A DNA stretch of 64,000 nucleotides, taken from the IMG/VR virus record IMGVR_UViG_3300035670_000105, positions 26,163 through 90,162 of that record; one strand, given 5' to 3'. Position numbers and translations under genes: made by a program. Source of the stretch: a virus. Position 1 is the first letter of the stretch. Each line of letters begins with the position of its first letter. Shown here piece by piece: positions 1 through 64,000 of this stretch. The notes below the pieces were generated by a model. That model was given only the letters and a program-made list of their open reading frames with translations. It ran no database searches and was not told the DNA's origin.

Positions 1-1
1 C

Positions 2-136
2 GGCCTGCCGGCTGCCGGTGAATCCCAGATGTTCTACATCTCGGGCCCCGACCTGGAGCTGGAGACGGAGAACTTCAAACAGCTGGCGGCCGCCTTCTGG
101 GCCAAGCGCGCCAGCGCCCAACTGCTGGCGGCCTAG
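2..136 (+). CDS. 3' end of an upstream gene (partial), possibly a PD-(D/E)XK exonuclease
   Basis: Open frame from the window edge GLPAAGESQMFYISGPDLELETENFKQLAAAFW... to TAG at 134-136. Confidence 0.4.
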   Translation, partial: GLPAAGESQMFYISGPDLELETENFKQLAAAFWAKRASAQLLAA

Positions 137-681
137 GCCTCCTCAAGCCAAGCCCAACACCGCCCGCCCGGCAACACGCTGTAGATAGTCGACCTCGGTA
201 TCCGCAACTCCCTTGCGAGACACGAGATCGACTTTGAACCTCGTCTTGCGACAAGGCGCCTGATCTCCAGCACTTGCCCCTGATCAAGGCGAGTCCTTGG
301 ATTCCGCGCGCCGCGAGACGCCGTCCCGTCCCTCACGCGATCCAGCTGATTCTGCGAAGGACTCCCATAGGAGAGATTCACCAGTCGGTTGTCCGTCTTG
401 CCCCCAGGGCCATGCAGAACAACCATCCCGTCTGGCCTCTCGCCCAGAAACGCCTCAGCGACAAGGCTGTGAACCATACAGTTCTCGTGAACTCCACACT
501 TGCTCAATACAAGCTGCAAATATCCATAGGTTGTTGTGGAGAACTTCCTGATCCTTCCTTTCCTCTTCACCTGGCCGAATCGCCTATGAGGCACAACGCG
601 ATCAACGCTGCGCACGCGCCCACGATCTGAAACCTCGTAGAGGCCTTCGTAGCCACAAACCGCAACCCACCGTTCTCCCAT
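133..681 (-). CDS. NUMOD4-HNH homing endonuclease
   Basis: ERWVAVCGYEGLYEVSDRGRVRS (NUMOD4) plus VHSLVAEAF...VLH...DNRLVNL (HNH_3); GGAG SD before ATG 681. Confidence 0.9.
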   Translation of the reverse strand: MGERWVAVCGYEGLYEVSDRGRVRSVDRVVPHRRFGQVKRKGRIRKFSTTTYGYLQLVLSKCGVHENCMVHSLVAEAFLGERPDGMVVLHGPGGKTDNRLVNLSYGSPSQNQLDRVRDGTASRGARNPRTRLDQGQVLEIRRLVARRGSKSISCLARELRIPRSTIYSVLPGGRCWAWLEEA

Positions 682-703
682 AGATACTCCAGCTGCAGGC
701 GGC

Positions 704-1366
704 CTAAAGCAGGAACTGTTCCTGCAGGGTGGAGACGGGCCGGCCGAGCAGCTTCGCCAACCCGCCCCACTGGACCTCATTCAGCTCCTGCTCACCACCC
801 GCTTCGATCGCTTCCAGCACGGGGGTGAGCGTGAGGATGGCGGCCAGCTCATCGAACAGCTCCGGTGCCGGCTCCCGCTTCTGGCGGATGAACTCCATCA
901 AGGCCTGGCACTGCAGCTGTGGTGGTGGTGGTGGTGCCGTCGGTTCATCGAGGGCAGAGCCATAGCGCTCCAGCAAGCGGACCAGCTCCCGTGCCAACTC
1001 CAGAGCCGAGAAGGCGACGGGACGCTGACTGAGCAACCGCTGATGCTCCAGCGCAGCCTCGCGGCCGCTCTCCACCCAGATGTAGACGCTGGTGATGTCG
1101 AAGTCGATCACCTTGGCGAGCTGCGCAACCGTGCGTGCCTTGAGCGCGTCGAAGTCGGCGCCGCCGGTCTTGTAGCGATGCAGCATCGTTGAAGAGATAT
1201 GAAGCGACGCGGCCAGTTCGTTCTGGGCACCAAGGACAGCGCCGCGTTCTGCGCCCAGACGCCTGAGGGCGTAGTTGATCAGCTCGGCAAAGCGCTCATC
1301 CCGCAGGCGCCGCTGGGGATCCTGAGGATTCTCAGCCCGCCCGCCATCTGCATCCAAGGCTGCCAT
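704..1366 (-). CDS. HTH (XRE-like) transcriptional regulator, putative repressor
   Basis: QNELAASLHISSTMLHRYKTG helix-turn-helix; divergent from replication genes. Confidence 0.65.
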   Translation of the reverse strand: MAALDADGGRAENPQDPQRRLRDERFAELINYALRRLGAERGAVLGAQNELAASLHISSTMLHRYKTGGADFDALKARTVAQLAKVIDFDITSVYIWVESGREAALEHQRLLSQRPVAFSALELARELVRLLERYGSALDEPTAPPPPPQLQCQALMEFIRQKREPAPELFDELAAILTLTPVLEAIEAGGEQELNEVQWGGLAKLLGRPVSTLQEQFLL

Positions 1367-1566
1367 GGGGCCAGCGCTCCTGTCGAATCGAGTTCCACCG
1401 TTCTAATACAGGCAATTAGCGGTTGTCGCCTGCGGCTGGTGTAACAACCGGCACTGTTGCGGGAATTGCATCACAGGCCTTCACCTGCCGCGGCCCACCA
1501 CCCCATGCCCTGTGCAACTGGGGTTGACCCATCACCTACCCTCAAGCCGAACCCGGGTTCATCGGC

Positions 1567-4089
1567 GTGGGAGAGAGCGTTGGCAGCCAGCCTTTGCTGG
1601 CGTTGGTGTCCCTGCATCACGGCCATCACAACAAGTCCAAGGACTTCCGAACGGCCGATGCCAGTGACACCTGGACCGTCGCGGCCCTGGACTTCGCCGA
1701 TCTGATCGATCACATCAGCTGCGGCAAGGCGTTCCTCAACTGCCAGCTCGACGGCCCTCGCAAGACCGAGAGCTGCCGCGCCTCCAACCTGATCATCCTC
1801 GATGTCGATGGCGACATCACCCTTGAGGAGTTCTGGGCAATCCCCTTTGCCCAGCGCCACTGCGCCTTCACCTACACCAGCTGCTCCCATCTCGATGATG
1901 CCAAGCAGCAGAAGCGACAATCACCGACCAACCACAGCTTCCGCGCCCTTTTCCCGGCCGAGGCGATCGACATCGGTGAGCCGGGCGGGACTGAGCTGTA
2001 CGCCGAGCGCTACCACCTGCTGCTGGAGCGCCTCGGGCTGCAGCTGAAGGACACCTCCCCGGCCAAGCCAGCCCAACCCTGGTATGGCAATGACGCCACC
2101 CAGGTGCAGCTAGGCCAGGCCGTGCCCCTGGACTGGGAGTTCACAGCTGATGCGGTGGACCGGGTACGGGCCAAAGCGATGGGCCGCCAGCGATTGCAAG
2201 CCGCGGCCGCTGCCAGCTTTGACGATGACGGCCTGGATGAGCAGCGCGCCGTCTACCTGCTCGACAACCTGCTGCGGCCCAGCGTCGATGGCGAATTCTC
2301 CAGCTACTGGGTGCAGGTGTTCAACGCCTGCGCTGCCAGTGGCTCGGACGCCGTCCGTGATGCGTTCCTGGCCTGGCACGACCGCGGCCACCACAGCAAG
2401 ACGCAGAAAGGCGTAGCCCGCCGCTACGACAAGGCGGGTAGCCGCAGCGGCCTGGGCAAGCTGTTCGCTCTGGCCAAGGAGCAACACGGCAGCAACTGGT
2501 ACCAGCTGCTGCCCGTGGAGCTGCGGCGCAAGCGCAGCACCTCCACCCCCCCAATCACCCTGATGTCCTCCCGCAGTTGGGATGACATCGCCCCACAACA
2601 AGACTTCTCCTCCCCCATTCCTGATGCCGTCTCGCCGGCCCAGCTCCAACGCATCAGCTTCAATCTCAACTCGCAGGCGCTGGGCTCATCCGCTGCAGAC
2701 GCCCAGACCCGTGAGGCCGTCGATCTACACAATGATCTGCTCTGGCGCATCTACCGCCTGGAAGTCGAGCTGATCCACCAGAAGGATGGCAGCGAGGAGG
2801 CGGTGGATGAAGCAGAAGGCAGCGCCCTGCAAGTCGAATACCGCAACGAACTGGCCAACCTCCTACCGCTCTACGGCCGGGAGAGCTGGCGCATCGACCA
2901 GGCCCTGCTGGACATCTTCAAGCGCGAGCACAACCTGGGCGGTCGCACCAAGCGGGACATCAAACCCCAGAAGCTCAGCGATCACATCCTGGAAGAAGCG
3001 GAGTGGCTCCTGCCGGATCTGATGATGCCCGGCCGCAGCTACATGCTCTACGGCCTGACGGGCACAGGCAAGTCCACGATGGCGCTGATGCTCGCCCGCG
3101 TGATCACCGGCACCCCGGATCACGCCGCTTTCCTCGACTGCAATCCTGTCCCCGGTGAGATCTTCGGCACCCGTCGCGTGCTCTATGTCGCCAGTGATGG
3201 CGGTGATGGAGCCATCACGGATCTCAAGACTTACGCCAAGCGCCACAAGATGGATCAGGCGCAGTGGTGCGAGGACTACCTGCGCGTCATCGGGGAGAGC
3301 ACCTGCAATAACGCCACCCCATGGAAGATGAATCTCTATGAGATGCATCGCCTGGCCGAAATCCTAGAGGAAGCCGCGGCCGAAGGGGTGCCTTACGCCC
3401 TGGTGATCTTCGACTCACTAAAGGCAATCTGCCCGCGCAACGTGCGTGTTGGCGATCAGATCATCACGGACTACATCGAGATCCTGACCAAGATCTGCTC
3501 CTCCCGCGGGGCGGCGTCGCTGTTCATTCACCACCAGGCCAAGGACACCCCGACATTCCAGGGAGCATCAGGCATTGGCGAGATGATCAGTGGCATTTTC
3601 TCCATCAAGAAGAAGGATGAGCAACACCACTTTTGTATCGAGAAAACCCGTGTGAGTCTACGCGGAAATCGAGAGATCCCGTACACCATCAAGGACGGCA
3701 GGCTTGTACAGCTCAACCACTTTGAAGGTGATGATCACAGCACTGATGAAGGCAAGATTCTCGCCATCTTGCAAGAGCACTATGAGCGCCATCGTAGCCG
3801 CGTCGCCCACCTCGATGTCACCGATGAGCTACGCAACTACGCCGGCATCAGCCGCGATGACCTGCGCATCATGCTCAACCAGCGTGGCGGCAATGGCAAG
3901 AGGATCTTCACGAGGCCAGGGCGCAACGACCTTCTCAAGGAGATGGAGTTAACAGGCGCCATCCGCGAACTAACCCACAAGAAGTTCAAGAACTACGCCA
4001 TCGCCAGTGCCAAAGGTTTCTGCGCTGACACCACCGACCAGCTTCAGATGCCAGCTGACACCGTCGATATTTATCCCGGCTGGGATTGA
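1567..4089 (+). CDS. Primase-helicase (prim-pol-like N-terminus, PriCT-2-like domain, RecA/AAA_25-type helicase)
   Basis: ILDVD and YTSCSH in the N-terminus, WVQVFNACAAS...FLAW, Walker A GLTGTGKS, Walker B VIFDSL, FIHH motif. Confidence 0.85.
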   Translation: MGESVGSQPLLALVSLHHGHHNKSKDFRTADASDTWTVAALDFADLIDHISCGKAFLNCQLDGPRKTESCRASNLIILDVDGDITLEEFWAIPFAQRHCAFTYTSCSHLDDAKQQKRQSPTNHSFRALFPAEAIDIGEPGGTELYAERYHLLLERLGLQLKDTSPAKPAQPWYGNDATQVQLGQAVPLDWEFTADAVDRVRAKAMGRQRLQAAAAASFDDDGLDEQRAVYLLDNLLRPSVDGEFSSYWVQVFNACAASGSDAVRDAFLAWHDRGHHSKTQKGVARRYDKAGSRSGLGKLFALAKEQHGSNWYQLLPVELRRKRSTSTPPITLMSSRSWDDIAPQQDFSSPIPDAVSPAQLQRISFNLNSQALGSSAADAQTREAVDLHNDLLWRIYRLEVELIHQKDGSEEAVDEAEGSALQVEYRNELANLLPLYGRESWRIDQALLDIFKREHNLGGRTKRDIKPQKLSDHILEEAEWLLPDLMMPGRSYMLYGLTGTGKSTMALMLARVITGTPDHAAFLDCNPVPGEIFGTRRVLYVASDGGDGAITDLKTYAKRHKMDQAQWCEDYLRVIGESTCNNATPWKMNLYEMHRLAEILEEAAAEGVPYALVIFDSLKAICPRNVRVGDQIITDYIEILTKICSSRGAASLFIHHQAKDTPTFQGASGIGEMISGIFSIKKKDEQHHFCIEKTRVSLRGNREIPYTIKDGRLVQLNHFEGDDHSTDEGKILAILQEHYERHRSRVAHLDVTDELRNYAGISRDDLRIMLNQRGGNGKRIFTRPGRNDLLKEMELTGAIRELTHKKFKNYAIASAKGFCADTTDQLQMPADTVDIYPGWD

Positions 4090-4637
4090 TCACCCGCTTC
4101 ATTTCCTGCTTCTTCAATTCTTTCATTGGTGATCTATAGATCATTCGATCTATAGATACACCTTCTTCCTTGCTACTTTGGAGACATTGCTCCGAGACAT
4201 AGCCATACGCCTCCGGCTGGATCTTAGGGCATGCCGCAACCGCTGTTTGACTGGCTCCAGTCTCAGGCAATGCCATAACGCAGGGGTTCAACAGCTCGGC
4301 GTCCCTGTGGCTGCAGGCCATTCCAATGTTCACTGCATCGGTATCAAGCTGAGACAACCCGGTGAGATCCCAGTCATTGCAATGGATCTCACGGTTCATT
4401 GCATCGAGCCTCGCTTTCCGTGTTTGCCTAGATTCCAGTGTTTGCAAGGGATCTGCAACGATGCTGCATCGCAGGGGGCCTCGTGATGTGCGCGCATGCA
4501 TGCGCGATCTATCTATGCATTCAAAATCACGCCCCTGAATCACAGTTTGTGAAGCACTCGACAGGGACGCCCTGTTCACCCGGGTTGCACAAGCAGTCGA
4601 ATCCCCCTACGCTCTGGACTGTCGTTGCCCCTGTCCC

Positions 4638-5282
4638 ATGCGCGAGGTGTTCGGTGACGCCCGACTCGTCACCACCGCCGATGGCTTTGCCCTGGAGGCT
4701 CTGGGGCTGCATCGCCCCGCCACGCTGATCGCCTCCACCGCTGGCCACGCAGTCCCCGACCTGACGGATTACCTCGGCCGCGTTGTCAGCTTCGTCGGCG
4801 CCCTGGAGGCTCCAGGCGAGAACCTGGAGATCCTGCGCGTCCACGCCAACGAACTGCATCTGGCCCCAGCCGCGGCGGAAGACCCCACCCCCTCGCCTCT
4901 GTGGGCCGTCACCTCTGGCAACCTCGGCCGTGATGGCGACACCGACAAAGCCGCGGCCTACAACCCCAAGGGTGATCGGGTGACGGCATCGCTGGCCTAC
5001 GCCAAGAACGACACCCGCACCTCCTGGCTGCGCATCAGCTGCTACGCCTACTACGCCGCCGCTCCCCTGCTGGCCGAGCTGGAGGCAGGCAGTGCCATCA
5101 CCACCTACGGCGCCCTGGAGAGCTACGACTACAACGGCAAGCCTCGCCTGCAGCTGGCCCTGCGCGGCTTCCAGCTCAGCCGCACCGGTGGCACCGCTCG
5201 CCCCACGCCAATCACCCTGATGTCCTCGCGCAGCCGGGATGACATCGCTCCGCAAACCGACGCTTTCACCTCAGCGGGATGA
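4638..5282 (+). CDS. ssb: Single-stranded DNA-binding protein (probable tandem OB fold)
   Basis: GNLGRD...TSWLRISCY...AGSAITTYGALESYDYNG typical SSB pattern; acidic tail. Confidence 0.75.
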   Translation: MREVFGDARLVTTADGFALEALGLHRPATLIASTAGHAVPDLTDYLGRVVSFVGALEAPGENLEILRVHANELHLAPAAAEDPTPSPLWAVTSGNLGRDGDTDKAAAYNPKGDRVTASLAYAKNDTRTSWLRISCYAYYAAAPLLAELEAGSAITTYGALESYDYNGKPRLQLALRGFQLSRTGGTARPTPITLMSSRSRDDIAPQTDAFTSAG

Positions 5283-5286
5283 ACAC

Positions 5287-5517
5287 ATGGATTGGACAGT
5301 CGACAACAACGGCAACGAATGCGGTAACTGCCTTTGGTTCCAGGAAACCGAGGCCAAAGAAGGCTTCTGCTACTACGAGCCGCCTCAAGTCTTTGCCGTT
5401 TACGACCGCAAAACCAAGCGGATTGAGCGCGTTACATGCCGGCCCGAAGCCTATGCCCGCTCCATCTGCAGCAAACACACGCCCATCCCAGGCGTGACCC
5501 CCACCCCTACCCCCTGA
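5287..5517 (+). CDS. Small Cys-rich protein
   Basis: CGNC...GFCYYEPP...CSKH; operon context. Confidence 0.6.
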   Translation: MDWTVDNNGNECGNCLWFQETEAKEGFCYYEPPQVFAVYDRKTKRIERVTCRPEAYARSICSKHTPIPGVTPTPTP

Positions 5518-5522
5518 CTCCC

Positions 5523-5837
5523 GTGAAGACCGCTGAGTTTCAACTGGGCATGCGCGTTCGCCGCCGCACCGACGAGTCCGCTTTCGTCCGTGATCGCCGC
5601 GATCATCCCAAGCTCAAAGGGCGTCGCCCTGGCATCGTCGTCGGCATGCCCGAGCGACTCGGGGAGCGGCACACCTCTGTTGCCATCCAGTGGGAAGGCA
5701 GCACCCGCGTTGACCATGTCATCATCCACCGGCTGGAACCACTGCCCAAGAAAGACCAGCCCATCGCCCTCGGCGGCACCTGGCAGGCGGAGCCCGGCAC
5801 CATGCTCGCCAAGGCCAAGACCATACCCTCAGCCTGA
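5523..5837 (+). CDS. Hypothetical protein (SH3/KOW-like)
   Basis: GTG start right after the previous stop; FQLGMRVRR...GIVVG...AIQWEG. Confidence 0.55.
   Translation: MKTAEFQLGMRVRRRTDESAFVRDRRDHPKLKGRRPGIVVGMPERLGERHTSVAIQWEGSTRVDHVIIHRLEPLPKKDQPIALGGTWQAEPGTMLAKAKTIPSA
5822..5830 (+). promoter_or_regulatory. CATACCCTC promoter motif
   Basis: 24 nt before ATG 5855. Confidence 0.7.
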
Positions 5838-5854
5838 CTCGTCCACGGCCGGCC

Positions 5855-6310
5855 ATGGCATTTGATGCCTCCAGGATTCCCGCAGACCAGATCAAGAAGG
5901 CGCGGGAAGCCTATGGCGGAATGATTCAGGGGCGGCCCACTGCTAGTGGCATCACCGACGCCGGGGGCGCTGTTGATCCTTTTGACAAGCAACACGACGG
6001 CAGCTATGCGGTCAACCCCTGGACCCACAACTTCAACACAGACCCCAACCGAGGGAACGTGGCGATCACCAACTACAAGGGTGAAACCGAGTCCGTTCCG
6101 TTCTGGCAAGCTGATCGCCGGTTCTCCGCTGACCTCGGCCTCACCGGCTTTGAAGACATCACCAACCAGCTCAACGAACTGACAGCTCGCTTCTCGGACA
6201 GCCTATACCGGCAGACGAAATACGGCTACCAGAATCTCGCCGAACAGACCGACTCCAAGTTCATCCCGATGAAGCACGGCAAGAACGACCGCAAGCAACG
6301 CTGGGGCTGA
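5855..6310 (+). CDS. Hypothetical protein
   Basis: ORF preceded by CATACCCTC motif at 24 nt. Confidence 0.7.
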   Translation: MAFDASRIPADQIKKAREAYGGMIQGRPTASGITDAGGAVDPFDKQHDGSYAVNPWTHNFNTDPNRGNVAITNYKGETESVPFWQADRRFSADLGLTGFEDITNQLNELTARFSDSLYRQTKYGYQNLAEQTDSKFIPMKHGKNDRKQRWG

Positions 6311-6367
6311 ATCCAACGCGCATCGCCGCAGATTCTCCTTACCCCTGCTTCAGGTTGATGCACCTCC

Positions 6368-6802
6368 ATGTCCCGCGATCACCTGGCCGCTGCACTCTTC
6401 GGGCTGCCCCAATCCCCCAGTGAAAGCCAGAAGCGTTTCGCTGCTGCCGCGGCCACTCTGATCCTCAAGGATCTGATCACCCAATGCGCCAAGCATGCGT
6501 CCCGGGAGGGCCCCGGCGCCCTTGTCGTCGCCATCGCTGAGAACCGCAAGGAACGCAGCACCTGGGCCACCTCCCACACCCTGCACCACAACCTCGCCAT
6601 CGCCGAGGAGCTGAACGACACCGCCATGGCTGATGTCCATCGGCGGCTGCTGGAGCGCCTTGGCTGCATCGACACCAGCACCACGGCCCTGCTGCTGTTG
6701 CTGGAGCGCGATGGCGATGGCCACGGCACCGCTCGCGTCTACGAGCTGGACATCGACCGCGATCCCGCTGCCGCTGCTGCCGCCATTCGGGAGATCGGCT
6801 AA
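6368..6802 (+). CDS. Hypothetical protein
   Basis: TAATG coupling to the next gene. Confidence 0.65.
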   Translation: MSRDHLAAALFGLPQSPSESQKRFAAAAATLILKDLITQCAKHASREGPGALVVAIAENRKERSTWATSHTLHHNLAIAEELNDTAMADVHRRLLERLGCIDTSTTALLLLLERDGDGHGTARVYELDIDRDPAAAAAAIREIG

Positions 6803-7494
6803 TGGCTCTCCGCGTTCGCCCCGCCGGCCGCTGCCGCGGCCACCTGCCTGATCCCGATGGCACCGTCCTCATCCCGCCCGAGGACTACATCGCCGCTGTT
6901 CGCAAGACCCTCGGCTGGATCGATCTCGACCCCTGCTCCACCGCCATCGCCCAGCAGTCCATCGACGCGATGGGCTGGTATCGAGCCGAGGACGCAGAGG
7001 CCGCACTCGCCGAACCCTGGGCCGGCCGCGTCTTCCTCCACCCCCACCCTGACGGCATCATCGCCCGCTACCAGCTGCAGAAGCTGCTGCGGGACTACCT
7101 CGCGGATCGCGTCACCGCCGCTGTCCTCCTGCTTGGCAAGTCCGACTGGCTTCGCTCCGAGCCGCTGCTGCTCTCCTTCCCGTTCCTTTTTCACTACCGC
7201 CGCCTCACCCACTGGCGCTGGCTCACCGCAACCCAGGAGCTGGTGCGCATCAACCCCTCCTTCAACTCCGTCTCCCTCTACCTGCCGGCCAAGGCGAACG
7301 GCACCCATTTCGATGACGACGCCCTCGCCCGTTTCCTCGATGCCTTCTCACCCTTTGGCCGTGTCCTGCTGACAGAAGACCTCGGTGAGGACTGGGAGCA
7401 GCACGCCCTGATCGCCACGCGGCGCATGCCCGTGCATCCCGTCCTCACCACCTCGCGCATCGAGCGGCCCACCATCACCGGAGGCGAGCCATGA
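6802..7494 (+). CDS. Phage N6-adenine DNA methyltransferase-like protein with degenerate catalytic motif
   Basis: IDLDPCS and WAGRVFL motifs present, but NPPY is replaced by HPHP. Confidence 0.7.
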   Translation: MALRVRPAGRCRGHLPDPDGTVLIPPEDYIAAVRKTLGWIDLDPCSTAIAQQSIDAMGWYRAEDAEAALAEPWAGRVFLHPHPDGIIARYQLQKLLRDYLADRVTAAVLLLGKSDWLRSEPLLLSFPFLFHYRRLTHWRWLTATQELVRINPSFNSVSLYLPAKANGTHFDDDALARFLDAFSPFGRVLLTEDLGEDWEQHALIATRRMPVHPVLTTSRIERPTITGGEP

Positions 7495-7964
7495 CCGCTC
7501 GCGCCCCGTACTGCACCATCACCGGCCGCGTCATCAATGGCGGCTGCAGTGGCGTTGCCCTTCTCAATGGCCACCCCCGCTGCCGCATCCCTGTCCTGAC
7601 AGCCGGTGCACCATCGATTCAGACCGAAAGCGGCTGGCTCAGACCCGAACGCTCCCTCGTCTACGACAACCCCACCCTCCTACTCCATCACGCCGCAGCC
7701 ACCCACCCAACCGTCATCCTCACCAAGGCGCAGCTGGCTGGCTTCTCCAAGACCGCCACCCGCCTCATCGCCCTTCTGCGCCCCTACCCCTGGGCCATCC
7801 CCCAGCCCCTCGACTGGCCCGAACCTGAACTCCTCCTCTTCTCCACCATCAACAACCCCCTGCTCTTCGATCTCATCCTCCTCAAGCGGCAGCTGCAGCA
7901 AGTTGAAAAGCTCCAGCTCCATACCCTCAGCGGCAGCTCATTCCTCGCCTACCGGCGTTGCTGA
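7491..7964 (+). CDS. Hypothetical protein
   Basis: ATGA overlap with the previous gene. Confidence 0.6.
   Translation: MTARAPYCTITGRVINGGCSGVALLNGHPRCRIPVLTAGAPSIQTESGWLRPERSLVYDNPTLLLHHAAATHPTVILTKAQLAGFSKTATRLIALLRPYPWAIPQPLDWPEPELLLFSTINNPLLFDLILLKRQLQQVEKLQLHTLSGSSFLAYRRC
7920..7928 (+). promoter_or_regulatory. CATACCCTC promoter motif
   Basis: 29 nt before TTG 7958. Confidence 0.55.
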
Positions 7965-7969
7965 TCTCC

Positions 7970-8167
7970 ATGTCTGACTGGTCAGACCCCCTCTGGCATC
8001 AGCTCTACACCTCCCCCCATCAGCAGGCGATCCTCTCCGCACCCACCCCGCCCCAATCCCCCGACCCCGCCTACATCCAGATCCTCCAGCAGGCCGCCCA
8101 GCAGGCCGTCCCCCTGGAGGCCATCACCTTGACGGGGATCGATGAAACCGCTCGCGCCCTCGATTGA
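7970..8167 (+). CDS. Hypothetical protein
   Basis: Fills the operon gap; alternative TTG start at 7958. Confidence 0.45.
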   Translation: MSDWSDPLWHQLYTSPHQQAILSAPTPPQSPDPAYIQILQQAAQQAVPLEAITLTGIDETARALD

Positions 8168-8170
8168 CCC

Positions 8171-8497
8171 ATGAGCTTTCGCGCTTCTGCCGGTGCCCGG
8201 CCCTTCGGCCGCGCTGCCCTCAGCGGCGGCAAGCGCGGACGCCCCACCGCCAATGCCACCTTCCAGTTCGCCGGCAGCGCTGAGCGCCTCAGCCCCCAGG
8301 CCCAGCGACTCATCGCCTCCCAGCGCTGGAATGAACAACGCGGACGGGAGAAACCGGAAACCGCTCCCCAGAACCGCTCCATCTCCTCCGGCGCAGAGAT
8401 CTCCGCCAGCCGCGGCACCTACCGCAGTGAACGCCGCTTCGCTGGTGAACAAACACCCTTCTCCACCGGCTCTGCCGCTGCCAATCCCTTCTCCTGA
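8171..8497 (+). CDS. Hypothetical low-complexity protein (RFAG motif)
   Basis: Tightly packed between neighbours. Confidence 0.55.
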   Translation: MSFRASAGARPFGRAALSGGKRGRPTANATFQFAGSAERLSPQAQRLIASQRWNEQRGREKPETAPQNRSISSGAEISASRGTYRSERRFAGEQTPFSTGSAAANPFS

Positions 8498-8501
8498 TTC
8501 C

Positions 8502-9083
8502 ATGCTCAAGAACGACACCTGGATCCGCGAGCAAGCTGAACGGGGCATGATCGCCCCCTTTACCCCTGAACTCATCCGCCGCGTCGACAATCACGCCGTC
8601 ATCTCCTACGGCCTGTCATCCTTCGGCTATGACCTCCGCCTCTCCTCTGATCAGTTCCTGATCTTCCGCCACATCCCCGGCACCGTCATCGACCCCAAGG
8701 CGTTCAACTCCGCCAACCTGGAGCGCGCCGTCTTGCATCACGACAGCAACGGCAGCTTCTTCATCCTTCCGGCCCACTCCTATGGCCTGGGCGTAGCACT
8801 GGAGCGACTGGAAATCCCCAACGACATCACCTGCCAATTCATCGGCAAGTCCACCTACGCCCGTTGCGGACTCATCGCTAATCTCACGCCCGGCGAAGCC
8901 GGCTGGCGCGGACATCTCACCCTGGAGTTTTCCAACTCCTCCAGTGCTGACTGCCGCATCTACGCCAACGAAGGCATCGTCCAGGCGCTGTTCCTGGAAG
9001 GCGAGGCCTGCGCTACCTCCTACGAGGACCGCCAGGGCAAGTACCAGGATCAACCTGCAGCCGTCACCCTCGCCCGCGTCTAG
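8502..9083 (+). CDS. dcd: dCTP deaminase
   Basis: ISYGLSSFGYDLRL, GKSTYARCG, TPGEAGWRGHLTLE, YANEGIVQ, SYEDRQGKYQDQ. Confidence 0.95.
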   Translation: MLKNDTWIREQAERGMIAPFTPELIRRVDNHAVISYGLSSFGYDLRLSSDQFLIFRHIPGTVIDPKAFNSANLERAVLHHDSNGSFFILPAHSYGLGVALERLEIPNDITCQFIGKSTYARCGLIANLTPGEAGWRGHLTLEFSNSSSADCRIYANEGIVQALFLEGEACATSYEDRQGKYQDQPAAVTLARV

Positions 9084-9312
9084 GCAGCTTCCGCTCCTTC
9101 ACCTCCTCCAGCTCCTTCGCCATCCACGCCGCGCTGCGCAGAATGCTGCTTAACGGCTGGGCTTTCAAGTCCCGCTCGTGGCAGTAGCGCAGCGCAATGC
9201 GGATCCCCTCGGCAGCATTGCCATTGCCAATCACCCGCGCTGCTTCCATCTCCTGCTTCGTCATCCGCAGCGTGTACGACACGCCGCTGGGAATGGGTAC
9301 GCCTCTGGCCAT
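9064..9312 (-). CDS. Small DNA-binding protein (ribbon-helix-helix-like)
   Basis: SYTLRMTKQEMEAARVIGNGNAAEGIRIAL. Confidence 0.55.
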   Translation of the reverse strand: MARGVPIPSGVSYTLRMTKQEMEAARVIGNGNAAEGIRIALRYCHERDLKAQPLSSILRSAAWMAKELEEVKERKLPRRGRG

Positions 9313-9551
9313 CACTCCGCCCTGCTGAACACCTTGCTGCTGGTGTGCAGCTGCGGCACTCGCCACACCACCCCATCGCCATCGATCAGATGCAGATGGG
9401 GGCAGCCCAGCCACAGCTCGCCGCCCACCACCTTCAACGGCTCGGCATGTCCCAGTGCATGCACGGTCCGGCCCAGCTGCCAGCGCCACGGATGAACCAC
9501 ATCATGGCCTGGTGTCTCCGCAATCCGCTGCCGCTTGCTGCGTTGTGCCAT
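9312..9551 (-). CDS. Hypothetical protein
   Basis: TGATG coupling to the downstream gene. Confidence 0.55.
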   Translation of the reverse strand: MAQRSKRQRIAETPGHDVVHPWRWQLGRTVHALGHAEPLKVVGGELWLGCPHLHLIDGDGVVWRVPQLHTSSKVFSRAE

Positions 9552-9789
9552 GGCTCTCGTCCTCCAGAAGTGGTGATTGATCGGTGCATTCCGGCCGTGT
9601 CGCCGGTGGCCCGCGGAGGGCCTCCGCTGTGACGACCACCTGCTGGGCCTCCAGTTCATCCGCGACGGCACGCAACGCCGCGGCCATCCGCTCACTGCTC
9701 GACAACGGAAGGGCGCCATGCTGCAACCCCCAGTAGGCCTGTAGTGCTGCACTCAGCACCTCCTGGTGCCGCAGGTAGGCGGTGCTCAC
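9502..9789 (-). CDS. Hypothetical protein
   Basis: Operon context; RMAAALRAVADEL. Confidence 0.5.
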   Translation of the reverse strand: MSTAYLRHQEVLSAALQAYWGLQHGALPLSSSERMAAALRAVADELEAQQVVVTAEALRGPPATRPECTDQSPLLEDESHGTTQQAAADCGDTRP

Positions 9790-10025
9790 AGCAACTCCTC
9801 CTTGAACGGCCCATCGGCCAGGTACACCTGCTCGATCCCGTCCGCGTCAAACCCGTAGCGCACCACCGCGTCAGGGCAGCACACCTCCTCCACTTGGGCC
9901 GTGTACCAGTGATGCAGGCAACGGCCGCAGCGGCGGCGGCGGATGATCACGCCTTCGCGACTGATCCGCCGCTTCAGCACCTTCCCCTTGCCGCCGCACT
10001 TCGGGCAGCTCACTTCTACGTTCAT
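9786..10025 (-). CDS. NrdR-like N-terminal zinc-ribbon protein (no ATP cone)
   Basis: CPKCG...IIRRRRCGRCLHHWYT. Confidence 0.7.
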   Translation of the reverse strand: MNVEVSCPKCGGKGKVLKRRISREGVIIRRRRCGRCLHHWYTAQVEEVCCPDAVVRYGFDADGIEQVYLADGPFKEELL

Positions 10026-10390
10026 GGCGTCAACTTCGGGCTGAATGGACCGACCTTGGAGCGCCACACCGCCACCGGCCGGCGATGGCAGGCGCGGCGA
10101 AAACTGCGGCGGTACATCCCCGTCCACTCGATCAATCCTTCCCGTGCCGCCTGGCGCACAATCGCCCCCATCGCCCGTGGCTCCGGTGTGCTCACGCCGA
10201 TCTCGCCGAGCCGAAACCAGATGTCATCAGTGGAGAACTCACTGCGCTGCAGTGCCAGGGAACGCAGCACGCCAGCAGCGGCGTCCTTCCATTGCGGATC
10301 AGCGCCGCGTTCGGCCGCGTCAATCGCAGACTGGACGGCTTCGTCCATCCCCTGTGTCGCCCGGGACTGGAGACTGATCGACGGTTCCAT
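10022..10390 (-). CDS. Hypothetical phage protein
   Basis: FSTDDIW...EPRAMGAIVRQAAREGLI pattern seen in phage proteins. Confidence 0.65.
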   Translation of the reverse strand: MEPSISLQSRATQGMDEAVQSAIDAAERGADPQWKDAAAGVLRSLALQRSEFSTDDIWFRLGEIGVSTPEPRAMGAIVRQAAREGLIEWTGMYRRSFRRACHRRPVAVWRSKVGPFSPKLTP

Positions 10391-10999
10391 TCAGCCCTCC
10401 AGCTGCCGCACCAGCTGCCGCGCCTGCAAGGCCAGATCGGCGATGCTCCCGCCATTCCAGATGTCGGCATCGAACCGCCACTGCGCCAGGCCGCCTTCAG
10501 AGGCGTGGGCCAGCACCGTGTCATCCGTCACGCCAGTCGGCCGGCGGATCTGCACCATCACCCCACCAGGCAGCGTCTCGATCAGCGCTGCTTCATTGGG
10601 GAAGCGAACGTCATCAGCGACGACGGATGTGCCTTCGCCCAGGAGGCGCTCCACCTGGCCTTGCCAGCAGCGCAGCCACAGCTCGGGATGCACCTGCTGC
10701 CTCCCCCATTCCGTGCCCAATGTCTGCAGCAGATGCCGCGGCGTGACGCCATCGAGCGCATCGAGCGGCACCTCCTTGCGCACGCTCAGCAGCTCATCGA
10801 TCAGCTCATCGGCGTAGCCCACCGCCTGCAGCAGCAGCCGTGCCATGGCCTTCAGGGTGCCGGCGAATGGCACCCGCACAAAGCCGTCCTCCACCAAAGC
10901 CTGGGCGAAGGTGCTCTTGCCGCTGCCGGGCACCGGCGAGTAGAGCCCGAGCACCAGTGGGCGGCTGCGCTCGGGATAGGGCGGGAGGGCCATCACCAT
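10391..10999 (-). CDS. Deoxynucleoside monophosphate kinase
   Basis: GSGKST, FAGTLK, PRHLLQTLGTEWGR, DDVRFPNEA, HASE. Confidence 0.93.
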   Translation of the reverse strand: MVMALPPYPERSRPLVLGLYSPVPGSGKSTFAQALVEDGFVRVPFAGTLKAMARLLLQAVGYADELIDELLSVRKEVPLDALDGVTPRHLLQTLGTEWGRQQVHPELWLRCWQGQVERLLGEGTSVVADDVRFPNEAALIETLPGGVMVQIRRPTGVTDDTVLAHASEGGLAQWRFDADIWNGGSIADLALQARQLVRQLEG

Positions 11000-11283
11000 G
11001 GCTCCCCCGCGCCCGCCAGGGCCTCCTCGATGGTGAGCTGCCGGCGCTGCTGCTGAACGGCCTGCTCCTCCTCCGCCAGTGCCTTGGCCTCTGCCTCAGT
11101 CTGCAGTTGGGTGATGGCCATCCGCTCGGCCGCGGCCACCACATCGCCAAGGAAATGCGGTGCCAATGCCAGCGCTGGACCGCTTCCCATCTCGATTTCC
11201 ATCACCGTGAATGCCGTCGAGTACATCCGCACGATCTCGGTTGCCGCGCTCTGGAACTGGCGCGCAAAAGCGTCATCCGTCAT
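10993..11283 (-). CDS. Hypothetical protein
   Basis: Overlapping start/stop with neighbours. Confidence 0.6.
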   Translation of the reverse strand: MTDDAFARQFQSAATEIVRMYSTAFTVMEIEMGSGPALALAPHFLGDVVAAAERMAITQLQTEAEAKALAEEEQAVQQQRRQLTIEEALAGAGEPW

Positions 11284-11867
11284 TGGCCGCCAGGGGGTTG
11301 CTGGAACGCGCCGGCCATCGCTTGCCGCTGCCGCCGGGCGAACTCCTCCTGGGCGTTGCGCGCTGCGCTGAACAGCTCAGCCGGCGATGCAGATGCCGCC
11401 TGCTGCGGTGTCATCCCGAAAGCAGGTTGGGCAGTGGCCATCACCGGGTAGCCAACTGGCATCACCGGCGGCGTGGCCACCCGCTGCCGCAGCTCATTCA
11501 CCTCAGCCGCAGCGCGGGAGGCGAAGGTTTCCAGCTGCTCCAGCTGAGCCACCATCCTCTTGGCCGCCTCCGCCTGCCGGGCCTGGAGGTGGCCGAACTC
11601 CTTCAGCGCCGCCTCCTGCTCAGTCGATGCGCTGCGCAGCGCGTCGACATCAACGCAGAGTTGATCAAGTCGCCGGTCCTGGCTGTCGACCTGCTGCTTC
11701 AAGGCCGCATGCCCAGCCCCGAAGCGCTCCAGGGAGGCCTGGCCCACCACCGAATCCGTGGCGAGTTGCTGGCGCAGCTCGCTCACATCGCGGCGGCCGA
11801 TCATCACCCCACCACCGAGGGCGCCGCCGCCAAGGACAAGGCCTAATGCAAACGCAAGTGGATCCAC
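11280..11867 (-). CDS. Membrane-anchored coiled-coil protein
   Basis: N-terminal hydrophobic helix followed by a heptad-rich region. Confidence 0.6.
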   Translation of the reverse strand: MDPLAFALGLVLGGGALGGGVMIGRRDVSELRQQLATDSVVGQASLERFGAGHAALKQQVDSQDRRLDQLCVDVDALRSASTEQEAALKEFGHLQARQAEAAKRMVAQLEQLETFASRAAAEVNELRQRVATPPVMPVGYPVMATAQPAFGMTPQQAASASPAELFSAARNAQEEFARRQRQAMAGAFQQPPGGQ

Positions 11868-11920
11868 ACCGTCAGTTGAAGACTGCGTGAACTGTAGTCC
11901 GAACAGGCAAGCCTGCCAGC

Positions 11921-12112
11921 CTACACAGCAACTTCACTGCGAACCTTGGCCGATGGCGGCTGCTTCCAGGCCTCGGTTGACACCAGCCGCCGCAGATCCG
12001 GCCCCTCATCCGGGTTGCCGTCATGGCCGAACGCCTCACCGGCAAAGCGCGGCACATAGCGCCGGCGAGCCCCCCTGTTCGCGGACTGCTGCTGCTTCAT
12101 CACGCGCTCCAA
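11921..12112 (-). CDS. Small hypothetical protein (RFAG motif)
   Basis: Coupled to the upstream gene. Confidence 0.4.
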   Translation of the reverse strand: MERVMKQQQSANRGARRRYVPRFAGEAFGHDGNPDEGPDLRRLVSTEAWKQPPSAKVRSEVAV

Positions 12113-12939
12113 TGACGAACCTGTGCATCACGCACCTGGGGCAAGGACACCCCATAGGCCCTTTGCCAGGACAGTGTTCCCGCCTTCGCCATCTCGGGAT
12201 CCACCTGCGGCAAAGGCCCCACCTGCACGCCACCCAGCGCGCCGCGGCTCACCGGCTTGAACGAGCCATCCGGCAGCGATGCAGCCGGTGGCGTCGGCGG
12301 CGGCAGGCTCGCCAGCGGTGCATTCACCCCCGCCGCCGCCAGCATCGGCGCCGCCAGCTTCGGGTTGGCCGCGGCCCATTGCTTCATGTCCTCCCGCTCC
12401 CAGTACGCCGCACTCATCGGATCCCGGCTCCGCCCCGGATCCCCCGCAGCCGCCCTCCAGTCCGCCGCCGCCGCCGCCAGGGGCGGACTCGATTCCTGGG
12501 TGGCTGTGGTGGGGGCAGCTCCCGGGGCGGGGGTGGCATTGCCCGGGTTGGGCAGTGCCATCGCGTAGCTGCCATCCGGCTGCTTCCACCGGCCCGTTCC
12601 CAGGTACTCCAGCTGCTGCGCGTTCAGGCCTGGGCGGTCCTTGCGTTTGGCCAGGTGCACATGCGTGCCATGGCCCGCATCGCCAGGACCAAGCACCTCA
12701 TCGAACGTGCCCAGCTCACGCGCCCTCTGCATCAGGCGCTTCGTGCGCTCCTGCCAATGCAGCGATGGCCCGCCTTCGTACTCGGGCCCTTCATCGGCGC
12801 GGTGATCGGTGACATCGATCGCCTCGTCGTGGTAGTGGTACGAGTTCTCGGCATGCTTGCCGACAGGGCCAAACGCCTTGTGCTGCCCGACGCGCAGGCC
12901 GTAACCCTGCAGCGCCTTCCCGATGTCAACGATCGGCAT
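12100..12939 (-). CDS. Peptidase M15-like (LAS family) peptidoglycan hydrolase domain plus low-complexity tail
   Basis: HAENSYHY...AIDV...GHGTHVH zinc-ligand pattern. Confidence 0.65.
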   Translation of the reverse strand: MPIVDIGKALQGYGLRVGQHKAFGPVGKHAENSYHYHDEAIDVTDHRADEGPEYEGGPSLHWQERTKRLMQRARELGTFDEVLGPGDAGHGTHVHLAKRKDRPGLNAQQLEYLGTGRWKQPDGSYAMALPNPGNATPAPGAAPTTATQESSPPLAAAAADWRAAAGDPGRSRDPMSAAYWEREDMKQWAAANPKLAAPMLAAAGVNAPLASLPPPTPPAASLPDGSFKPVSRGALGGVQVGPLPQVDPEMAKAGTLSWQRAYGVSLPQVRDAQVRHWSA

Positions 12940-13255
12940 CGCTCTCCTCCTCTTCGCACTCGGCTGTGTCGATCAAGCCGTCGTTGAGGAGCACATCGAA
13001 GGGCAGAAACCCTTCTGGGTACGCCACTTCCAGCTGGATGTCCATCGCCTGCAGGTGCTGGCGCACCACCTCCCTCTCCACCAGCCAGCCCCGCCATGTC
13101 GCCACCAGCACATGGCGCAGCTCCTCCTCATCCAACTCGTCGATCTGCAGTTCGACGCTGCGCAGCAACAGCTGGGCTGTTGGTGGCAGCAGTTCATCCA
13201 ACCAGGGACCGACACCCGTGGCGTCATCACCAAAGGGAACCGATTGCAGCTCCAT
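12926..13255 (-). CDS. Hypothetical acidic protein
   Basis: ATG 13255 lies 20 nt after the CCTACCCTC motif. Confidence 0.6.
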   Translation of the reverse strand: MELQSVPFGDDATGVGPWLDELLPPTAQLLLRSVELQIDELDEEELRHVLVATWRGWLVEREVVRQHLQAMDIQLEVAYPEGFLPFDVLLNDGLIDTAECEEEESDADR

Positions 13256-13362
13256 GGACAGTGCGCTGTTGGCCTGAGGGTAGGGAAGGTGGCAACTGAA
13301 GTTGTTGCTTTTCACGCCTGTTCCATTCACCCTGTCGACTACAACGCCTTTGACACACACCG

Positions 13363-14253
13363 GTGTCCACCGACTTTCTCAGTCGCACCGCCGCCCGCTA
13401 CCCCCTGCTGCGCCCCGACGAGGAAATCGAGCTGGGGCGCCAGATTCGCGCCTGGCAGGATCATCCTGACGGCCCGGACCAAGCCCCTGCTGCAGTGCAA
13501 CGACGGGGCAGGCGAGCGCAGGATCGCTTCCTCCTCTGCAACCTTCGCCTCGCGCACTACATCGCCCGCCGCTTCAACAATCGCGGTGTGCCGATGGAGG
13601 ATCTCGTCCAGTCCGCCACCGAAGGGCTGCTGCAGGCCGTACGCCGCTTTGAGCCGGCCAATGGCTTTCGCTTCTCCAGCTATGCGGTGTGGTGGGCGCA
13701 GCAGAGCTGCCAGATCGCCGTCGCCACGCAGGGCGGCGCCCTCAGGCTTCCCACCACCGTCAGCGAGGGATTGCGGCGTGTCGCCCGCGCTGGCGCTCGC
13801 CTGCGCGCTGAACTGAACCGCCCACCAACCGACGCCGAGATTGAAGAAGCGGCCAACCTCAAGCCCGGCCAGCTGCGCAATCTCCGCGCTGCCGCCAGGG
13901 CGGCGGACACCCGCTCCCTGCATGACCACGCCAGGCAGGGGGGCGGCTCCGATCCCAGCAGTGGAGACGCCACCTGGCTCGATCTCCTCGCTGACGACGA
14001 CCAGCACGCCAAGGAGCTGGAGCAGCGCGATCTCAACCGCAGCCTGCGTCAGCTGATTGAAACCACGCCCACTCTCACTCCCCAGCAGCGGGAGGTGCTG
14101 CGATGCCGTTACCTGACCCCCACGCCACTGACCCATGTGCAGATCGCCTCGCGGCTGAACATCAACCGGGACACCTGCCGCAGGCTGGAGCGCAGCGCCC
14201 TGACCGTGCTCAAGGCGCGGGGGGTGCGGATCCGGGTCTTCCTGCCGAGCTGA
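13363..14253 (+). CDS. Phage-encoded RNA polymerase sigma70 factor (RpoD/SigA-like, lacking region 1.1)
   Basis: RYPLLRPDEEIELGR (1.2), NLRLA, DLVQ...GLLQAVRRFEP..GFRFSSYAVWW (region 2), region 4 HTH. Confidence 0.93.
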   Translation: MSTDFLSRTAARYPLLRPDEEIELGRQIRAWQDHPDGPDQAPAAVQRRGRRAQDRFLLCNLRLAHYIARRFNNRGVPMEDLVQSATEGLLQAVRRFEPANGFRFSSYAVWWAQQSCQIAVATQGGALRLPTTVSEGLRRVARAGARLRAELNRPPTDAEIEEAANLKPGQLRNLRAAARAADTRSLHDHARQGGGSDPSSGDATWLDLLADDDQHAKELEQRDLNRSLRQLIETTPTLTPQQREVLRCRYLTPTPLTHVQIASRLNINRDTCRRLERSALTVLKARGVRIRVFLPS

Positions 14254-14613
14254 TTCAACCCCTGGAACTGCTGTTGCTGGCTGCCCCGCATGGGCAATGG
14301 CAAGGCGCTGCGTGCAGCTACGGCCTGGTACTGGAAGTGCTCAGCCTCAGTGAGCGGGCCCTGCGTCAGAGCGGGCTGCACACCAGTGCCGGCCAGCTGG
14401 AGGCCCTGGCGCGGGAGTTTCGCCGCCAGCGGCGCAGCCCACTGCTGATGGGCGATCTACCGCCACAGCGGCAACGGCAGATCGATGCGCTTCCCGTCCG
14501 CGAGCCACGCCAGCGGCGGCGGCGGCTGCCGCGCATCAAACCGCAGTAGCGCACGGGCGGTTGTGCCAATGACCGCTCCGCCTGTTAGCTTTGCGTGCAG
14601 TTGCCCTCCTGCC

Positions 14614-14835
14614 GTGCCCGCCCGCCGCGCCACCCGCAGCGCCACCTGGGCCACCACATCCCAGTTGGCGGAAGAGATCGGCGTCTCCACTCGCACCATC
14701 CAACGGCTGCTCAGCCGCGGCCTCTTTCAACCCCAGGTGCACTGGCGGCCCATCAATCCCCTGATGGAGCACAGCCCCCGGCTGTGGCATCGGCAGCGTG
14801 TGGCCCAACTGCTCTGGAGCACTCATGAATCCTGA
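14614..14835 (+). CDS. HTH DNA-binding protein, candidate excisionase
   Basis: WATTSQLAEEIGVSTRTIQRL; start uncertain. Confidence 0.55.
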   Translation: MPARRATRSATWATTSQLAEEIGVSTRTIQRLLSRGLFQPQVHWRPINPLMEHSPRLWHRQRVAQLLWSTHES

Positions 14836-15130
14836 TCCGGCGCTGCTCGCCGACGACCGGTCCCGCGTCCTGCAGCTCGCTGCGCTACCTGCGCCGGACG
14901 AGCTGGCCTTGATTGACGCAGCGCGGCTGCTGATGCGCTACAGCCTGGAGGGATTCGGCAGTGATCTCCACCATCAACTGCAGGCGGTGATCGAGCACTG
15001 GGGGCTGACACGCCTGCAACTGCACGAGCGCACCCGGGCGCTCTGGGCCTCTGGTTGGCGACCCCGTCAGGATCCCGCCCAGCAGCTGGATGGCGTCAGC
15101 ATCGGCTCTGGCGCTGATGTCGGAGGTTGA
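14825..15130 (+). CDS. DUF3288-like cyanobacterial protein
   Basis: LIDAARLLMRY...WGLTRLQLHERTRALWASGWRP...GSGAD. Confidence 0.75.
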   Translation: MNPDPALLADDRSRVLQLAALPAPDELALIDAARLLMRYSLEGFGSDLHHQLQAVIEHWGLTRLQLHERTRALWASGWRPRQDPAQQLDGVSIGSGADVGG

Positions 15131-15132
15131 CG

Positions 15133-15552
15133 ATGACTGAACCGAACCTCCGTGCGCTGTGCGCTGAGCTGTTGAGCGCTATGGATAAGCTTTATAGGCA
15201 GTCCGTGACAACTCCGTATTCTCAGACGATTGAAATTGACGGCATTCGACACGCAATCCCTATCGGGAAAGATATTCTTGCTCAGGATGCTGTTTATGCG
15301 GACTTGATGGACCGCGCCCGCGCCATACTGGCCCAGCCCGAGCTGCAGGGGCCAAGTGATGAAGCAATCATGCGACTTGCATGTATTTCGCTTGGCTATG
15401 AGTACACTCCATCTCTGCTCTCCAGTCCAGAAAACGACATTGGAGCACTGGACGCATTGCCCTCGGAGTTGCTGGCCTTCGCCCGCGCCGTCCTGCAACG
15501 CTTTGGCCGCCCCGACATTGAGCCGGTGGCGCAGCAGCAGGAGGTGGAGTGA
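15133..15552 (+). CDS. Modular array protein, type A
   Basis: LRALCAEL...RARAILAQPELQG...FGRPDIEPV. Confidence 0.75.
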   Translation: MTEPNLRALCAELLSAMDKLYRQSVTTPYSQTIEIDGIRHAIPIGKDILAQDAVYADLMDRARAILAQPELQGPSDEAIMRLACISLGYEYTPSLLSSPENDIGALDALPSELLAFARAVLQRFGRPDIEPVAQQQEVE

Positions 15553-16304
15553 TGAGCACTGACTGGAAGGCGCTTTGCGCTGAGCTGGTACTACAGATGG
15601 ATGCGATGGATGACTCTCGCCATTGGGACGACTCTCTTTATGAACGCGCCTGCGCCGCCCTGGCCCAGCCCGAGCCGCAGGGGGCGACGGATGAGGAGTT
15701 GGATACCTTTTTTCAGCAATGGAGAGATGTCAATACAGATGCTGAAAGCTGGTTGACTGATGAACAAGAGCGTCGCCTTGCCCGCGACCTGTTCGCCCGC
15801 TACGGACTGGCCCAGTCCGAGCCGCAGGGAGTGAGGCAAGAAGCAGTCCTGGACTGGCTGCGTAACGACGAAGCCTGGGGAACGATTGTCGCGCCGAAAA
15901 GCTGGCGAGCCCAAGATGACAAACTTTTGAACCTTCTACTACGAGCCATCGCTCATTTTGGCCGCGCCGCCATCAAGCCGGTGCCTGTCGCTGAGCGGTT
16001 GCCAGAACCCCACACGAAAGTCATCGCCCACTATCTGAACGATCTCGGAAATTCTCGGACCATTCTTGCTGAGTGGGTGCCAGCAAAGTCACGGACCGAT
16101 GACTGCTTAGTGGATGACGACTTTGCCGAATACGACGAAGAAGCCGATGAATACTATTGGCCGGAAGGCTGGTATGAAAGCATTGAGAACTGGGATGATT
16201 ACGGGGCTGTGTTTGTTCACGAAGGCATGATTACGCACTGGCAGCCGCTTCCGCGTGGGCCCCACTACGCCCTGCCGGTGTCGCAGCAGCAGGAGGTGAA
16301 GTAA
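15552..16304 (+). CDS. Modular array protein, type A with DUF551-like C-terminus
   Basis: WKALCAEL, AQPEPQG, PVAERLP...ITHWQPLP. Confidence 0.75.
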   Translation: MSTDWKALCAELVLQMDAMDDSRHWDDSLYERACAALAQPEPQGATDEELDTFFQQWRDVNTDAESWLTDEQERRLARDLFARYGLAQSEPQGVRQEAVLDWLRNDEAWGTIVAPKSWRAQDDKLLNLLLRAIAHFGRAAIKPVPVAERLPEPHTKVIAHYLNDLGNSRTILAEWVPAKSRTDDCLVDDDFAEYDEEADEYYWPEGWYESIENWDDYGAVFVHEGMITHWQPLPRGPHYALPVSQQQEVK

Positions 16305-16822
16305 TGAGCACTGACTGGAAGACGTCTTGCCGCCCTGAGTGCTTCGATTTTGCCCTAGATGTTGTTGGCGATCCTGAGGCAACAGAGTTGCGGCTCTACG
16401 TTGAAGCGCTAGAGGCCCGTTGCACCGCCGTAGCCCAGCCTAAGCCGCAGGGGGCGACGCTTGATGACATTGTGGAGCTGTGCGCCGAACACGAATTCAT
16501 GCTTGGCGTTGACGGTGCCAATGAGGACGAGAGTGCCGAAGGGCTTTTGGAAATCGCCTGCGCCGTCCTCGCCCGCTGGGGGCGCCCCGTCATTGAGCCG
16601 GTGCCTGTCACTGAGCGGTTGCCGGGAGAGGGAGATAAAAACGAGGAGGGTGAAGTATGGGTTGAAGAACCGGGCTATTCGCATTCGCTTGCGGACACAG
16701 GTGACTACGACTGGGAGCCACACCGCTATGTCCTACGTGATATTCAAGACCGAGACCATCGCCGTAACCATCGCTGGGTTCCCCACTGGGCCCTGCCGGT
16801 GCCGCAGCAGGAGGTGGAGTGA
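16304..16822 (+). CDS. Modular array protein, type A
   Basis: MSTDWK, AQPKPQG, GRPVIEPVPVTERLP, PHWALPVPQQEVE. Confidence 0.75.
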   Translation: MSTDWKTSCRPECFDFALDVVGDPEATELRLYVEALEARCTAVAQPKPQGATLDDIVELCAEHEFMLGVDGANEDESAEGLLEIACAVLARWGRPVIEPVPVTERLPGEGDKNEEGEVWVEEPGYSHSLADTGDYDWEPHRYVLRDIQDRDHRRNHRWVPHWALPVPQQEVE

Positions 16823-16866
16823 TGACTGACACTTTCCGTGCGCTATGCGATGAGGAGGAGAACTAA
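16822..16866 (+). pseudogene. Truncated type-A module remnant (MTDTFRALCDEEEN*)
   Basis: Follows the junction repeat and SD; matches the RALC N-terminal module but stops after 14 codons. Confidence 0.6.
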
Positions 16867-17405
16867 TGGCTGAGGACATTGACCTGGTCCGCACGATGGA
16901 CTCACGGACGTGGGCCGCTGAGTTCATGCGAATTACGGGCGGCGCGATTGACGAGCAGACCATGATCTCTTGGTTTGCCAACGCAATCATGTGCGGCTGG
17001 GATCATCACTACTGGCAGTCCGACGAGTACAAGCAAGCGGTGGCGAGTGCGCTGCAGCCGGAGCTGGTGCAGGAGTGGCGAGCAGCAGTAGGAGGTGGAG
17101 TGATGACACCTCTCTCACCAGAAGCTCAGGCTGTGCTGGATGCGCTCACGCAAAAAGAATACGGCCTAGATCCTGCGGACATTCCAAATGAAGCTCGGCG
17201 CCTGGCCTGTATAGCCGCCGCCGTATTGCGTGAGGCTGCGGATCAGGTGGTGCCAGAGCTTGGCAGGCCCCGCACGGCAGACGAGCGCACTTTGTACCAC
17301 GAAGGACGGCTTGATGCGGTCATTCGACACAGGCAGCATCTCCTCACCATCGCCGCCGAGCTGGAGCAGGTGGCAAATATCAACACTACGGAGGCAGCAT
17401 CATGA
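16866..17405 (+). CDS. Chimeric array protein (unique N-terminus fused in frame to a type-B gene starting at ATG 17103)
   Basis: Internal junction repeat with SD and ATG at 17082-17106. Confidence 0.7.
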   Translation: MAEDIDLVRTMDSRTWAAEFMRITGGAIDEQTMISWFANAIMCGWDHHYWQSDEYKQAVASALQPELVQEWRAAVGGGVMTPLSPEAQAVLDALTQKEYGLDPADIPNEARRLACIAAAVLREAADQVVPELGRPRTADERTLYHEGRLDAVIRHRQHLLTIAAELEQVANINTTEAAS

Positions 17406-17740
17406 GCAACGAACACCTGATCACCCCGCCGCCAGAACTGAGGCGGGAATGGCGCGAAAAGGCCACTGAAGCCGGGCTCGTTGACGAGGAAATCTTCGCC
17501 GCTTTCTCTATCCAATGGGGAGCCGACCAGGAACTGAAGGCGTGCTGTGAGTGGCTCATCGCTTGGGACACCTGCGAAGGTGAGAAACTTGCTTCTCTTT
17601 TGCGCGAAGGACGCCGCCCGCAGCCGCCGAGTTTGAAGGAGCAGGCACTGGAAGCTCAGCAACGCATGGGGGACGGAGGTTGCACACATGAGGACTGGCA
17701 GCTTGTCCGCCGCGCACTGGAGGCTCTGCCCAATGACTGA
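17402..17740 (+). CDS. Modular array protein, type C
   Basis: EHLITPPPEL...QWGADQELKAC...PPSLKEQAL...ALEALPND. Confidence 0.75.
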   Translation: MSNEHLITPPPELRREWREKATEAGLVDEEIFAAFSIQWGADQELKACCEWLIAWDTCEGEKLASLLREGRRPQPPSLKEQALEAQQRMGDGGCTHEDWQLVRRALEALPND

Positions 17741-18020
17741 CCTATCACCCGCTGCCCAGGCGATAAAGGATGCCGTGCTTGCGCTCTATGCCGATGAAAT
17801 GGTTCACAAGTTCGGATGGCAGCTTGACGCGCCCACTGTTGCTGCCGCCCTGCGAGCTGCTGCAGATCAGGTGGTGCCGGAGCAGGCGCTTGAAGACGTG
17901 CCTGGTCGCTTTGTCAAGGGCTGCTGCCACGCCCGACTGCAGGACACACGCGCCGAACTTCTCGCCATCGCCGCCGAGCTGGAGCAGGCGGCTTCCAACA
18001 ACATTACGGAGAAACCATGA
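17733..18020 (+). CDS. Modular array protein, type B
   Basis: LSPAAQA...AAALRAAADQVVPE...LLAIAAELEQ. Confidence 0.75.
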   Translation: MTDLSPAAQAIKDAVLALYADEMVHKFGWQLDAPTVAAALRAAADQVVPEQALEDVPGRFVKGCCHARLQDTRAELLAIAAELEQAASNNITEKP

Positions 18021-18415
18021 ACACTGAACACCCGATCACCCCGCCGCCGGAGCTGGTGCAGCAGTGGCGAGCAGCAGCCAGCAACGTGCCAGCAACGTAC
18101 TTCTGTGAGGGAGTTCGCTTTGACTACATCGACTACATCGCCACCCGCGCCGCCCAATGGGGTGCCGACCAAGAGCTGGAGGCGTGCCGCATGGAGATCA
18201 TAGATGGAGCAGGACGTGCCTACATCAATGAAACTTGCAATCGCGTTTGCTTGGCCGATGACATTTGGTCCGCCCGACGCCCCAAGCCGCCGAGCTTGAA
18301 GGAGCAGGCACTAGCCGTGCTACCAGAAAGGCTTGGTAGTGGATTCATGGCAACAATCAACGACAAGGAACTTGACATCCTCCGCCGTGCTATCGAGGCC
18401 CTGCCCAATGACTGA
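18017..18415 (+). CDS. Modular array protein, type C
   Basis: EHPITPPPELVQQWR...QWGADQELEAC...PPSLKEQAL...AIEALPND. Confidence 0.75.
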   Translation: MNTEHPITPPPELVQQWRAAASNVPATYFCEGVRFDYIDYIATRAAQWGADQELEACRMEIIDGAGRAYINETCNRVCLADDIWSARRPKPPSLKEQALAVLPERLGSGFMATINDKELDILRRAIEALPND

Positions 18416-18842
18416 CTCAAAGCAACAACACCGCGCCACGCCTGAGCAGTGGGCGAGTATTGACGACCCAGAGAATCCATTTGCCTACGAGGTTTGCATC
18501 CTCGAATTGCGCGACCGCATCGCAGCGCTGGAAGCAGGGCAAACCTGCCCGCACATCGTCACCAGCGACGAAGGGACCAGCTACTGCGCGTTGGCCGAGC
18601 AGACGCATTCCAAGCCAACTCCTAATGATCGCCAAATTAGGAGTTCGCCTGACCATTTTGAGCAGGTCAACAAAATGGTCACCAGCTCGCTGGTGGAGCG
18701 GGTTCAGAGTGCGATAAGTGATGTGGAGTTTCCGCATGGCACCGACGAAGCCCGCGCCGCGATTCGTGAGGTGGCGGCTTGGATACGGGAGCGCGGTTGG
18801 GACTTGGGAGCCCGAGCGCTGGAGCGGGAGGCCGAGGGATGA
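18408..18842 (+). CDS. Hypothetical array-associated protein
   Basis: Starts in the shared CCCAATGACTGAC junction. Confidence 0.7.
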   Translation: MTDSKQQHRATPEQWASIDDPENPFAYEVCILELRDRIAALEAGQTCPHIVTSDEGTSYCALAEQTHSKPTPNDRQIRSSPDHFEQVNKMVTSSLVERVQSAISDVEFPHGTDEARAAIREVAAWIRERGWDLGARALEREAEG

Positions 18843-19588
18843 TCACTGACGCCGACTTCCAGGTTCTCGCCGCCAACAATCGCGTTCCAGCGCTTGACCT
18901 CGCTCAGGTCTTCAGTGCTGGCGAACGCCAGAAACGAATTGACAGCTGGATGACTCAGCTGGAGCAACTCGGCGTCCTGACCGGCTACGACCGCAACGTG
19001 CTTCAGCAGTGGCAAGATGCCGGCTATCCAGGTGCACGCCCCCAGCTGTCGATCGAGATCAACGCTCCCTACAGAGAACAGGACGAAGAAAAGCAACAGA
19101 CCGCTGCTCAGCGACTAATTCGACAAGAGCAGCGCATGCTTGACGAATGGCTTAGACATGGGCAATTACGCACCGAAGTAGAACAAGAACAGCGCCTGCT
19201 GCGGCACTACCCCATCTCTTATCCCGCTTTCATCCGGCGTCAACAGGAACTGGAGCAAGCTCGCAAGGAAGCACTTCGCGCCCAACTCATCGCCGACCGC
19301 GAACGTCAAAAAGCTGAACAACTGGAAAGAGAAGCGCTTGAGTCCCTCAAGCGGCAAATGGAAGAAGATCGCAGGCAGCTCACCGCAAGGGTCGAGGCTT
19401 ACGTCGAAGACCCGCTGGGCAGCACCTTCGACCTGACCGAAGGCGAGTTCACCCACTGGTGCGACGAGATCGCCACCCCTGAGCAACTGGATGCGCTCAC
19501 CAATGCCTTGGCAGCCCGTGGCCGCTACAACGCGCTGCCACCCTGGCAGCGCTGGTTGCTCACGCGCCTTGCTCCCTTACTCGCCTAG
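18839..19588 (+). CDS. Hypothetical coiled-coil protein
   Basis: ATGA overlap; Q/E/R-rich. Confidence 0.65.
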   Translation: MITDADFQVLAANNRVPALDLAQVFSAGERQKRIDSWMTQLEQLGVLTGYDRNVLQQWQDAGYPGARPQLSIEINAPYREQDEEKQQTAAQRLIRQEQRMLDEWLRHGQLRTEVEQEQRLLRHYPISYPAFIRRQQELEQARKEALRAQLIADRERQKAEQLEREALESLKRQMEEDRRQLTARVEAYVEDPLGSTFDLTEGEFTHWCDEIATPEQLDALTNALAARGRYNALPPWQRWLLTRLAPLLA

Positions 19589-20934
19589 TCGCTGCTCCCG
19601 CCCGAACCCAGCAGCTGCTGCAGTGCTGCCATCTGCAACCGCAACTGCTCCAGCTCCTGCCTCTCCCCATCAGCCAACACATCACGCCGCGCTGCGTCAA
19701 ACTGCTGCTGCTGGTGGCGGCGCATTCGACCTGGCGGCAGCCATCGCAGGTAGATGCGCTGATGCACCTCCCAGCTGTGCCCAAGCCATGCCGCTTGCTG
19801 CTCTGGATCCACGCCGGCCGTCTCAGCACTGGTGGCGCAGCGGATCGCATAGCTGTGCCGCAAGTCATACGGCCGCAGCCAATCCACACCCTCTCCCTCC
19901 GCCACTGGCGCCACCAATCGCTGCACGCCGCGCAGGGTGAACTGCTTGCGCAGGTACTGACCCAACTCAGCATTGTTCACCGGAATCATCACTCCGCCGC
20001 GCTGCTCCCATCTGATCGGCCAACGCTCCAGCAACTGGCCGCGGCGCCAGGGCCATTGCTCCGCCAGTCGGTAGCGCTGCAGCCAGCGGCCTGGCACCGG
20101 CGGCGCAAAGTGCGCCCTGGCGGATTTGGTGCGCATCTCACCCGGGATCGTCACCCATCCCCTCGCATCCACCCCCTCGATGTGCCACAGCTCATGCGGG
20201 CGGATGCCATAGGTGGCTGCCACGGCGAACACCCACTGGTTGAAGCCGTCCAACCCATCCAGCCATGCCTCGATCGCGCTGTCGCTGGGCACCAGCCGCA
20301 CCCGTAGCCCCTGGGCTGCAGCCAGTCGCACCGCCGCACCTCGCGGCCGGCGATTGCGCAGCTCGGCCAGCACTGGCGGCAGAGCCAGCTCAGGCGCAAC
20401 CCGATCGATCCAGCTGAGCACTTCCAGCCTGCGGTTGTAACTGCGCCGCTGCTCCAACGGATCCACCTGCCGGGCCCATTCACCCAGGGCCTGCGCCGAT
20501 GGCACGCCCTGGAGCTGGGCGATCCGCAGCCGCAGATCGTTGAGCAGATGCACCCGGCTGCCCTGCTTCGGGATCGCCTTGATCACCTCCGCACTCACCT
20601 GCTCCGCCAGCACCTGCCAGCTGCTGCCGCCACTGGAGCGCTGCTGAGGCCGTGGCTGCGGCCAGCCCTTCTGCTTCACCGCCAGCAGGCACAGCTCCGC
20701 CGCGGCCGTGATGTCCTCGCTGCGATCACAGCGCAGGGGGGCCAACGAGAACCGCTCCACCGTCATCCCCACCTCCATCCGCCGCACCCAGAGATGGGGC
20801 GAATCGCGGCGGCGCCACAACCGCCAGGGGCTGCCGGCCGCCTGTAACCGGCGCAGCGCCAGTAACCAGTGCGCCTCCACCTCCCCATCACCCCATCCCG
20901 CCTGTCTTGCCTGTGATGACGGATGAGACGACAT
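19585..20934 (-). CDS. int: Tyrosine integrase (cyanobacterial type)
   Basis: Catalytic set YGIRPHE, TKS, YDLRHSYAIR, LGHS..VH..IY; adjacent to attP; start approximate. Confidence 0.9.
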   Translation of the reverse strand: MSSHPSSQARQAGWGDGEVEAHWLLALRRLQAAGSPWRLWRRRDSPHLWVRRMEVGMTVERFSLAPLRCDRSEDITAAAELCLLAVKQKGWPQPRPQQRSSGGSSWQVLAEQVSAEVIKAIPKQGSRVHLLNDLRLRIAQLQGVPSAQALGEWARQVDPLEQRRSYNRRLEVLSWIDRVAPELALPPVLAELRNRRPRGAAVRLAAAQGLRVRLVPSDSAIEAWLDGLDGFNQWVFAVAATYGIRPHELWHIEGVDARGWVTIPGEMRTKSARAHFAPPVPGRWLQRYRLAEQWPWRRGQLLERWPIRWEQRGGVMIPVNNAELGQYLRKQFTLRGVQRLVAPVAEGEGVDWLRPYDLRHSYAIRCATSAETAGVDPEQQAAWLGHSWEVHQRIYLRWLPPGRMRRHQQQQFDAARRDVLADGERQELEQLRLQMAALQQLLGSGGSSD

Positions 20935-21043
20935 TCCATGCACGCTGGCGTGCACGAATCCTGCCGCATCCGGTCCATCTCTGTCCCTGTCTGTCACCCG
21001 TTGGACAGGCGGGAAGATCGGTGAGACGCCAGTGCTGGCCAAT

Positions 21044-21068
21044 AAAAAACCCCGCCGGAGCGGGGTTT
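21044..21068 (-). terminator. Intrinsic terminator downstream of the tRNA fragment
   Basis: Minus strand AAACCCCGC-TCCG-GCGGGGTTTTTT. Confidence 0.85.
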
Positions 21069-21075
21069 GTGAGAA

Positions 21076-21117
21076 TGGCTCGGGGGAGACTTGAACTCCC
21101 GACCTTGGGGTTATGAA
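21076..21117 (-). other. attP core: 3' half of tRNA-Met(CAT), anticodon loop to discriminator
   Basis: Minus strand TTCATAACCCCAAGGTCGGGAGTTCAAGTCTCCCCCGAGCCA with T-arm GGGAG-TTCAAGT-CTCCC; no 5' half upstream. Confidence 0.88.
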
Positions 21118-21198
21118 CCCATCGACAAACCCCTGAGAAACCCCTGCTATCACAGGCTTCTCCATGCACGCCCCGCAGGCTGCCGTGCACGCCGGCTC

Positions 21199-21408
21199 TC
21201 AGTTCTCCTCCAACAGCAACCGGAACACCGTCAGCAGGCAGCTCTCCAGCAGTGCCTGCTGCAGGGCAGCCAGGCTGCACTCACCGCGGCGGTAGCGGCC
21301 CAGCGCGCCCTGCACATCGAGCAGCAACACCTCAGCCACCTCAGCCCCCTGAAACCCCTGCCGCTTCACCTGCTGCCGCCAGCGCAGTGGAATGATCCGC
21401 TTCCACAT
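21199..21408 (-). CDS. Small hypothetical protein
   Basis: ATG just after the lysin stop. Confidence 0.4.
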   Translation of the reverse strand: MWKRIIPLRWRQQVKRQGFQGAEVAEVLLLDVQGALGRYRRGECSLAALQQALLESCLLTVFRLLLEEN

Positions 21409-21413
21409 CGTCC

Positions 21414-22616
21414 TCAGCCCCCATCCACCAAGAAGCGATGCACCCACATCCCGCCGCGGTTCAGATCCAGCGTGTTGCTCAGGTACACCCGGGCCGCGTC
21501 CGCAGCGCTGCTGCCTGCCACGCACGCGGCGTAGATGCACTGATCGCTGTAGAACCCATCGAAGAACTTCTCTGGACCGCGATACCGCCAGCTCTGCGCG
21601 TAGAACTCCCCCCAGGGATCCTTGACATCGAAGTCGTGACGCTTGCCGCCATCACGGCTCTTCAGTCCATCCAGCGCAATCACGTGGCCGCTCACCGTGA
21701 ACCAACCATGGGTGATCAGGAACTCACCAGCCTTCAGCCATTCACAGCACATGGCCAGCGATGCGCTGGCCTCGTAGCGGTAGGGCCTCCTGTAGCTGCG
21801 GATCACCGCGGCCATCACGCCAGGGCTGCCGGCTGAGCTGCCCTGCCGCTTAGCCTCCGCATCCAGCTTGCGGCGAATGCCCAGCACATCGGGATCGCCC
21901 ACCGCCATGCCGATCGCCGCGGCCTGACAGGTGCGGCTGTCGGGCTGGCTGATGTTCAAGGCCTTGATCGCCGTCACCCACTGCGTTCGCTCTGCCGGCT
22001 TCACCGCTGGCAAAGGTGGTGGCAGGGGGGCGTGTTGATCCATCAACGCCACGAGCTTGCTCGCGTAGGCCGGATCGGTGGCATACCCCTCCAGCACCAG
22101 CAATCGCGCCGCCTCCTTGCGATCCGCAGCGCGGTTCACCCCATGCCAGCGCTTGCCTTCGCTGCTGGTGTAATCGCGGTACCAGCGATCCACCAGATAC
22201 TTCACTGCCGCGTCCAGGCTCTCAAAGTCCTTGAACTCAGCGCGGATGGCCACCGGCTTGCCGTTCAGCACCTCTGTCGTGTTCTTCCAGGTGCCAGTGC
22301 CCTTCAGCCCGAACGGATTGTTCCTCCCTGAGAAGCTCTGGCCATGCCCGCTCTCCAGTGCCCACTGCGCTGCCACCAGCTCAGGGAACGCCGCCCCATG
22401 CCGCTGCGCCGCATGTGCGATCCCGCCCCAGCTATTACCCGCCACTTGGCTGCCACCCATCTCACCTTTGACCGGTGGCTCGGCGCGGAACATCTCCAGG
22501 AACTCCTCCTGCTGCTGCTTGCTCAGCAGTGTCCACGCCCAGTTCCACGCCGCATCCTGATGCGGCAACCGCTTCTCCCGATCTGTGTACCGCGCTGCAC
22601 TGAGAAAATCGGGCAC
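21414..22616 (-). CDS. Endolysin: GH73 glucosaminidase plus C39-like peptidase domain
   Basis: AQWALESGHG...NNPFGLKG...GYATDPAY; Q..SRTC...GHVIALDG...DPWG; GTG start 20 nt after the promoter motif. Confidence 0.88.
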   Translation of the reverse strand: MPDFLSAARYTDREKRLPHQDAAWNWAWTLLSKQQQEEFLEMFRAEPPVKGEMGGSQVAGNSWGGIAHAAQRHGAAFPELVAAQWALESGHGQSFSGRNNPFGLKGTGTWKNTTEVLNGKPVAIRAEFKDFESLDAAVKYLVDRWYRDYTSSEGKRWHGVNRAADRKEAARLLVLEGYATDPAYASKLVALMDQHAPLPPPLPAVKPAERTQWVTAIKALNISQPDSRTCQAAAIGMAVGDPDVLGIRRKLDAEAKRQGSSAGSPGVMAAVIRSYRRPYRYEASASLAMCCEWLKAGEFLITHGWFTVSGHVIALDGLKSRDGGKRHDFDVKDPWGEFYAQSWRYRGPEKFFDGFYSDQCIYAACVAGSSAADAARVYLSNTLDLNRGGMWVHRFLVDGG

Positions 22617-22636
22617 AGCATCGCCGCCAGTCCCCG

Positions 22637-22645
22637 GAGGGTATG
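22637..22645 (-). promoter_or_regulatory. CATACCCTC promoter motif
   Basis: 20 nt before the lysin GTG. Confidence 0.7.
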
Positions 22646-22693
22646 AGGGTGCCAGGGGCACCTCATGCACACTTGAGTGCTTGGGTGGTGGCG

Positions 22694-22996
22694 TCAGGGA
22701 CGGGCGTGACGCTCAGCTGTCACCCGTGGATCAAAGCGCTGCCACAAGGGGTCAAGATTCACGTTGCTCCAGTCCTCGCCAGTCAGCTCCTCCGCCAGTT
22801 GCCGCACACGGTTCTCCAACTCTGCACCACTGCATTCCCCCACCCATTGCGGGAAGTTCTGATCCAGATGCTGCAGCAGAAGTGGCGCAGCTCTCAAGAC
22901 CTGCCGCTGGACAAGCTGCTTGACCACTGGCTTGATCAGCGCTTCCACAACACCCAGCGCTGCAAGAAACCAAATCGCATCAAGAATCAAACGCAT
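22694..22996 (-). CDS. Small membrane protein (lysis module)
   Basis: N-terminal TM helix, upstream of the lysin. Confidence 0.55.
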   Translation of the reverse strand: MRLILDAIWFLAALGVVEALIKPVVKQLVQRQVLRAAPLLLQHLDQNFPQWVGECSGAELENRVRQLAEELTGEDWSNVNLDPLWQRFDPRVTAERHARP

Positions 22997-23006
22997 TGCA
23001 GTGCAC

Positions 23007-23444
23007 CTACCAGATCGACTCCAGCGCCCGCCAGTCCTTCTTGGTGAAGTCGTAGATGCCGTTCATTTGCGGCTGCATCAGGCTGTTGGCGCCAAGTGGC
23101 GCATGACCCAGGCCGAGCACGTGGCCCAACTCATGGCGGAACACCGTGGTGGAGAAGCTGCCGGTGCCGGGCATGCGAATCTCCCAGCCTTGCGAATCCC
23201 ACACTGCACTACCGGAAGTGCCAGGTGCCAGCTCACCATGATTGATGATCAGGTCGGCATCTTTGGGTTTGACGCGCTCGAACTTGATGCCCGTCAGGCG
23301 GTCGTCCACTTCGGCAATGATTTCGCGCATGAGATCGCGGTAGAGCGGCGTGTAGCTGCCCTTGGCGAAGCCATAGGTGAGCGTGTCGTTCTTGCCGAGA
23401 AACGACTGGGTGTGGTCTACCAGTTCGCGTTCAATGAGGCTCAT
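23007..23444 (-). CDS. Matrixin/M10-like zinc metalloprotease
   Basis: HELGHVLGLGH plus SLM Met-turn. Confidence 0.85.
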   Translation of the reverse strand: MSLIERELVDHTQSFLGKNDTLTYGFAKGSYTPLYRDLMREIIAEVDDRLTGIKFERVKPKDADLIINHGELAPGTSGSAVWDSQGWEIRMPGTGSFSTTVFRHELGHVLGLGHAPLGANSLMQPQMNGIYDFTKKDWRALESIW

Positions 23445-23569
23445 GGTTTGGCCTTGCGTTTGGGAGGTTTGACCGGCGGCTCAGGTTTGCCGGGTCGTTT
23501 GCTCATGCGCTCAGCAGCCTGCTGCTTGACCTTCGGATGTTTCTTGGCAGCTCTGATGTAAGGATTCAT
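23441..23569 (-). CDS. Small basic protein (42 aa, not in the ORF track)
   Basis: MNPYIRAAKKHPKVK...KPPKRKAKP; ATGA overlaps at both ends. Confidence 0.55.
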   Translation of the reverse strand: MNPYIRAAKKHPKVKQQAAERMSKRPGKPEPPVKPPKRKAKP

Positions 23570-23895
23570 GCGAGCATCTCCTGCAGGGTTGCATCATCAG
23601 GTGCCTGAGTAGCACCACCAGCGAAGATCCGACTGGGAGAGTTCACCACCACCAGGTATTGATCCCAGGCCTCAGGTGCCAGATTCAGGGTATTGACGTG
23701 CCAACCGGTCAGAGCAGTCGGCGCGGTGATGACTTCACCATCAGGGCCATACTCGCCGCCTTGGTAGATTGTGCCGATCTCGTCGATGGCATGCGTGTGG
23801 CTGCTGGTGATCAGGTTGCCGTCAGCGTCGATGAGGCCCTGCGCTGCCGCAAGAGTGCGGAACTGTTGGCGGGTGGGAAAGCGGAAACAGTACAT
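23566..23895 (-). CDS. Fibre-associated hypothetical protein
   Basis: Directly follows the fibre gene; DEIGTIY...GWHVN. Confidence 0.65.
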   Translation of the reverse strand: MYCFRFPTRQQFRTLAAAQGLIDADGNLITSSHTHAIDEIGTIYQGGEYGPDGEVITAPTALTGWHVNTLNLAPEAWDQYLVVVNSPSRIFAGGATQAPDDATLQEMLA

Positions 23896-23897
23896 GG

Positions 23898-25772
23898 CTA
23901 TTGGGTTATGGATTGCAGCGTGGAGTTGGGGAGGCGTTGAGGCCAATATGTCAAGCGGCGGATGGGGCCGTTGGTGAACGTGGCTATACCCAAGTAAGAC
24001 CCAATCCGCAGCGTGGTGATTCCAGCTGTCATAGTTGAACCGCCGGTATCGCTTCCAAAACTGCCGCCCGCAACATTGCTCGCAATGGCGGCATTATTGG
24101 ACTGGTTGGCGGCGGCGAGCTTTAGGTTTATGGCTGGGTTTAATGGTACGCCTGCTGAAGCTGCTCCATCTTGAACGCCAGCCTTCCAAGAACTAAATCC
24201 TACGCCGCTACTAAAACGCGCCTCCCATCTGTCGTTCGGCACGCCATCGTCAAACATGAAGATGCGGCCACCGTTAACGACTGACGCAACATCAGCAAAC
24301 ACCGTCCCCTCATCCTGCCGATACCACGAACTGAAATTCGCTCCAGTAATCGACACCACATCAGCCGTGCGCGTCGCGGCGGTGCCGGTGGTGGGGATGT
24401 AACTGGACGGTGGACCGGAGCCGGCTTCTAGTTGGGCGCCCCAGAGGAACAGGCCGCTGGTGCCATCACCCAGATACGCAGTGACAGAATTGACTGAGGG
24501 AAATACGGATACGCGGATTGACGTAACACTGCCCCCCACGCTGCCGGTAATGGAAGCTCTGTACCATCCATTAGATAGTGCAATAACTGCGCCTGACGAA
24601 TAAGTGCCGGTGCCAAACGCTGCTGAACCGGACACACCAGAGGCAGAGGCATATGCAGCAAATCCACTAACTCCGTCAAAGGAGTCAACGTACAACTGCA
24701 CCTGCGAACGCTCGGCAGGCTTGAAGAAGATAGAGAATGTTACAGTTGCGGCTGCAGTAATTGTTAGACTACCTTGCACTAGCCGATGCGTGTTGTTAGA
24801 TGTGTCTTCAACTAACTTGTCTGCAGTTGTTACACCATCTGGTGACACTCCAGCATTAGCTGTAGCAGAGCATCTGGTTTTCGTCCAACTCGCATTATCA
24901 AACTCCTCACTCCTGAGCAGCAAATTCGTCCGCTGCTCCTCGGGCAGCAACCCCAGGCACTCGCCCGTGAGCGGGTTGTGGTCAAACCGTGGCGCTGAGT
25001 TGATGGTGCTGGTGGTGGGGATGTATGGCCCGACTGTGCTGGCTTGCTCTAGTTGGGCGCCCCAGAGCAGCAGGCCGCTGGTCCCGTCTCCTGTGTAGTT
25101 ATTTGACACCGCATTGCGCACCATAATAAGTAACGATGCGGTGCCCGTTGTACTTGTTGCGCCGCTTTCGGTGACTACTATTCTCCACCATCCATTACCA
25201 GCGCTGAATACAGTGATAGACTGCCCGGCGACCGATCCCGCAGCTGAGCCAGTAAGTAGATCCACAGTCCATGAACCTTTTGCCGCAGCAGACCTGAACT
25301 CGATTCCTACTGTTGAACGCTCTCCTGCTTTTGCGTAGAAAGAGCCTGTATATGCTAGGCCTGCTGTGCAAGGCACCCCAGAGTTAAATACGCGATGCAG
25401 TCCCGTAGATGTATCTTCAACAATTTTGTCTGCTGTCTGCGTTCCGTTTGGCGCGGTCACTGCATCAGCTGTGGATCCACTGCCAAACGCTAGTATTCCA
25501 TTTTTTGTCCAGTACGCATTATCAAACTCCTCACTTCTGAGCAGCAGATTCGTCGTCGCGCTGCGGATCACCCCATCGGAATCCACAAACGTCCCTGTAG
25601 ACGCCCTGCTGAACGTGATCAGGTTCTGACCACTGACAGAATCGACGAGGGACTTGGATTCGGCAAAGCGCAGATCCAGCGACGGCACTGCACGCGCACG
25701 ACGCCACAGCTCATTGCGAGCCCAGGCGCCCGGTAGCAATGCACCTCGACGGCTGCTTAACGCCAGGCTCAC
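23898..25772 (-). CDS. Head/tail fibre or spike protein with a duplicated lectin-like module
   Basis: TNLLLRSEEFDNAxWTK...ADKxVEDTS...GDGTSGLxLWGAQLE...YIPTT occurs twice. Confidence 0.8.
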   Translation of the reverse strand: MSLALSSRRGALLPGAWARNELWRRARAVPSLDLRFAESKSLVDSVSGQNLITFSRASTGTFVDSDGVIRSATTNLLLRSEEFDNAYWTKNGILAFGSGSTADAVTAPNGTQTADKIVEDTSTGLHRVFNSGVPCTAGLAYTGSFYAKAGERSTVGIEFRSAAAKGSWTVDLLTGSAAGSVAGQSITVFSAGNGWWRIVVTESGATSTTGTASLLIMVRNAVSNNYTGDGTSGLLLWGAQLEQASTVGPYIPTTSTINSAPRFDHNPLTGECLGLLPEEQRTNLLLRSEEFDNASWTKTRCSATANAGVSPDGVTTADKLVEDTSNNTHRLVQGSLTITAAATVTFSIFFKPAERSQVQLYVDSFDGVSGFAAYASASGVSGSAAFGTGTYSSGAVIALSNGWYRASITGSVGGSVTSIRVSVFPSVNSVTAYLGDGTSGLFLWGAQLEAGSGPPSSYIPTTGTAATRTADVVSITGANFSSWYRQDEGTVFADVASVVNGGRIFMFDDGVPNDRWEARFSSGVGFSSWKAGVQDGAASAGVPLNPAINLKLAAANQSNNAAIASNVAGGSFGSDTGGSTMTAGITTLRIGSYLGIATFTNGPIRRLTYWPQRLPNSTLQSITQ

Positions 25773-26380
25773 AGTCCAGCCTCCAGCGCCAACACCCGCA
25801 GATCAAGCACCGTGCCGCTGGTGGGTGTGTATGCACCGCGAGTTTCCAGCTCGGCAAACAGTGACGTACTGTTCGCTGCCAACTTAACCAACGTGCCGCA
25901 GTAATCACACTGCGTCACCAGCGTGCTACCCAGATCCTGCGGTGTTGGCAGATCAATGAATCCGGCGTAGTTCGCCACTTCGCCACTCGTCAGATCAAAG
26001 GCCGCGTTATCCAGGATGGCCGTAGGGCTGGCGGTATAGAGATGCAAGCGGAAGCCCGCCATCCCGGCTGTTACGGCGCTCAGACCGATCATCAGCCGCA
26101 CGCTTTGCACCAGCGCATAGCCGCCACTGGGGCCGATATTGGGCAGCGTAATAACGGCTGAACCAGCGTTAGCTGGCGTGCCCGAGTCAGCGACGCCGAT
26201 CACATCACCAGCGGTGTAGGCCGTGGTGTTACTCGGGCGGGTGATCGCCACCGCCGCCCGGTACGCCTTGCTGTCAACCGTCAGCGACTCGCCGTCATCG
26301 CCAATCGGAATCGCCGTGCTCTGATCACCTCGCAGGGCGACAACGGCATAGCGTGTGTTGCCCCTGGTCTGCACCGCCAT
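25769..26380 (-). CDS. Putative virion structural protein
   Basis: ITRPSNTTAYTAGDVIG; own promoter motif. Confidence 0.65.
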   Translation of the reverse strand: MAVQTRGNTRYAVVALRGDQSTAIPIGDDGESLTVDSKAYRAAVAITRPSNTTAYTAGDVIGVADSGTPANAGSAVITLPNIGPSGGYALVQSVRLMIGLSAVTAGMAGFRLHLYTASPTAILDNAAFDLTSGEVANYAGFIDLPTPQDLGSTLVTQCDYCGTLVKLAANSTSLFAELETRGAYTPTSGTVLDLRVLALEAGL

Positions 26381-26405
26381 ACCACTTGCTCACGCTCACT
26401 GCCCA

Positions 26406-26414
26406 GAGGGTATG
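26406..26414 (-). promoter_or_regulatory. CATACCCTC promoter motif
   Basis: 25 nt before ATG 26380. Confidence 0.7.
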
Positions 26415-26419
26415 GATGC

Positions 26420-27115
26420 TCAGCTCTCCTCCACCCAGGCCTCATTCACCTCCGCCGTGGCTGGGTTGTCGCCGTGATACGTGCCATCGGCGTGGCGGGC
26501 CCGCTTGCGTGTCTTCACCGCAGGGCTGACCACAGGGCGGGAAGCACTGTCTTCCACAGCGGTAGCCACGGTGTCGGGATCCAGAGGCTCAGCCACCAGA
26601 CCATCAGCAGCCACCGGCTGCTCAATCGCAGTGGGCTGTGTGTCATCGGCCGGACCCTCCACCGGGGCAGTGGGGCGCACCTCGCGGGCCTCGATCCGCA
26701 GCCGGCTCACTGCCACCTGCCGCTCACCCGCCGGCACCAGCAGCTGCACCGTCAATGGACCGCCATCCAGTGGGAGTGCTGGGATTCCAAAGCGATCCTC
26801 CCGCCAGCTGCCGCCTGGCGTGATGGTTTCCGCCAGCAGTTGGTGTTCGCCCTGGTGCACCACCACATTCAGCGGCGCCGGAGTGCCGGTGCCACTGACG
26901 CGCCCCTGGCACATCCGCTGACTGCGCACCACCAGCTCGCTCGCGCTCACCGGCAGTTGATCCTCCATCGCCAGCGCCAGGCTGGCGCCACCTTCATCCC
27001 GCAGCTCCGAGCACAGGTAGGTGGCGTCATCCAACATGCCGATGTCCTGGACATCGGCCACCTCGCCGCACCATCCATCTCGATGGATCACGGCCGCTGC
27101 CTGGATGATCAGCAT
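26420..27115 (-). CDS. Hypothetical protein
   Basis: Promoter motif 23 nt upstream; C-terminal RARHADGTYHGDNPAT.EVNEAW. Confidence 0.65.
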   Translation of the reverse strand: MLIIQAAAVIHRDGWCGEVADVQDIGMLDDATYLCSELRDEGGASLALAMEDQLPVSASELVVRSQRMCQGRVSGTGTPAPLNVVVHQGEHQLLAETITPGGSWREDRFGIPALPLDGGPLTVQLLVPAGERQVAVSRLRIEAREVRPTAPVEGPADDTQPTAIEQPVAADGLVAEPLDPDTVATAVEDSASRPVVSPAVKTRKRARHADGTYHGDNPATAEVNEAWVEES

Positions 27116-27138
27116 CGCCTGCCTGTCTGCACTGGGGC

Positions 27139-27147
27139 GAGGGTATG
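27139..27147 (-). promoter_or_regulatory. CATACCCTC promoter motif
   Basis: 23 nt before ATG 27115. Confidence 0.7.
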
Positions 27148-27151
27148 GACC

Positions 27152-27457
27152 TCAGCCCCGCTCCCGCTTTGTGAAGCGGCCATGCTCATCGCGGCCAGTG
27201 GCTGGCTCGTCCTCCTTGCGCAGCGCGGGGTTGTAGGTGTTGTACCCCAGCGCATAGGCGCCGCGGCCCGTCACGCCCAACCCCATCAAGGGCATCGCCG
27301 TGAAGTAGCAGGAATCCACAGCCTCACGGCTTTGCGTCTTGCTGGAGAAGCGGCAGTCCGCCAGGTACACCACGCCGAGAATGATGGCCAGGTTGCTGGC
27401 GACGGTGAGCAGCTTGCCTGCGCCGCCCATCGCCGCCAAGGCCGTGGTCAGTTTCAC
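27152..27457 (-). CDS. Small two-TM membrane protein (holin/spanin-like)
   Basis: GTG start 22 nt after the motif; two hydrophobic segments. Confidence 0.5.
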   Translation of the reverse strand: MKLTTALAAMGGAGKLLTVASNLAIILGVVYLADCRFSSKTQSREAVDSCYFTAMPLMGLGVTGRGAYALGYNTYNPALRKEDEPATGRDEHGRFTKRERG

Positions 27458-27479
27458 GCCATCTCCAGCAGTTGCCTGT

Positions 27480-27488
27480 GAGGGTATG
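27480..27488 (-). promoter_or_regulatory. CATACCCTC promoter motif
   Basis: 22 nt before GTG 27457. Confidence 0.7.
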
Positions 27489-27495
27489 AACGGCG

Positions 27496-28236
27496 TCAGC
27501 GGGCGTTCTGCGATCCGACGCCGCCACCCCTGAGCTTCATCCACAGCCGGCGCAGCGGGCCTGGATGGATGATCCTCCGGCGCATGATCACGGCGATCTC
27601 CTCGTAGAGATCCTCCAGGAGCTTGCAGTGGGGCTCGGCGCTCACCGGCGGCTGCCGCCGTTCGCCCTGGTCGTATTGCAGCGAGAGGATACCGATCGGC
27701 AGGTTGCCCACCCGCACCAGGCGGTTATACATCCGGCCGATGTTGTTCTTGTTGAGGTGGTCCCGGCAGGGCGCCGGCAGGCTCTCCCGGTACTCCGTGA
27801 CGCTCCAGCACTCACCAGCTGGATCCAGCATCGTCTCCAGCTCCACCATGATCCGCCCGACGGGCAGATCGCGGATCGGCACTGTCATCGGCAGTCGCCC
27901 CGGGGCCGTGTAGCTGTTGATCGTCGAGAGCTTGGTGAGGTGATAGCCGCAGCTGTCGATGGCGCCGTTGTGAAAGGCCGCCAGCACCACCCGGCTGGCA
28001 TTGGTGATCACGCCAACCTGTGCCAGCAGGTTGTTGAGCATCCGCTCTTCCTCGATCGGGGCGAACACGCCATCAAGCCGTGACACCACCTTGCTCTTGA
28101 ACAGCCGATCCCATGCCAGCCAGCTCAAGGCCAGCAAGGCGATCAGCCCATCACCTGTCAGTGTCACGCTTAACCCGCCTTGCTCCTTGGCGGGTTGCGG
28201 CGGCGGCGCAACCTGCGCCTGCGTCGGACCCACCAT
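27496..28236 (-). CDS. TM plus GAF-like protein, possible T4 gpT-type holin
   Basis: N-terminal TM followed by ASRVVLAAFHNG...KLS...IGILSLQY. Confidence 0.4.
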   Translation of the reverse strand: MVGPTQAQVAPPPQPAKEQGGLSVTLTGDGLIALLALSWLAWDRLFKSKVVSRLDGVFAPIEEERMLNNLLAQVGVITNASRVVLAAFHNGAIDSCGYHLTKLSTINSYTAPGRLPMTVPIRDLPVGRIMVELETMLDPAGECWSVTEYRESLPAPCRDHLNKNNIGRMYNRLVRVGNLPIGILSLQYDQGERRQPPVSAEPHCKLLEDLYEEIAVIMRRRIIHPGPLRRLWMKLRGGGVGSQNAR

Positions 28237-28264
28237 GGCTACTCAGGTTCCCAGCTCTACGGCA

Positions 28265-28273
28265 GAGGGTATG
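28265..28273 (-). promoter_or_regulatory. CATACCCTC promoter motif
   Basis: 28 nt before ATG 28236. Confidence 0.7.
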
Positions 28274-28306
28274 GAGCGCTTCGACTGGACCGACTGCCTG
28301 CGGCCC

Positions 28307-28489
28307 TTACCCCACCTCGGCTTCCACGGTCTCGGCGGGCAACTCCTCGGCACTGGCTTCAGGCTTGATCAGCTCCACCTGCTGCAGGAATTGGCTGAGC
28401 TGGGAGGTGGCAAATTGCTGAAGCAGTCCATTGCCAGAGGCACGGGCGGCGGCGTAGCTCTCGATCAGCGCGGCGAGTTGCTCCTTCAT
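28307..28489 (-). CDS. Small hypothetical protein
   Basis: ATGA overlap. Confidence 0.55.
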   Translation of the reverse strand: MKEQLAALIESYAAARASGNGLLQQFATSQLSQFLQQVELIKPEASAEELPAETVEAEVG

Positions 28490-28911
28490 ACCTGAGGAGG
28501 GGTGAGAGTGTAGATCGAATCCAGATTACTGAGTTCAAGGACAGTTTGAAGTTCAGTCAGTTGCTCAGCGCTGAAAGTGCCGGCCTGCAGGATGGCCAGC
28601 ATTGACTGTTGGATCGCTGCTTCATACGGCCGCCCGGCTTTGGCGTCACCCAACAAGGCAATGAACTCGGTGCCGAGGGTGTTCATCGGCAGGCTGACCA
28701 TCGATTGCTCGCGGATGGCGGCATAGAGGCTGCTGGCCATCAGGCCCTCCCAGAAGGCGAAGTAGTCGGGCGCCGGGGGTGGATCGCTGGCAGGGATGCC
28801 AGGGTTCTCCGCCTCAGCCCGTTCGGCATCGGTGAGCGGGAAGTCATCGGGATGCCCGATCTGGCCGTCGTATTCGATGGTGCCGTTCGGGAAGATGTTC
28901 TGGAGGGTCAT
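28486..28911 (-). CDS. Putative fibre assembly/chaperone protein
   Basis: Directly downstream of the long fibre gene. Confidence 0.5.
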   Translation of the reverse strand: MTLQNIFPNGTIEYDGQIGHPDDFPLTDAERAEAENPGIPASDPPPAPDYFAFWEGLMASSLYAAIREQSMVSLPMNTLGTEFIALLGDAKAGRPYEAAIQQSMLAILQAGTFSAEQLTELQTVLELSNLDSIYTLTPPQV

Positions 28912-28913
28912 GA

Positions 28914-31900
28914 TCAGGCGATGCGATAGGTGATGAAGGTGTTGGCGGCAGTCTTGCGGGTCAGGAAGCGACCGCTGCTGTTGGCAGCAACGACCATGTT
29001 GCCGACGACTGTGTGCCCGGTGTTCTGCACCACCGTGATGGCGTGAGTGGCAGCTGCGAGGTTGACGACACTCCATTCAAACGACTGTTCTGTCTGCAGC
29101 TCCTGGAAGGCCGCATCCATGTTGGTGCCAGTGGGCAGGGTGTAGTTAATGGCTGCCGCTGGTGTACCGGTGCGCAGTCCATCCAGCATGGATGCTGCGG
29201 TGATCGTGACACTGGTGTTTGATGCGGCAGCAGCAGTGTTGTATGTGACGGTAGTGCCGCTGCGAACATCCCCGGCGAAGTAATTCGGGGCGGTGCCAGC
29301 GGCGTAGAAGTTCCAGCGGCCTGTGGTTGAACTGAGATTGCCGTAGAAGCCGTAGTTGTCGGTTGCTTGCGTGAGGTTGGCGTTCGCATGAAAGCCGATC
29401 TGAGTCGTGATTGTCGATCCGGCGCCCTTGGTTTGACCGGTTGCATGGAAGTGCTGGAGGCTTGGAAGTGTGAATGTTGCAGCGGCGGTAGTTAGTTGGG
29501 TGACGTAGCCATAGGCGGCGGCTGTTACATCGCTTTGAACCGTAGATACAGTGAAATTGGCATAAGAAGTAGTGCCACCCGTGATTGCCCCTTGGTTGTA
29601 AAGCGTGACAGTTGCAGCGCCCCCACCTCCAATCGCAACATTGCCATCCCCACGGACGCGAATCCGCTCGGTGCCGGCAGTGCTGATTCCGATGGTGTCC
29701 CCCGCAGGGCGGAAGAACCCAGTGTTCTCATCGCCGTCCCAGGTAAAGCCAGGAGCGCCAGCCGTGTCGGCGCCGATGCCTTGGATTTGGCCATTGAACC
29801 GAGCGCTTCCGGCGACATACAGAAGATCGCCGGTATCACTGGTGCTGCCAATTCCCACGCGCCCAGCAAAGTAGTTGGGGGCATCGCCATCCATGTAGGT
29901 GTTCCAGCAACCCGCATTCGCCGGCAAGGTCGCCCTGAAGGCGTAGTTGCTGACGCCACCAACCATCGTGGAGTCAACCCTGAAGCCATGCTGGCCAGTA
30001 ACTACTGAGCCAGCTCCAAACGTTGTTTGCGACGCTCGGTAGTGGTCGAGGTTGACCACCGTAAAAGCTGCTGCCGCCGTGCCGAGCAATGTTCGGTAGC
30101 CATAAGCCGTGGCTGTTACATCGCTCTGAACTGTTGCAGTGGTGTAGTTGGCGTAAGCTGTTGTTGCGCCTGTAATTGGCCCCTGATTGCGGAAGGTTGA
30201 ATCGGCGCCGCCACTGCCCCCAATCGCAACATTCCCATCACTGCGGATCCGCATCCGCTCAACAGCGGTGCCGCTGCCTGCAGGGGTGGTGCTGAAGATC
30301 AGGCGACCGGGCATGACACCCGCACTCGGGGTGCCATCCACTTGACAGGTAATCTCGCCGGCCTTGATGAAGTTTGTGCCATCAGAGCCGACCCAATCGT
30401 GGACACCCAAACCAAAACCATTGGTGACAATCAAATGGGTGCCGATTGTCGTGCTTGCGCTTGCGGCTTGGCGCCAGACAGGTGTTGTACCGAAATGAGC
30501 CTGCGTGCTGATCCTGCCGTTATTGGCACCACCAGCTTGTATTTGGAATATCCCAACGGAGCCAGCCCCATCATTCAGTATGGTGCTACCACCAACAATC
30601 AGGCGTGCATTCGTGAAAATACCTCCGCTGCTTAGCGTGAGTCTCTCCGTGCCACCCGTCGCAATTCCAACCGTGTTCGCCGCTGGCAGGTAGAGCCCGT
30701 TAGCCGGAACCGTGGCACTGGTGGGGATGAAGCTGCCGGATGTAAATGTTCCTCCTGCCGTGATGTTGCCATCACTACCAATCCGCATCCGCTCCGTGAG
30801 CGTGTTCCCCGCACCACTCCCCGTCGTCCAGAAGGTCAGCGCCTGATCGGCACCAGTGGTATCCGCCACGGTGTTGGCGATCTTGGAGCGCACCATTGCT
30901 CCAGGGCCGTTGGCATCAGCGGAGAAGAACTCCAGCGCCGAGCTGTCGGTGTTGGCGGTGAAGGCGCCGCTGTAAGTGTCTCGCAGGCGGATGACGGGGC
31001 CTACGGTTGTTGAGGTCCCGGCCTTGGCAACTTCAAGGCTGACGCCTGGCGTCGTGATGCCGATGCCGACATTGCCGGCGAAGTAGTTATCGGCTGTACC
31101 ATTGGCGTAGAAGTTCCAACGACCAGCGGCTGAGGCCAGGTTGCTGTAGAAGCCGAAGTTGTTGGTGGCGTCTGTCAGGGTAGAAGCCGCTACAAAACCA
31201 TACTGATTAGTTATGGTTGAGCCGGCGCCTTTTGTAGTTGCGTTTGCAGAGAAGTGATGAATGTTTACAACGGTAAAAGCTGCTGCTGCAGTCGTGAGGC
31301 TAGTCGAGTAACCAAGCGCGGTTCCGGTTACATCGCTCTGCACGGAGCTGGCTGTCAGATTTGCGTATGCACTCGTCCCCCCTGAGATAGTTGTTTGGTT
31401 GTAAAGCCCCACGATGGCAGATCCCGTGCCTCCAATCCCGATATTCCCGTCACTGCGGATCCGCATCCGCTCCAATGGGCCATTGGCACCTTCCGGGGTA
31501 GTCCTGAAGCGAAGATCACCCGGCATTGCTGTGCCGGAAACCGTGCCAGCACAGAACCCTTGAATATCAGCAGCGCGAGTGAAGATCGTCCCGTTGGAGC
31601 CCTGGAACTGAAAAGAGCCAAGCAGGGTGCCGCTTATGACAGCCGTGTGTGCGCCAATCGTATCAGAATTGCTTTTTGCAACGACGAATGCCGGAGCAAC
31701 GGTTGTCAGGAATCCGTTGTAGAAACCGATTGCAGTGTTATGTGTAAAACCGCCAAAAGTTCCCGCCATTGTCCATCCGGCGGCTATATTGCCAAGATCA
31801 TTATCCGACCTGCTGATATTAATTACTGACGCCGAGTTGAGCCTTGCTGTGCCAATTGAATCAACAAACAGTCGGCCCACGCCACCCGTCGCAATCCCAA

Positions 31901-33203
31901 CCGTGTTCGCCGCCGGCAGGTAGAGCCCGTTGGTCGGAACCGTGGCGCTGGTAGGGATCAGGCTGGCGCCTGTGATCGTCCCCGTGGTGCTGACCGCCTG
32001 GCTGCCGAAATCAGGGCTGATCTTGGTGCCAGCGATGGCAGCCGTATCGCTGACATCGGCATTGACGATGGAGCCAGCAGCAATCGCAGTGGCGAAGCTG
32101 ATGTTGCCGCTGCCGGTCCAGCTACCGGATACACCAGTCACGTCCCCGGTGAGTGTGATCGTGCGGCCGGTGGCCCAGGCTGATGCCGTGGCGGCGTTGC
32201 CCGTGACAGAGATGCCCCAGGTGCCGGAGGCGTTCGTTCCCGTCGTGCTCGGGGCGCCCACCGTGTTGTAGCTGACGGTCAGAGCCGAGCCGCCATTGAA
32301 GGTGGAGCCGGAGGCGCCGCCAGAGCCAGCGCTGTTAAAGGTGAGGCCGTTGCCGGTGTTGGCGGTGATCGTGATATTGGCGCTGCCGTTGAAGCTGACG
32401 CCATTGATGTTGCGGGGCGTTTGCAGAGTGGTCGCTGTGCTCGCGTTACCGCTCAATGCGGCGGTGATTGTACCGGCCGAAAAATTGCCCGAGGCGTCGC
32501 GGGCCACGATTGCTGATGCCGTGTTGCTGCTGGCAGCGGTGGTGGCGCTGTTGGCCACCTTGCCGGCGGTGCTGATCGTCGCCAGCTTGCTGTCGGTAAT
32601 CCCCGCAGTGGCATTGATGTCGTCGTTGACGATGGCGCCGGGGGCGATCATCGCCGATGTCACCGTGCCGCTGTCAGCACTGGTGATGATGGTGCCGCTG
32701 CGGTCAGGGGCGATGAGCTGGCGGTTGCCGCTCAGCGCATCCGGCCGCAGCGTCACCCGATAGCTGCTGCTCCCACCAGCGCGGCCGGCGATGATGATTC
32801 CATCCTCAGCAGCGGTGTCGGTGCCAAAGATCTGACCGCTGCTATCCAGGAAGCTGTTGGCGCCTGTGAAGACGTTGTTGGCGCCGCTGCTGACATCGCC
32901 GAGGGTGGTGATGCTGTCAAGCTTGGTCTTGTCCGCTGCGCTCATCACCCCCGCCAGGGATGTCGTGGCGACAGGAAGCACCGCGTCATTCCCTGTGGCA
33001 CCGACCGTGACCGTGGTGCCATTGCGGCTGACGGTCAGATCAACACGCTTGTAGGGCAGGTCGCTCCATGCCGTGACACCATCGCCAACCTTCTGCAGCG
33101 TGGTGTCGCTTTCTGTTCCGATTTCACCGGCGCCCAGGATGGGATTGACGCTGCTCCAGTTGGCAGCGGTGTCAGTGCGCGGCAGGATCTGCCTGACTTC
33201 CAC
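28914..33203 (-). CDS. Long tail fibre protein
   Basis: N-terminal TAANWSSVNPILGAGEIGTESDT..KVGDGVTAWSDLPY; G/T/A/S-rich; ERMRIxSDGN-type repeats. Confidence 0.85.
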   Translation of the reverse strand: MEVRQILPRTDTAANWSSVNPILGAGEIGTESDTTLQKVGDGVTAWSDLPYKRVDLTVSRNGTTVTVGATGNDAVLPVATTSLAGVMSAADKTKLDSITTLGDVSSGANNVFTGANSFLDSSGQIFGTDTAAEDGIIIAGRAGGSSSYRVTLRPDALSGNRQLIAPDRSGTIITSADSGTVTSAMIAPGAIVNDDINATAGITDSKLATISTAGKVANSATTAASSNTASAIVARDASGNFSAGTITAALSGNASTATTLQTPRNINGVSFNGSANITITANTGNGLTFNSAGSGGASGSTFNGGSALTVSYNTVGAPSTTGTNASGTWGISVTGNAATASAWATGRTITLTGDVTGVSGSWTGSGNISFATAIAAGSIVNADVSDTAAIAGTKISPDFGSQAVSTTGTITGASLIPTSATVPTNGLYLPAANTVGIATGGVGRLFVDSIGTARLNSASVINISRSDNDLGNIAAGWTMAGTFGGFTHNTAIGFYNGFLTTVAPAFVVAKSNSDTIGAHTAVISGTLLGSFQFQGSNGTIFTRAADIQGFCAGTVSGTAMPGDLRFRTTPEGANGPLERMRIRSDGNIGIGGTGSAIVGLYNQTTISGGTSAYANLTASSVQSDVTGTALGYSTSLTTAAAAFTVVNIHHFSANATTKGAGSTITNQYGFVAASTLTDATNNFGFYSNLASAAGRWNFYANGTADNYFAGNVGIGITTPGVSLEVAKAGTSTTVGPVIRLRDTYSGAFTANTDSSALEFFSADANGPGAMVRSKIANTVADTTGADQALTFWTTGSGAGNTLTERMRIGSDGNITAGGTFTSGSFIPTSATVPANGLYLPAANTVGIATGGTERLTLSSGGIFTNARLIVGGSTILNDGAGSVGIFQIQAGGANNGRISTQAHFGTTPVWRQAASASTTIGTHLIVTNGFGLGVHDWVGSDGTNFIKAGEITCQVDGTPSAGVMPGRLIFSTTPAGSGTAVERMRIRSDGNVAIGGSGGADSTFRNQGPITGATTAYANYTTATVQSDVTATAYGYRTLLGTAAAAFTVVNLDHYRASQTTFGAGSVVTGQHGFRVDSTMVGGVSNYAFRATLPANAGCWNTYMDGDAPNYFAGRVGIGSTSDTGDLLYVAGSARFNGQIQGIGADTAGAPGFTWDGDENTGFFRPAGDTIGISTAGTERIRVRGDGNVAIGGGGAATVTLYNQGAITGGTTSYANFTVSTVQSDVTAAAYGYVTQLTTAAATFTLPSLQHFHATGQTKGAGSTITTQIGFHANANLTQATDNYGFYGNLSSTTGRWNFYAAGTAPNYFAGDVRSGTTVTYNTAAAASNTSVTITAASMLDGLRTGTPAAAINYTLPTGTNMDAAFQELQTEQSFEWSVVNLAAATHAITVVQNTGHTVVGNMVVAANSSGRFLTRKTAANTFITYRIA

Positions 33204-33226
33204 TTCGGCGCGTCTTCGTCTGAAGG

Positions 33227-33235
33227 GAGGGTATG
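33227..33235 (-). promoter_or_regulatory. CATACCCTC promoter motif
   Basis: 23 nt before the fibre start. Confidence 0.7.
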
Positions 33236-33242
33236 GAGCGGC

Positions 33243-33710
33243 TCAGGCCACCAAAGTGGCAATGCCGCGCAACAGCACCATCCGCTTCTCCGATGGATTG
33301 ATCTGCAGCAGATCCCAGTGGGTGACATCCGGCAGCAAGCCGATCCAGGCGGCGCCGCCACTGAGCGGTTCACTGGAGAACACCGTGGCTGCGCTGCCGC
33401 CGCTCAGTGGCGGCGGATCGCCGGTTTCGTCCGCGTTCCCGCCACTGATGGGCTCATCACTGGTGAGGATGCCGCGAGCAACGGCCGATGTGAGCTGCAG
33501 CGTCAACCCACCATTGCCGCCATCCACCACCGGCACCTCCAGATCGAGGTAGTGGGTGGAGCGATCCAGCGCCCACAGCTGGGCCAGGTAGCGATACCCC
33601 TGCAGCATGACCGCTGCTGAGCCACCATGACAGCGCAGCTGGATGTCCTGCAGGAAGCCGCTGTCCCTGGAGATCGGCAGGTCAAAGGTGGCTGGCGATG
33701 GTGTCGTCAT
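33243..33710 (-). CDS. Putative baseplate/fibre adaptor protein
   Basis: YLAQLW...GLTLQLT...WDLLQINP...LLRG pattern. Confidence 0.5.
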   Translation of the reverse strand: MTTPSPATFDLPISRDSGFLQDIQLRCHGGSAAVMLQGYRYLAQLWALDRSTHYLDLEVPVVDGGNGGLTLQLTSAVARGILTSDEPISGGNADETGDPPPLSGGSAATVFSSEPLSGGAAWIGLLPDVTHWDLLQINPSEKRMVLLRGIATLVA

Positions 33711-35845
33711 CAGGCCTGGAAGCGATAGATCCTGACCTCGCCCCGTGCGCCGGCACCGGAGCTGCTGCCGGTCTGCGTGCCGCCACCGCCACCGCCGGGA
33801 ATCTGTCCGCCCTGGCCGGACGATGTGGTGCCGCCAGCGCCGCCGGTGCCAGCGAGCAGGGAGCTGCCGCCACCACTGCCGCTGCCGGTGCTGCGCCCGC
33901 CGCCACCGCCGCCGAACATCGAGGGCCCGCCATTGCCGCCACCACCGCCGTACACCGACGGCTGACCGCTGGCGCCGCCGATAAATCCGCCCTCTGCAAA
34001 GCCGGACAGGCTGATCGCGTCGGGGTCGAACACCCCGCCACCCGCTCCGCCATTGCCAGTGGAGATGCCGCCGCGGCCTCCGAAGACGCCGAGGTGCAGG
34101 CCAAATGCGCTGGTGCCGCCGGCATTGCCGTTGGCGCCGCCCAGGGCCGTCACTGCGCCACCGCCGGCGCCAACCGTGACGGCTTCGGTGCTGGCGATCG
34201 CCGATGCGGCCATGAAGCGACTGACCATACCACCACCACCGCCGCCGCCGGCCGGATCACTGGTGGCACTGCGGGCGCCACTGCCGCCGCCGCCGATCAC
34301 CTCGATCCAGTAGGCGATGTCCTTGGGATCCTTGGCGAAGGTGCCATTGGCGGTGAACACCTCCAGCACCACGCTGGTGGAGGGCCCCAGGGCGCTGATC
34401 GCCTGCGCCACCCGCTCCGGTGTCATCAGCTTGGTGCTGATCACGCCGGCTTCCGCTTCCGCCTGACTGGCGATCGTGGGTGAGATGACGGGGTTGGCGG
34501 AGACGCCATCACCGTTGGCCACGGTGATGCCATTGCCGCCGGTGATGCTGCGAGCCGTCACCGTGCCGTTGCCGGTGCGGGTGATCAGGCCGTTGCTGGC
34601 CAGCTGATGCAGGGCGAGGGCCTGCCCGGTCAACGCCAGGTTGCGATCGGCGCCGAGGTTGCCGCCGCCACTGAGGCCCGTGCCTGCTGCGGTGTTGATC
34701 GCCCGGGTGGTGTCCACCTTGCCGGCAACCGCCTGCGCCGTCCGCAGGGGGGACATCACCACATCCGTTGCGCTGCCGGCCTCGGCCTGCACCTGCGACG
34801 CGAAGGACACCGTCAAGGTGCGGGAGGCCGAGAGATCCCCGCCGCCGGTGAGGCCCGTGCCGGCAATCACCTGCCGGCTGTTCGGCACCTTGTTGTCGTT
34901 CAGCGCCTTCCCCTGCGCTGCCGACAGCGGGCTGTCGGTGCTGCTGGACGACAGATCGTTGACGGTGCGGGCGCTGATCGCCTGATGCACCCGCAGGGGG
35001 CTGCAGCTGGTGCTCGCATCCACGCCGGCCTGCGCCTGCGCCTGGGAGGAGAAGGCAACCGCGAAACTCCGGTCCGCCGAGAGATCACCGCCGCCGCTGA
35101 GCCCCGTGCCGGCAGTGATGCTGCGGCTGGTGTTCACCTTGCCGGCAACGGCCTGCGCTGTCCGCAGGGGAGACATCACCACATCTGTTGCACTGCCGGC
35201 CTCGGCCTGCACCTGGGAGGCGAACTCCACCGACAGGGTGATATTGCCGCTGAGGGCGCCGCCGCCATCGAGGCCTGTGCCGGCTGTCACCGTGCGGGAA
35301 GCTGGGACCGGGCCGGAGGCCAGCAGCTGCGCCGCATCCACCACGCGGCCGGCGGTGCCGGCTGCAATGGCAGCACTGTCCGCCAGCTGCACCACGCCAA
35401 CGGCGGAGGTGGTGGCCGCGGCCACAGCGATCAGGGGTGTGGTGCTTCCGTTGGTGACGCTGACTGGCGCGGTGCCGGACACCAGCGACACCGAGCCCGG
35501 GGTGCTGGCTGCACCGAGGGCGTGGAGGGTGCCGTCAGGATCGATCTGGCAGCTGGTGCCATCGGCCTTGATGCCGCCCAGCACCGTTGTCGTCGCCGGC
35601 GGCAGGCTGTAGTTGTTGGCGCCGGCCTCGATGCCGTCGAGCTTGGCCTGATCACTGATCGAGAGGCCGCCGGCAGGGGAGAAGATCAGATCGCCGTTGT
35701 CGTCGGTGACGATGAACGGCTGCGCCAGATCCCGCGCCCAGACCAGCTCGCCTTCCAGCAGATCGCCAGCGGCGAGTGCAATGTCAAGATCTGCCTTGTC
35801 GCCGCGGCCGGGCCGTATGGGTGTGCGCTGCTCCGGTGTTGCCAT
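33710..35845 (-). CDS. Tail fibre protein with glycine-rich C-terminal domain
   Basis: TAGTGLxGGGxL and ASQxxAEAG...MxPLRTAQA repeats; GGGGGG...GARGEVRI. Confidence 0.8.
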   Translation of the reverse strand: MATPEQRTPIRPGRGDKADLDIALAAGDLLEGELVWARDLAQPFIVTDDNGDLIFSPAGGLSISDQAKLDGIEAGANNYSLPPATTTVLGGIKADGTSCQIDPDGTLHALGAASTPGSVSLVSGTAPVSVTNGSTTPLIAVAAATTSAVGVVQLADSAAIAAGTAGRVVDAAQLLASGPVPASRTVTAGTGLDGGGALSGNITLSVEFASQVQAEAGSATDVVMSPLRTAQAVAGKVNTSRSITAGTGLSGGGDLSADRSFAVAFSSQAQAQAGVDASTSCSPLRVHQAISARTVNDLSSSSTDSPLSAAQGKALNDNKVPNSRQVIAGTGLTGGGDLSASRTLTVSFASQVQAEAGSATDVVMSPLRTAQAVAGKVDTTRAINTAAGTGLSGGGNLGADRNLALTGQALALHQLASNGLITRTGNGTVTARSITGGNGITVANGDGVSANPVISPTIASQAEAEAGVISTKLMTPERVAQAISALGPSTSVVLEVFTANGTFAKDPKDIAYWIEVIGGGGSGARSATSDPAGGGGGGGMVSRFMAASAIASTEAVTVGAGGGAVTALGGANGNAGGTSAFGLHLGVFGGRGGISTGNGGAGGGVFDPDAISLSGFAEGGFIGGASGQPSVYGGGGGNGGPSMFGGGGGGRSTGSGSGGGSSLLAGTGGAGGTTSSGQGGQIPGGGGGGTQTGSSSGAGARGEVRIYRFQA

Positions 35846-35858
35846 GCCAGCGCCTCCT

Positions 35859-36266
35859 TCAGCTCATGCGCAGGGAGAGATCGCCCTGCAGGAAGATCGC
35901 CGGATCACCTTCCAGCACTTCTGCTGCTGGATCGACGGTGCCGTAGAGGAGGCGATTGCCGCCGCTGCTGGCATCCCAGATCGCAAACGATCGGACCTCA
36001 ACAGTTGCCGTCGCCAGATCGGAGATGAAGGCCTGAATGTTCACCACCTGGCGGGTGCCTTCGCTCAGGCCATCGAGGAACCGCGTAGTGGAGAGCAGGG
36101 ATTGATCGATGGCGATGCGACCGCCCAGCACCGATGTGACATCGGCGCCGCTGCTGGCGATCGTGTCACTGTGCAGAGAGAGATAGAGCGCGGCAGGTGG
36201 CGACGGAAAAGCATTGCCTCGCAACCAATCGAGCACGCCATCCTGCAGAGTTCGATCGAGCGCCAC
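35859..36266 (-). CDS. Putative tail protein
   Basis: LYLSLH...FAIWDASSGGNRLLYG. Confidence 0.65.
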   Translation of the reverse strand: MALDRTLQDGVLDWLRGNAFPSPPAALYLSLHSDTIASSGADVTSVLGGRIAIDQSLLSTTRFLDGLSEGTRQVVNIQAFISDLATATVEVRSFAIWDASSGGNRLLYGTVDPAAEVLEGDPAIFLQGDLSLRMS

Positions 36267-36290
36267 CGCAATCCTCTGATCCTCAGTGGC

Positions 36291-36299
36291 GAGGGTATG
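36291..36299 (-). promoter_or_regulatory. CATACCCTC promoter motif
   Basis: 24 nt before GTG 36266. Confidence 0.7.
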
Positions 36300-36311
36300 G
36301 AGCGCAGTGAA

Positions 36312-36542
36312 TCAGTCCGAGAAGATGCCACCGTCGGCGATCTGCGCCATCGGCAACAGCACCATGGCGCCAGTGCCGAAATCTCCGCCATCAGCGGGGC
36401 GATCCGGGTGGCCGCTGGACAGCCCCGTGCGCCAGTCACCACCATCCAGCCCAAGCAGTTGCCGGGCTGCCGCCAGTGCCGATGGCGGCTGGCTGGCGCT
36501 GTAGCGCACCACGCCATTGCGCAGCTCCGCCGGCCTGACCAT
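36312..36542 (-). CDS. Hypothetical protein
   Basis: TGATG coupling; ADGGDF motifs. Confidence 0.5.
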   Translation of the reverse strand: MVRPAELRNGVVRYSASQPPSALAAARQLLGLDGGDWRTGLSSGHPDRPADGGDFGTGAMVLLPMAQIADGGIFSD

Positions 36543-36883
36543 CAGCTGCTCACCACCAGGGATGCGGTGATCTCAAACGCATTGCCGATCGACGCCGTGC
36601 CCCGCAGTCGCTCGCCGGCCTTGAGCACCAACTTGCCATTGCCTTCGATCAGCTCCTGGCGGCTGTCGGCCAGCAGTGCCTCCTTGTGGGCGTAGCGACT
36701 GATGGTGGCGCCGCCGCTGTTGACGATCGAGATGATCACATCGGCAGTGTTGCTGCTGACGTTGCAGACATTGAGGCCGATCACCAGGGCTCGCTCATTG
36801 CCCGTCACATTCGGCACTGCATAGATGTCAGTGGCATTGGTGTTGGTGAGAACGGCGCTGGCGCGCTCCAGGACATCGGCCAT
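36542..36883 (-). CDS. Putative virion structural protein
   Basis: IYAVP...LNVCN...KLVLKAGERL. Confidence 0.65.
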   Translation of the reverse strand: MADVLERASAVLTNTNATDIYAVPNVTGNERALVIGLNVCNVSSNTADVIISIVNSGGATISRYAHKEALLADSRQELIEGNGKLVLKAGERLRGTASIGNAFEITASLVVSS

Positions 36884-36902
36884 GGCATTGCGGCAAGTGG
36901 AT

Positions 36903-37112
36903 TCAGCTGTAGGCCATCGTCAAGGCAATGCCGCGCTGCTGGGCGCTGATCGCCTGAGCCGTGCGCAGCGGTGTCATCAGCCCGGTGTTCAACACGCCGG
37001 CCTCCGCTTCCGCCTGACTGACTGCTGCCGGTGTGTCACCAGCTTCCCCCTGGGGCCCCGGAATCAGCACCTCCAGGGTGGTGTTGTTGGTGACGGTGGT
37101 GATCGCCGGCAT
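36903..37112 (-). CDS. Small fibre-repeat protein
   Basis: SQAEAEAG...MTPLRTAQAISA shared with the 33710-35845 fibre; SD GGAGG and promoter motif. Confidence 0.6.
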   Translation of the reverse strand: MPAITTVTNNTTLEVLIPGPQGEAGDTPAAVSQAEAEAGVLNTGLMTPLRTAQAISAQQRGIALTMAYS

Positions 37113-37132
37113 GGAGGTGCCTCCTACCAGTC

Positions 37133-37141
37133 GAGGGTATG
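37133..37141 (-). promoter_or_regulatory. CATACCCTC promoter motif
   Basis: 20 nt before ATG 37112. Confidence 0.7.
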
Positions 37142-37145
37142 GCGA

Positions 37146-38192
37146 TCAGGGATCTGGCGTGCTCACGCCCCAGCGCACGGTGACATCACCAGTGAGCAGG
37201 TAGGCCAGGGCGCCGGTGCCATCCACCGCGCTCAGATCAAACACCACCACCTCACCGTCGTAGAGCCCCACCGCCGCACTCTGCTCCGGCGTGAGCGCAC
37301 TGATCACTGGCCCGCCGGCAGTGGGGGACGTGATGGTGATGGAGCACAGGGCGTAGCGCTGGCTGCGGTCCTGGTTCCAGATCGCTCCAGTGAACGTCAG
37401 ATCACTGAGATCACGCAGAGCGCCGGTGCCTTGATCGACCAACCGGACGATCACAGCCCAGTCCGTTCCAGTCACCAGTTCGGGGGCATCCAGCGCCGCG
37501 GGGACGATGAAGATCCCGGCGCCCATCTCGCGGCCCTGATCATCCACCCAGGTCATCGGCGCCAGCTGGGCAGTGGCTGAACCACTGCCGGCGGCAATCG
37601 AGCGGCAGCGGGCAGTGGAGCCCTGCACTGCCAGGATCTGCCCCTGTCCGCCGCCGCCGCCGCCACCCTGCCCCTGCAGTGCCGGTTGCTCCAGCCTGAG
37701 CTGATGGGGACTGGCGCCGCTGGCGATGAGCGGAATGCCGCGGCCCAGCCGTCCACTGCCGCCGCCCTGGCCAGCGGCGATGGCATTGGCGAGGCGAACC
37801 CGATGCGGCCTGGCCTCGATCGTCAGCCCAAGCTCCACCTGCTCGGGAATCAACAGGGCGGCGATGATGCGGTAGTCGCCGGCCGGCAGCTGCTGCCACT
37901 CCAGTTGGCCGCAGGCGCTGGTGACAGCCGCCACCGCTTGACCAGTGCTGTCGATCAGGGTGATCTGGATGTGAACGGCGTAGCGATCACTGCCATCCCG
38001 CGCCAGCCGCAATTCAAAGCGGCGGGGGCTGCTGATCCCATACACCGCCGTGGATGGCAGTGCTTCATATCCCAGCTGCTGCCGCCGCTCGATCGGCGCT
38101 GGATTGACGCGGGAGAGATCGATGGCAACCGGGATGGGCCGGCCGATGGTGCCGCCGCTGGCCGCGCCCTCCCGCCTGACCGTCAACGCCAC
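37146..38192 (-). CDS. Putative virion/baseplate protein
   Basis: C-terminal DLSDLTFTGAI...ALTPEQS...FDL. Confidence 0.55.
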   Translation of the reverse strand: MALTVRREGAASGGTIGRPIPVAIDLSRVNPAPIERRQQLGYEALPSTAVYGISSPRRFELRLARDGSDRYAVHIQITLIDSTGQAVAAVTSACGQLEWQQLPAGDYRIIAALLIPEQVELGLTIEARPHRVRLANAIAAGQGGGSGRLGRGIPLIASGASPHQLRLEQPALQGQGGGGGGGQGQILAVQGSTARCRSIAAGSGSATAQLAPMTWVDDQGREMGAGIFIVPAALDAPELVTGTDWAVIVRLVDQGTGALRDLSDLTFTGAIWNQDRSQRYALCSITITSPTAGGPVISALTPEQSAAVGLYDGEVVVFDLSAVDGTGALAYLLTGDVTVRWGVSTPDP

Positions 38193-38228
38193 GCTGTCCC
38201 CCCCCGCCTGCGGCTTGAGGGTATTCAG

Positions 38229-39752
38229 CTATGGCGCCAGCAACGGGGGTTCAGTTGATGGCAGATAGAAGGGCTGATCCAGCAGCTCACCAGGGCCCAG
38301 GTAGGGAAAGCTGTGCGCCTGGGTGAGCCGGCCGGCCCAGACATCGCCCAGCAGGGAGTCTTCCGCGGCCTGGGGTTCCGCTGTCAGCTGCTGCTGGTTG
38401 AACCGCGGTGCGCAGTTCCCCGGGAAGGTGCCATCGATCTGATTGGGCGGCAGGCCGATCCGCTCCACCGTCACCGTCCAGGCATCGCCGACAGCACCAG
38501 TGGTGATGGTGCTGGCCAGCCCCTTCCAGGCCTCGGCATCAAAGGCCTGACGGTTGAGGCGCTCAATGAAACCTGCCGATGCCAGCGGTGCGTTGAACTC
38601 CTCCAGCGGCAGCACTTCACCGGCCTCCATCGACGTGTCGCTGCCGATCACCACCAACACATCGCTCGGCTCAGCGGTGGGGGCGCCGAGGGCGAACCGT
38701 GCGGCGTGGCAATGCTTGCAAGCCTCCTCCGGCAACCGCCGCCAATCCAGCAGTGCAAACCGCCGCGCTGCACCCTCCATTGCGTCGACCGGCCGCTTCT
38801 CCGGTTCCTGCCGCAGGATGGCATCGAGGACATCGCGCAGGGGCAGCTGCAGGTCCGAGGCACCGCCGGGGCCGCGCTGGGGGAACAGCCCCTGGCTGCC
38901 CAGTGGCGTGTCCGGCCGCAGGCGGCCATAGGCCACGCCCAGATGCGCGGGACAGTTGCAGCTCACCACCGTGGACTGGGTGAGATGGCGGCCAGCCCGA
39001 AACCGCAGGGGTGGATCCTCCGGCCGCCGCTGGATGCGCCGCAGCAGCAGTGAGCCATCCCGCTGCCGCTGCCGCTGCCAGAACTGCGATCCATCGAAGA
39101 CCATCAGCCCGTCGTCCTGGTAGACGGCGACGCAGAGCAGGGCGATGCCGTCGGCGGGATCAGGATCCAGAGCTGTTGCGCTGATCGCCGAGTCCTCGAT
39201 CAGCTCACCGATCAAGCCGCTGCCGGCGGCGAGCGCGCCGGGCTGCCAGCAACCGGGCAGCTGTACAACCAGCAGTGGCGTCACCTGGCCGTCATCGGTG
39301 CTGGCGGTGACATCGAACTGGGCGTTGGCGCCGATCGCCACCGGCGCAATCTCCGTACCCCGCGGCTTGATCACTGTCGTCCAGCGGCCTTCAGGGCTGA
39401 GGCGAGAGGTGAAGCCGATCGCCAGGGATCGCCGGCTGATGAACCCATCCTGCGGACTGAACTCCGGTAGGGAGAGCACTTCGATCGGCTGATACTGACT
39501 GGTGTTGCGGTTCAGCTGCGTGAACGCCAGCTCCATCCCCCGCCGCCAGCTCGCCCATGACCCCCGCTGGTTCCAGTGGCGGAAGAGATCGGGAAAGGCC
39601 GCCTCCCCGATCTGCCCGTGGCCGCGGCCCTTGCGCGGGTAGACGCCCGACGGCTGCGCGCTGCCGACATCCAGGCGATCAGGGCGATTGAAACCAGAGA
39701 GCCCTTGATCAAAGCGCCCGCCGCCGCCAAAGCCATCACCACGCCGGCCCAC
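38229..39752 (-). CDS. SWIM-type zinc-finger-containing protein
   Basis: VSCNCP ... CKHC (CxC-xn-CxH); start uncertain. Confidence 0.6.
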   Translation of the reverse strand: MGRRGDGFGGGGRFDQGLSGFNRPDRLDVGSAQPSGVYPRKGRGHGQIGEAAFPDLFRHWNQRGSWASWRRGMELAFTQLNRNTSQYQPIEVLSLPEFSPQDGFISRRSLAIGFTSRLSPEGRWTTVIKPRGTEIAPVAIGANAQFDVTASTDDGQVTPLLVVQLPGCWQPGALAAGSGLIGELIEDSAISATALDPDPADGIALLCVAVYQDDGLMVFDGSQFWQRQRQRDGSLLLRRIQRRPEDPPLRFRAGRHLTQSTVVSCNCPAHLGVAYGRLRPDTPLGSQGLFPQRGPGGASDLQLPLRDVLDAILRQEPEKRPVDAMEGAARRFALLDWRRLPEEACKHCHAARFALGAPTAEPSDVLVVIGSDTSMEAGEVLPLEEFNAPLASAGFIERLNRQAFDAEAWKGLASTITTGAVGDAWTVTVERIGLPPNQIDGTFPGNCAPRFNQQQLTAEPQAAEDSLLGDVWAGRLTQAHSFPYLGPGELLDQPFYLPSTEPPLLAP

Positions 39753-39763
39753 TGCGCTGGGCC

Positions 39764-40261
39764 TCAGAAGTAGCCGCCCTGCACCAGGATGTTGGGTGCG
39801 GTGGCCACCGGCGTGCTGCTGTTGCACGCGGCCCACAGCGCCCAGCCCTTGGCCAGCCTGAGCCCACTGAACTGGGGAATGGCGTCAGTGGCTGCGTCAT
39901 TGCCGCCGCTGTGCGGCACCGGTGCCAGCAGGGATGGCAGGGGGAAGACGGCGGTGGCGCCGGGATCACCGCCGCCGGAGAGATTGAACTGGGCCAGGAA
40001 GAACGCATCGGCGCCCAGTAGTCCGGCATTGGTGGAGAGGTAGAGGTTCACCGATGTGGTGTTGCCCGCCACCCGCTGTACCAGCTGCACCACCTCGATC
40101 AGTGCGCCGTCATTGGCGGTGCAGTCGACCAGCAGGGCAGCGTTGGTGCCGGATGCTGGATCGACCGAGCCGGCCGGCGTGCTGGTGCCGTCGAGACGCT
40201 TGATCTCCAGCAGTGGCCGATCAATCAGCAGCGGCGCCTTGTTGGTGCTGGTGCTCGCCAT
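39764..40261 (-). CDS. Putative virion structural protein
   Basis: MASTSTNKAPLLIDRP...VQGGYF; promoter motif. Confidence 0.65.
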   Translation of the reverse strand: MASTSTNKAPLLIDRPLLEIKRLDGTSTPAGSVDPASGTNAALLVDCTANDGALIEVVQLVQRVAGNTTSVNLYLSTNAGLLGADAFFLAQFNLSGGGDPGATAVFPLPSLLAPVPHSGGNDAATDAIPQFSGLRLAKGWALWAACNSSTPVATAPNILVQGGYF

Positions 40262-40286
40262 CTCAGATCACGGGACTGCTTGCGCC

Positions 40287-40295
40287 GAGGGTATG
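40287..40295 (-). promoter_or_regulatory. CATACCCTC promoter motif
   Basis: 25 nt before ATG 40261. Confidence 0.7.
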
Positions 40296-40300
40296 GCGGT

Positions 40301-41170
40301 TCAGGCCATCACCATCGCGTTCAGCCGATCACGGAAGGCAGCGGATGCAGCGAAGGTGCGCGACAGCTCGGCGTTGTCCTCTGGGGTTCCGCCGGGGCTG
40401 ATGTTCCAGCTCTCGCTGCCATCGGTGCGCGGCGGTGTCCAGTCGCTGGAGCTGGGGTAGCCGTCACGGATGGGGCCAAGGGAGGTGTTGGACTGCATGA
40501 TCGGCGCATCGCGGTCGATGCCGTCACTGCCCGTCGCCCGGCTGGTGTAATCCCGCAGAAACTCCTCCCCCCAGGTGGGGCGAGCGGGGACATCGAACAG
40601 CCCGCTGTTGATGGCCTCATTGGCGGCATCGCTGCCGCCGAATTCGCCGCCACCAGGCGATGAATCCCGCGCCGGCTCAGGACGCTTCCGCTTGCCATCC
40701 CGCTCCCGTTCCCGTTCGCGCTCGGGCCGGGCGCCGTAGATCGGCACGAACTCCTTGCCGCCCGGCAGTTCGCCATCTCCTATTGCACCGCCCCTTGCCC
40801 ACATCCAGGGTGCACCGCCCGTCCTGGTGGGCTCCAGGTGCACCTCCTTGTAATCCACGATCGGTGCGCCCTTGCCGCCTCGCAAGCTGTTGCCGCTGCG
40901 CTCCAGATAGCGGTTCAGCTTGTCAGCGGAATGGGCGGTGGCCTGGCGGTTGTAGCGCCAGCCCATGCCGTCATCCGTGTCCATCCAGTCCGTGTTGATG
41001 TCGCTGTCACGCCCTGCGACACCGCCATCCTTGTTCAGCCAGAGCCGGTGGCCGGAGGTGCCTGGCAGCTTGGTGGAATGCTGCTTCCACGCCTTCTGCT
41101 CGCGCTCATCCCTGCCGTCTGCGCCACCACCGCCGCGGTTGCGATCGTCTTCCCGTCGATCCCGGCTCAT
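40301..41170 (-). CDS. Hypothetical low-complexity protein
   Basis: Promoter motif 20 nt upstream. Confidence 0.65.
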   Translation of the reverse strand: MSRDRREDDRNRGGGGADGRDEREQKAWKQHSTKLPGTSGHRLWLNKDGGVAGRDSDINTDWMDTDDGMGWRYNRQATAHSADKLNRYLERSGNSLRGGKGAPIVDYKEVHLEPTRTGGAPWMWARGGAIGDGELPGGKEFVPIYGARPERERERERDGKRKRPEPARDSSPGGGEFGGSDAANEAINSGLFDVPARPTWGEEFLRDYTSRATGSDGIDRDAPIMQSNTSLGPIRDGYPSSSDWTPPRTDGSESWNISPGGTPEDNAELSRTFAASAAFRDRLNAMVMA

Positions 41171-41190
41171 AACAGCAACTGCGCTGGGGT

Positions 41191-41199
41191 GAGGGTATG
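41191..41199 (-). promoter_or_regulatory. CATACCCTC promoter motif
   Basis: 20 nt before ATG 41170. Confidence 0.7.
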
Positions 41200-41207
41200 G
41201 ATCGCCA

Positions 41208-42089
41208 CTACAACCCGAGGCTCACGCCATAGCGCTTCTGCTCGTCTTCTTCCAGCAAAGATCGCGGCTGAAGGCTGCTGGGGCTGACCGATGGGCTGCT
41301 GCTTCCCCAGCTACTGCGGGTGCTGTCGATGAACTGGTTGGCTTCGCTCACCGCGTCGCGCAGTTGACTGGACAGCGCAGTCGGCCGGTAGTTGTTGAAC
41401 ACCTTCGCTTCCAGATCCGGCTCATAGGTGTCGATCGCATTCAGCTCGGCGTTGAGCCAGCCGTCCCGATCCGCCGTGCCGTAACTCTGCCCGGTGGCCG
41501 GCGGTGGCGTGGCCGGCTCGCTGCTCCCTGTCCCGGTGCTGCCCAGCAGCTCCCCGATCGCCTGGGCGCCGCTGCTGTGATGCACGGCCGCGGCCTTCTC
41601 CTTGGCCGCCGCGGCCTTGTCCTGCCAGCGGTTGATCTTCCGCTCTGCCCCGGGCTTCACCGCCTTGACCTGATCGGCGACTTTCCCGATCTGCTTGAGG
41701 CTGTAGCCGTCCTGCTTGAGATCCTTCGCTTCTCCCTTGCTTAGCTTCTTGCCGACCGCGTCCAGGCCTGCTGCAACCGTCGGCCGGGCGTCATTGCCAC
41801 CTCGGCCGCTGCCCATTCGATCCAGCAGGGGCTGGGCGCTCTGGCCTACTTGATCCACCCGGCCAGCCACCTTCTGAATCTGGCTGCCGCTGTAACCCTG
41901 CTGCTTGAGATCCTTGACATCTTTCCTGTTCAAGGTGTTGCCCACCTGTGCTGCAGCCTGCTTGACCGAGCCGCCCTGGCTGGAAGATTGCGACTGCCGG
42001 GCTTTCTGCTGGGCAGCCTCAGCTCTCTGCTTGGCCTCCTGTGCCTTGCGGCGTGCTTCGTCTGAGCTGCCGCCTTTCTTCTTGCTCAT
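41208..42089 (-). CDS. Hypothetical protein with internal repeat
   Basis: KDLKQxGYSxxQIxKVA occurs twice. Confidence 0.65.
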   Translation of the reverse strand: MSKKKGGSSDEARRKAQEAKQRAEAAQQKARQSQSSSQGGSVKQAAAQVGNTLNRKDVKDLKQQGYSGSQIQKVAGRVDQVGQSAQPLLDRMGSGRGGNDARPTVAAGLDAVGKKLSKGEAKDLKQDGYSLKQIGKVADQVKAVKPGAERKINRWQDKAAAAKEKAAAVHHSSGAQAIGELLGSTGTGSSEPATPPPATGQSYGTADRDGWLNAELNAIDTYEPDLEAKVFNNYRPTALSSQLRDAVSEANQFIDSTRSSWGSSSPSVSPSSLQPRSLLEEDEQKRYGVSLGL

Positions 42090-42241
42090 CAGCGCTGGCC
42101 CTCGCTGCTCACCGGCAGGGTATTGCCGCTCAAGGCCTGCACCTGTCCATAGGCCTCAGCTCGCGCTGCCGTGTGCTGCGGCAGTGACTGGTTGATGAAG
42201 TCCACCAGGAAAGCCTGGCCGGGATGAACCTGCTGCGTCAT
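42089..42241 (-). CDS. Small hypothetical protein (50 aa, not in the ORF track)
   Basis: MTQQVHPGQAFLVDF...; GAGGA SD; TGATG coupling. Confidence 0.45.
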   Translation of the reverse strand: MTQQVHPGQAFLVDFINQSLPQHTAARAEAYGQVQALSGNTLPVSSEGQR

Positions 42242-42249
42242 CGAAATCC

Positions 42250-42930
42250 TCAAGCGGTGGGTGGCATGGTGGGCGGCTTGCCCTTGCCCTTCATCTCCCC
42301 CTTGATCGAGGGGAACTGGGCCATGGCCGGATCGCCGATCACCGTCTGCGGAGCAAAGCGAGGATCGAGATCCATCGATGCCGGCATCGGCGCCTGCCCC
42401 ATCTGCACCGGTGCGGCCAGATCACTGAAGTCCTGCAACGGCTGAGACGGCAGCGGGGCGCCCTGGTAGCCATAGGGCCCCGGCATCGAGGGCGGCTGGT
42501 TGCTCAGCACCCACTCATTGGGCGGCTGCTGGACAGGGGAGAAGCCGGTGCGCGCCTGCATCTGCGGCAGCTTGAGGCCCTCCTGCATTGCCAGCGCCTC
42601 GTTCTGCTGCCACGGCTGGGTGATCAGCTTCGCGGCGGGTGGTGTCGGCGGCCTCTCCATCGCGGCGGTGCCAGGCTGCAGCTGCTGCCAGTCGCCATAG
42701 AGGTTGCTGCGCACCACCGGGTTGGCAGCATCGCTGTGGCTATCGAAGTTGCGCGGGTTGTTGGGCACGCTGCGCTGCTCCGCTGGTGACGCCAGCCCCA
42801 GCTGCTTGTAGAAGGTGTCGGCGCGGCCCTGCTCCCGCTTGTTCAACACCCCGCTGCCTTCTGGATCACTGCCCTTGCTGAGGTAGGCCCCGGGATCCAT
42901 CCGGCGTGCCGCCCGTGCTGTTGGATTCAT
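42250..42930 (-). CDS. Pro/Gln-rich hypothetical protein
   Basis: GGAGG SD. Confidence 0.65.
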   Translation of the reverse strand: MNPTARAARRMDPGAYLSKGSDPEGSGVLNKREQGRADTFYKQLGLASPAEQRSVPNNPRNFDSHSDAANPVVRSNLYGDWQQLQPGTAAMERPPTPPAAKLITQPWQQNEALAMQEGLKLPQMQARTGFSPVQQPPNEWVLSNQPPSMPGPYGYQGAPLPSQPLQDFSDLAAPVQMGQAPMPASMDLDPRFAPQTVIGDPAMAQFPSIKGEMKGKGKPPTMPPTA

Positions 42931-42940
42931 CGATGCCTCC

Positions 42941-44416
42941 TCAGCGGTTGTAGAAGTTGAAGCCCGCCGGCGGCGTCACAAACGACGGCCCCCGCTGCAT
43001 CCGCCGCGCTTCTTCCACCTGCTCAGGCGTGAGCATCGGCAGCTTGGTGGTGGCGCCAGCCTTGGGTGCGCCCAGCCCCAGCGCCAGTGCATTGGTGGCG
43101 CCATACATCGACGCCATCTCCGGCGGAGTGAGTGCCTTGGCATCCACCCCGGCATTCGCCAGTGCTGAAAGAGCGGTGGGGTTCATCTCGCCGCCGACAC
43201 CAGGCACTGCCTGGGCATTCACCTGATACGGCAGGGTGCCGGTGCCCGCCACCTTGAAAGCCTCCTGGCCCCGGGCCCGCAAGGCCTCGTCGGCCGCGGC
43301 CGTCATCGAGAACGCCGGGGCTGCGGCAGCAGCCGCCGCCCCTGGCACCTGCGCGTTGAAAGCGACCGCCGGATCGATCCCGCTGCTCTGCAGATCAGCG
43401 CTGGAGAGCGAGAAGTTCTGCGGCATGGGCGAATTGCCTTTGGCCGCGGCTGATGGTGCCTGGCCGCCCTTGACCTGGGCCAGGTAGCCCTCCAGCTGCT
43501 TCATCGACATCGGCCGCATCTGATTGCTGTCGGCGGCGAACGTCTGTAGATCCCCGCCTTGGGCGGCAATCTCATCAGCCATCACCAGCCGCGCACGGCG
43601 CATGCCCTCCATGGAGTCGGGTGCATCGAGAAAGGCGCGGCGGCGGCGGCTCTCCAAATCACCACCAGCAGTGGGCTCTGCAGCCGCCGGGTTGAAGTTG
43701 GTGGCCGCGGCAGTGCCACCGCCCAGGTTCAACTGCGGTGCATTGGCCCCGAACGCCACGGCCGGATCGATGGTGCCCTCGCCGCTCATCGCACCGGGCT
43801 GTGGCTGCCAACCGCCCATCATCTTGCCGCCATCAACAGCGGGTGCAGCGGTTGTCATGGCGCTACTCCAATCCATCCCGCCGCCGGCGCTGCCGCGGCC
43901 CAGGCCCAGGGCCTGCAGCTGCGCGGAGGCATTGGCCAGATCACTGGCGCCCGGCGCGATCGGACTGGCCATCGTCTTGCTGGCACTGACTGCCGGCGCA
44001 CTGCCGCTCCCGACTGAAGCTGGAGCCGTGGCGGCCACCCGGGCCATCGTGCGCTGCGCAGGGGGGACGCTGCCACCACCGGGCGGCGGAGGCGCAGCGG
44101 GAGGGGCAGCGCCAGGCACAGGAGGCTGGCGGTTGCCAGACGGTGGGGGGCCCACCTGAATACCCGCCCGCGCCATCTGGCTGTATTCCGCCTGACGGTT
44201 GGCAAAGCGGGAGGGAGGACGCCCTGCAGGGACGCCGCCAGCAGGGGGGACTGCTGCATTGGCCGGGTTGGGGGCGCTGGGTCGCGGTGCCATCCCGTAC
44301 CGGGCCCGCTCGTCATCCGCCATCGACCGAATGCCAGAACCGAAGAAGTTCTGAATGCCCTGCCAGGCACCCGCATTCAAATTGCTGTTTTGCCCCGAGC
44401 GGGTGGTGGGTGGCAT
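42941..44416 (-). CDS. Ala/Pro/Gly-rich protein, candidate internal virion protein
   Basis: Promoter motif; RRRAFLDAPDSMEGMR. Confidence 0.6.
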   Translation of the reverse strand: MPPTTRSGQNSNLNAGAWQGIQNFFGSGIRSMADDERARYGMAPRPSAPNPANAAVPPAGGVPAGRPPSRFANRQAEYSQMARAGIQVGPPPSGNRQPPVPGAAPPAAPPPPGGGSVPPAQRTMARVAATAPASVGSGSAPAVSASKTMASPIAPGASDLANASAQLQALGLGRGSAGGGMDWSSAMTTAAPAVDGGKMMGGWQPQPGAMSGEGTIDPAVAFGANAPQLNLGGGTAAATNFNPAAAEPTAGGDLESRRRRAFLDAPDSMEGMRRARLVMADEIAAQGGDLQTFAADSNQMRPMSMKQLEGYLAQVKGGQAPSAAAKGNSPMPQNFSLSSADLQSSGIDPAVAFNAQVPGAAAAAAAPAFSMTAAADEALRARGQEAFKVAGTGTLPYQVNAQAVPGVGGEMNPTALSALANAGVDAKALTPPEMASMYGATNALALGLGAPKAGATTKLPMLTPEQVEEARRMQRGPSFVTPPAGFNFYNR

Positions 44417-44437
44417 AACAACCTGACGATCTCAGGC

Positions 44438-44446
44438 GAGGGTATG
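44438..44446 (-). promoter_or_regulatory. CATACCCTC promoter motif
   Basis: 21 nt before ATG 44416. Confidence 0.7.
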
Positions 44447-44452
44447 AAGCGC

Positions 44453-44947
44453 TCAGGCCCAGGCCATTCCGCCGGAGGCCTCCAGCAAGCGTGTACCCAC
44501 CGATGTATCCGCAGGGCCTGGCACCGCCAGAATGAACTCACCGCCGCTGCGCTCAAACGCATACCGCCGCACTTCCTCGCGGCGGTAGTTCGCCAGATAG
44601 AGCGTCTCCGCCAGCCGATCGACTTCCCTGAGGTAGATCTCCCGGTACTGGGTATCCGCTGAGAGGGGATCGGCGATGCTGATCGCCCGGTTGGCATCCC
44701 CGAAGATTGTCTGGGTGCGGCTGGGAGCGATCTGTCCGGTGGTGGACACCGCCCGCAGCACCTCGGAGGCATCCCAGGCTCGATCACAGCGATCCAGCTG
44801 GTTGATGATCCGCTCGTACCAGTGGCTGTTCGGAACGCGATTGACCGCCTCGTGGAAGCGCGCCATGTCCCCAGCAGGGACTGTCGCGCCTTCATTCATG
44901 CCGAGGTGAAAGGCGGCCCTGTCAATGTCGTGCTGATTGAGCCGCAT
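44453..44947 (-). CDS. Putative head-completion/adaptor protein
   Basis: Position downstream of capsid; FHLG...LAETLYLANY...PGPADTSVG. Confidence 0.45.
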   Translation of the reverse strand: MRLNQHDIDRAAFHLGMNEGATVPAGDMARFHEAVNRVPNSHWYERIINQLDRCDRAWDASEVLRAVSTTGQIAPSRTQTIFGDANRAISIADPLSADTQYREIYLREVDRLAETLYLANYRREEVRRYAFERSGGEFILAVPGPADTSVGTRLLEASGGMAWA

Positions 44948-44987
44948 CGGCCACTCGCCCCCTGCTCAGCAGGGTATGGCCGCGGCC

Positions 44988-45431
44988 TCAGCTCACGTAG
45001 AGCGTGTTGCTGGAGAAGACGGTGTCCCAGTTCACGCGGGTGCTGGCAGAGCGCAGCTGATCGAGCGTGCGGTACACCTCGCCGGGCTGGGAGAGCTGGT
45101 TGGCCTTGATCGTCTTGGCCACCCGGTAGCCCACGCCTGGCACGCGCTTGGCGATCTCCTCCGCTGTCGCGGTGTTGACGTTGAGCCGCGTCTCGGCGAT
45201 GTCGATGATCGGATCAGGGATCGGCTCATCAGGCTCCTCACCCACCCGGCCGGCAGCGGTGGTGGAGTAATCGGGCGTTCCCTGCTCGTCGCAGGGCAGC
45301 AGGTTGGAGAGCAGGGCGTAGTAGGGGACGTTGTCCTGGCCCTTGACCAGGACGAACTCCTCCTTGCCTCCCTCGGCGCCGACGCGCTTCACCCGCTTGC
45401 CTGTGCGCTTGTCCTGATAGATGGTGGACAC
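44988..45431 (-). CDS. Helix-hairpin-helix (ComEA-like HhH_3) protein
   Basis: RLNVNTATAEEIAKRVPGVGYRVAKTI. Confidence 0.75.
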   Translation of the reverse strand: MSTIYQDKRTGKRVKRVGAEGGKEEFVLVKGQDNVPYYALLSNLLPCDEQGTPDYSTTAAGRVGEEPDEPIPDPIIDIAETRLNVNTATAEEIAKRVPGVGYRVAKTIKANQLSQPGEVYRTLDQLRSASTRVNWDTVFSSNTLYVS

Positions 45432-45509
45432 GACTGTGGCTGGCTGGACTGGTGTGAGGGTAGATGCAACTGCGGTTGTTGCACAGGGGATTGCCGGTGA
45501 CGACTGGGC

Positions 45510-45539
45510 AAAAAAAAGCCCGGCCACAAGGACCGGGCT
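45510..45539 (-). terminator. Intrinsic terminator of the capsid operon
   Basis: Minus strand AGCCCGGTCCTTGTGGCCGGGCT followed by a T run. Confidence 0.85.
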
Positions 45540-45601
45540 CTCGCTCGGAGTCAAGCCTCCCCGAAGCGAAGTACAACCTACACCGAAGTCAGACTACCAG
45601 C

Positions 45602-46372
45602 TCAACCGGCGTAGCCGGAATACTGGGCCCCGGGCAGGGAGACGGAATCCATGCCGGCCACCCCTTCGGGGACCAGATAGACCACCTCGCCCACCACGTA
45701 GCAGCCGCCGGTGAGGGCGGAACTGATGGCACTGCCGGCGGTGTTGCCGGCGGTGGCGATGGAGTAGAGCTTGAGGGTCAGATCGGTGTTGGTGACAACG
45801 GGCGACCCGAAGGCGGTCTGCACCAGCTCAAAGCCGGTGGGCACCTGACCGGCTGCATCGACCACGATCTTGGCAGTGCCGTCCGACGCGGTGCGGACGG
45901 CACCAGCGGCGATCGAGCCAGTGGCGGATGCGGAGATCGCAGCCGTGGAGATGGCGAGCAGATCGGTGGCCGTACCGACCAGGCCGCTGCCCAGATCATC
46001 AGCCTCCTGACGACTGCCGGAGCTGTAGTAGCCAGGCTGGGCATTGACCGCAGGAACGCGGAAGCCAGCGCGGATGACGACAGAACCGGAGGGAATGAAC
46101 AGCCCGGTGATGTCAGCACGGGGCTTGTCATCAGGGCGCAGATCCGGCGAGAGGATTTTGAAATCCCAGCTGGTAGCGCCGGCCGTGATGTGAGCGACAC
46201 CCACCTTCCGCACGGCCAGCCAGCCGGGGCAGAACATCAGGGCCTGCTGCTTGCGATCACGGGGATCACCAGAAGCACGGCCATTGGCGGAGAAGTCGTC
46301 GTTGGGCGATGCGTAGGCGTTCAGGTGAGCGACGGCATTGCCGGGATAGATCTTCTTGTAAGACTCAGCCAT
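45602..46372 (-). CDS. Putative capsid-associated structural protein
   Basis: Immediately downstream of capsid, before the terminator; GAGG SD. Confidence 0.6.
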   Translation of the reverse strand: MAESYKKIYPGNAVAHLNAYASPNDDFSANGRASGDPRDRKQQALMFCPGWLAVRKVGVAHITAGATSWDFKILSPDLRPDDKPRADITGLFIPSGSVVIRAGFRVPAVNAQPGYYSSGSRQEADDLGSGLVGTATDLLAISTAAISASATGSIAAGAVRTASDGTAKIVVDAAGQVPTGFELVQTAFGSPVVTNTDLTLKLYSIATAGNTAGSAISSALTGGCYVVGEVVYLVPEGVAGMDSVSLPGAQYSGYAG

Positions 46373-46413
46373 GGAAAGTTACCTCTTGGATGGGTGAAAT
46401 GTCCTCCTTAGAT

Positions 46414-47168
46414 TCAGACGGAGTAGATGAAGCTGTGGGCGATGGTGACGAAATCGAGATTCAGATTTTCGAAGCCCGCGAACAGGCTCCAGATGAGAAT
46501 CACATAACGCGAAAAGTCATCATTGCTGTTGATGAGGACTTGCGCATTGTTCCCGCCGACACCAATGCCGATTGCCTGCGGCCCGAAGAACATCGCTGTA
46601 GCAGCTCGGGTGCTCTTCGCGGTGTTGGCCGAGAAGCCCGACGCACCATCAATCGACACCGAATAGTTATATTCGGGGACGTTAGTCGACTCGAAGAAGC
46701 GACACCCCTCAAACAGAAATCCCTGCGGCATCGTTGGCGCTCCGGCTACAAAGCCGGCTTGGCCATAGGCGGGGCCCATTCCCAGGAAATTCGATGCGTT
46801 AGGCGCCATGAATGGCTGCATCGGATTCACCATCCCGTTGCCAGGATAGCGTGCGATCTCCCTGAAATCTTCGTCCTGCCTGAGGTGCATGAGGAAGGCA
46901 GGATCGACCAGTGCTCGATAGTAACCATCCGCAAACGTCGGGACGTTGCGAGCACGCATATCGGTGACGACCTTGAGTAGATCGTTCTTCACCGAGAACT
47001 TGGCCTGGTTCTCATCACCAGCACCGGAGACATCATAGCCAGGTGTTGCCAGACCGGCTTCACTCAGGCCGCCAGGGAAGTAGTAACCACCCTGCTCTTC
47101 ATTGGCTTGACCGCGAGAGTAAGCCTTGTAGAGTTCGTTGATGAACACACGATCGCGCCAGCGGCGGT
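46414..47168 (-). CDS. Major capsid protein, exon 3
   Basis: Joining T|AC gives ...LLDD-Y-RRWRDRVF...; ends NDDFSRY..IWSLFAGF. Confidence 0.88.
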
Positions 47169-48373
47169 CTACCGAACCCGCTTTGGGAAGCGAGCCGCGG
47201 GGCTCTTTATCCCCGCGTCTACCCTTTGTCATCGAGTAGAGTCAGACTATATCTTCATCCGCTTTCAAGTGCTCGTCCCACTACGCGACCTCGGTATTGA
47301 GGCCATGGAAAGACTCACGGATACGATGAGCGACGCTGAAATCAGCGCTCTCTACGGCCTCACGAGAACCGCTGCTACCCACGCCAGGAAGCAGCTAGGT
47401 GTGAAGTCGTATGCGGAGAAGCACGGCAAGCGTCGCTACCGCGACAGCTACGAGCCAAAGCCCGGTGCCAAGCGTGTCTTCTCCCATCGCCTTTCCGGTG
47501 TTGACGAGCACTACTTCAGTTCCATTGGAACTGAAGACAGGGCCTACTGGCTTGGCTTCTTTCTTGCAGATGGCTGGATCGTCACGGAGAAAGGGACCCC
47601 CACTGGCTTTGCCATCGCCCTGCACGAGCGAGACAAAGAGGCCCTGCAGGACTTACAGAACCGCCTTGGTGGAAGCAACATGCTCCGAAGAACCAGGCCA
47701 GGCAGCAACCTACTGCAACTCAAATTGACCTCAGGCGTAGCTGCGAGACAGCTCATCCTTCACGGGGTCGTCCCCCGAAAGTCAAGAGTCGCCACTCTTC
47801 CCAAGCTATCCGACGAACTGATGCCCCACTTAATCCGGGGCTACTTCGACGGTGACGGGTCTATCAGCGTAAGAGGCGTCACGCTAACTATGGATTTCAC
47901 CTCTGGTAGCAAGGTTTTACTTGACCAGATAAGAGTCCATCTTGAGCGTGTGGCTGGCGTCAAACCAAACCTTACACCTGACCGCGCCTCTTGGAAGTTG
48001 CGTTTTTACGCAGAGAACGCTGTTCGCCTCGGCTGCTATATATATGGGCGTCCAGCCCATAACCTGTTCTGCCTTAGTAGAAAGAAGCAGAAATTCCTGT
48101 CTTATCTTGAAACGGATGCGGGGCACTCGTGGGAGCAATTACTGCCCGTTCTGGGCTCGGCTCCTAGTCGTTGAACCTTCCGTCCTGTTCCCAGGAGGGC
48201 TTGGCTGCTGATTACCCATGCGGCGTGGATCTTTTCAAGCCGTCGCGTCTGCCCTCTCAGGCTCCGCTGTGGCGACCCAGCTTTTTCCCTTGCTGAAGGG
48301 GGAAGGGCTTCCAGCAATTCACCCCGTATTGCCCTGACAGTTACCTGTCAGGCGACCACCAGCCTTTCGGCCG
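47169..48373 (-). mobile_element. Group I intron 2 of the capsid gene (1205 nt), carrying a homing endonuclease in L8
   Basis: Exon U / terminal G; P AATTGCTGGAA 48309-48319; Q AATCAGCAGCCAAG 48200-48213; R GTTCAACGACTA 48165-48176; S AAGATATAGTCTG 47243-47255; P1 with U.G pair. Confidence 0.93.
47305..48174 (+). CDS. Double-motif LAGLIDADG homing endonuclease, antisense to its intron
   Basis: YWLGFFLADGWI and HLIRGYFDGDGSI; N-terminal HTH-like part; alternative GTG start at 47269. Confidence 0.9.
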   Translation: MERLTDTMSDAEISALYGLTRTAATHARKQLGVKSYAEKHGKRRYRDSYEPKPGAKRVFSHRLSGVDEHYFSSIGTEDRAYWLGFFLADGWIVTEKGTPTGFAIALHERDKEALQDLQNRLGGSNMLRRTRPGSNLLQLKLTSGVAARQLILHGVVPRKSRVATLPKLSDELMPHLIRGYFDGDGSISVRGVTLTMDFTSGSKVLLDQIRVHLERVAGVKPNLTPDRASWKLRFYAENAVRLGCYIYGRPAHNLFCLSRKKQKFLSYLETDAGHSWEQLLPVLGSAPSR

Positions 48374-48779
48374 AGTCATCGAGCAGAGTGAGTGAACCAA
48401 TGCTCTGGTGGAAGACGCCGATGTTGCCAGTATCCAGCAACAGGCGCTGAGCGGTGAGCAGGTTTTCCCGGCTCACCTTGAAGGTGCTGGGCTGATCGGG
48501 CTCCACCGGATCTGCGGGGCCCGTATATTCATGAAGCGTCACCAAGACCTTCTGCTTGGTGATGTTCCGGCTGCTGGCAGTGCCGATGGTTTGATCAGGA
48601 TTCCGCTGACGGGTTTCCTTAGAACCAGGCGCTCCCCAGTAGCTATAACGATCAAGCTGAACTGTCTGTCCTGGCATCTTGCTAAAGTCGTGAACTACGA
48701 CCGGCTCGATTGCCATCTCGGCCACATAAGTGGGGTGCGGCCTATAAAGCTCAGCCCCAAGAATCTTGGGGAAATCACT
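48374..48779 (-). CDS. Major capsid protein, exon 2 (N4-gp56-like, HK97 fold)
   Basis: SDFPKILGAELYRPHP...DFSKMPGQTVQLDRY. Confidence 0.88.
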
Positions 48780-49129
48780 CAAGGGATCCCTGGTTTCCCA
48801 GGGGCTTGGACCATCTCATCATCCTCCACCGTTGAGGATGTCGGGCGCTCGTGCTGGTTATTAAGGGGGCTGAACCCCTCCAGTGGCCTCTGCACCTTCC
48901 GGCGGTGTACCGCCGGCTTGGCTCAGGATTACCCGTGCCTGCGCTTCTGAGACGCAAGCACTTTCAGGCACACCAGCGGCAGTGGATGCTGCAGCTGTCG
49001 CTGGTGCTCAGTTGTCAAGGTTCCCAGCTGCTGCTGGTCTGCTCAGAAGTGATGCCGATGGGGCTTCCCTGAATTCACCCGATGCTCACTCGACCGTTGC
49101 CGATCGAGGGGACAGTGTGAGGTTCACCT
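48780..49129 (-). ncRNA. Group I intron 1 of the capsid gene (350 nt, ORF-less ribozyme)
   Basis: Exon U / terminal G; P AATTCAGGGAA 49065-49075; Q AATCCTGAGCCAAG 48917-48930; R GTGCAGAGGCCA 48884-48895; S ATGAGATGGTCC 48808-48819. Confidence 0.9.
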
Positions 49130-49141
49130 ATCAATCCACAA
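49130..49141 (-). CDS. Major capsid protein, exon 1 (TTG TGG ATT GAT = MWID)
   Basis: GGAGG SD at 49153-49157; joins in frame to SDFPK; spliced CDS is 1173 nt = 390 aa. Confidence 0.8.
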
Positions 49142-49210
49142 AACGGAAAGCGCCTCCTGCGCGAATTCGGTGTGGAGGCAACCGGGGTTGTTCCCGTGTG
49201 CCTTACGGCG

Positions 49211-49226
49211 GATGGTATGTACCCTT
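49211..49226. promoter_or_regulatory. Back-to-back motif variants: CATACCATC (-, capsid) and TACCCT (+, degenerate LAGLIDADG)
   Basis: gatggtatg at 49211-49219 abuts taccct at 49220-49225, 24 nt before ATG 49250. Confidence 0.55.
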
Positions 49227-49249
49227 ATGCCTGTGTAAGAGCAACTGCA

Positions 49250-50104
49250 ATGGCTGGCACGCCACGGACAATCCTCAACCCCTATGAATCGGCGGCCTTG
49301 ACGCGACTGGTGATGTCCTTCTGTTTGGGCAAGGGCTCGCTCTGCCTGTACAGCCGTTGCTATGTCCTGCAGATCGCCCAACCCAATCGCGCTGGCGACT
49401 ACGCCCACTACCAGTGGCGGCGCATCTGCCAGTTCATTCCGACCGCCAAGGCACCGCGCTTCCATCCCCTCGGGCCCGATGGCGAGGGGGAGGGAGATGA
49501 TCGCGGCCAGTGGCGGCTGCGCATCACCAGCCGCTGGTTTGAGACGGCCTACAACATGCTCTATCCGCTGAGCGGTGCGGATCCCGAGAGTGGCTTTCGG
49601 CCGTTCCGCATCGAGCAGCCGGCGCTGGAGTTGCTCGGCGCAGAGGCCATCGCGTCACTGTGGGCGGATCGCGGCCGCGTCCTGCGCGGCACTGGAGCAC
49701 TCAAGGGCCAGCTGAACCTCAGCCGCATCTCCTTTGAAGAAGCGGATCTACTGGCTGCCTGGATCAGCCGGCTGACGGGTGCCAGCGGTGAAGTGGACCG
49801 CAGCCCCCGCAACGCCAATGCCCCGATGCTTTTCCTGGATCAGGACGATCTGCTGGCGATGCTGCAGGCCTTGCGCCCCACCTGGATGGCGCAGGCTCCC
49901 TGCCTGCTGAGCAAGTTCCAGCCGGAGCTGCCGCCGCCATCGAAGGCAATCCCGCGTCGCTCGCGCCGCCGTCGCCTGGCACTGTCGGCTGCGATCGAAT
50001 CAGGCCCTGCCGGTGTGGCGCCGGTGCCAGCGGAGCGGAAGCGCAACCGGCGCATCCCGGTACAACGGCCGATGCTGCCGCCGCTGCTCAACCAAGCAAG
50101 TTGA
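49250..50104 (+). CDS. Degenerate LAGLIDADG (I-SceI/LAGLIDADG_2-like) protein lacking catalytic Asp residues
   Basis: SFCLGKG and AIASLWADRG at the two motif positions; spacing and intervening pattern fit the fold; basic C-tail. Confidence 0.65.
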   Translation: MAGTPRTILNPYESAALTRLVMSFCLGKGSLCLYSRCYVLQIAQPNRAGDYAHYQWRRICQFIPTAKAPRFHPLGPDGEGEGDDRGQWRLRITSRWFETAYNMLYPLSGADPESGFRPFRIEQPALELLGAEAIASLWADRGRVLRGTGALKGQLNLSRISFEEADLLAAWISRLTGASGEVDRSPRNANAPMLFLDQDDLLAMLQALRPTWMAQAPCLLSKFQPELPPPSKAIPRRSRRRRLALSAAIESGPAGVAPVPAERKRNRRIPVQRPMLPPLLNQAS

Positions 50105-50918
50105 GTGCTTCCAGGAAGTAGGGGGACTGGGCGAAGCGCCTCTGGCCCGTCCCCTCCAGATCAGCGCTGACGGCCTGGGCGGCTGGCCTGGACTTGAGGC
50201 TGCTGCCCAGATCGGCGATCAAGGTGTTGAGGTTCTGGCTGCTGCTGATCGCCGCGGCCGTCAATGGCGACACGTTGCTGCTGGTGCCGGCGAGCAGGGG
50301 GGTGAGATCAGCGCCGCTGCCGCCGTTGCGTGCTGCCAGGACCGCCAGCAGGGCGCCTGCATCGCCGTTGCCATCGGATGACACGGCTCCGCCGCCGGGA
50401 GCGGCTACCGCAGGCGCTGGAGCGCTGCTGGCGGGGACTGGTGTACCGCTGTTGCCCGGGTTGGGCGCAGCTCCCAGTCGTCGGTTGTAGAAGTCGAGGA
50501 GCCCCTGGCGGTCTTTCACCGGCTGGCCGTAGAAGCTCTTGCCGGCGCTGGTGGGCAGGGACGCCCACTCCGGTGCCAGGCGATTGAGCGCAGCGCCGTC
50601 GAGCGGCTTGGTGGGATCGACGCCGCGGCGACGCACCAACTCCAGGGCGGCCCTGTCCTGGTTTTCCGGCGTCATCGCCAGGTTCTGGCCGCTGTTGGCG
50701 CCCTTCCAGGTGGGGGAGAGGAACTGATAGGCGCCGGTGGCATCCGAGGCGTAGCCGCCGCTGCTCACCACCCGCCCCGGGTGGGGCTTGGATGGATCCA
50801 CCTTCTGATACCCGAAGGTGATGTCATAGCGAGGGCGACTGGCCTTGCTGTCCCAGGTGCCCTCGGCGTAGCTGATGGTGTCCAGCAGGGCGCGTTGTTG
50901 CGCCGTGATGCCACTCAC
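50088..50918 (-). CDS. Lambda-lysozyme-like (GH104) muramidase plus low-complexity tail
   Basis: RALLDTISYAEGT, ATGAYQFL, PENQDRAA, EWASLP. Confidence 0.9.
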   Translation of the reverse strand: MSGITAQQRALLDTISYAEGTWDSKASRPRYDITFGYQKVDPSKPHPGRVVSSGGYASDATGAYQFLSPTWKGANSGQNLAMTPENQDRAALELVRRRGVDPTKPLDGAALNRLAPEWASLPTSAGKSFYGQPVKDRQGLLDFYNRRLGAAPNPGNSGTPVPASSAPAPAVAAPGGGAVSSDGNGDAGALLAVLAARNGGSGADLTPLLAGTSSNVSPLTAAAISSSQNLNTLIADLGSSLKSRPAAQAVSADLEGTGQRRFAQSPYFLEALNLLG

Positions 50919-51244
50919 CGCCGTGCTCCGCTGAGCATCTGGTAACGGCGTGAGGGAGCAGGGCGCTCGCCGGTCTGCTGAGCGCGTTCGGCTTCCTGCG
51001 CTGCGGCGTCATCGCTGAGGCCCTTGGAGCGGAGGTTGGCGTGATCTTCGCGGAACTGCTCGATGCGCCGCTCGCGCTCCAGCTTGCTTTCACCGCCGCG
51101 GCCGATGTTGCGTTCACCGGCAAAGCGAGGGCGTGGGCCGGCCTTGGCCTCAGGGCGGCCTTCGCCCGGTTGCGCCGCGGTGGGCGACTGGGTGTGGCGT
51201 GCTGCAGCAGCAGCCACCTCATTCGATCCCGCGAAGCGTCTCAA
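50915..51244 (-). CDS. Hypothetical protein (two RFAG motifs)
   Basis: TTG start 20 nt after the promoter motif. Confidence 0.55.
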   Translation of the reverse strand: MRRFAGSNEVAAAAARHTQSPTAAQPGEGRPEAKAGPRPRFAGERNIGRGGESKLERERRIEQFREDHANLRSKGLSDDAAAQEAERAQQTGERPAPSRRYQMLSGARR

Positions 51245-51264
51245 GGTTTCGCCGTAGCTGCGGA

Positions 51265-51273
51265 GAGGGTATG
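51265..51273 (-). promoter_or_regulatory. CATACCCTC promoter motif
   Basis: 20 nt before TTG 51244. Confidence 0.7.
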
Positions 51274-51310
51274 GAACCCAGCCAACTTGCGCCGACTGGG
51301 TTCTACCGCG

Positions 51311-51811
51311 TCAGACCATTGGCATGGTGCCGGGTGTCTGACTGTCGCCGTTGAGCGCATCAATGGCACTGAGCAGACCCCAGGAGCCGACGCCAGTGGC
51401 CAGGACGCCGGCGGCAACCTGCTCGGCGGTTTGCCCGCCGCGATGGTTGATCCAATCCTGGCCCTGCTGCGCCGCCCAGTTGCGGACATGGCCACCCAGG
51501 GGCGCCTGGATGAAGTTGCCCTTGGCCGCCATCAGCCGCTGCTCAGGGGTGAGATCGTTCCACCCCAGGGCCTGTTGATAGCCGCCGAAGCCTTCAAAGC
51601 GCCCATCGGCCGCCACCGCCGTAGCAGTGGCACCACGAACCGGAGCTGCTTCGCCCCGTTCATAGGCGGCGCGTTCGGCGACTTTCCCAGCCCGGCGACC
51701 AGGGGTATCCCGGAAGCGAACAGCATTGGGCCAAGCATCAGCCGCGGCCTGGTTACGCAACTGCTGAGCGCCCTGCGCCACCGGTGGGAGCAGGTGAAGC
51801 GAGGGGTTCAT
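51311..51811 (-). CDS. Hypothetical protein with C-terminal hydrophobic helix
   Basis: TGATG coupling. Confidence 0.65.
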   Translation of the reverse strand: MNPSLHLLPPVAQGAQQLRNQAAADAWPNAVRFRDTPGRRAGKVAERAAYERGEAAPVRGATATAVAADGRFEGFGGYQQALGWNDLTPEQRLMAAKGNFIQAPLGGHVRNWAAQQGQDWINHRGGQTAEQVAAGVLATGVGSWGLLSAIDALNGDSQTPGTMPMV

Positions 51812-52368
51812 CAGCCCACCCTCTGCGAGAGGCGAAGCATGGTGTTGTCCACCACCTGCCGGCCCTGGGCTGGCATCACATCCCAGATCGCCTGGTTGGC
51901 GAACTCCTGCGCCTTGACGAACGCATCAGTGGTGTCGGGCTGTTGATAGCCCGCACTCGCGCCGCGCAGAGCGTCCAGCTGGCGCTGAGTGGCCTGGGCC
52001 GGAGCGACCGTCTCTGCCAGTCGCATGGCGTTCTCGCCATCGATCTGTGCGTTCTGCAGTTGGCGGTTGCTGCTGAAGTGCAGCTCCCGGGCCATCGCCT
52101 GCTGAGGGGTGTCCGCCGCAATCGTCCGCGTCTGCGGCGATGCCGGAGCACCGGGGGAGAACACCTCACCGCTGAGCTGGCGGTTGGCCTCCATGTCCAT
52201 GTCGAGCTGCCGCTGCAGTGGTTGCATCGGCGGCGCCTGGGGTGCGGCGGGAGTGCCAGCCAGGCGGAAATCGCCGCCCTGGTACTCCATCAGGGCGGCA
52301 GCATCCTGCTGTCCCTTCATCCCCGGGGCCATCATCTCCCCGAGGTTCTTCCGAAATTGAATCGCCAT
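51811..52368 (-). CDS. Hypothetical Q/A-rich protein
   Basis: GGAGG SD. Confidence 0.65.
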   Translation of the reverse strand: MAIQFRKNLGEMMAPGMKGQQDAAALMEYQGGDFRLAGTPAAPQAPPMQPLQRQLDMDMEANRQLSGEVFSPGAPASPQTRTIAADTPQQAMARELHFSSNRQLQNAQIDGENAMRLAETVAPAQATQRQLDALRGASAGYQQPDTTDAFVKAQEFANQAIWDVMPAQGRQVVDNTMLRLSQRVG

Positions 52369-52382
52369 CAGATCCTCCTGGG

Positions 52383-53249
52383 TTAGGCGTAGGCGTTGAG
52401 GGCCTGCATTGCTGCGGCGTACTCCACCGGGTTGGCCTGCTGCTGACCCTGGGCGATCAGGTGATTGGCCAGGGCCAGTCCTGCAGCACCGGTGCCAGCG
52501 GCGAGAGCGCCGTAGGCCATGCCGGTTTGCACGGGGGAAAGGTTGTTCATCCGCGGCATCCAGCTGGGCATGCCGATGTCCGCGGGAGGCCTGACAGAGG
52601 TGGTGGCGCCAAAGCGCGAGGCAAGGGCGTCCTTCTCCAGGCCAAGGATTTTCATGGCCAGCAGCTGTTGCTCCTCGCTTTCGCCCATCAGATCGACACC
52701 CAGCTGCTGCGCTGCGCGGCCGGCGCCGTGGGCCATGCCCATCAGATGGCTGCTTGTCAGCTCCTGGTTTGCCCGCATCTTGCCCGCCGTGATCTCACGG
52801 GCCTGGGCCATTACATCGGGAGTGGCATTGGCCAGCGGGATTTCGCTCACCTCCTCGATGATCTCAAGCGGTGTGCGGCCGCTGTTTTCAGATGCCTTCT
52901 TCAAGGCCGTATCCAGCGGCTCCTCCACCCACTGGCCATTCACCTTGTACTTGTGAAGGACGGGTGCATAGGGGATGGTGCGACCATTCTTCTCGTAATT
53001 GAAGATGGCAAACCCACCCTGATCCTGGCCAGCCCTGGCCTTCCCGATGATGGTGCGCTCCTCCCGCCAGGTCTTGCCGTTTTCCTTAACGGCCTGCGCG
53101 AGATACTCTTCAACCGCTGGATCTTCAGGGGGGTAATCCCCACCCCCACCGGAGGTGCGGCGAGGGGCGGCGCCAGGCGCTGCGGCAGCGCCCTCCTCAT
53201 AGGTGGGGGTGTCACTGACGACACCTCGGCCTTTCAGTGAGCGAGGCAT
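52383..53249 (-). CDS. Hypothetical protein with C-terminal hydrophobic helix
   Basis: Operon context. Confidence 0.65.
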   Translation of the reverse strand: MPRSLKGRGVVSDTPTYEEGAAAAPGAAPRRTSGGGGDYPPEDPAVEEYLAQAVKENGKTWREERTIIGKARAGQDQGGFAIFNYEKNGRTIPYAPVLHKYKVNGQWVEEPLDTALKKASENSGRTPLEIIEEVSEIPLANATPDVMAQAREITAGKMRANQELTSSHLMGMAHGAGRAAQQLGVDLMGESEEQQLLAMKILGLEKDALASRFGATTSVRPPADIGMPSWMPRMNNLSPVQTGMAYGALAAGTGAAGLALANHLIAQGQQQANPVEYAAAMQALNAYA

Positions 53250-53252
53250 GGC

Positions 53253-54380
53253 TCAACCCTCCATGAAGAGCACCTTGCGGCGCACGGCGTCAGCCGGGGC
53301 GGTGGCCAGCACCTTCCAGGCGTCCTGAGGATTGGTGTCCATCAGCTGCGAGAACTGGGACCAGGGATCACCAATCTGGCCACTGGAGGCCGCGGCGGGG
53401 TTGGGCATCGGGGGCATCTGCGGACGCTGGAACGCCTGGGCCTGGGCCTGCTGTTGAGCCAGCGCTTCGCCGTAGGGATCCATCCGGGGGTTCTCGGCGC
53501 GGGGCATCAGCGGTTCACCGCTCTGCACCATCCCCTGCTCCAGCGCGGCCTGGGCAGCTTCCGCCGGGGTTTGCACCGGATAGGGGCCGTCCTCCGAGAA
53601 GAACTTGAGGGTGTAATCGCTGAGGGTGGCGGGATCGGTGAGGATCGTCATCATCGCCTCACGATCTGCGGAAGCAGCCTGCAGGACAGCCTGCACGCGC
53701 TCGATGTAGTCGCGCTGCTCGGCGATCACCTGGGACTGCTGCTGCTGGTGGCCCAGGGACTCCAGCAGGGCGTCTTCCACCTGGATGGAATAGGCGTTCA
53801 GCTTGGCGGGGGTTTCCGCGCCGAAGTGGCTGAGGACTTCCAGCGACTCATCGGAGATGGCGCTGAGGTAGCCGTCAGCGGCGGGAGCGGCGGGTTGCTG
53901 CTGGACGATCTGCGCCGCCGCGGCCTGCTGCGCCCACTGGGCCACTTCCACCGGGCTGGGGGAGTACGCCTGAGTTGCTGGGGGCGAGTAGGTCTGGGCT
54001 GCCATAGGCGAGGGCATTGCCTGCGGCATTTGCGGGACTGCCCAGTTGCCCGTCTGCGCTGCCGTCAACCCTTGTGGGGTCATAGCTGAGGGTGCCGCCC
54101 ATGCCATAGATGGCTGCTGCGGCATCGGGGCGCCGATCAGCTGGTTGAACGCCGCCTGCCAGGGCTGAGCCTGGGGCTGCGCTGCCGAATCCCAGCTGGG
54201 CTGTGTAGGCACCACCGCCTGCGGTTGCATCTGAGGCATGACCCCAGGTGGCATCGAGGCGCTGGGCGGCATTGGCGCGGCGGTCGGCGCGGCCGCGTTC
54301 CAGCTCGGTTGGCTCGCCGCGGGTGGCGCGTAGGCGATCGGCGTCGCTGAGGGTTGGGGGGATACTTGCGAAGTCGACAT
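53253..54380 (-). CDS. Putative capsid scaffolding protein
   Basis: Between portal and capsid; P/Q/A-rich N-terminus, coiled-coil core, short conserved-looking C-terminus. Confidence 0.6.
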   Translation of the reverse strand: MSTSQVSPQPSATPIAYAPPAASQPSWNAAAPTAAPMPPSASMPPGVMPQMQPQAVVPTQPSWDSAAQPQAQPWQAAFNQLIGAPMPQQPSMAWAAPSAMTPQGLTAAQTGNWAVPQMPQAMPSPMAAQTYSPPATQAYSPSPVEVAQWAQQAAAAQIVQQQPAAPAADGYLSAISDESLEVLSHFGAETPAKLNAYSIQVEDALLESLGHQQQQSQVIAEQRDYIERVQAVLQAASADREAMMTILTDPATLSDYTLKFFSEDGPYPVQTPAEAAQAALEQGMVQSGEPLMPRAENPRMDPYGEALAQQQAQAQAFQRPQMPPMPNPAAASSGQIGDPWSQFSQLMDTNPQDAWKVLATAPADAVRRKVLFMEG

Positions 54381-56163
54381 CGGAATACTGACCGGAATAG
54401 GAGAGTTCTCGCCTGAGGTGATCAAGTGTCCTGTAGATGTACGGGACGAGATCGAGCTGTGGATCAGCGGCGAGTGGCAGATCCGGCTCTTGTGGATGCG
54501 GCACTTGGAAGCCGCTTCTGATCAAGTCGATGAAAATTCCAGCTGAGCGTTGTGTCGCTTCAACCATGCGGAACGGATAGCCGCTCAACATGGCAGCGCG
54601 CTCTTCTGGTGTTTTCTGCGGGAACAGGTACTGGAGTCCCTCGATCGAGGAGACACCAAGTTCCTGCAGGTTCCGGCAGACGATGGAGTTGTTGAGGATG
54701 TCCTGTGGCGAGTCTTCAAAAACCTGACCCGTCCAGCGCCAGTCTACCCGTGCATCACCATCAGGGATCAAGCCGACAACATCCGACGGGATGTCGCCGG
54801 TCTGCTTGACCTCTTCAATGGCTTCTGCCACCTGCTGCTGCCAGCTGGTGAACGCCTTGTCGTACTTGGCGCGGGCTGCATCCACCTCCTCCGGCGGCAA
54901 CTGCTCTGGCAGCACTGGTTCTGGTTTGACCAGGCCCAATGCCTGCGCCAATGACTCACGGAAGATCGTCTCTTCGTGATGAATCATCAGCGCGAAGATC
55001 CGGCAGAAGCCGTATTCCATCAGATCCCGGTTCTTGCGGGTGGCCGTTGTTGCGACGCGGCCATAGAGCGTGCGCACCTCAAAGGCGGTGGCACCGGAAG
55101 AGATGGAGAGATCATCAACGCCGCCGAGGGCAGCGCGGATCATCTCTTGGTACGCCTGGGCGTAGGCGGTGAGATCACCGCTGACCGGATCCGGCGTGAT
55201 GTAGCCGACGCGATCGGCGGCCTCGACATTGGCGATGATCCGCGGCACCCGCAGGCCCTCGGAGTAGCCGCCACCGGTGGGCTGGGAGACACGGGTGGAA
55301 GCCCGGTTCAGGCCGACGAAGCCACTGGAGGAGGAGATGGTGGCGCGTTGAGCGGTGCTCGACTCGCTGTCAGGCTCAACCAGATCGTGGCGCGGGCGGC
55401 TGGAGACGAGGGTGGGTGTCCCGAAGAAGCGCAGGTTGCCCTTGATCGCCTTCACCATCCGATCGTGCTGAAGGATGTAGCCACCCACCCAGTCGAACTC
55501 GCCGTGGCCGCTGCCGGCCTGCAGACCGCGGTTGTTGAAGACCTCGGTGGCGGGGATGAAGCCAAGGGAGTTGACCAGGGTTTCGCCGGGCCGGCCGGCG
55601 ACCAGCTCTTCCCCGAACTGGGGACGCTCGGGGGAGATTGCCTGCTCGATGCGATCAGCGAAGACGCGCAGCCGAATCCAGCGCAGCTCGCCATTGCTGG
55701 CACCAGCGAAGAACCGCTCCTCTGCGCCGCCGAGCTGACTGGTGCCAAGGGCGCTGCCGAAGCCCCGGGGCGGACGCACCTTGAAGGAGTAGATGATCTG
55801 GACTTCTTCCAGGAAGCCGTCCTCGTCGTAGTAGGTGCGGTACTGATCCTGGGAGAAGTAGTGGATGCGGTAGAGATCGCGGGCGGGGCGGAAGTAGAGC
55901 AGCCCTTTGCCATCGATCAGGAACGAGTCGATGATCGACTCAAAGCGGGAGGACAGCTCGTTGAAGTCCACCACGCGGCGAAGGAACTCGCGGCGCTGGT
56001 TGAAGGAATCCTGCCGTGCGAAGAACTCGATGCCCTGGCGGAGCATGAACAGCCGCATCTGGCTGAGATGGGCCGCCACGACCATCGTGTCGACGCCATC
56101 GCCCACGGTGCGGTTGCGGGCCGCCTCAAGGATGGACTGAAAGCGTGTGGCGTCGAAGCTCAC
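53875..56163 (-). CDS. Portal protein
   Basis: Size and position after terL; GKGLLYFRP, GFIPATEVFN, GHGEFD, SGATA motifs. Confidence 0.75.
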   Translation of the reverse strand: MSFDATRFQSILEAARNRTVGDGVDTMVVAAHLSQMRLFMLRQGIEFFARQDSFNQRREFLRRVVDFNELSSRFESIIDSFLIDGKGLLYFRPARDLYRIHYFSQDQYRTYYDEDGFLEEVQIIYSFKVRPPRGFGSALGTSQLGGAEERFFAGASNGELRWIRLRVFADRIEQAISPERPQFGEELVAGRPGETLVNSLGFIPATEVFNNRGLQAGSGHGEFDWVGGYILQHDRMVKAIKGNLRFFGTPTLVSSRPRHDLVEPDSESSTAQRATISSSSGFVGLNRASTRVSQPTGGGYSEGLRVPRIIANVEAADRVGYITPDPVSGDLTAYAQAYQEMIRAALGGVDDLSISSGATAFEVRTLYGRVATTATRKNRDLMEYGFCRIFALMIHHEETIFRESLAQALGLVKPEPVLPEQLPPEEVDAARAKYDKAFTSWQQQVAEAIEEVKQTGDIPSDVVGLIPDGDARVDWRWTGQVFEDSPQDILNNSIVCRNLQELGVSSIEGLQYLFPQKTPEERAAMLSGYPFRMVEATQRSAGIFIDLIRSGFQVPHPQEPDLPLAADPQLDLVPYIYRTLDHLRRELSYSGQYSDVDFASIPPTLSDADRLRATRGEPTELERGRADRRANAAQRLDATWGHASDATAGGGAYTAQLGFGSAAPGSALAGGVQPADRRPDAAAAIYGMGGTLSYDPTRVDGSADGQLGSPANAAGNALAYGSPDLLAPSNSGVLPQPGGSGPVGAAGRGGADRPAATRRSRR

Positions 56164-56175
56164 GGGGAACCCTCG

Positions 56176-57564
56176 CTACGCCGGAGGGTATGGCGGTTGC
56201 TCGGGGCTGCTGGATTGCAGCTGCATCGCCGCGGCCACCAGCGCAGCGCTGCCACCGAGGCCCGCCATCCACGGCCAGGCCTGACCGGCGAAACGGCGGG
56301 CATCATCGAAAAAACTGAGCTGCTCCGCCACTGGCACCTTCGCCGTTGCAGAGGTGGTGGCCTGGGGGCGCTCCTGCTGGATCCAATCGCTCAGGGCGTT
56401 GAGGTGGATGAACTCCTCCTCGGGCTTGTAGTAGCCAATCCGCTTGCCCTCTAGCCCCAACAGGGCTGCGCGCCACTGGGGATCGGCAGCCTTCTCGCGG
56501 ATCAGCTCACCGAATTTCTCCGTGGCCTGCTGACGGGTGTAGCGCCCGCCAGCATCATCGGCGACATAGGGGTTGCCCAGCCAGCCCGGCTCGCCTGGCG
56601 CCTTGACGGTGGCCATCGTCTGGCCGTTCTGGCGCATGCCCAGAACATCGAACTTGCCGCGATTGGAGACGACCTGAAACGCCCGCTGAGCGCCAGGTAG
56701 CACTGTTGCGTCGGCCGCAGGCGAGGCCTGGCGTGCCGTCAGCAGCTCGGTGAGAACCACGGCCGGGTTCTGCGTTGTCCTGGCCCGGGGATGCACCAGC
56801 CTGGCGCCAGCGGATGCCTGCGCCAGCTCATCCATCAGGGCGGGATTCTCCTGGGCGAAACGGCTGTAGAGATCCCGATAGACCCCCTCGTAGTCGAAGC
56901 CCTGAACCTTCGCCGGCCGCCCCTTGCCCTGCTTCCAGGAGGGGTAGCCCTTGGCCTGCTGGTAGGCCTCTTCAATGGTGCGGCCATCACTGAGCCGGGC
57001 CACCAGTGGGCTGAACTGCCGCCCAATGGGATGGGATGCCGTCGAGTCGATGAGAAAGGTGGCATCACCAGCGGCCGCGGCCTTCTGCGCCGCCAGTAGC
57101 TGGATGGCATCGAGGCTGCCGCCACGCGCATCCCACACCGGCAGCCCCTGCTCCTGGGCCACCTTGACCATGTGATCGGTGCCGCGTCCGCCGGGCATCA
57201 CCAGCACGGCATCGGCGTTCTGCGCCATCAGCGCATTGCGAGCAAAGCCGGCATTGGCGTTGTAGGGCCGTCCCTGGCGGTTCGTGCGAACGACCGCACC
57301 GGGGGCGCCGATGTCGTCCCAGGCGGCGGGATAGCGCTGGATGGGCACGCCGGCAGCTTTCGCCCATTGTTCCCCGAGGGCATCGGCGCCGCGGGCACCG
57401 CCGCTGACGATCTGCAGCGGCCCGTAAGGGTGGGCCTCATCGAGCTGCTGCAGTAGCTCAGCCGGGCCGTAGTCCTGCAGGGAGCGCTGCAGGGCCTGAT
57501 CCAGGAAAGCCGGATCCTGGAAGTCCCGGCCGCCGGCAACGACCAAGCGAAAGGGCCGGCTCAT
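56176..57564 (-). CDS. Multidomain SLOG (YspA/DUF2493-like) + NADAR-like + DUF4326-like protein
   Basis: VVAGGRDF, VSGGARGAD, AGFARN, PGGRGT; FSPLVARLSDGRTIEEAYQ; GWLGNPY...LEGKRIG. Confidence 0.7.
   Translation of the reverse strand: MSRPFRLVVAGGRDFQDPAFLDQALQRSLQDYGPAELLQQLDEAHPYGPLQIVSGGARGADALGEQWAKAAGVPIQRYPAAWDDIGAPGAVVRTNRQGRPYNANAGFARNALMAQNADAVLVMPGGRGTDHMVKVAQEQGLPVWDARGGSLDAIQLLAAQKAAAAGDATFLIDSTASHPIGRQFSPLVARLSDGRTIEEAYQQAKGYPSWKQGKGRPAKVQGFDYEGVYRDLYSRFAQENPALMDELAQASAGARLVHPRARTTQNPAVVLTELLTARQASPAADATVLPGAQRAFQVVSNRGKFDVLGMRQNGQTMATVKAPGEPGWLGNPYVADDAGGRYTRQQATEKFGELIREKAADPQWRAALLGLEGKRIGYYKPEEEFIHLNALSDWIQQERPQATTSATAKVPVAEQLSFFDDARRFAGQAWPWMAGLGGSAALVAAAMQLQSSSPEQPPYPPA
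56184..56192 (-). promoter_or_regulatory. CATACCCTC promoter motif
   Basis: 20 nt before the portal GTG. Confidence 0.7.
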
Positions 57565-58496
57565 CAGGACCGCCCCGCCAGCTGCGCTTCCAGTTCACGG
57601 ATCTTGCGATCCTTGGGCGTCTCCAGCCCCAGCTGGTTGGCGGCGAGCATGCCGACACCCACGCCACCGATGATGCCCACCTCGTCACCGATGAAGCGCC
57701 CCACGGCCCGACCTACGTGCTCACCGGTGATGGGTGCGGCGTCGTTGTCGGCAACGGCACGCAGCAGTTCTGGCGTCACCAGCGGCATCTTCTGCACGGC
57801 TGTGGTGTCGCCAAGGCGATCCGCCAGGCGATGCAAGCCCTCGGGCATCGACGCATTGGCGCGGTTGACCAGATCTGCTTCCAGGCCCGCCAAGGCATCG
57901 AGATCAATCCCTGACTGCTGCAACAACTGCTGGCGCAGGGCGGGGTTGTTGATGGCCTGGCGCAGGGTGGCGCTGTCGGCCGCCAGGGCAGCGTCAAGCT
58001 GCTTGCGGATTGCTGGTGGTGCGTTGCTGATGGCATCGGCAAAGCCATTGGCCTGGCGCAACCCCATCAGCTGATCCATCACGGCCTGAGGCACTTCGCC
58101 ATCGCGCACCATCTGAGTGGCCTGGCGGTTCACCAGATAGTCCGCCACCTGGGAACGCAGCATCTTGCCGCTCTCCTCCAGCGCCTTGCCGATCGTCTCC
58201 TGACCGCCGATGCGACCGATGGTGGCCGCCAGCCCAGCCTGATCCTCCAGTGGTGCGCCCTTTCGATACCGCCCGCCAAGCCAGGCACCGACGCGCCGGC
58301 CCGCCATCCCCATGCCGATACCACCCAGGATGGCGCTGGCTGTTGTCAGGGCAGCGGCGCCGGGATGGGCGTCACCCTGCATGGCGATGGGCACACCTGC
58401 CATCAAGCCGCCGAGGGTGCCCTCCAGCACTTCTTCTCCGAAGGGGGTTTGCGCCCAGGCAATGAGCCGATCCGCCGCAAACGGTGATCCAGCCAT
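57564..58496 (-). CDS. Gly-rich membrane-like virion protein, paralog A
   Basis: EVLEG, GRRVGAWLGG, ITGEHVGRAVGRFIGDEV. Confidence 0.65.
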   Translation of the reverse strand: MAGSPFAADRLIAWAQTPFGEEVLEGTLGGLMAGVPIAMQGDAHPGAAALTTASAILGGIGMGMAGRRVGAWLGGRYRKGAPLEDQAGLAATIGRIGGQETIGKALEESGKMLRSQVADYLVNRQATQMVRDGEVPQAVMDQLMGLRQANGFADAISNAPPAIRKQLDAALAADSATLRQAINNPALRQQLLQQSGIDLDALAGLEADLVNRANASMPEGLHRLADRLGDTTAVQKMPLVTPELLRAVADNDAAPITGEHVGRAVGRFIGDEVGIIGGVGVGMLAANQLGLETPKDRKIRELEAQLAGRS

Positions 58497-58518
58497 CCAT
58501 CCCACCCGCCGTCACCGG

Positions 58519-58527
58519 GAGGGTATG
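58519..58527 (-). promoter_or_regulatory. CATACCCTC promoter motif
   Basis: 22 nt before ATG 58496. Confidence 0.7.
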
Positions 58528-58530
58528 GCC

Positions 58531-59547
58531 TCAGCCCTTGCCATAGCGCTTGCGGATCCCCTTAACGCCTTCCTCCCCGAGCACTGTGTATTTCGCCAGC
58601 AATTCACTGCTGTCATTGCCAAGGGTGCCATCCTCGGCGGCGCGGATCACTCCTACCGAGTCCATCAGTCCGCCGCCCAGGCCAGAGCTGACCAAGCCGA
58701 ACGCCGCCCCGGGAATCACACCAAGGGCTACCTCGCCCATGGTGGGCTGGGGCGCTGGATCGGGTGTTGCATCCATGGCCTGCGCCAGGGCGAGAGCACC
58801 AATGGCGCCGCCAACACCAAACACCTCGTCGCCCACGGCACGGCCCAAGGCGCGGCCGTACTCCCGTCCGGTGATCACCGGCGCAGGGGTTGTGCCCATC
58901 ATGTCGCTGATGGGATCCATCAAGTCCTCGCGGCCCATCACCCGGCCCAGGTTGCTACCGAAGCTGCCCTCCTTGAGCTGAGCGGGATGCAGTCTGCCGC
59001 CAATCTCGGCGCCAATCCGCCGCGCTGCAGCACCGCCCAGGGTGGCTGCGGCGATACCCCCCAGGAGGGCGGCGGCGCGTTCGTTGCCATCCTGATTCGG
59101 CATCAGAGCCACTGGTAAGGCGATGCCGCCGCCAACCAGCAGGCCTTCCAGGACATCTTCACGGACGAACTCAGGAATCTGCTTGTAGCGCTCCATTAGC
59201 TCCTCCATGAAGGGGCGCGAGCCGGCAAACACCATGCCCTTGACGGATGGGGCCGGCAGATCAGCAACGGTGGCAGCGTCATTGGCGGCGAGCACCGCCG
59301 CGGGGAGGGCCTCATTGGCGGTGGGAGCAGGGGCGGCGTCAGCAACGGTGTCAGCGCCGTACTCATCGGCGTACATCCGCCGCAATGATTCCACCTGTTC
59401 GCGGGCGAAATCCTCCGCCGTGGGCAGCGCATCCGACGCCAGCTCACCGGATTGAACCCGGGCCCGCATCTCCTCGTACTTTGCGGGAGCGTCCTGCAGG
59501 ATTTTCGCCTTGCCGGCCTCAAACCGCGCCCGCGCTGCAGCGTTCAT
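58531..59547 (-). CDS. Gly-rich membrane-like virion protein, paralog B
   Basis: DVLEG, ARRIGAEIGG, ITGREYGRALGRAVGDEV. Confidence 0.65.
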   Translation of the reverse strand: MNAAARARFEAGKAKILQDAPAKYEEMRARVQSGELASDALPTAEDFAREQVESLRRMYADEYGADTVADAAPAPTANEALPAAVLAANDAATVADLPAPSVKGMVFAGSRPFMEELMERYKQIPEFVREDVLEGLLVGGGIALPVALMPNQDGNERAAALLGGIAAATLGGAAARRIGAEIGGRLHPAQLKEGSFGSNLGRVMGREDLMDPISDMMGTTPAPVITGREYGRALGRAVGDEVFGVGGAIGALALAQAMDATPDPAPQPTMGEVALGVIPGAAFGLVSSGLGGGLMDSVGVIRAAEDGTLGNDSSELLAKYTVLGEEGVKGIRKRYGKG

Positions 59548-59569
59548 CCAACCCACCTGCCGTCACCGG

Positions 59570-59578
59570 GAGGGTATG
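59570..59578 (-). promoter_or_regulatory. CATACCCTC promoter motif
   Basis: 22 nt before ATG 59547. Confidence 0.7.
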
Positions 59579-59588
59579 GCCGCAACAT

Positions 59589-59870
59589 CTACCGCACCCA
59601 TCCCATCTGCCGGGCGTGATCCAGGGTGCCATCACCCACGGGCCTTGCGTTGACGGTACGGGTGAAGATGCCGACTTTCGGGATGGCCTTCAGACCCAGA
59701 TCCACGGCACCCATCCAGGCCGGCCGCGGCGGTAACTGAGGCTTGCTGATCGAGCCACCGATCGAGCCGCCAATCACCCCGGGTTGCTGCATCAAATCAC
59801 GGAGACTCGATCCACCCTGGCCAAAGCGGCGAACCATCTCCTGATCGATCATCCCCTGGAGTGGATCCAT
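59589..59870 (-). CDS. Small hypothetical protein
   Basis: Promoter motif 23 nt upstream. Confidence 0.55.
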   Translation of the reverse strand: MDPLQGMIDQEMVRRFGQGGSSLRDLMQQPGVIGGSIGGSISKPQLPPRPAWMGAVDLGLKAIPKVGIFTRTVNARPVGDGTLDHARQMGWVR

Positions 59871-59893
59871 CCCTGTGCGCTGGCGCTGAAAGC

Positions 59894-59902
59894 GAGGGTA
59901 TG
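59894..59902 (-). promoter_or_regulatory. CATACCCTC promoter motif
   Basis: 23 nt before ATG 59870. Confidence 0.7.
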
Positions 59903-59905
59903 ACC

Positions 59906-61453
59906 TCAGCCGTCTTCATCCCGCCATTCACCCCAGCTGGGCTGGAGCCGGCCCACACCAACCAGGGCCCGCACCATCAGCACAAAGGCATCGACGCAGT
60001 CGTCGTGCTCGCCGGCGCCGAAGTTCATCATCTCCTGCCAGAACGGCTCCCAGTTGAGGAAGCGATTCCAGAGCACGCGGCCGGTCTGGAACAACCCGAA
60101 GGTGCCGCGGAAGCGGGTGAGCTTGTCACCGCGGTAGCCGGTGACGGCCTTGAGGACGATGTTGTGCAGGCCGCGTTCATCCAGCAGGATCTTGCGGGCA
60201 TCGGCCTGCATCGACTGCTGGTAACTGATCGCTTCAATGTTGATCGTGACGGGGACATCGGTGGGGAACCACTGATCAGCGTGCTCGCCATCGCCCTCGA
60301 CGATCACGCCCCAGTCAGCCAGGAGCGCGCAGAGTTCATCGAGCTTCTCCAGGTTGCCCATCGAGCGGATGCGGCGATAGTCGATCACCTCAACGCGATC
60401 GCCGATGATTCCGCCCAGCACCATCACGGTGAAGTCGTTGCGCTCCTTGAGGCCGGAGGAGAGATCGATGCCGACCGCCAGGGCGTCATAGGACTCGATC
60501 AGCTCACCGCTCTTGAGCCAATCAGCCGGGAAGTCCACCTCGCTGCGGGAGACGGGCAGGTTCTGGAACTGGAAGGAGAAGCTGATGGCATCCTCCGAGC
60601 GCAACCGGCGGAGGTGTTCCAGGGAGTAGAAGTCCGGCCAGTAGCTCTCCTCCAGGCCGTCGTCCCGGGTGACGATGGCCTGCTGGGTGACGACGCGCCA
60701 GCCGTTCTTCTCGTTGAAGGTGGTGGCGAAGATGTCCACCGTGGAGAAGCGTGTGCCCAGGGCGATGGTGCGCCCGCCTTCTAACAACGTGGGCTGCACC
60801 ACCTCCTGCCAGTTCGTGATCAACTTGCGGCGGATCTCCGGGTTCTGGATCGACTCGGAGGATTTGACCACGTCGTCAAGCACGATCAGCTGCGAGCGGC
60901 GGGAGGTGATGGAACCCGAGAGGCCTTGAGCGCAAACCGAGAACGGATCCTCACCGCTGTAGTCCACCTCGGCAAAGTCGTAGTCGATGCTCCACAACTC
61001 ATCCGACTGCCTGGTCTTGGACAGGCGCACCATCGGGAAGACCTCCTGGAACTCCTTGCCATTGATGATGGCCTTGATCGTGTGAGAGCGAGAACGAGCG
61101 ATGTCCAGGGAGTAACCCAAGTAGAGCACCCGCAGCATCTTCCCGGCCTGGGCGTGGATGCCGATCAACCAGGCAACCAGCAGGCCAAGAGTGGTGCTCT
61201 TACTGGAGCCCCTGGGAGCGAGGATGGCGGTGTTCGGGCCACCACAGCGCAGGAGCTGGCTGCTGTCGTTGTCTGTGATGAACTCGCGGTGCCAAACCCG
61301 GTGGTGCTCAGCCGGTGGCTTGCCGAGGTGGCAACAGAACGCCGAGAAGTCACTGCGAGCACAGCGCACTTCGACTGGCACCTCAAACTCGACGCGCTCT
61401 ACCCCGGACGCCAACGCCTTGGCGCGATGCAGGTGGGCCAGCGCCAGCTCCAT
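59906..61453 (-). CDS. terL: Terminase large subunit
   Basis: APRGSSKST, LIVLDD, LGTRF, GIDLS...DFT, HDDCVDA. Confidence 0.93.
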   Translation of the reverse strand: MELALAHLHRAKALASGVERVEFEVPVEVRCARSDFSAFCCHLGKPPAEHHRVWHREFITDNDSSQLLRCGGPNTAILAPRGSSKSTTLGLLVAWLIGIHAQAGKMLRVLYLGYSLDIARSRSHTIKAIINGKEFQEVFPMVRLSKTRQSDELWSIDYDFAEVDYSGEDPFSVCAQGLSGSITSRRSQLIVLDDVVKSSESIQNPEIRRKLITNWQEVVQPTLLEGGRTIALGTRFSTVDIFATTFNEKNGWRVVTQQAIVTRDDGLEESYWPDFYSLEHLRRLRSEDAISFSFQFQNLPVSRSEVDFPADWLKSGELIESYDALAVGIDLSSGLKERNDFTVMVLGGIIGDRVEVIDYRRIRSMGNLEKLDELCALLADWGVIVEGDGEHADQWFPTDVPVTINIEAISYQQSMQADARKILLDERGLHNIVLKAVTGYRGDKLTRFRGTFGLFQTGRVLWNRFLNWEPFWQEMMNFGAGEHDDCVDAFVLMVRALVGVGRLQPSWGEWRDEDG

Positions 61454-62163
61454 CAGCCCTGCCCCTCGGGCGACACGGGTGGGAACTTCTTGGCCTTGTG
61501 CAGCTCCCAGGCCCGCTTGTAGGGAATGTCCGCCCGCTCAGCCGCCTCGGCCAGGGACATCGTCTCTCCCCCGTGGAAGACCCAGAGCGTGGTGCGACGG
61601 TTGCGCGCTTGCGTCTTGGGAAGCACCCAGGCCACATTGCCGGGCTCGTAATTCCCGTTGTTGTCCAGTCGCTCCAGGGTGTGACGAGGACTGGGGCGTG
61701 GGCCGACATCTTCAATGAAGGCCCCGAAGTCATCACGCCAGACCCGCCACACCTCGATCCCCCTGCCGCCGTACTCGGGGTAGTCCTTGCACGACTTCAG
61801 GTAGCAGCGGCGGCGCATCGCCAGCCAAACGCGATGCTCCGGGGTTCCGCTCCTGCCGTGCTCCACCTGACGCTTTCCCGTCTCCGCCGCGGCCTCGCGC
61901 TGCAGGCAGCCACAGCTCTTACTCCTCCCCGCCTTCAACTCAGACAGCAACTTGACCCGCCGCGTCTTGGCTGGGCAGTCGCACTCCACCAGAACAGCAC
62001 TGTGGAGCGACCAACCACGGCGCATCTTCCGATCCGTCACGCGAACGGGCTCGGCTTGCTCCACAACTACCCAGCGTCCGAACCGCGCTCCCACTTCAAC
62101 CGAGCTGCGCGACCTGGCGACAGGCTTCTCGGGTAGCTCGACAAAAATGGAACGGCTCAACAC
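61453..62163 (-). CDS. Free-standing HNH homing endonuclease
   Basis: RFGRWVV, CDC, SCGC, YGGRGI, TLERLDNNGNYEPGN. Confidence 0.88.
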   Translation of the reverse strand: MLSRSIFVELPEKPVARSRSSVEVGARFGRWVVVEQAEPVRVTDRKMRRGWSLHSAVLVECDCPAKTRRVKLLSELKAGRSKSCGCLQREAAAETGKRQVEHGRSGTPEHRVWLAMRRRCYLKSCKDYPEYGGRGIEVWRVWRDDFGAFIEDVGPRPSPRHTLERLDNNGNYEPGNVAWVLPKTQARNRRTTLWVFHGGETMSLAEAAERADIPYKRAWELHKAKKFPPVSPEGQG

Positions 62164-62249
62164 TTTTTGTCTGGCGGCGTTGTGGCCGGAGGGTAGGGGT
62201 GAAGGGCCTCGCCTGCGCGAGGGAATTTCATCAGAAAAATTTCCAGGGC

Positions 62250-62777
62250 CTACTTGCCCTGATGCTTGGACTCGATGTCCGCCCAGGCTGATTCCAACGT
62301 CGCTTCAATGGCCGGCCAGACCTGCGCATCGCGGCCGAAGACCTTGCGCAGCAGCTTGCTGGCGATCTCCACACCGGCCAGCAGAAGACTGCGGCGATCG
62401 TGGGTGCCGACATCCTTGCCGACCTGCTCGATGTGCCCGCGCAGTTCCTTGGAGAGGTAGGAGATCTTGGTGGCCGCATCACCAGCACGGAGGCGGCCTT
62501 CTTCCACCTGGCGGCGCAGCTCGGCGATGTCCCCGTGCAGGGCCATGATCTCCGTCTCCAGCAGGGCGCGGTGATCGAGCTTCTTCCAACGGGAGAGGAC
62601 AAATGCTTCCCATTCATCCACCGAGGCATCACAGCCCAGGAGTGCGGCGTAGAGGTAGGAGAGGACGGCGGAGCGCTCAGCAGCGGCGTACTGGAGGACA
62701 GCTGAGCGGCGGCGCTCATCGACACGCATCAGCCAGGCTTCCACCGGCTGTTCATGTTGAACGAGCAATTCACTCAT
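62250..62777 (-). CDS. Helical protein, candidate terminase small subunit
   Basis: Position upstream of terL; size 175 aa. Confidence 0.4.
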   Translation of the reverse strand: MSELLVQHEQPVEAWLMRVDERRRSAVLQYAAAERSAVLSYLYAALLGCDASVDEWEAFVLSRWKKLDHRALLETEIMALHGDIAELRRQVEEGRLRAGDAATKISYLSKELRGHIEQVGKDVGTHDRRSLLLAGVEIASKLLRKVFGRDAQVWPAIEATLESAWADIESKHQGK

Positions 62778-62801
62778 CAGGCAACAGCTGTTGCACTGAG
62801 A

Positions 62802-64000
62802 TTAGGCCCGGCGTGACATCCGTGTCGCCAAACCTGCAGCGTGTTCGCGTTCATCACGCACGGAATAGCGCCCCTCCTCCGCCTGGGTGCGGATGTTGCG
62901 GCGCGACTGCTCACCTTCTGTCTCAATCGTTCGGCGGGATTCTTCGCCCTGCTTGCCGATGTTGAGACGCGCCTCGCTGCCCGTCAGGCCAATCTGCCGC
63001 TCCTGGCTGGCAAGGTTCATGCCAGTGCGCGTGGTTTCGCCGGCATCCTGCAGCCGCACGCCAGAGAGTCCCCAGCTGCCGCTGATGTTGGCGACATCGC
63101 GGGCCGTATTGCCCTCGGTTTCTGCAATCCCCAGCTGAGTGCGGCCCTGAATACCAGCCACATCCCGTGCGGTGCTGCCTTCTTCGCGGGCGACATCCCG
63201 AGCCGCGCCGGCTTGCGTGGTGGCGACATTTTCAGCACCGGCACGCTGTTGCTCGCTGACGTACTGCTCAGCAAAGGCCTGGGCGCGGGCTGCATCCAGG
63301 CCGCGATCTGCGCCATACCGCTGAGCGCCGGCTTGCGTGGAGGCGACATCTCGCGCCGCCCCAGCTTCTGTTGTGGCGACGCCCAGTGCTGCGAGACGCT
63401 GCTGATCTGCGCCATACCGCTGCGCGCCAGCCTGGGTGGAGGCGACATCCCGAGCAGCGCCAGCCTGGGTGGAGGCGACATCCCGAGCAGCGCCGGCTTC
63501 TGTTGTGGCGACGCCCAGCGCTGCAAGACGCTGCTGATCTGCGCCATACCGCTGAGCACCGGCCTGGGTGGAGGCGACATTTTCAGCGCCGGCCCGCTGC
63601 TGCTGGGCGCCATACATGTCGGCACCGGCCTGAGTGCCAGCGACGTTTTCCGCCGCGGCCCGCTGCTGCTTGGCGACATCAATCGCGCCGGTGTTCTGCA
63701 GGTACTGGAGGCTGCGATCCTGTTCGCCTTGGGCGGCGATGTTGGCGCGGGACTGGGCGCCCTCAGCGGAGAGGTAGTCCTTGGAGAGAGCGTTGGCTGT
63801 CTGCAGGCCTTCGATTTTGAACTTCTGCTCGCCGGCCATCAGATCCAGCGTGTTGCGCCGATCGAGATCAGCGCTGAGCTGCATCAGGCCTTTCTCGTCA
63901 TTGGTGGCCGCGGCCGAGAGGGCGCGGGTGAGTTCGTAGTTGAGGCCCTTCTCGGCGGTGGACATCATGAAGGCGTCCTTCATGGCGCCCCAGTCCTGGT
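62802..64000 (-). CDS. Repeat-rich Ala/Gln/Gly protein (5' partial), candidate internal virion protein
   Basis: Frame open to the window edge; 11-aa-based repeats. Confidence 0.65.
   Translation of the reverse strand, partial: QDWGAMKDAFMMSTAEKGLNYELTRALSAAATNDEKGLMQLSADLDRRNTLDLMAGEQKFKIEGLQTANALSKDYLSAEGAQSRANIAAQGEQDRSLQYLQNTGAIDVAKQQRAAAENVAGTQAGADMYGAQQQRAGAENVASTQAGAQRYGADQQRLAALGVATTEAGAARDVASTQAGAARDVASTQAGAQRYGADQQRLAALGVATTEAGAARDVASTQAGAQRYGADRGLDAARAQAFAEQYVSEQQRAGAENVATTQAGAARDVAREEGSTARDVAGIQGRTQLGIAETEGNTARDVANISGSWGLSGVRLQDAGETTRTGMNLASQERQIGLTGSEARLNIGKQGEESRRTIETEGEQSRRNIRTQAEEGRYSVRDEREHAAGLATRMSRRA
63190..63660 (-). repeat. Coding tandem repeats (AGAARDVASTQ / AGAQRYGADQQ / RLAALGVATTE)
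   Basis: 33-nt-period near-identical DNA units. Confidence 0.85.

Follow-up and report, generated by a model that had tools for sequence, protein, structure and literature searches.

The locus described here raises the question of what a free-standing gene of apparent homing-endonuclease descent does beside the capsid gene of a phage once both of its catalytic acidic residues are gone. The window, by which we mean the whole stretch of DNA that was analyzed, covers the right-hand 64 kb of an IMG/VR virus record that is 90,162 bp long and rated complete by CheckV. Short matches of crAss-like phages to intron cores aside, the only GenBank phage with a DNA match to positions 46000 to 51000 was Synechococcus phage S-EIVl. 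The gene under study, P0001, is flanked by the major capsid gene on one side and a lysozyme-like gene (50088 to 50918) on the other, both on the - strand. Its GC3 of 0.78 is similar to that of real genes nearby, and other long + strand ORFs in the structural block look like antisense shadows of - strand genes. The first-pass annotation had placed the gene at 49211 to 50104. Its 284-codon ORF proved to be real, but 49211 is the first base of an upstream motif and the ORF starts at 49250. A 310-codon form starting at a GTG at 49172 was dropped, as the N-termini of homologues give it no support. The gene is not intron-encoded; 120 nt separate it from the nearest intron, which lies on the opposite strand. 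The features of P0001 are as follows.

49250 to 50104, + strand: P0001 gene, encoding a 284-aa free-standing I-SceI-like LAGLIDADG protein, predicted to be nuclease-dead (ORF, homologues, AlphaFold, Foldseek, dN/dS).
49280 to 49336, + strand: first LAGLIDADG helix, residues 11-29, ending in CLGKG (SFCLGKGS); helix 11-26, then strand 30-34 in the AlphaFold model.
49331 to 49333, + strand: K28, at the first catalytic acidic position (alignment with intron-encoded LAGLIDADG_2 endonucleases).
49640 to 49675, + strand: second LAGLIDADG helix, residues 131-141 plus G142, LWADRG (LWADRGR); helix 131-141, then strand 142-146 in the AlphaFold model.
49670 to 49672, + strand: R141, at the second catalytic acidic position (same alignment).
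49934 to 50101, + strand: C-terminal tail (residues 229-284), rich in Arg and Pro and disordered in the model (pLDDT 45-59), in which the terminal RR-x-P ... PP-x-L is conserved.

On its own, P0001 gave no match to Pfam (E<=1) or PHROG, and a sequence-profile search of the PDB likewise returned zero matches. The protein has at least 76 homologues, with identities of 35-100%, and Pfam LAGLIDADG_2 (PF03161) was matched by 22 of the 46 that were aligned, with a best E of 1e-9. An AlphaFold model built from the homologue alignment reached a pLDDT of 85.5 (core >95) and has an alpha-beta-beta-alpha-beta-beta-alpha topology that occurs twice, followed by the disordered tail. When this model was compared with the PDB by Foldseek, the top match was I-SceI (3oor_A, E 5e-10, TM 0.68 on target), followed by I-WcaI, WhiA (ranks 6, 7, 9, and 14), I-DmoI, I-AniI, and the bI3 maturase (2ab5_B). 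There were 138 PDB matches at E<=0.001, and those listed have the LAGLIDADG fold.

To the proposed LAGLIDADG fold, which these matches bear out, the first-pass annotation had added two further claims, namely that both helices carry a basic residue at the catalytic position and that the protein ends in an Arg-rich tail. Both were upheld. The LAGLIDADG_2 proteins encoded within capsid introns of two relatives, L009 and L003, read LGDG and MDDG at these sites (CALGDGC and FWMDDGS) and align with P0001, which implies that K28 and R141 sit on the two catalytic, metal-binding Asp positions; the acidic residue that ends each LAGLIDADG helix is thus absent. Among the 29 clade members examined, position 28 is Lys or Arg in all and position 141 is Arg in 28 and Lys in one, so that both are basic in 29/29, whereas position 28 is Asp in the intron-encoded and DE-type relatives. 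Residues C25, G27, G29, W138, A139, and D140 are invariant among homologues, and across the alignment (identity range 34-95%) we counted 19 invariant and ~45 nearly invariant residues. In the tail, the 56 residues from 229 to 284 include 13 K+R and 2 D+E, and R267 and P270 are conserved at >=90%. The core is charge-neutral, with 25 K+R and 23 D+E.

The dN/dS check that had been called for was carried out on three unsaturated pairs of cores and gave 0.069 (window and L003), 0.14 (L004 and L006), and 0.115 (L011 and L014), values that indicate purifying selection on P0001 at 0.07-0.15 in close pairs. Together with basic residues in 29/29 members, this low dN/dS implies that the loss of the acidic residues is old and has been maintained, which is what domestication rather than decay would leave behind. 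Selection can also be read on the surface that would face DNA. The beta-sheet saddle residues Q87, R89, R91, R143, N156, and R159 are conserved in the clade of the window, whose slot gene we call KR-type, and differ in the KG group of a sister clade; no saddle residues common to the KR and KG groups, which would have meant one target, were found. In endonuclease families with many targets one would expect variable saddles, not a conserved one, and the conserved, exposed Arg, Gln, Asn, and Ser residues point to a conserved, clade-specific ligand. As judged from sequence and modeled structure, P0001 is a domesticated I-SceI-type LAGLIDADG protein, predicted to be nuclease-dead, of one S-EIVl-like cyanophage clade, and its new job is most likely sequence-specific nucleic-acid binding.

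The family appears to be confined to phages and fixed in place. At 25 of 25 IMG/VR loci with a P0001 homologue, the gene is divergent from the capsid gene, lies ~110-135 nt upstream of the capsid start, and has the lysozyme-like gene on its opposite side. No presence/absence polymorphism was seen in these 25 clade loci, and the slot occupant is clade-specific and fixed. No relatives were found in 185,579 prokaryote species (one genome each), and tblastn against 50,697 GenBank phages gave zero matches. To our knowledge, no member of the clade has been cultured.

The neighboring capsid gene is interrupted by two group I introns. Its exon/intron boundaries were set against the uninterrupted capsid gene of L002, a contig of 4 kb, and the resulting model is as follows.

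49130 to 49141, - strand: capsid exon 1, four codons, TTG TGG ATT GAT = MWID (aligned to L002, L025, and S-EIVl, whose capsid genes are uninterrupted).
48780 to 49129, - strand: group I intron 2, 350 nt, no ORF, after capsid codon 4 (Rfam RF00028, 70.6 bits).
48374 to 48779, - strand: capsid exon 2 (phrog_1357 major head protein; 77-100% identity to the capsids of relatives).
47169 to 48373, - strand: group I intron 1, 1205 nt (Rfam 47.3 bits, gathering score 50; boundaries from L002 and the spliced ORF).
about 47305 to 48174, + strand, opposite to the intron: LAGLIDADG_3 endonuclease gene in intron 1 (Pfam LAGLIDADG_3, 1.8e-14; phrog_4645, 2.6e-33).
46414 to 47168, - strand: capsid exon 3 with the stop codon (phrog_1357, 8.4e-13).

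When joined, the exons form one open frame of 390 aa that is identical to the L002 capsid at 386 of 388 positions. The last base is U in each 5' exon and G in each intron. The two introns claimed at the outset are thus substantiated by their Rfam matches, the U/G rule, and the restored frame, and they are the only group I introns that Rfam detected in the whole 90-kb genome. An AGGAGG at 49153 to 49158 precedes the TTG start at 49141. Rfam would extend intron 2 to a 5' limit at 49173, with a P1 that wrongly takes in the 5' UTR and exon 1; judged against L002, the splice site falls after 49130. The corrected gene model, with its TTG start and four-codon exon 1, is needed for annotating S-EIVl-like phages. 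The exact allele lacking intron 2 was present in the DNA of run X5.

The first-pass annotation had gone on to suggest, with a regulator as the alternative, that P0001 is a maturase for the capsid introns in a splicing-controlled capsid module, and in that form the suggestion was not supported. Among 17 distinct phages of the KR clade, six have an interrupted capsid gene (the window, L003, L005/6, L009, L020-22, and L023); the other 11, with an uninterrupted one, all carry the P0001 gene and have no Rfam group I intron at these loci. For instance, L002 encodes a protein 99% identical to P0001 and has zero capsid introns, and the almost identical homologues of L009 and L010 stand beside capsid genes with three introns and none, respectively. 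Similarly, a 4.2-kb contig from another metagenome (run X7) joins an intron-less capsid gene to a 98% identical P0001 gene, and the DNA contigs of one run hold intron-plus and intron-minus capsid alleles side by side. Retention of P0001 in intron-less relatives, the outcome named beforehand as refuting, argues against an intron-specific maturase, and in these sequence comparisons it favors a DNA-binding regulator over a dedicated maturase.

Comparison of sister clades gave a different view of the same slot. Retrieval by capsid and portal genes yielded three clades, each monophyletic on the portal tree, with the branching among them unsettled. The clade of the window (60-68% GC) has a single KR-type gene in the slot. 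A second, marine clade has two tandem LAGLIDADG genes, a DE-type that keeps D and E and matches LAGLIDADG_2 at 1e-7, followed by a KG-type with varied non-acidic residues. In the third clade the slot is taken by a NUMOD4 protein of 126 aa, at whose C terminus an HNH-like motif was recognized by eye. None of the KR, DE+KG, or NUMOD4 genes occupies the slot in S-EIVl. The protein tree joins KR with KG (94/89), apart from the DE-type and intron-encoded proteins, which implies that the non-cutting lineage is older than the divergence of the KR and DE+KG clades.

For the DE+KG and NUMOD4 clades we used capsid genes retrieved through the portal gene, which is unbiased for interruptions. The DE+KG clade had eight interrupted capsid genes among 25 complete ones, and Rfam found group I introns in all seven of these loci that were scanned. 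The NUMOD4 clade had no interruption in 37 complete capsid genes, and group I introns and LAGLIDADG_2 were both absent throughout three complete genomes of that clade. In the window genome and two complete DE+KG genomes, all group I introns lie in the capsid gene beside the LAGLIDADG slot. Insertions occur at no fewer than eight capsid sites (codons 4, about 36, 48, 90, 107, about 139, about 215, and 282), several of them common to the KR and DE+KG clades, with a maximum of four introns in one capsid gene. The association of a dead LAGLIDADG gene with introns is a comparison of two clades against one, and host range or circulating endonucleases could explain it equally well.

The region between P0001 and the capsid gene offers a candidate ligand, and its elements are listed here.

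49198 to 49239, + strand: conserved block, a candidate promoter plus operator, made up of GTGCCT (49198 to 49203), a palindromic GGTA..TACC core with TACCCT (49220 to 49225), and GCCTGTGTAAG (49229 to 49239).
49211 to 49219, - strand: CATACCATC, a motif of the TACCCT type that is oriented toward the capsid gene and located 70 nt upstream of the start of that gene (from sequence; TACCYT conserved in relatives).

The TACCCT that had been noticed 24 nt upstream of the P0001 ATG, abutting the opposite CATACCATC, was confirmed and is conserved in relatives; it reads GTACCCT here and ATACCCT in most homologues. The two motifs stand back to back and overlap through the GGTA..TACC palindrome. Conservation of the upstream block extends across homologue loci whose proteins are 42-99% identical, and both GTGCYT, about 16 nt upstream of the motif, and GCCTGTGTAAG, just downstream of it, persist down to about 45% protein identity. 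At the portal promoters of the same phages only the 10-mer CCATACCCTC is kept, and GTGCYT and GCCTGTGTAAG are absent. GCCTGTGTAAG occurs once in the window, and a search for second copies there gave none beyond chance.

The CATACCCTC-like motif ATACCCT is frequent, with 22 occurrences in the window vs 4.5 expected, and 20 of the 22 are - strand copies, each followed by a start codon at a distance of 20-30 nt. Its enrichment is found mainly in the P0001-carrying clade and is confounded by phylogeny. We considered P0001 as the reader of this genome-wide CATACCCTC motif and set the idea aside, given that the phage encodes a sigma-70 family protein and that the motif stands on the P0001 gene itself. 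With a sigma-70 of its own, the phage needs no extra factor for reading TACCCT. P0001 bears a late-type motif as the structural genes do, and an autoregulator or late-acting protein fits this better than an on-switch for late genes.

Our preferred reading, which we hold tentatively and with somewhat less than even confidence, is that P0001 is a domesticated DNA-binding protein acting at the promoter region shared by its own gene and the capsid gene. Its ancestor would have been a free-standing I-SceI-type homing endonuclease that lost both metal-binding acidic residues (now K28 and R141), after which selection would have kept a non-cutting, sequence-specific nucleic-acid binder. The beta-sheet saddle would bind duplex DNA within the conserved block of about 45 bp (49198 to 49239), which overlaps the two back-to-back TACCCT-type motifs, and binding there would tune transcription of P0001 itself and possibly that of the capsid gene too. 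The basic tail may raise the affinity for nucleic acids non-specifically or serve as a docking site for a partner protein. The conserved block could also be simply a strong promoter plus 5' UTR, and a pure regulator does not predict the link between dead LAGLIDADG genes and capsid introns among clades.

That link is the main attraction of a role in splicing, in which P0001 would be a resident trans-acting maturase or helper that binds group I intron RNA through its tail and/or a surface other than the saddle and aids folding of the capsid introns. Its carriers would be phages tolerant of intron invasion, and rapid gain and loss of introns would explain why the gene is kept in phages without one. 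The counts of interrupted capsid genes (6/17 and 8/25 vs 0/37), the three complete NUMOD4-clade genomes devoid of group I introns and LAGLIDADG_2, and the confinement of all group I introns to the capsid gene beside the LAGLIDADG slot in the window genome and two complete DE+KG genomes are as such a helper would have it. So are the Arg-rich tail and the presence of the bI3 maturase among the structural matches, and maturases without endonuclease activity are known (PMC3384342). We nevertheless regard this role as unlikely. P0001 is kept in relatives that have no capsid intron (11 of 17), near-identical proteins included, and the introns occupy at least eight sites and differ in length, whereas the known LAGLIDADG maturases act on the introns in which they are encoded. 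Moreover, the contrast sets two clades against one with unsettled branching and thus counts as one or two independent events, it could be explained equally well by host ecology or circulating homing endonuclease genes (HEGs), and the conserved saddle residues suggest a ligand of the duplex-DNA type. Alternatively, P0001 might bind the DNA target of a related active endonuclease, either DE-type or intron-encoded, and block cleavage, so protecting the capsid region from self-cleavage or from co-infecting competitors much as an immunity protein would. We know of no precedent for a dead LAGLIDADG protein serving as an anti-homing shield, and we consider this distinctly improbable. The KR, KG, and DE saddle residues differ, leaving a common target not evident, and the capsid gene has been invaded by introns all the same. 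On the other side, the acid-retaining DE-type gene of the marine sister clade is always followed by a tandem non-acidic paralogue that groups with P0001 (94/89), the adjoining capsid gene is a hot spot for introns and HEGs, and an intron endonuclease can serve as a weapon between co-infecting phages (PMC11620839). Taking helper and shield together, it seems to us doubtful that a free-standing dead LAGLIDADG protein beside the capsid gene acts as one or the other and thereby licenses that gene for up to four group I introns. If it did, it would account for introns being common in two carrier clades and absent from the sister clade, and would represent a virus-encoded trans-acting factor that shapes where introns can live.

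A still selfish P0001, active as a free-standing homing endonuclease or nickase through other residues such as the invariant D140, is very unlikely in our judgment. Phage HEGs often stand free beside an essential gene (PMC10448857), as this one does, and other HEG-type genes hold the same slot in sister clades. However, both canonical metal-ligand positions are basic in 29/29 members, the gene is fixed rather than polymorphic in its clade (25/25 loci), and the saddle is conserved rather than diversified. We give next to no credence to a functionless, decaying remnant. Homing endonuclease genes commonly degenerate once fixed, but here every locus has an intact frame, dN/dS values are 0.07-0.15, 19 residues are invariant and ~45 nearly so, and AlphaFold models the protein with confidence.

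Domestication of homing endonucleases is rare, with WhiA, HO, and mitochondrial maturases as the known cases. P0001 shares with I-SceI and other LAGLIDADG_2 (PF03161) monomers the double alpha-beta-beta-alpha-beta-beta-alpha fold, in a core of about 225 aa. Unlike them, it has Lys/Arg and Arg at the catalytic Asp positions, an added 56-aa basic disordered tail, and a gene that lies outside any intron or intein and is fixed in its clade rather than polymorphic. WhiA/DUF199, a bacterial transcription factor with a degenerate LAGLIDADG domain, is another case of this scaffold without acidic residues (Arg and Gly stand there in T. maritima WhiA), and WhiA regulates its own gene (PMC3384342). Unlike WhiA, P0001 is phage-encoded and closer to I-SceI, and its DNA-facing sheet residues look retained and conserved; neither the C-terminal helix-turn-helix of WhiA nor a match to the WhiA-family Pfam model was found in P0001, whose tail is disordered (pLDDT 45-59). 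Like the yeast mitochondrial bI3 (bI2, bI4) maturases, it is a LAGLIDADG protein that, as predicted in its case, has lost endonuclease activity and taken on a different role in nucleic-acid binding, and it adjoins a gene with group I introns. Unlike those maturases, which are intron-encoded and always co-occur with their intron, it is free-standing and kept in intron-less relatives.

Reuse of HEG DNA-binding surfaces for transcription control also has precedents in phage biology. I-TevI of phage T4 is described as a transcriptional autorepressor in work cited in PMC3384342, and CapR of Vibrio PLE satellites, derived from HEG DNA-binding domains, represses a phage capsid gene (PMC10448857). In P0001 the corresponding arrangement would be the gene-specific conserved block over its own late-type promoter, abutting the capsid-facing motif. 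In contrast to I-TevI and CapR, which use GIY-YIG or T5orf172 accessory domains, P0001 consists of a LAGLIDADG core, and I-TevI is still an active nuclease.

We found no description of a phage-encoded, free-standing family of dead LAGLIDADG proteins; the kind is known, and the P0001 family is new. It is a phage-only family under purifying selection, fixed beside the late gene with the highest expression in a phage lineage that is widespread in aquatic habitats, with at least 599 capsid loci in IMG/VR. One slot has three endonuclease-derived occupants in three sister clades, which makes it a natural system for following the fate of a selfish nuclease after cutting stops, with roles in transcription, splicing, or inter-phage conflict in view. 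The adjoining capsid gene, with its eight or more insertion sites and up to four introns per gene, is among the densest hot spots for group I introns that we were able to document.

The major capsid gene of the window's phage lineage is an exceptional hot spot for group I introns. Across the lineage, at least eight insertion sites within this gene are in use, with up to four introns in a single capsid gene, and several of the sites are common to different clades. We found no introns outside the capsid gene in the complete genomes that we checked. Among intron-bearing capsid genes are those of the related viral loci L180 (18287-22068), L161, L009, and L171. Apart from Synechococcus phage S-EIVl, the only GenBank phages matched by blastn were crAss-like phages from human faeces, which align with the core of intron 2 (window 48808-48931) at 74-76% identity over about 90 nt. 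We rejected these matches as a sign of relatedness and attribute them instead to the conserved group I core.

Intron 1 carries an endonuclease gene that lies on the strand opposite to both the intron and the capsid gene and has its own TACCCT motif:

About 47305-48174, + strand: LAGLIDADG_3 endonuclease gene, inside capsid intron 1 (window 47169-48373)
47220-47225: TACCCT motif of this endonuclease gene

The same antisense arrangement was found in loci L005/L006 and L023, whereas in L009 and L003 the intron-encoded LAGLIDADG_2 genes run in sense orientation.

Both gene callers and Rfam misplaced the capsid start (window 49130-49173, 46414-49141). The true start codon of the capsid gene (window 46414-49141) is the TTG at 49141, and exon 1 consists of only four codons, MWID. 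The P1 helix that Rfam assigns to intron 2 was likewise rejected, as it wrongly takes in the capsid 5′ UTR and exon 1. The insertion site at codon 4 is also occupied in L003, L020-22, L163, and L171. Upstream of the start, the capsid Shine-Dalgarno sequence AGGAGG is flanked by self-complementary GCGC...GCGC (window 49150-49162, − strand GCGCAGGAGGCGC), a frame conserved in relatives from the window's own (KR) clade. If this frame pairs into a small hairpin, it could present or mask the capsid ribosome-binding site.

Annotation of this gene has also gone astray in Synechococcus phage S-EIVl (locus L001, KJ410740), in which an uninterrupted 383-aa capsid ORF occupies L001 7267-8418 on the − strand. 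The deposited GenBank record shows a 156-aa − strand CDS and an antisense + strand CDS (7732-8493) in this region (7267-8493), and misses the capsid gene.

The slot upstream of and divergent from the capsid gene has different occupants in the two sister clades:

L025/L026, L039-L100, L111-L190: tandem LAGLIDADG pair (marine clade)
L032, L052, L194-L273 (e.g. L052 3502-3882, − strand): NUMOD4 gene (third clade)

The two marine genes overlap; one protein retains D and E, and the other has varied non-acidic residues. This pair is fixed in the marine loci retrieved via the portal gene (28/28). The third-clade gene, fixed in 41 of 42 loci, encodes a protein of 126 aa that contains a NUMOD4 motif (7.7e-10) and, as judged by eye, an HNH_3-like motif at its C-terminus. 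Three complete genomes of this clade contained no group I introns.

The promoter-like motif ATACCCT, mostly CCATACCCTC, occurs 22 times in the window against 4.5 expected, with 20 copies on the − strand. These lie 20-30 nt upstream of start codons, often a few nt past the TGA of the preceding gene. Loci of the KR clade are enriched for ATACCCT; marine relatives and S-EIVl are not.

27146, 28272, 33234, 41198, 44445, 51272, 56191, − strand: example ATACCCT copies
About 13537-13713: sigma-70 family gene

The nuclease-dead LAGLIDADG gene of the window (P0001) shares its last 17 nt, stop codon included (window 50088-50104), with the 3′ end of the lysozyme-like gene that converges on it, and no terminator-like hairpin separates the two. 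As predicted from this layout, the two transcripts must run into each other. The same overlap is present in L002, a relative with an uninterrupted capsid gene.
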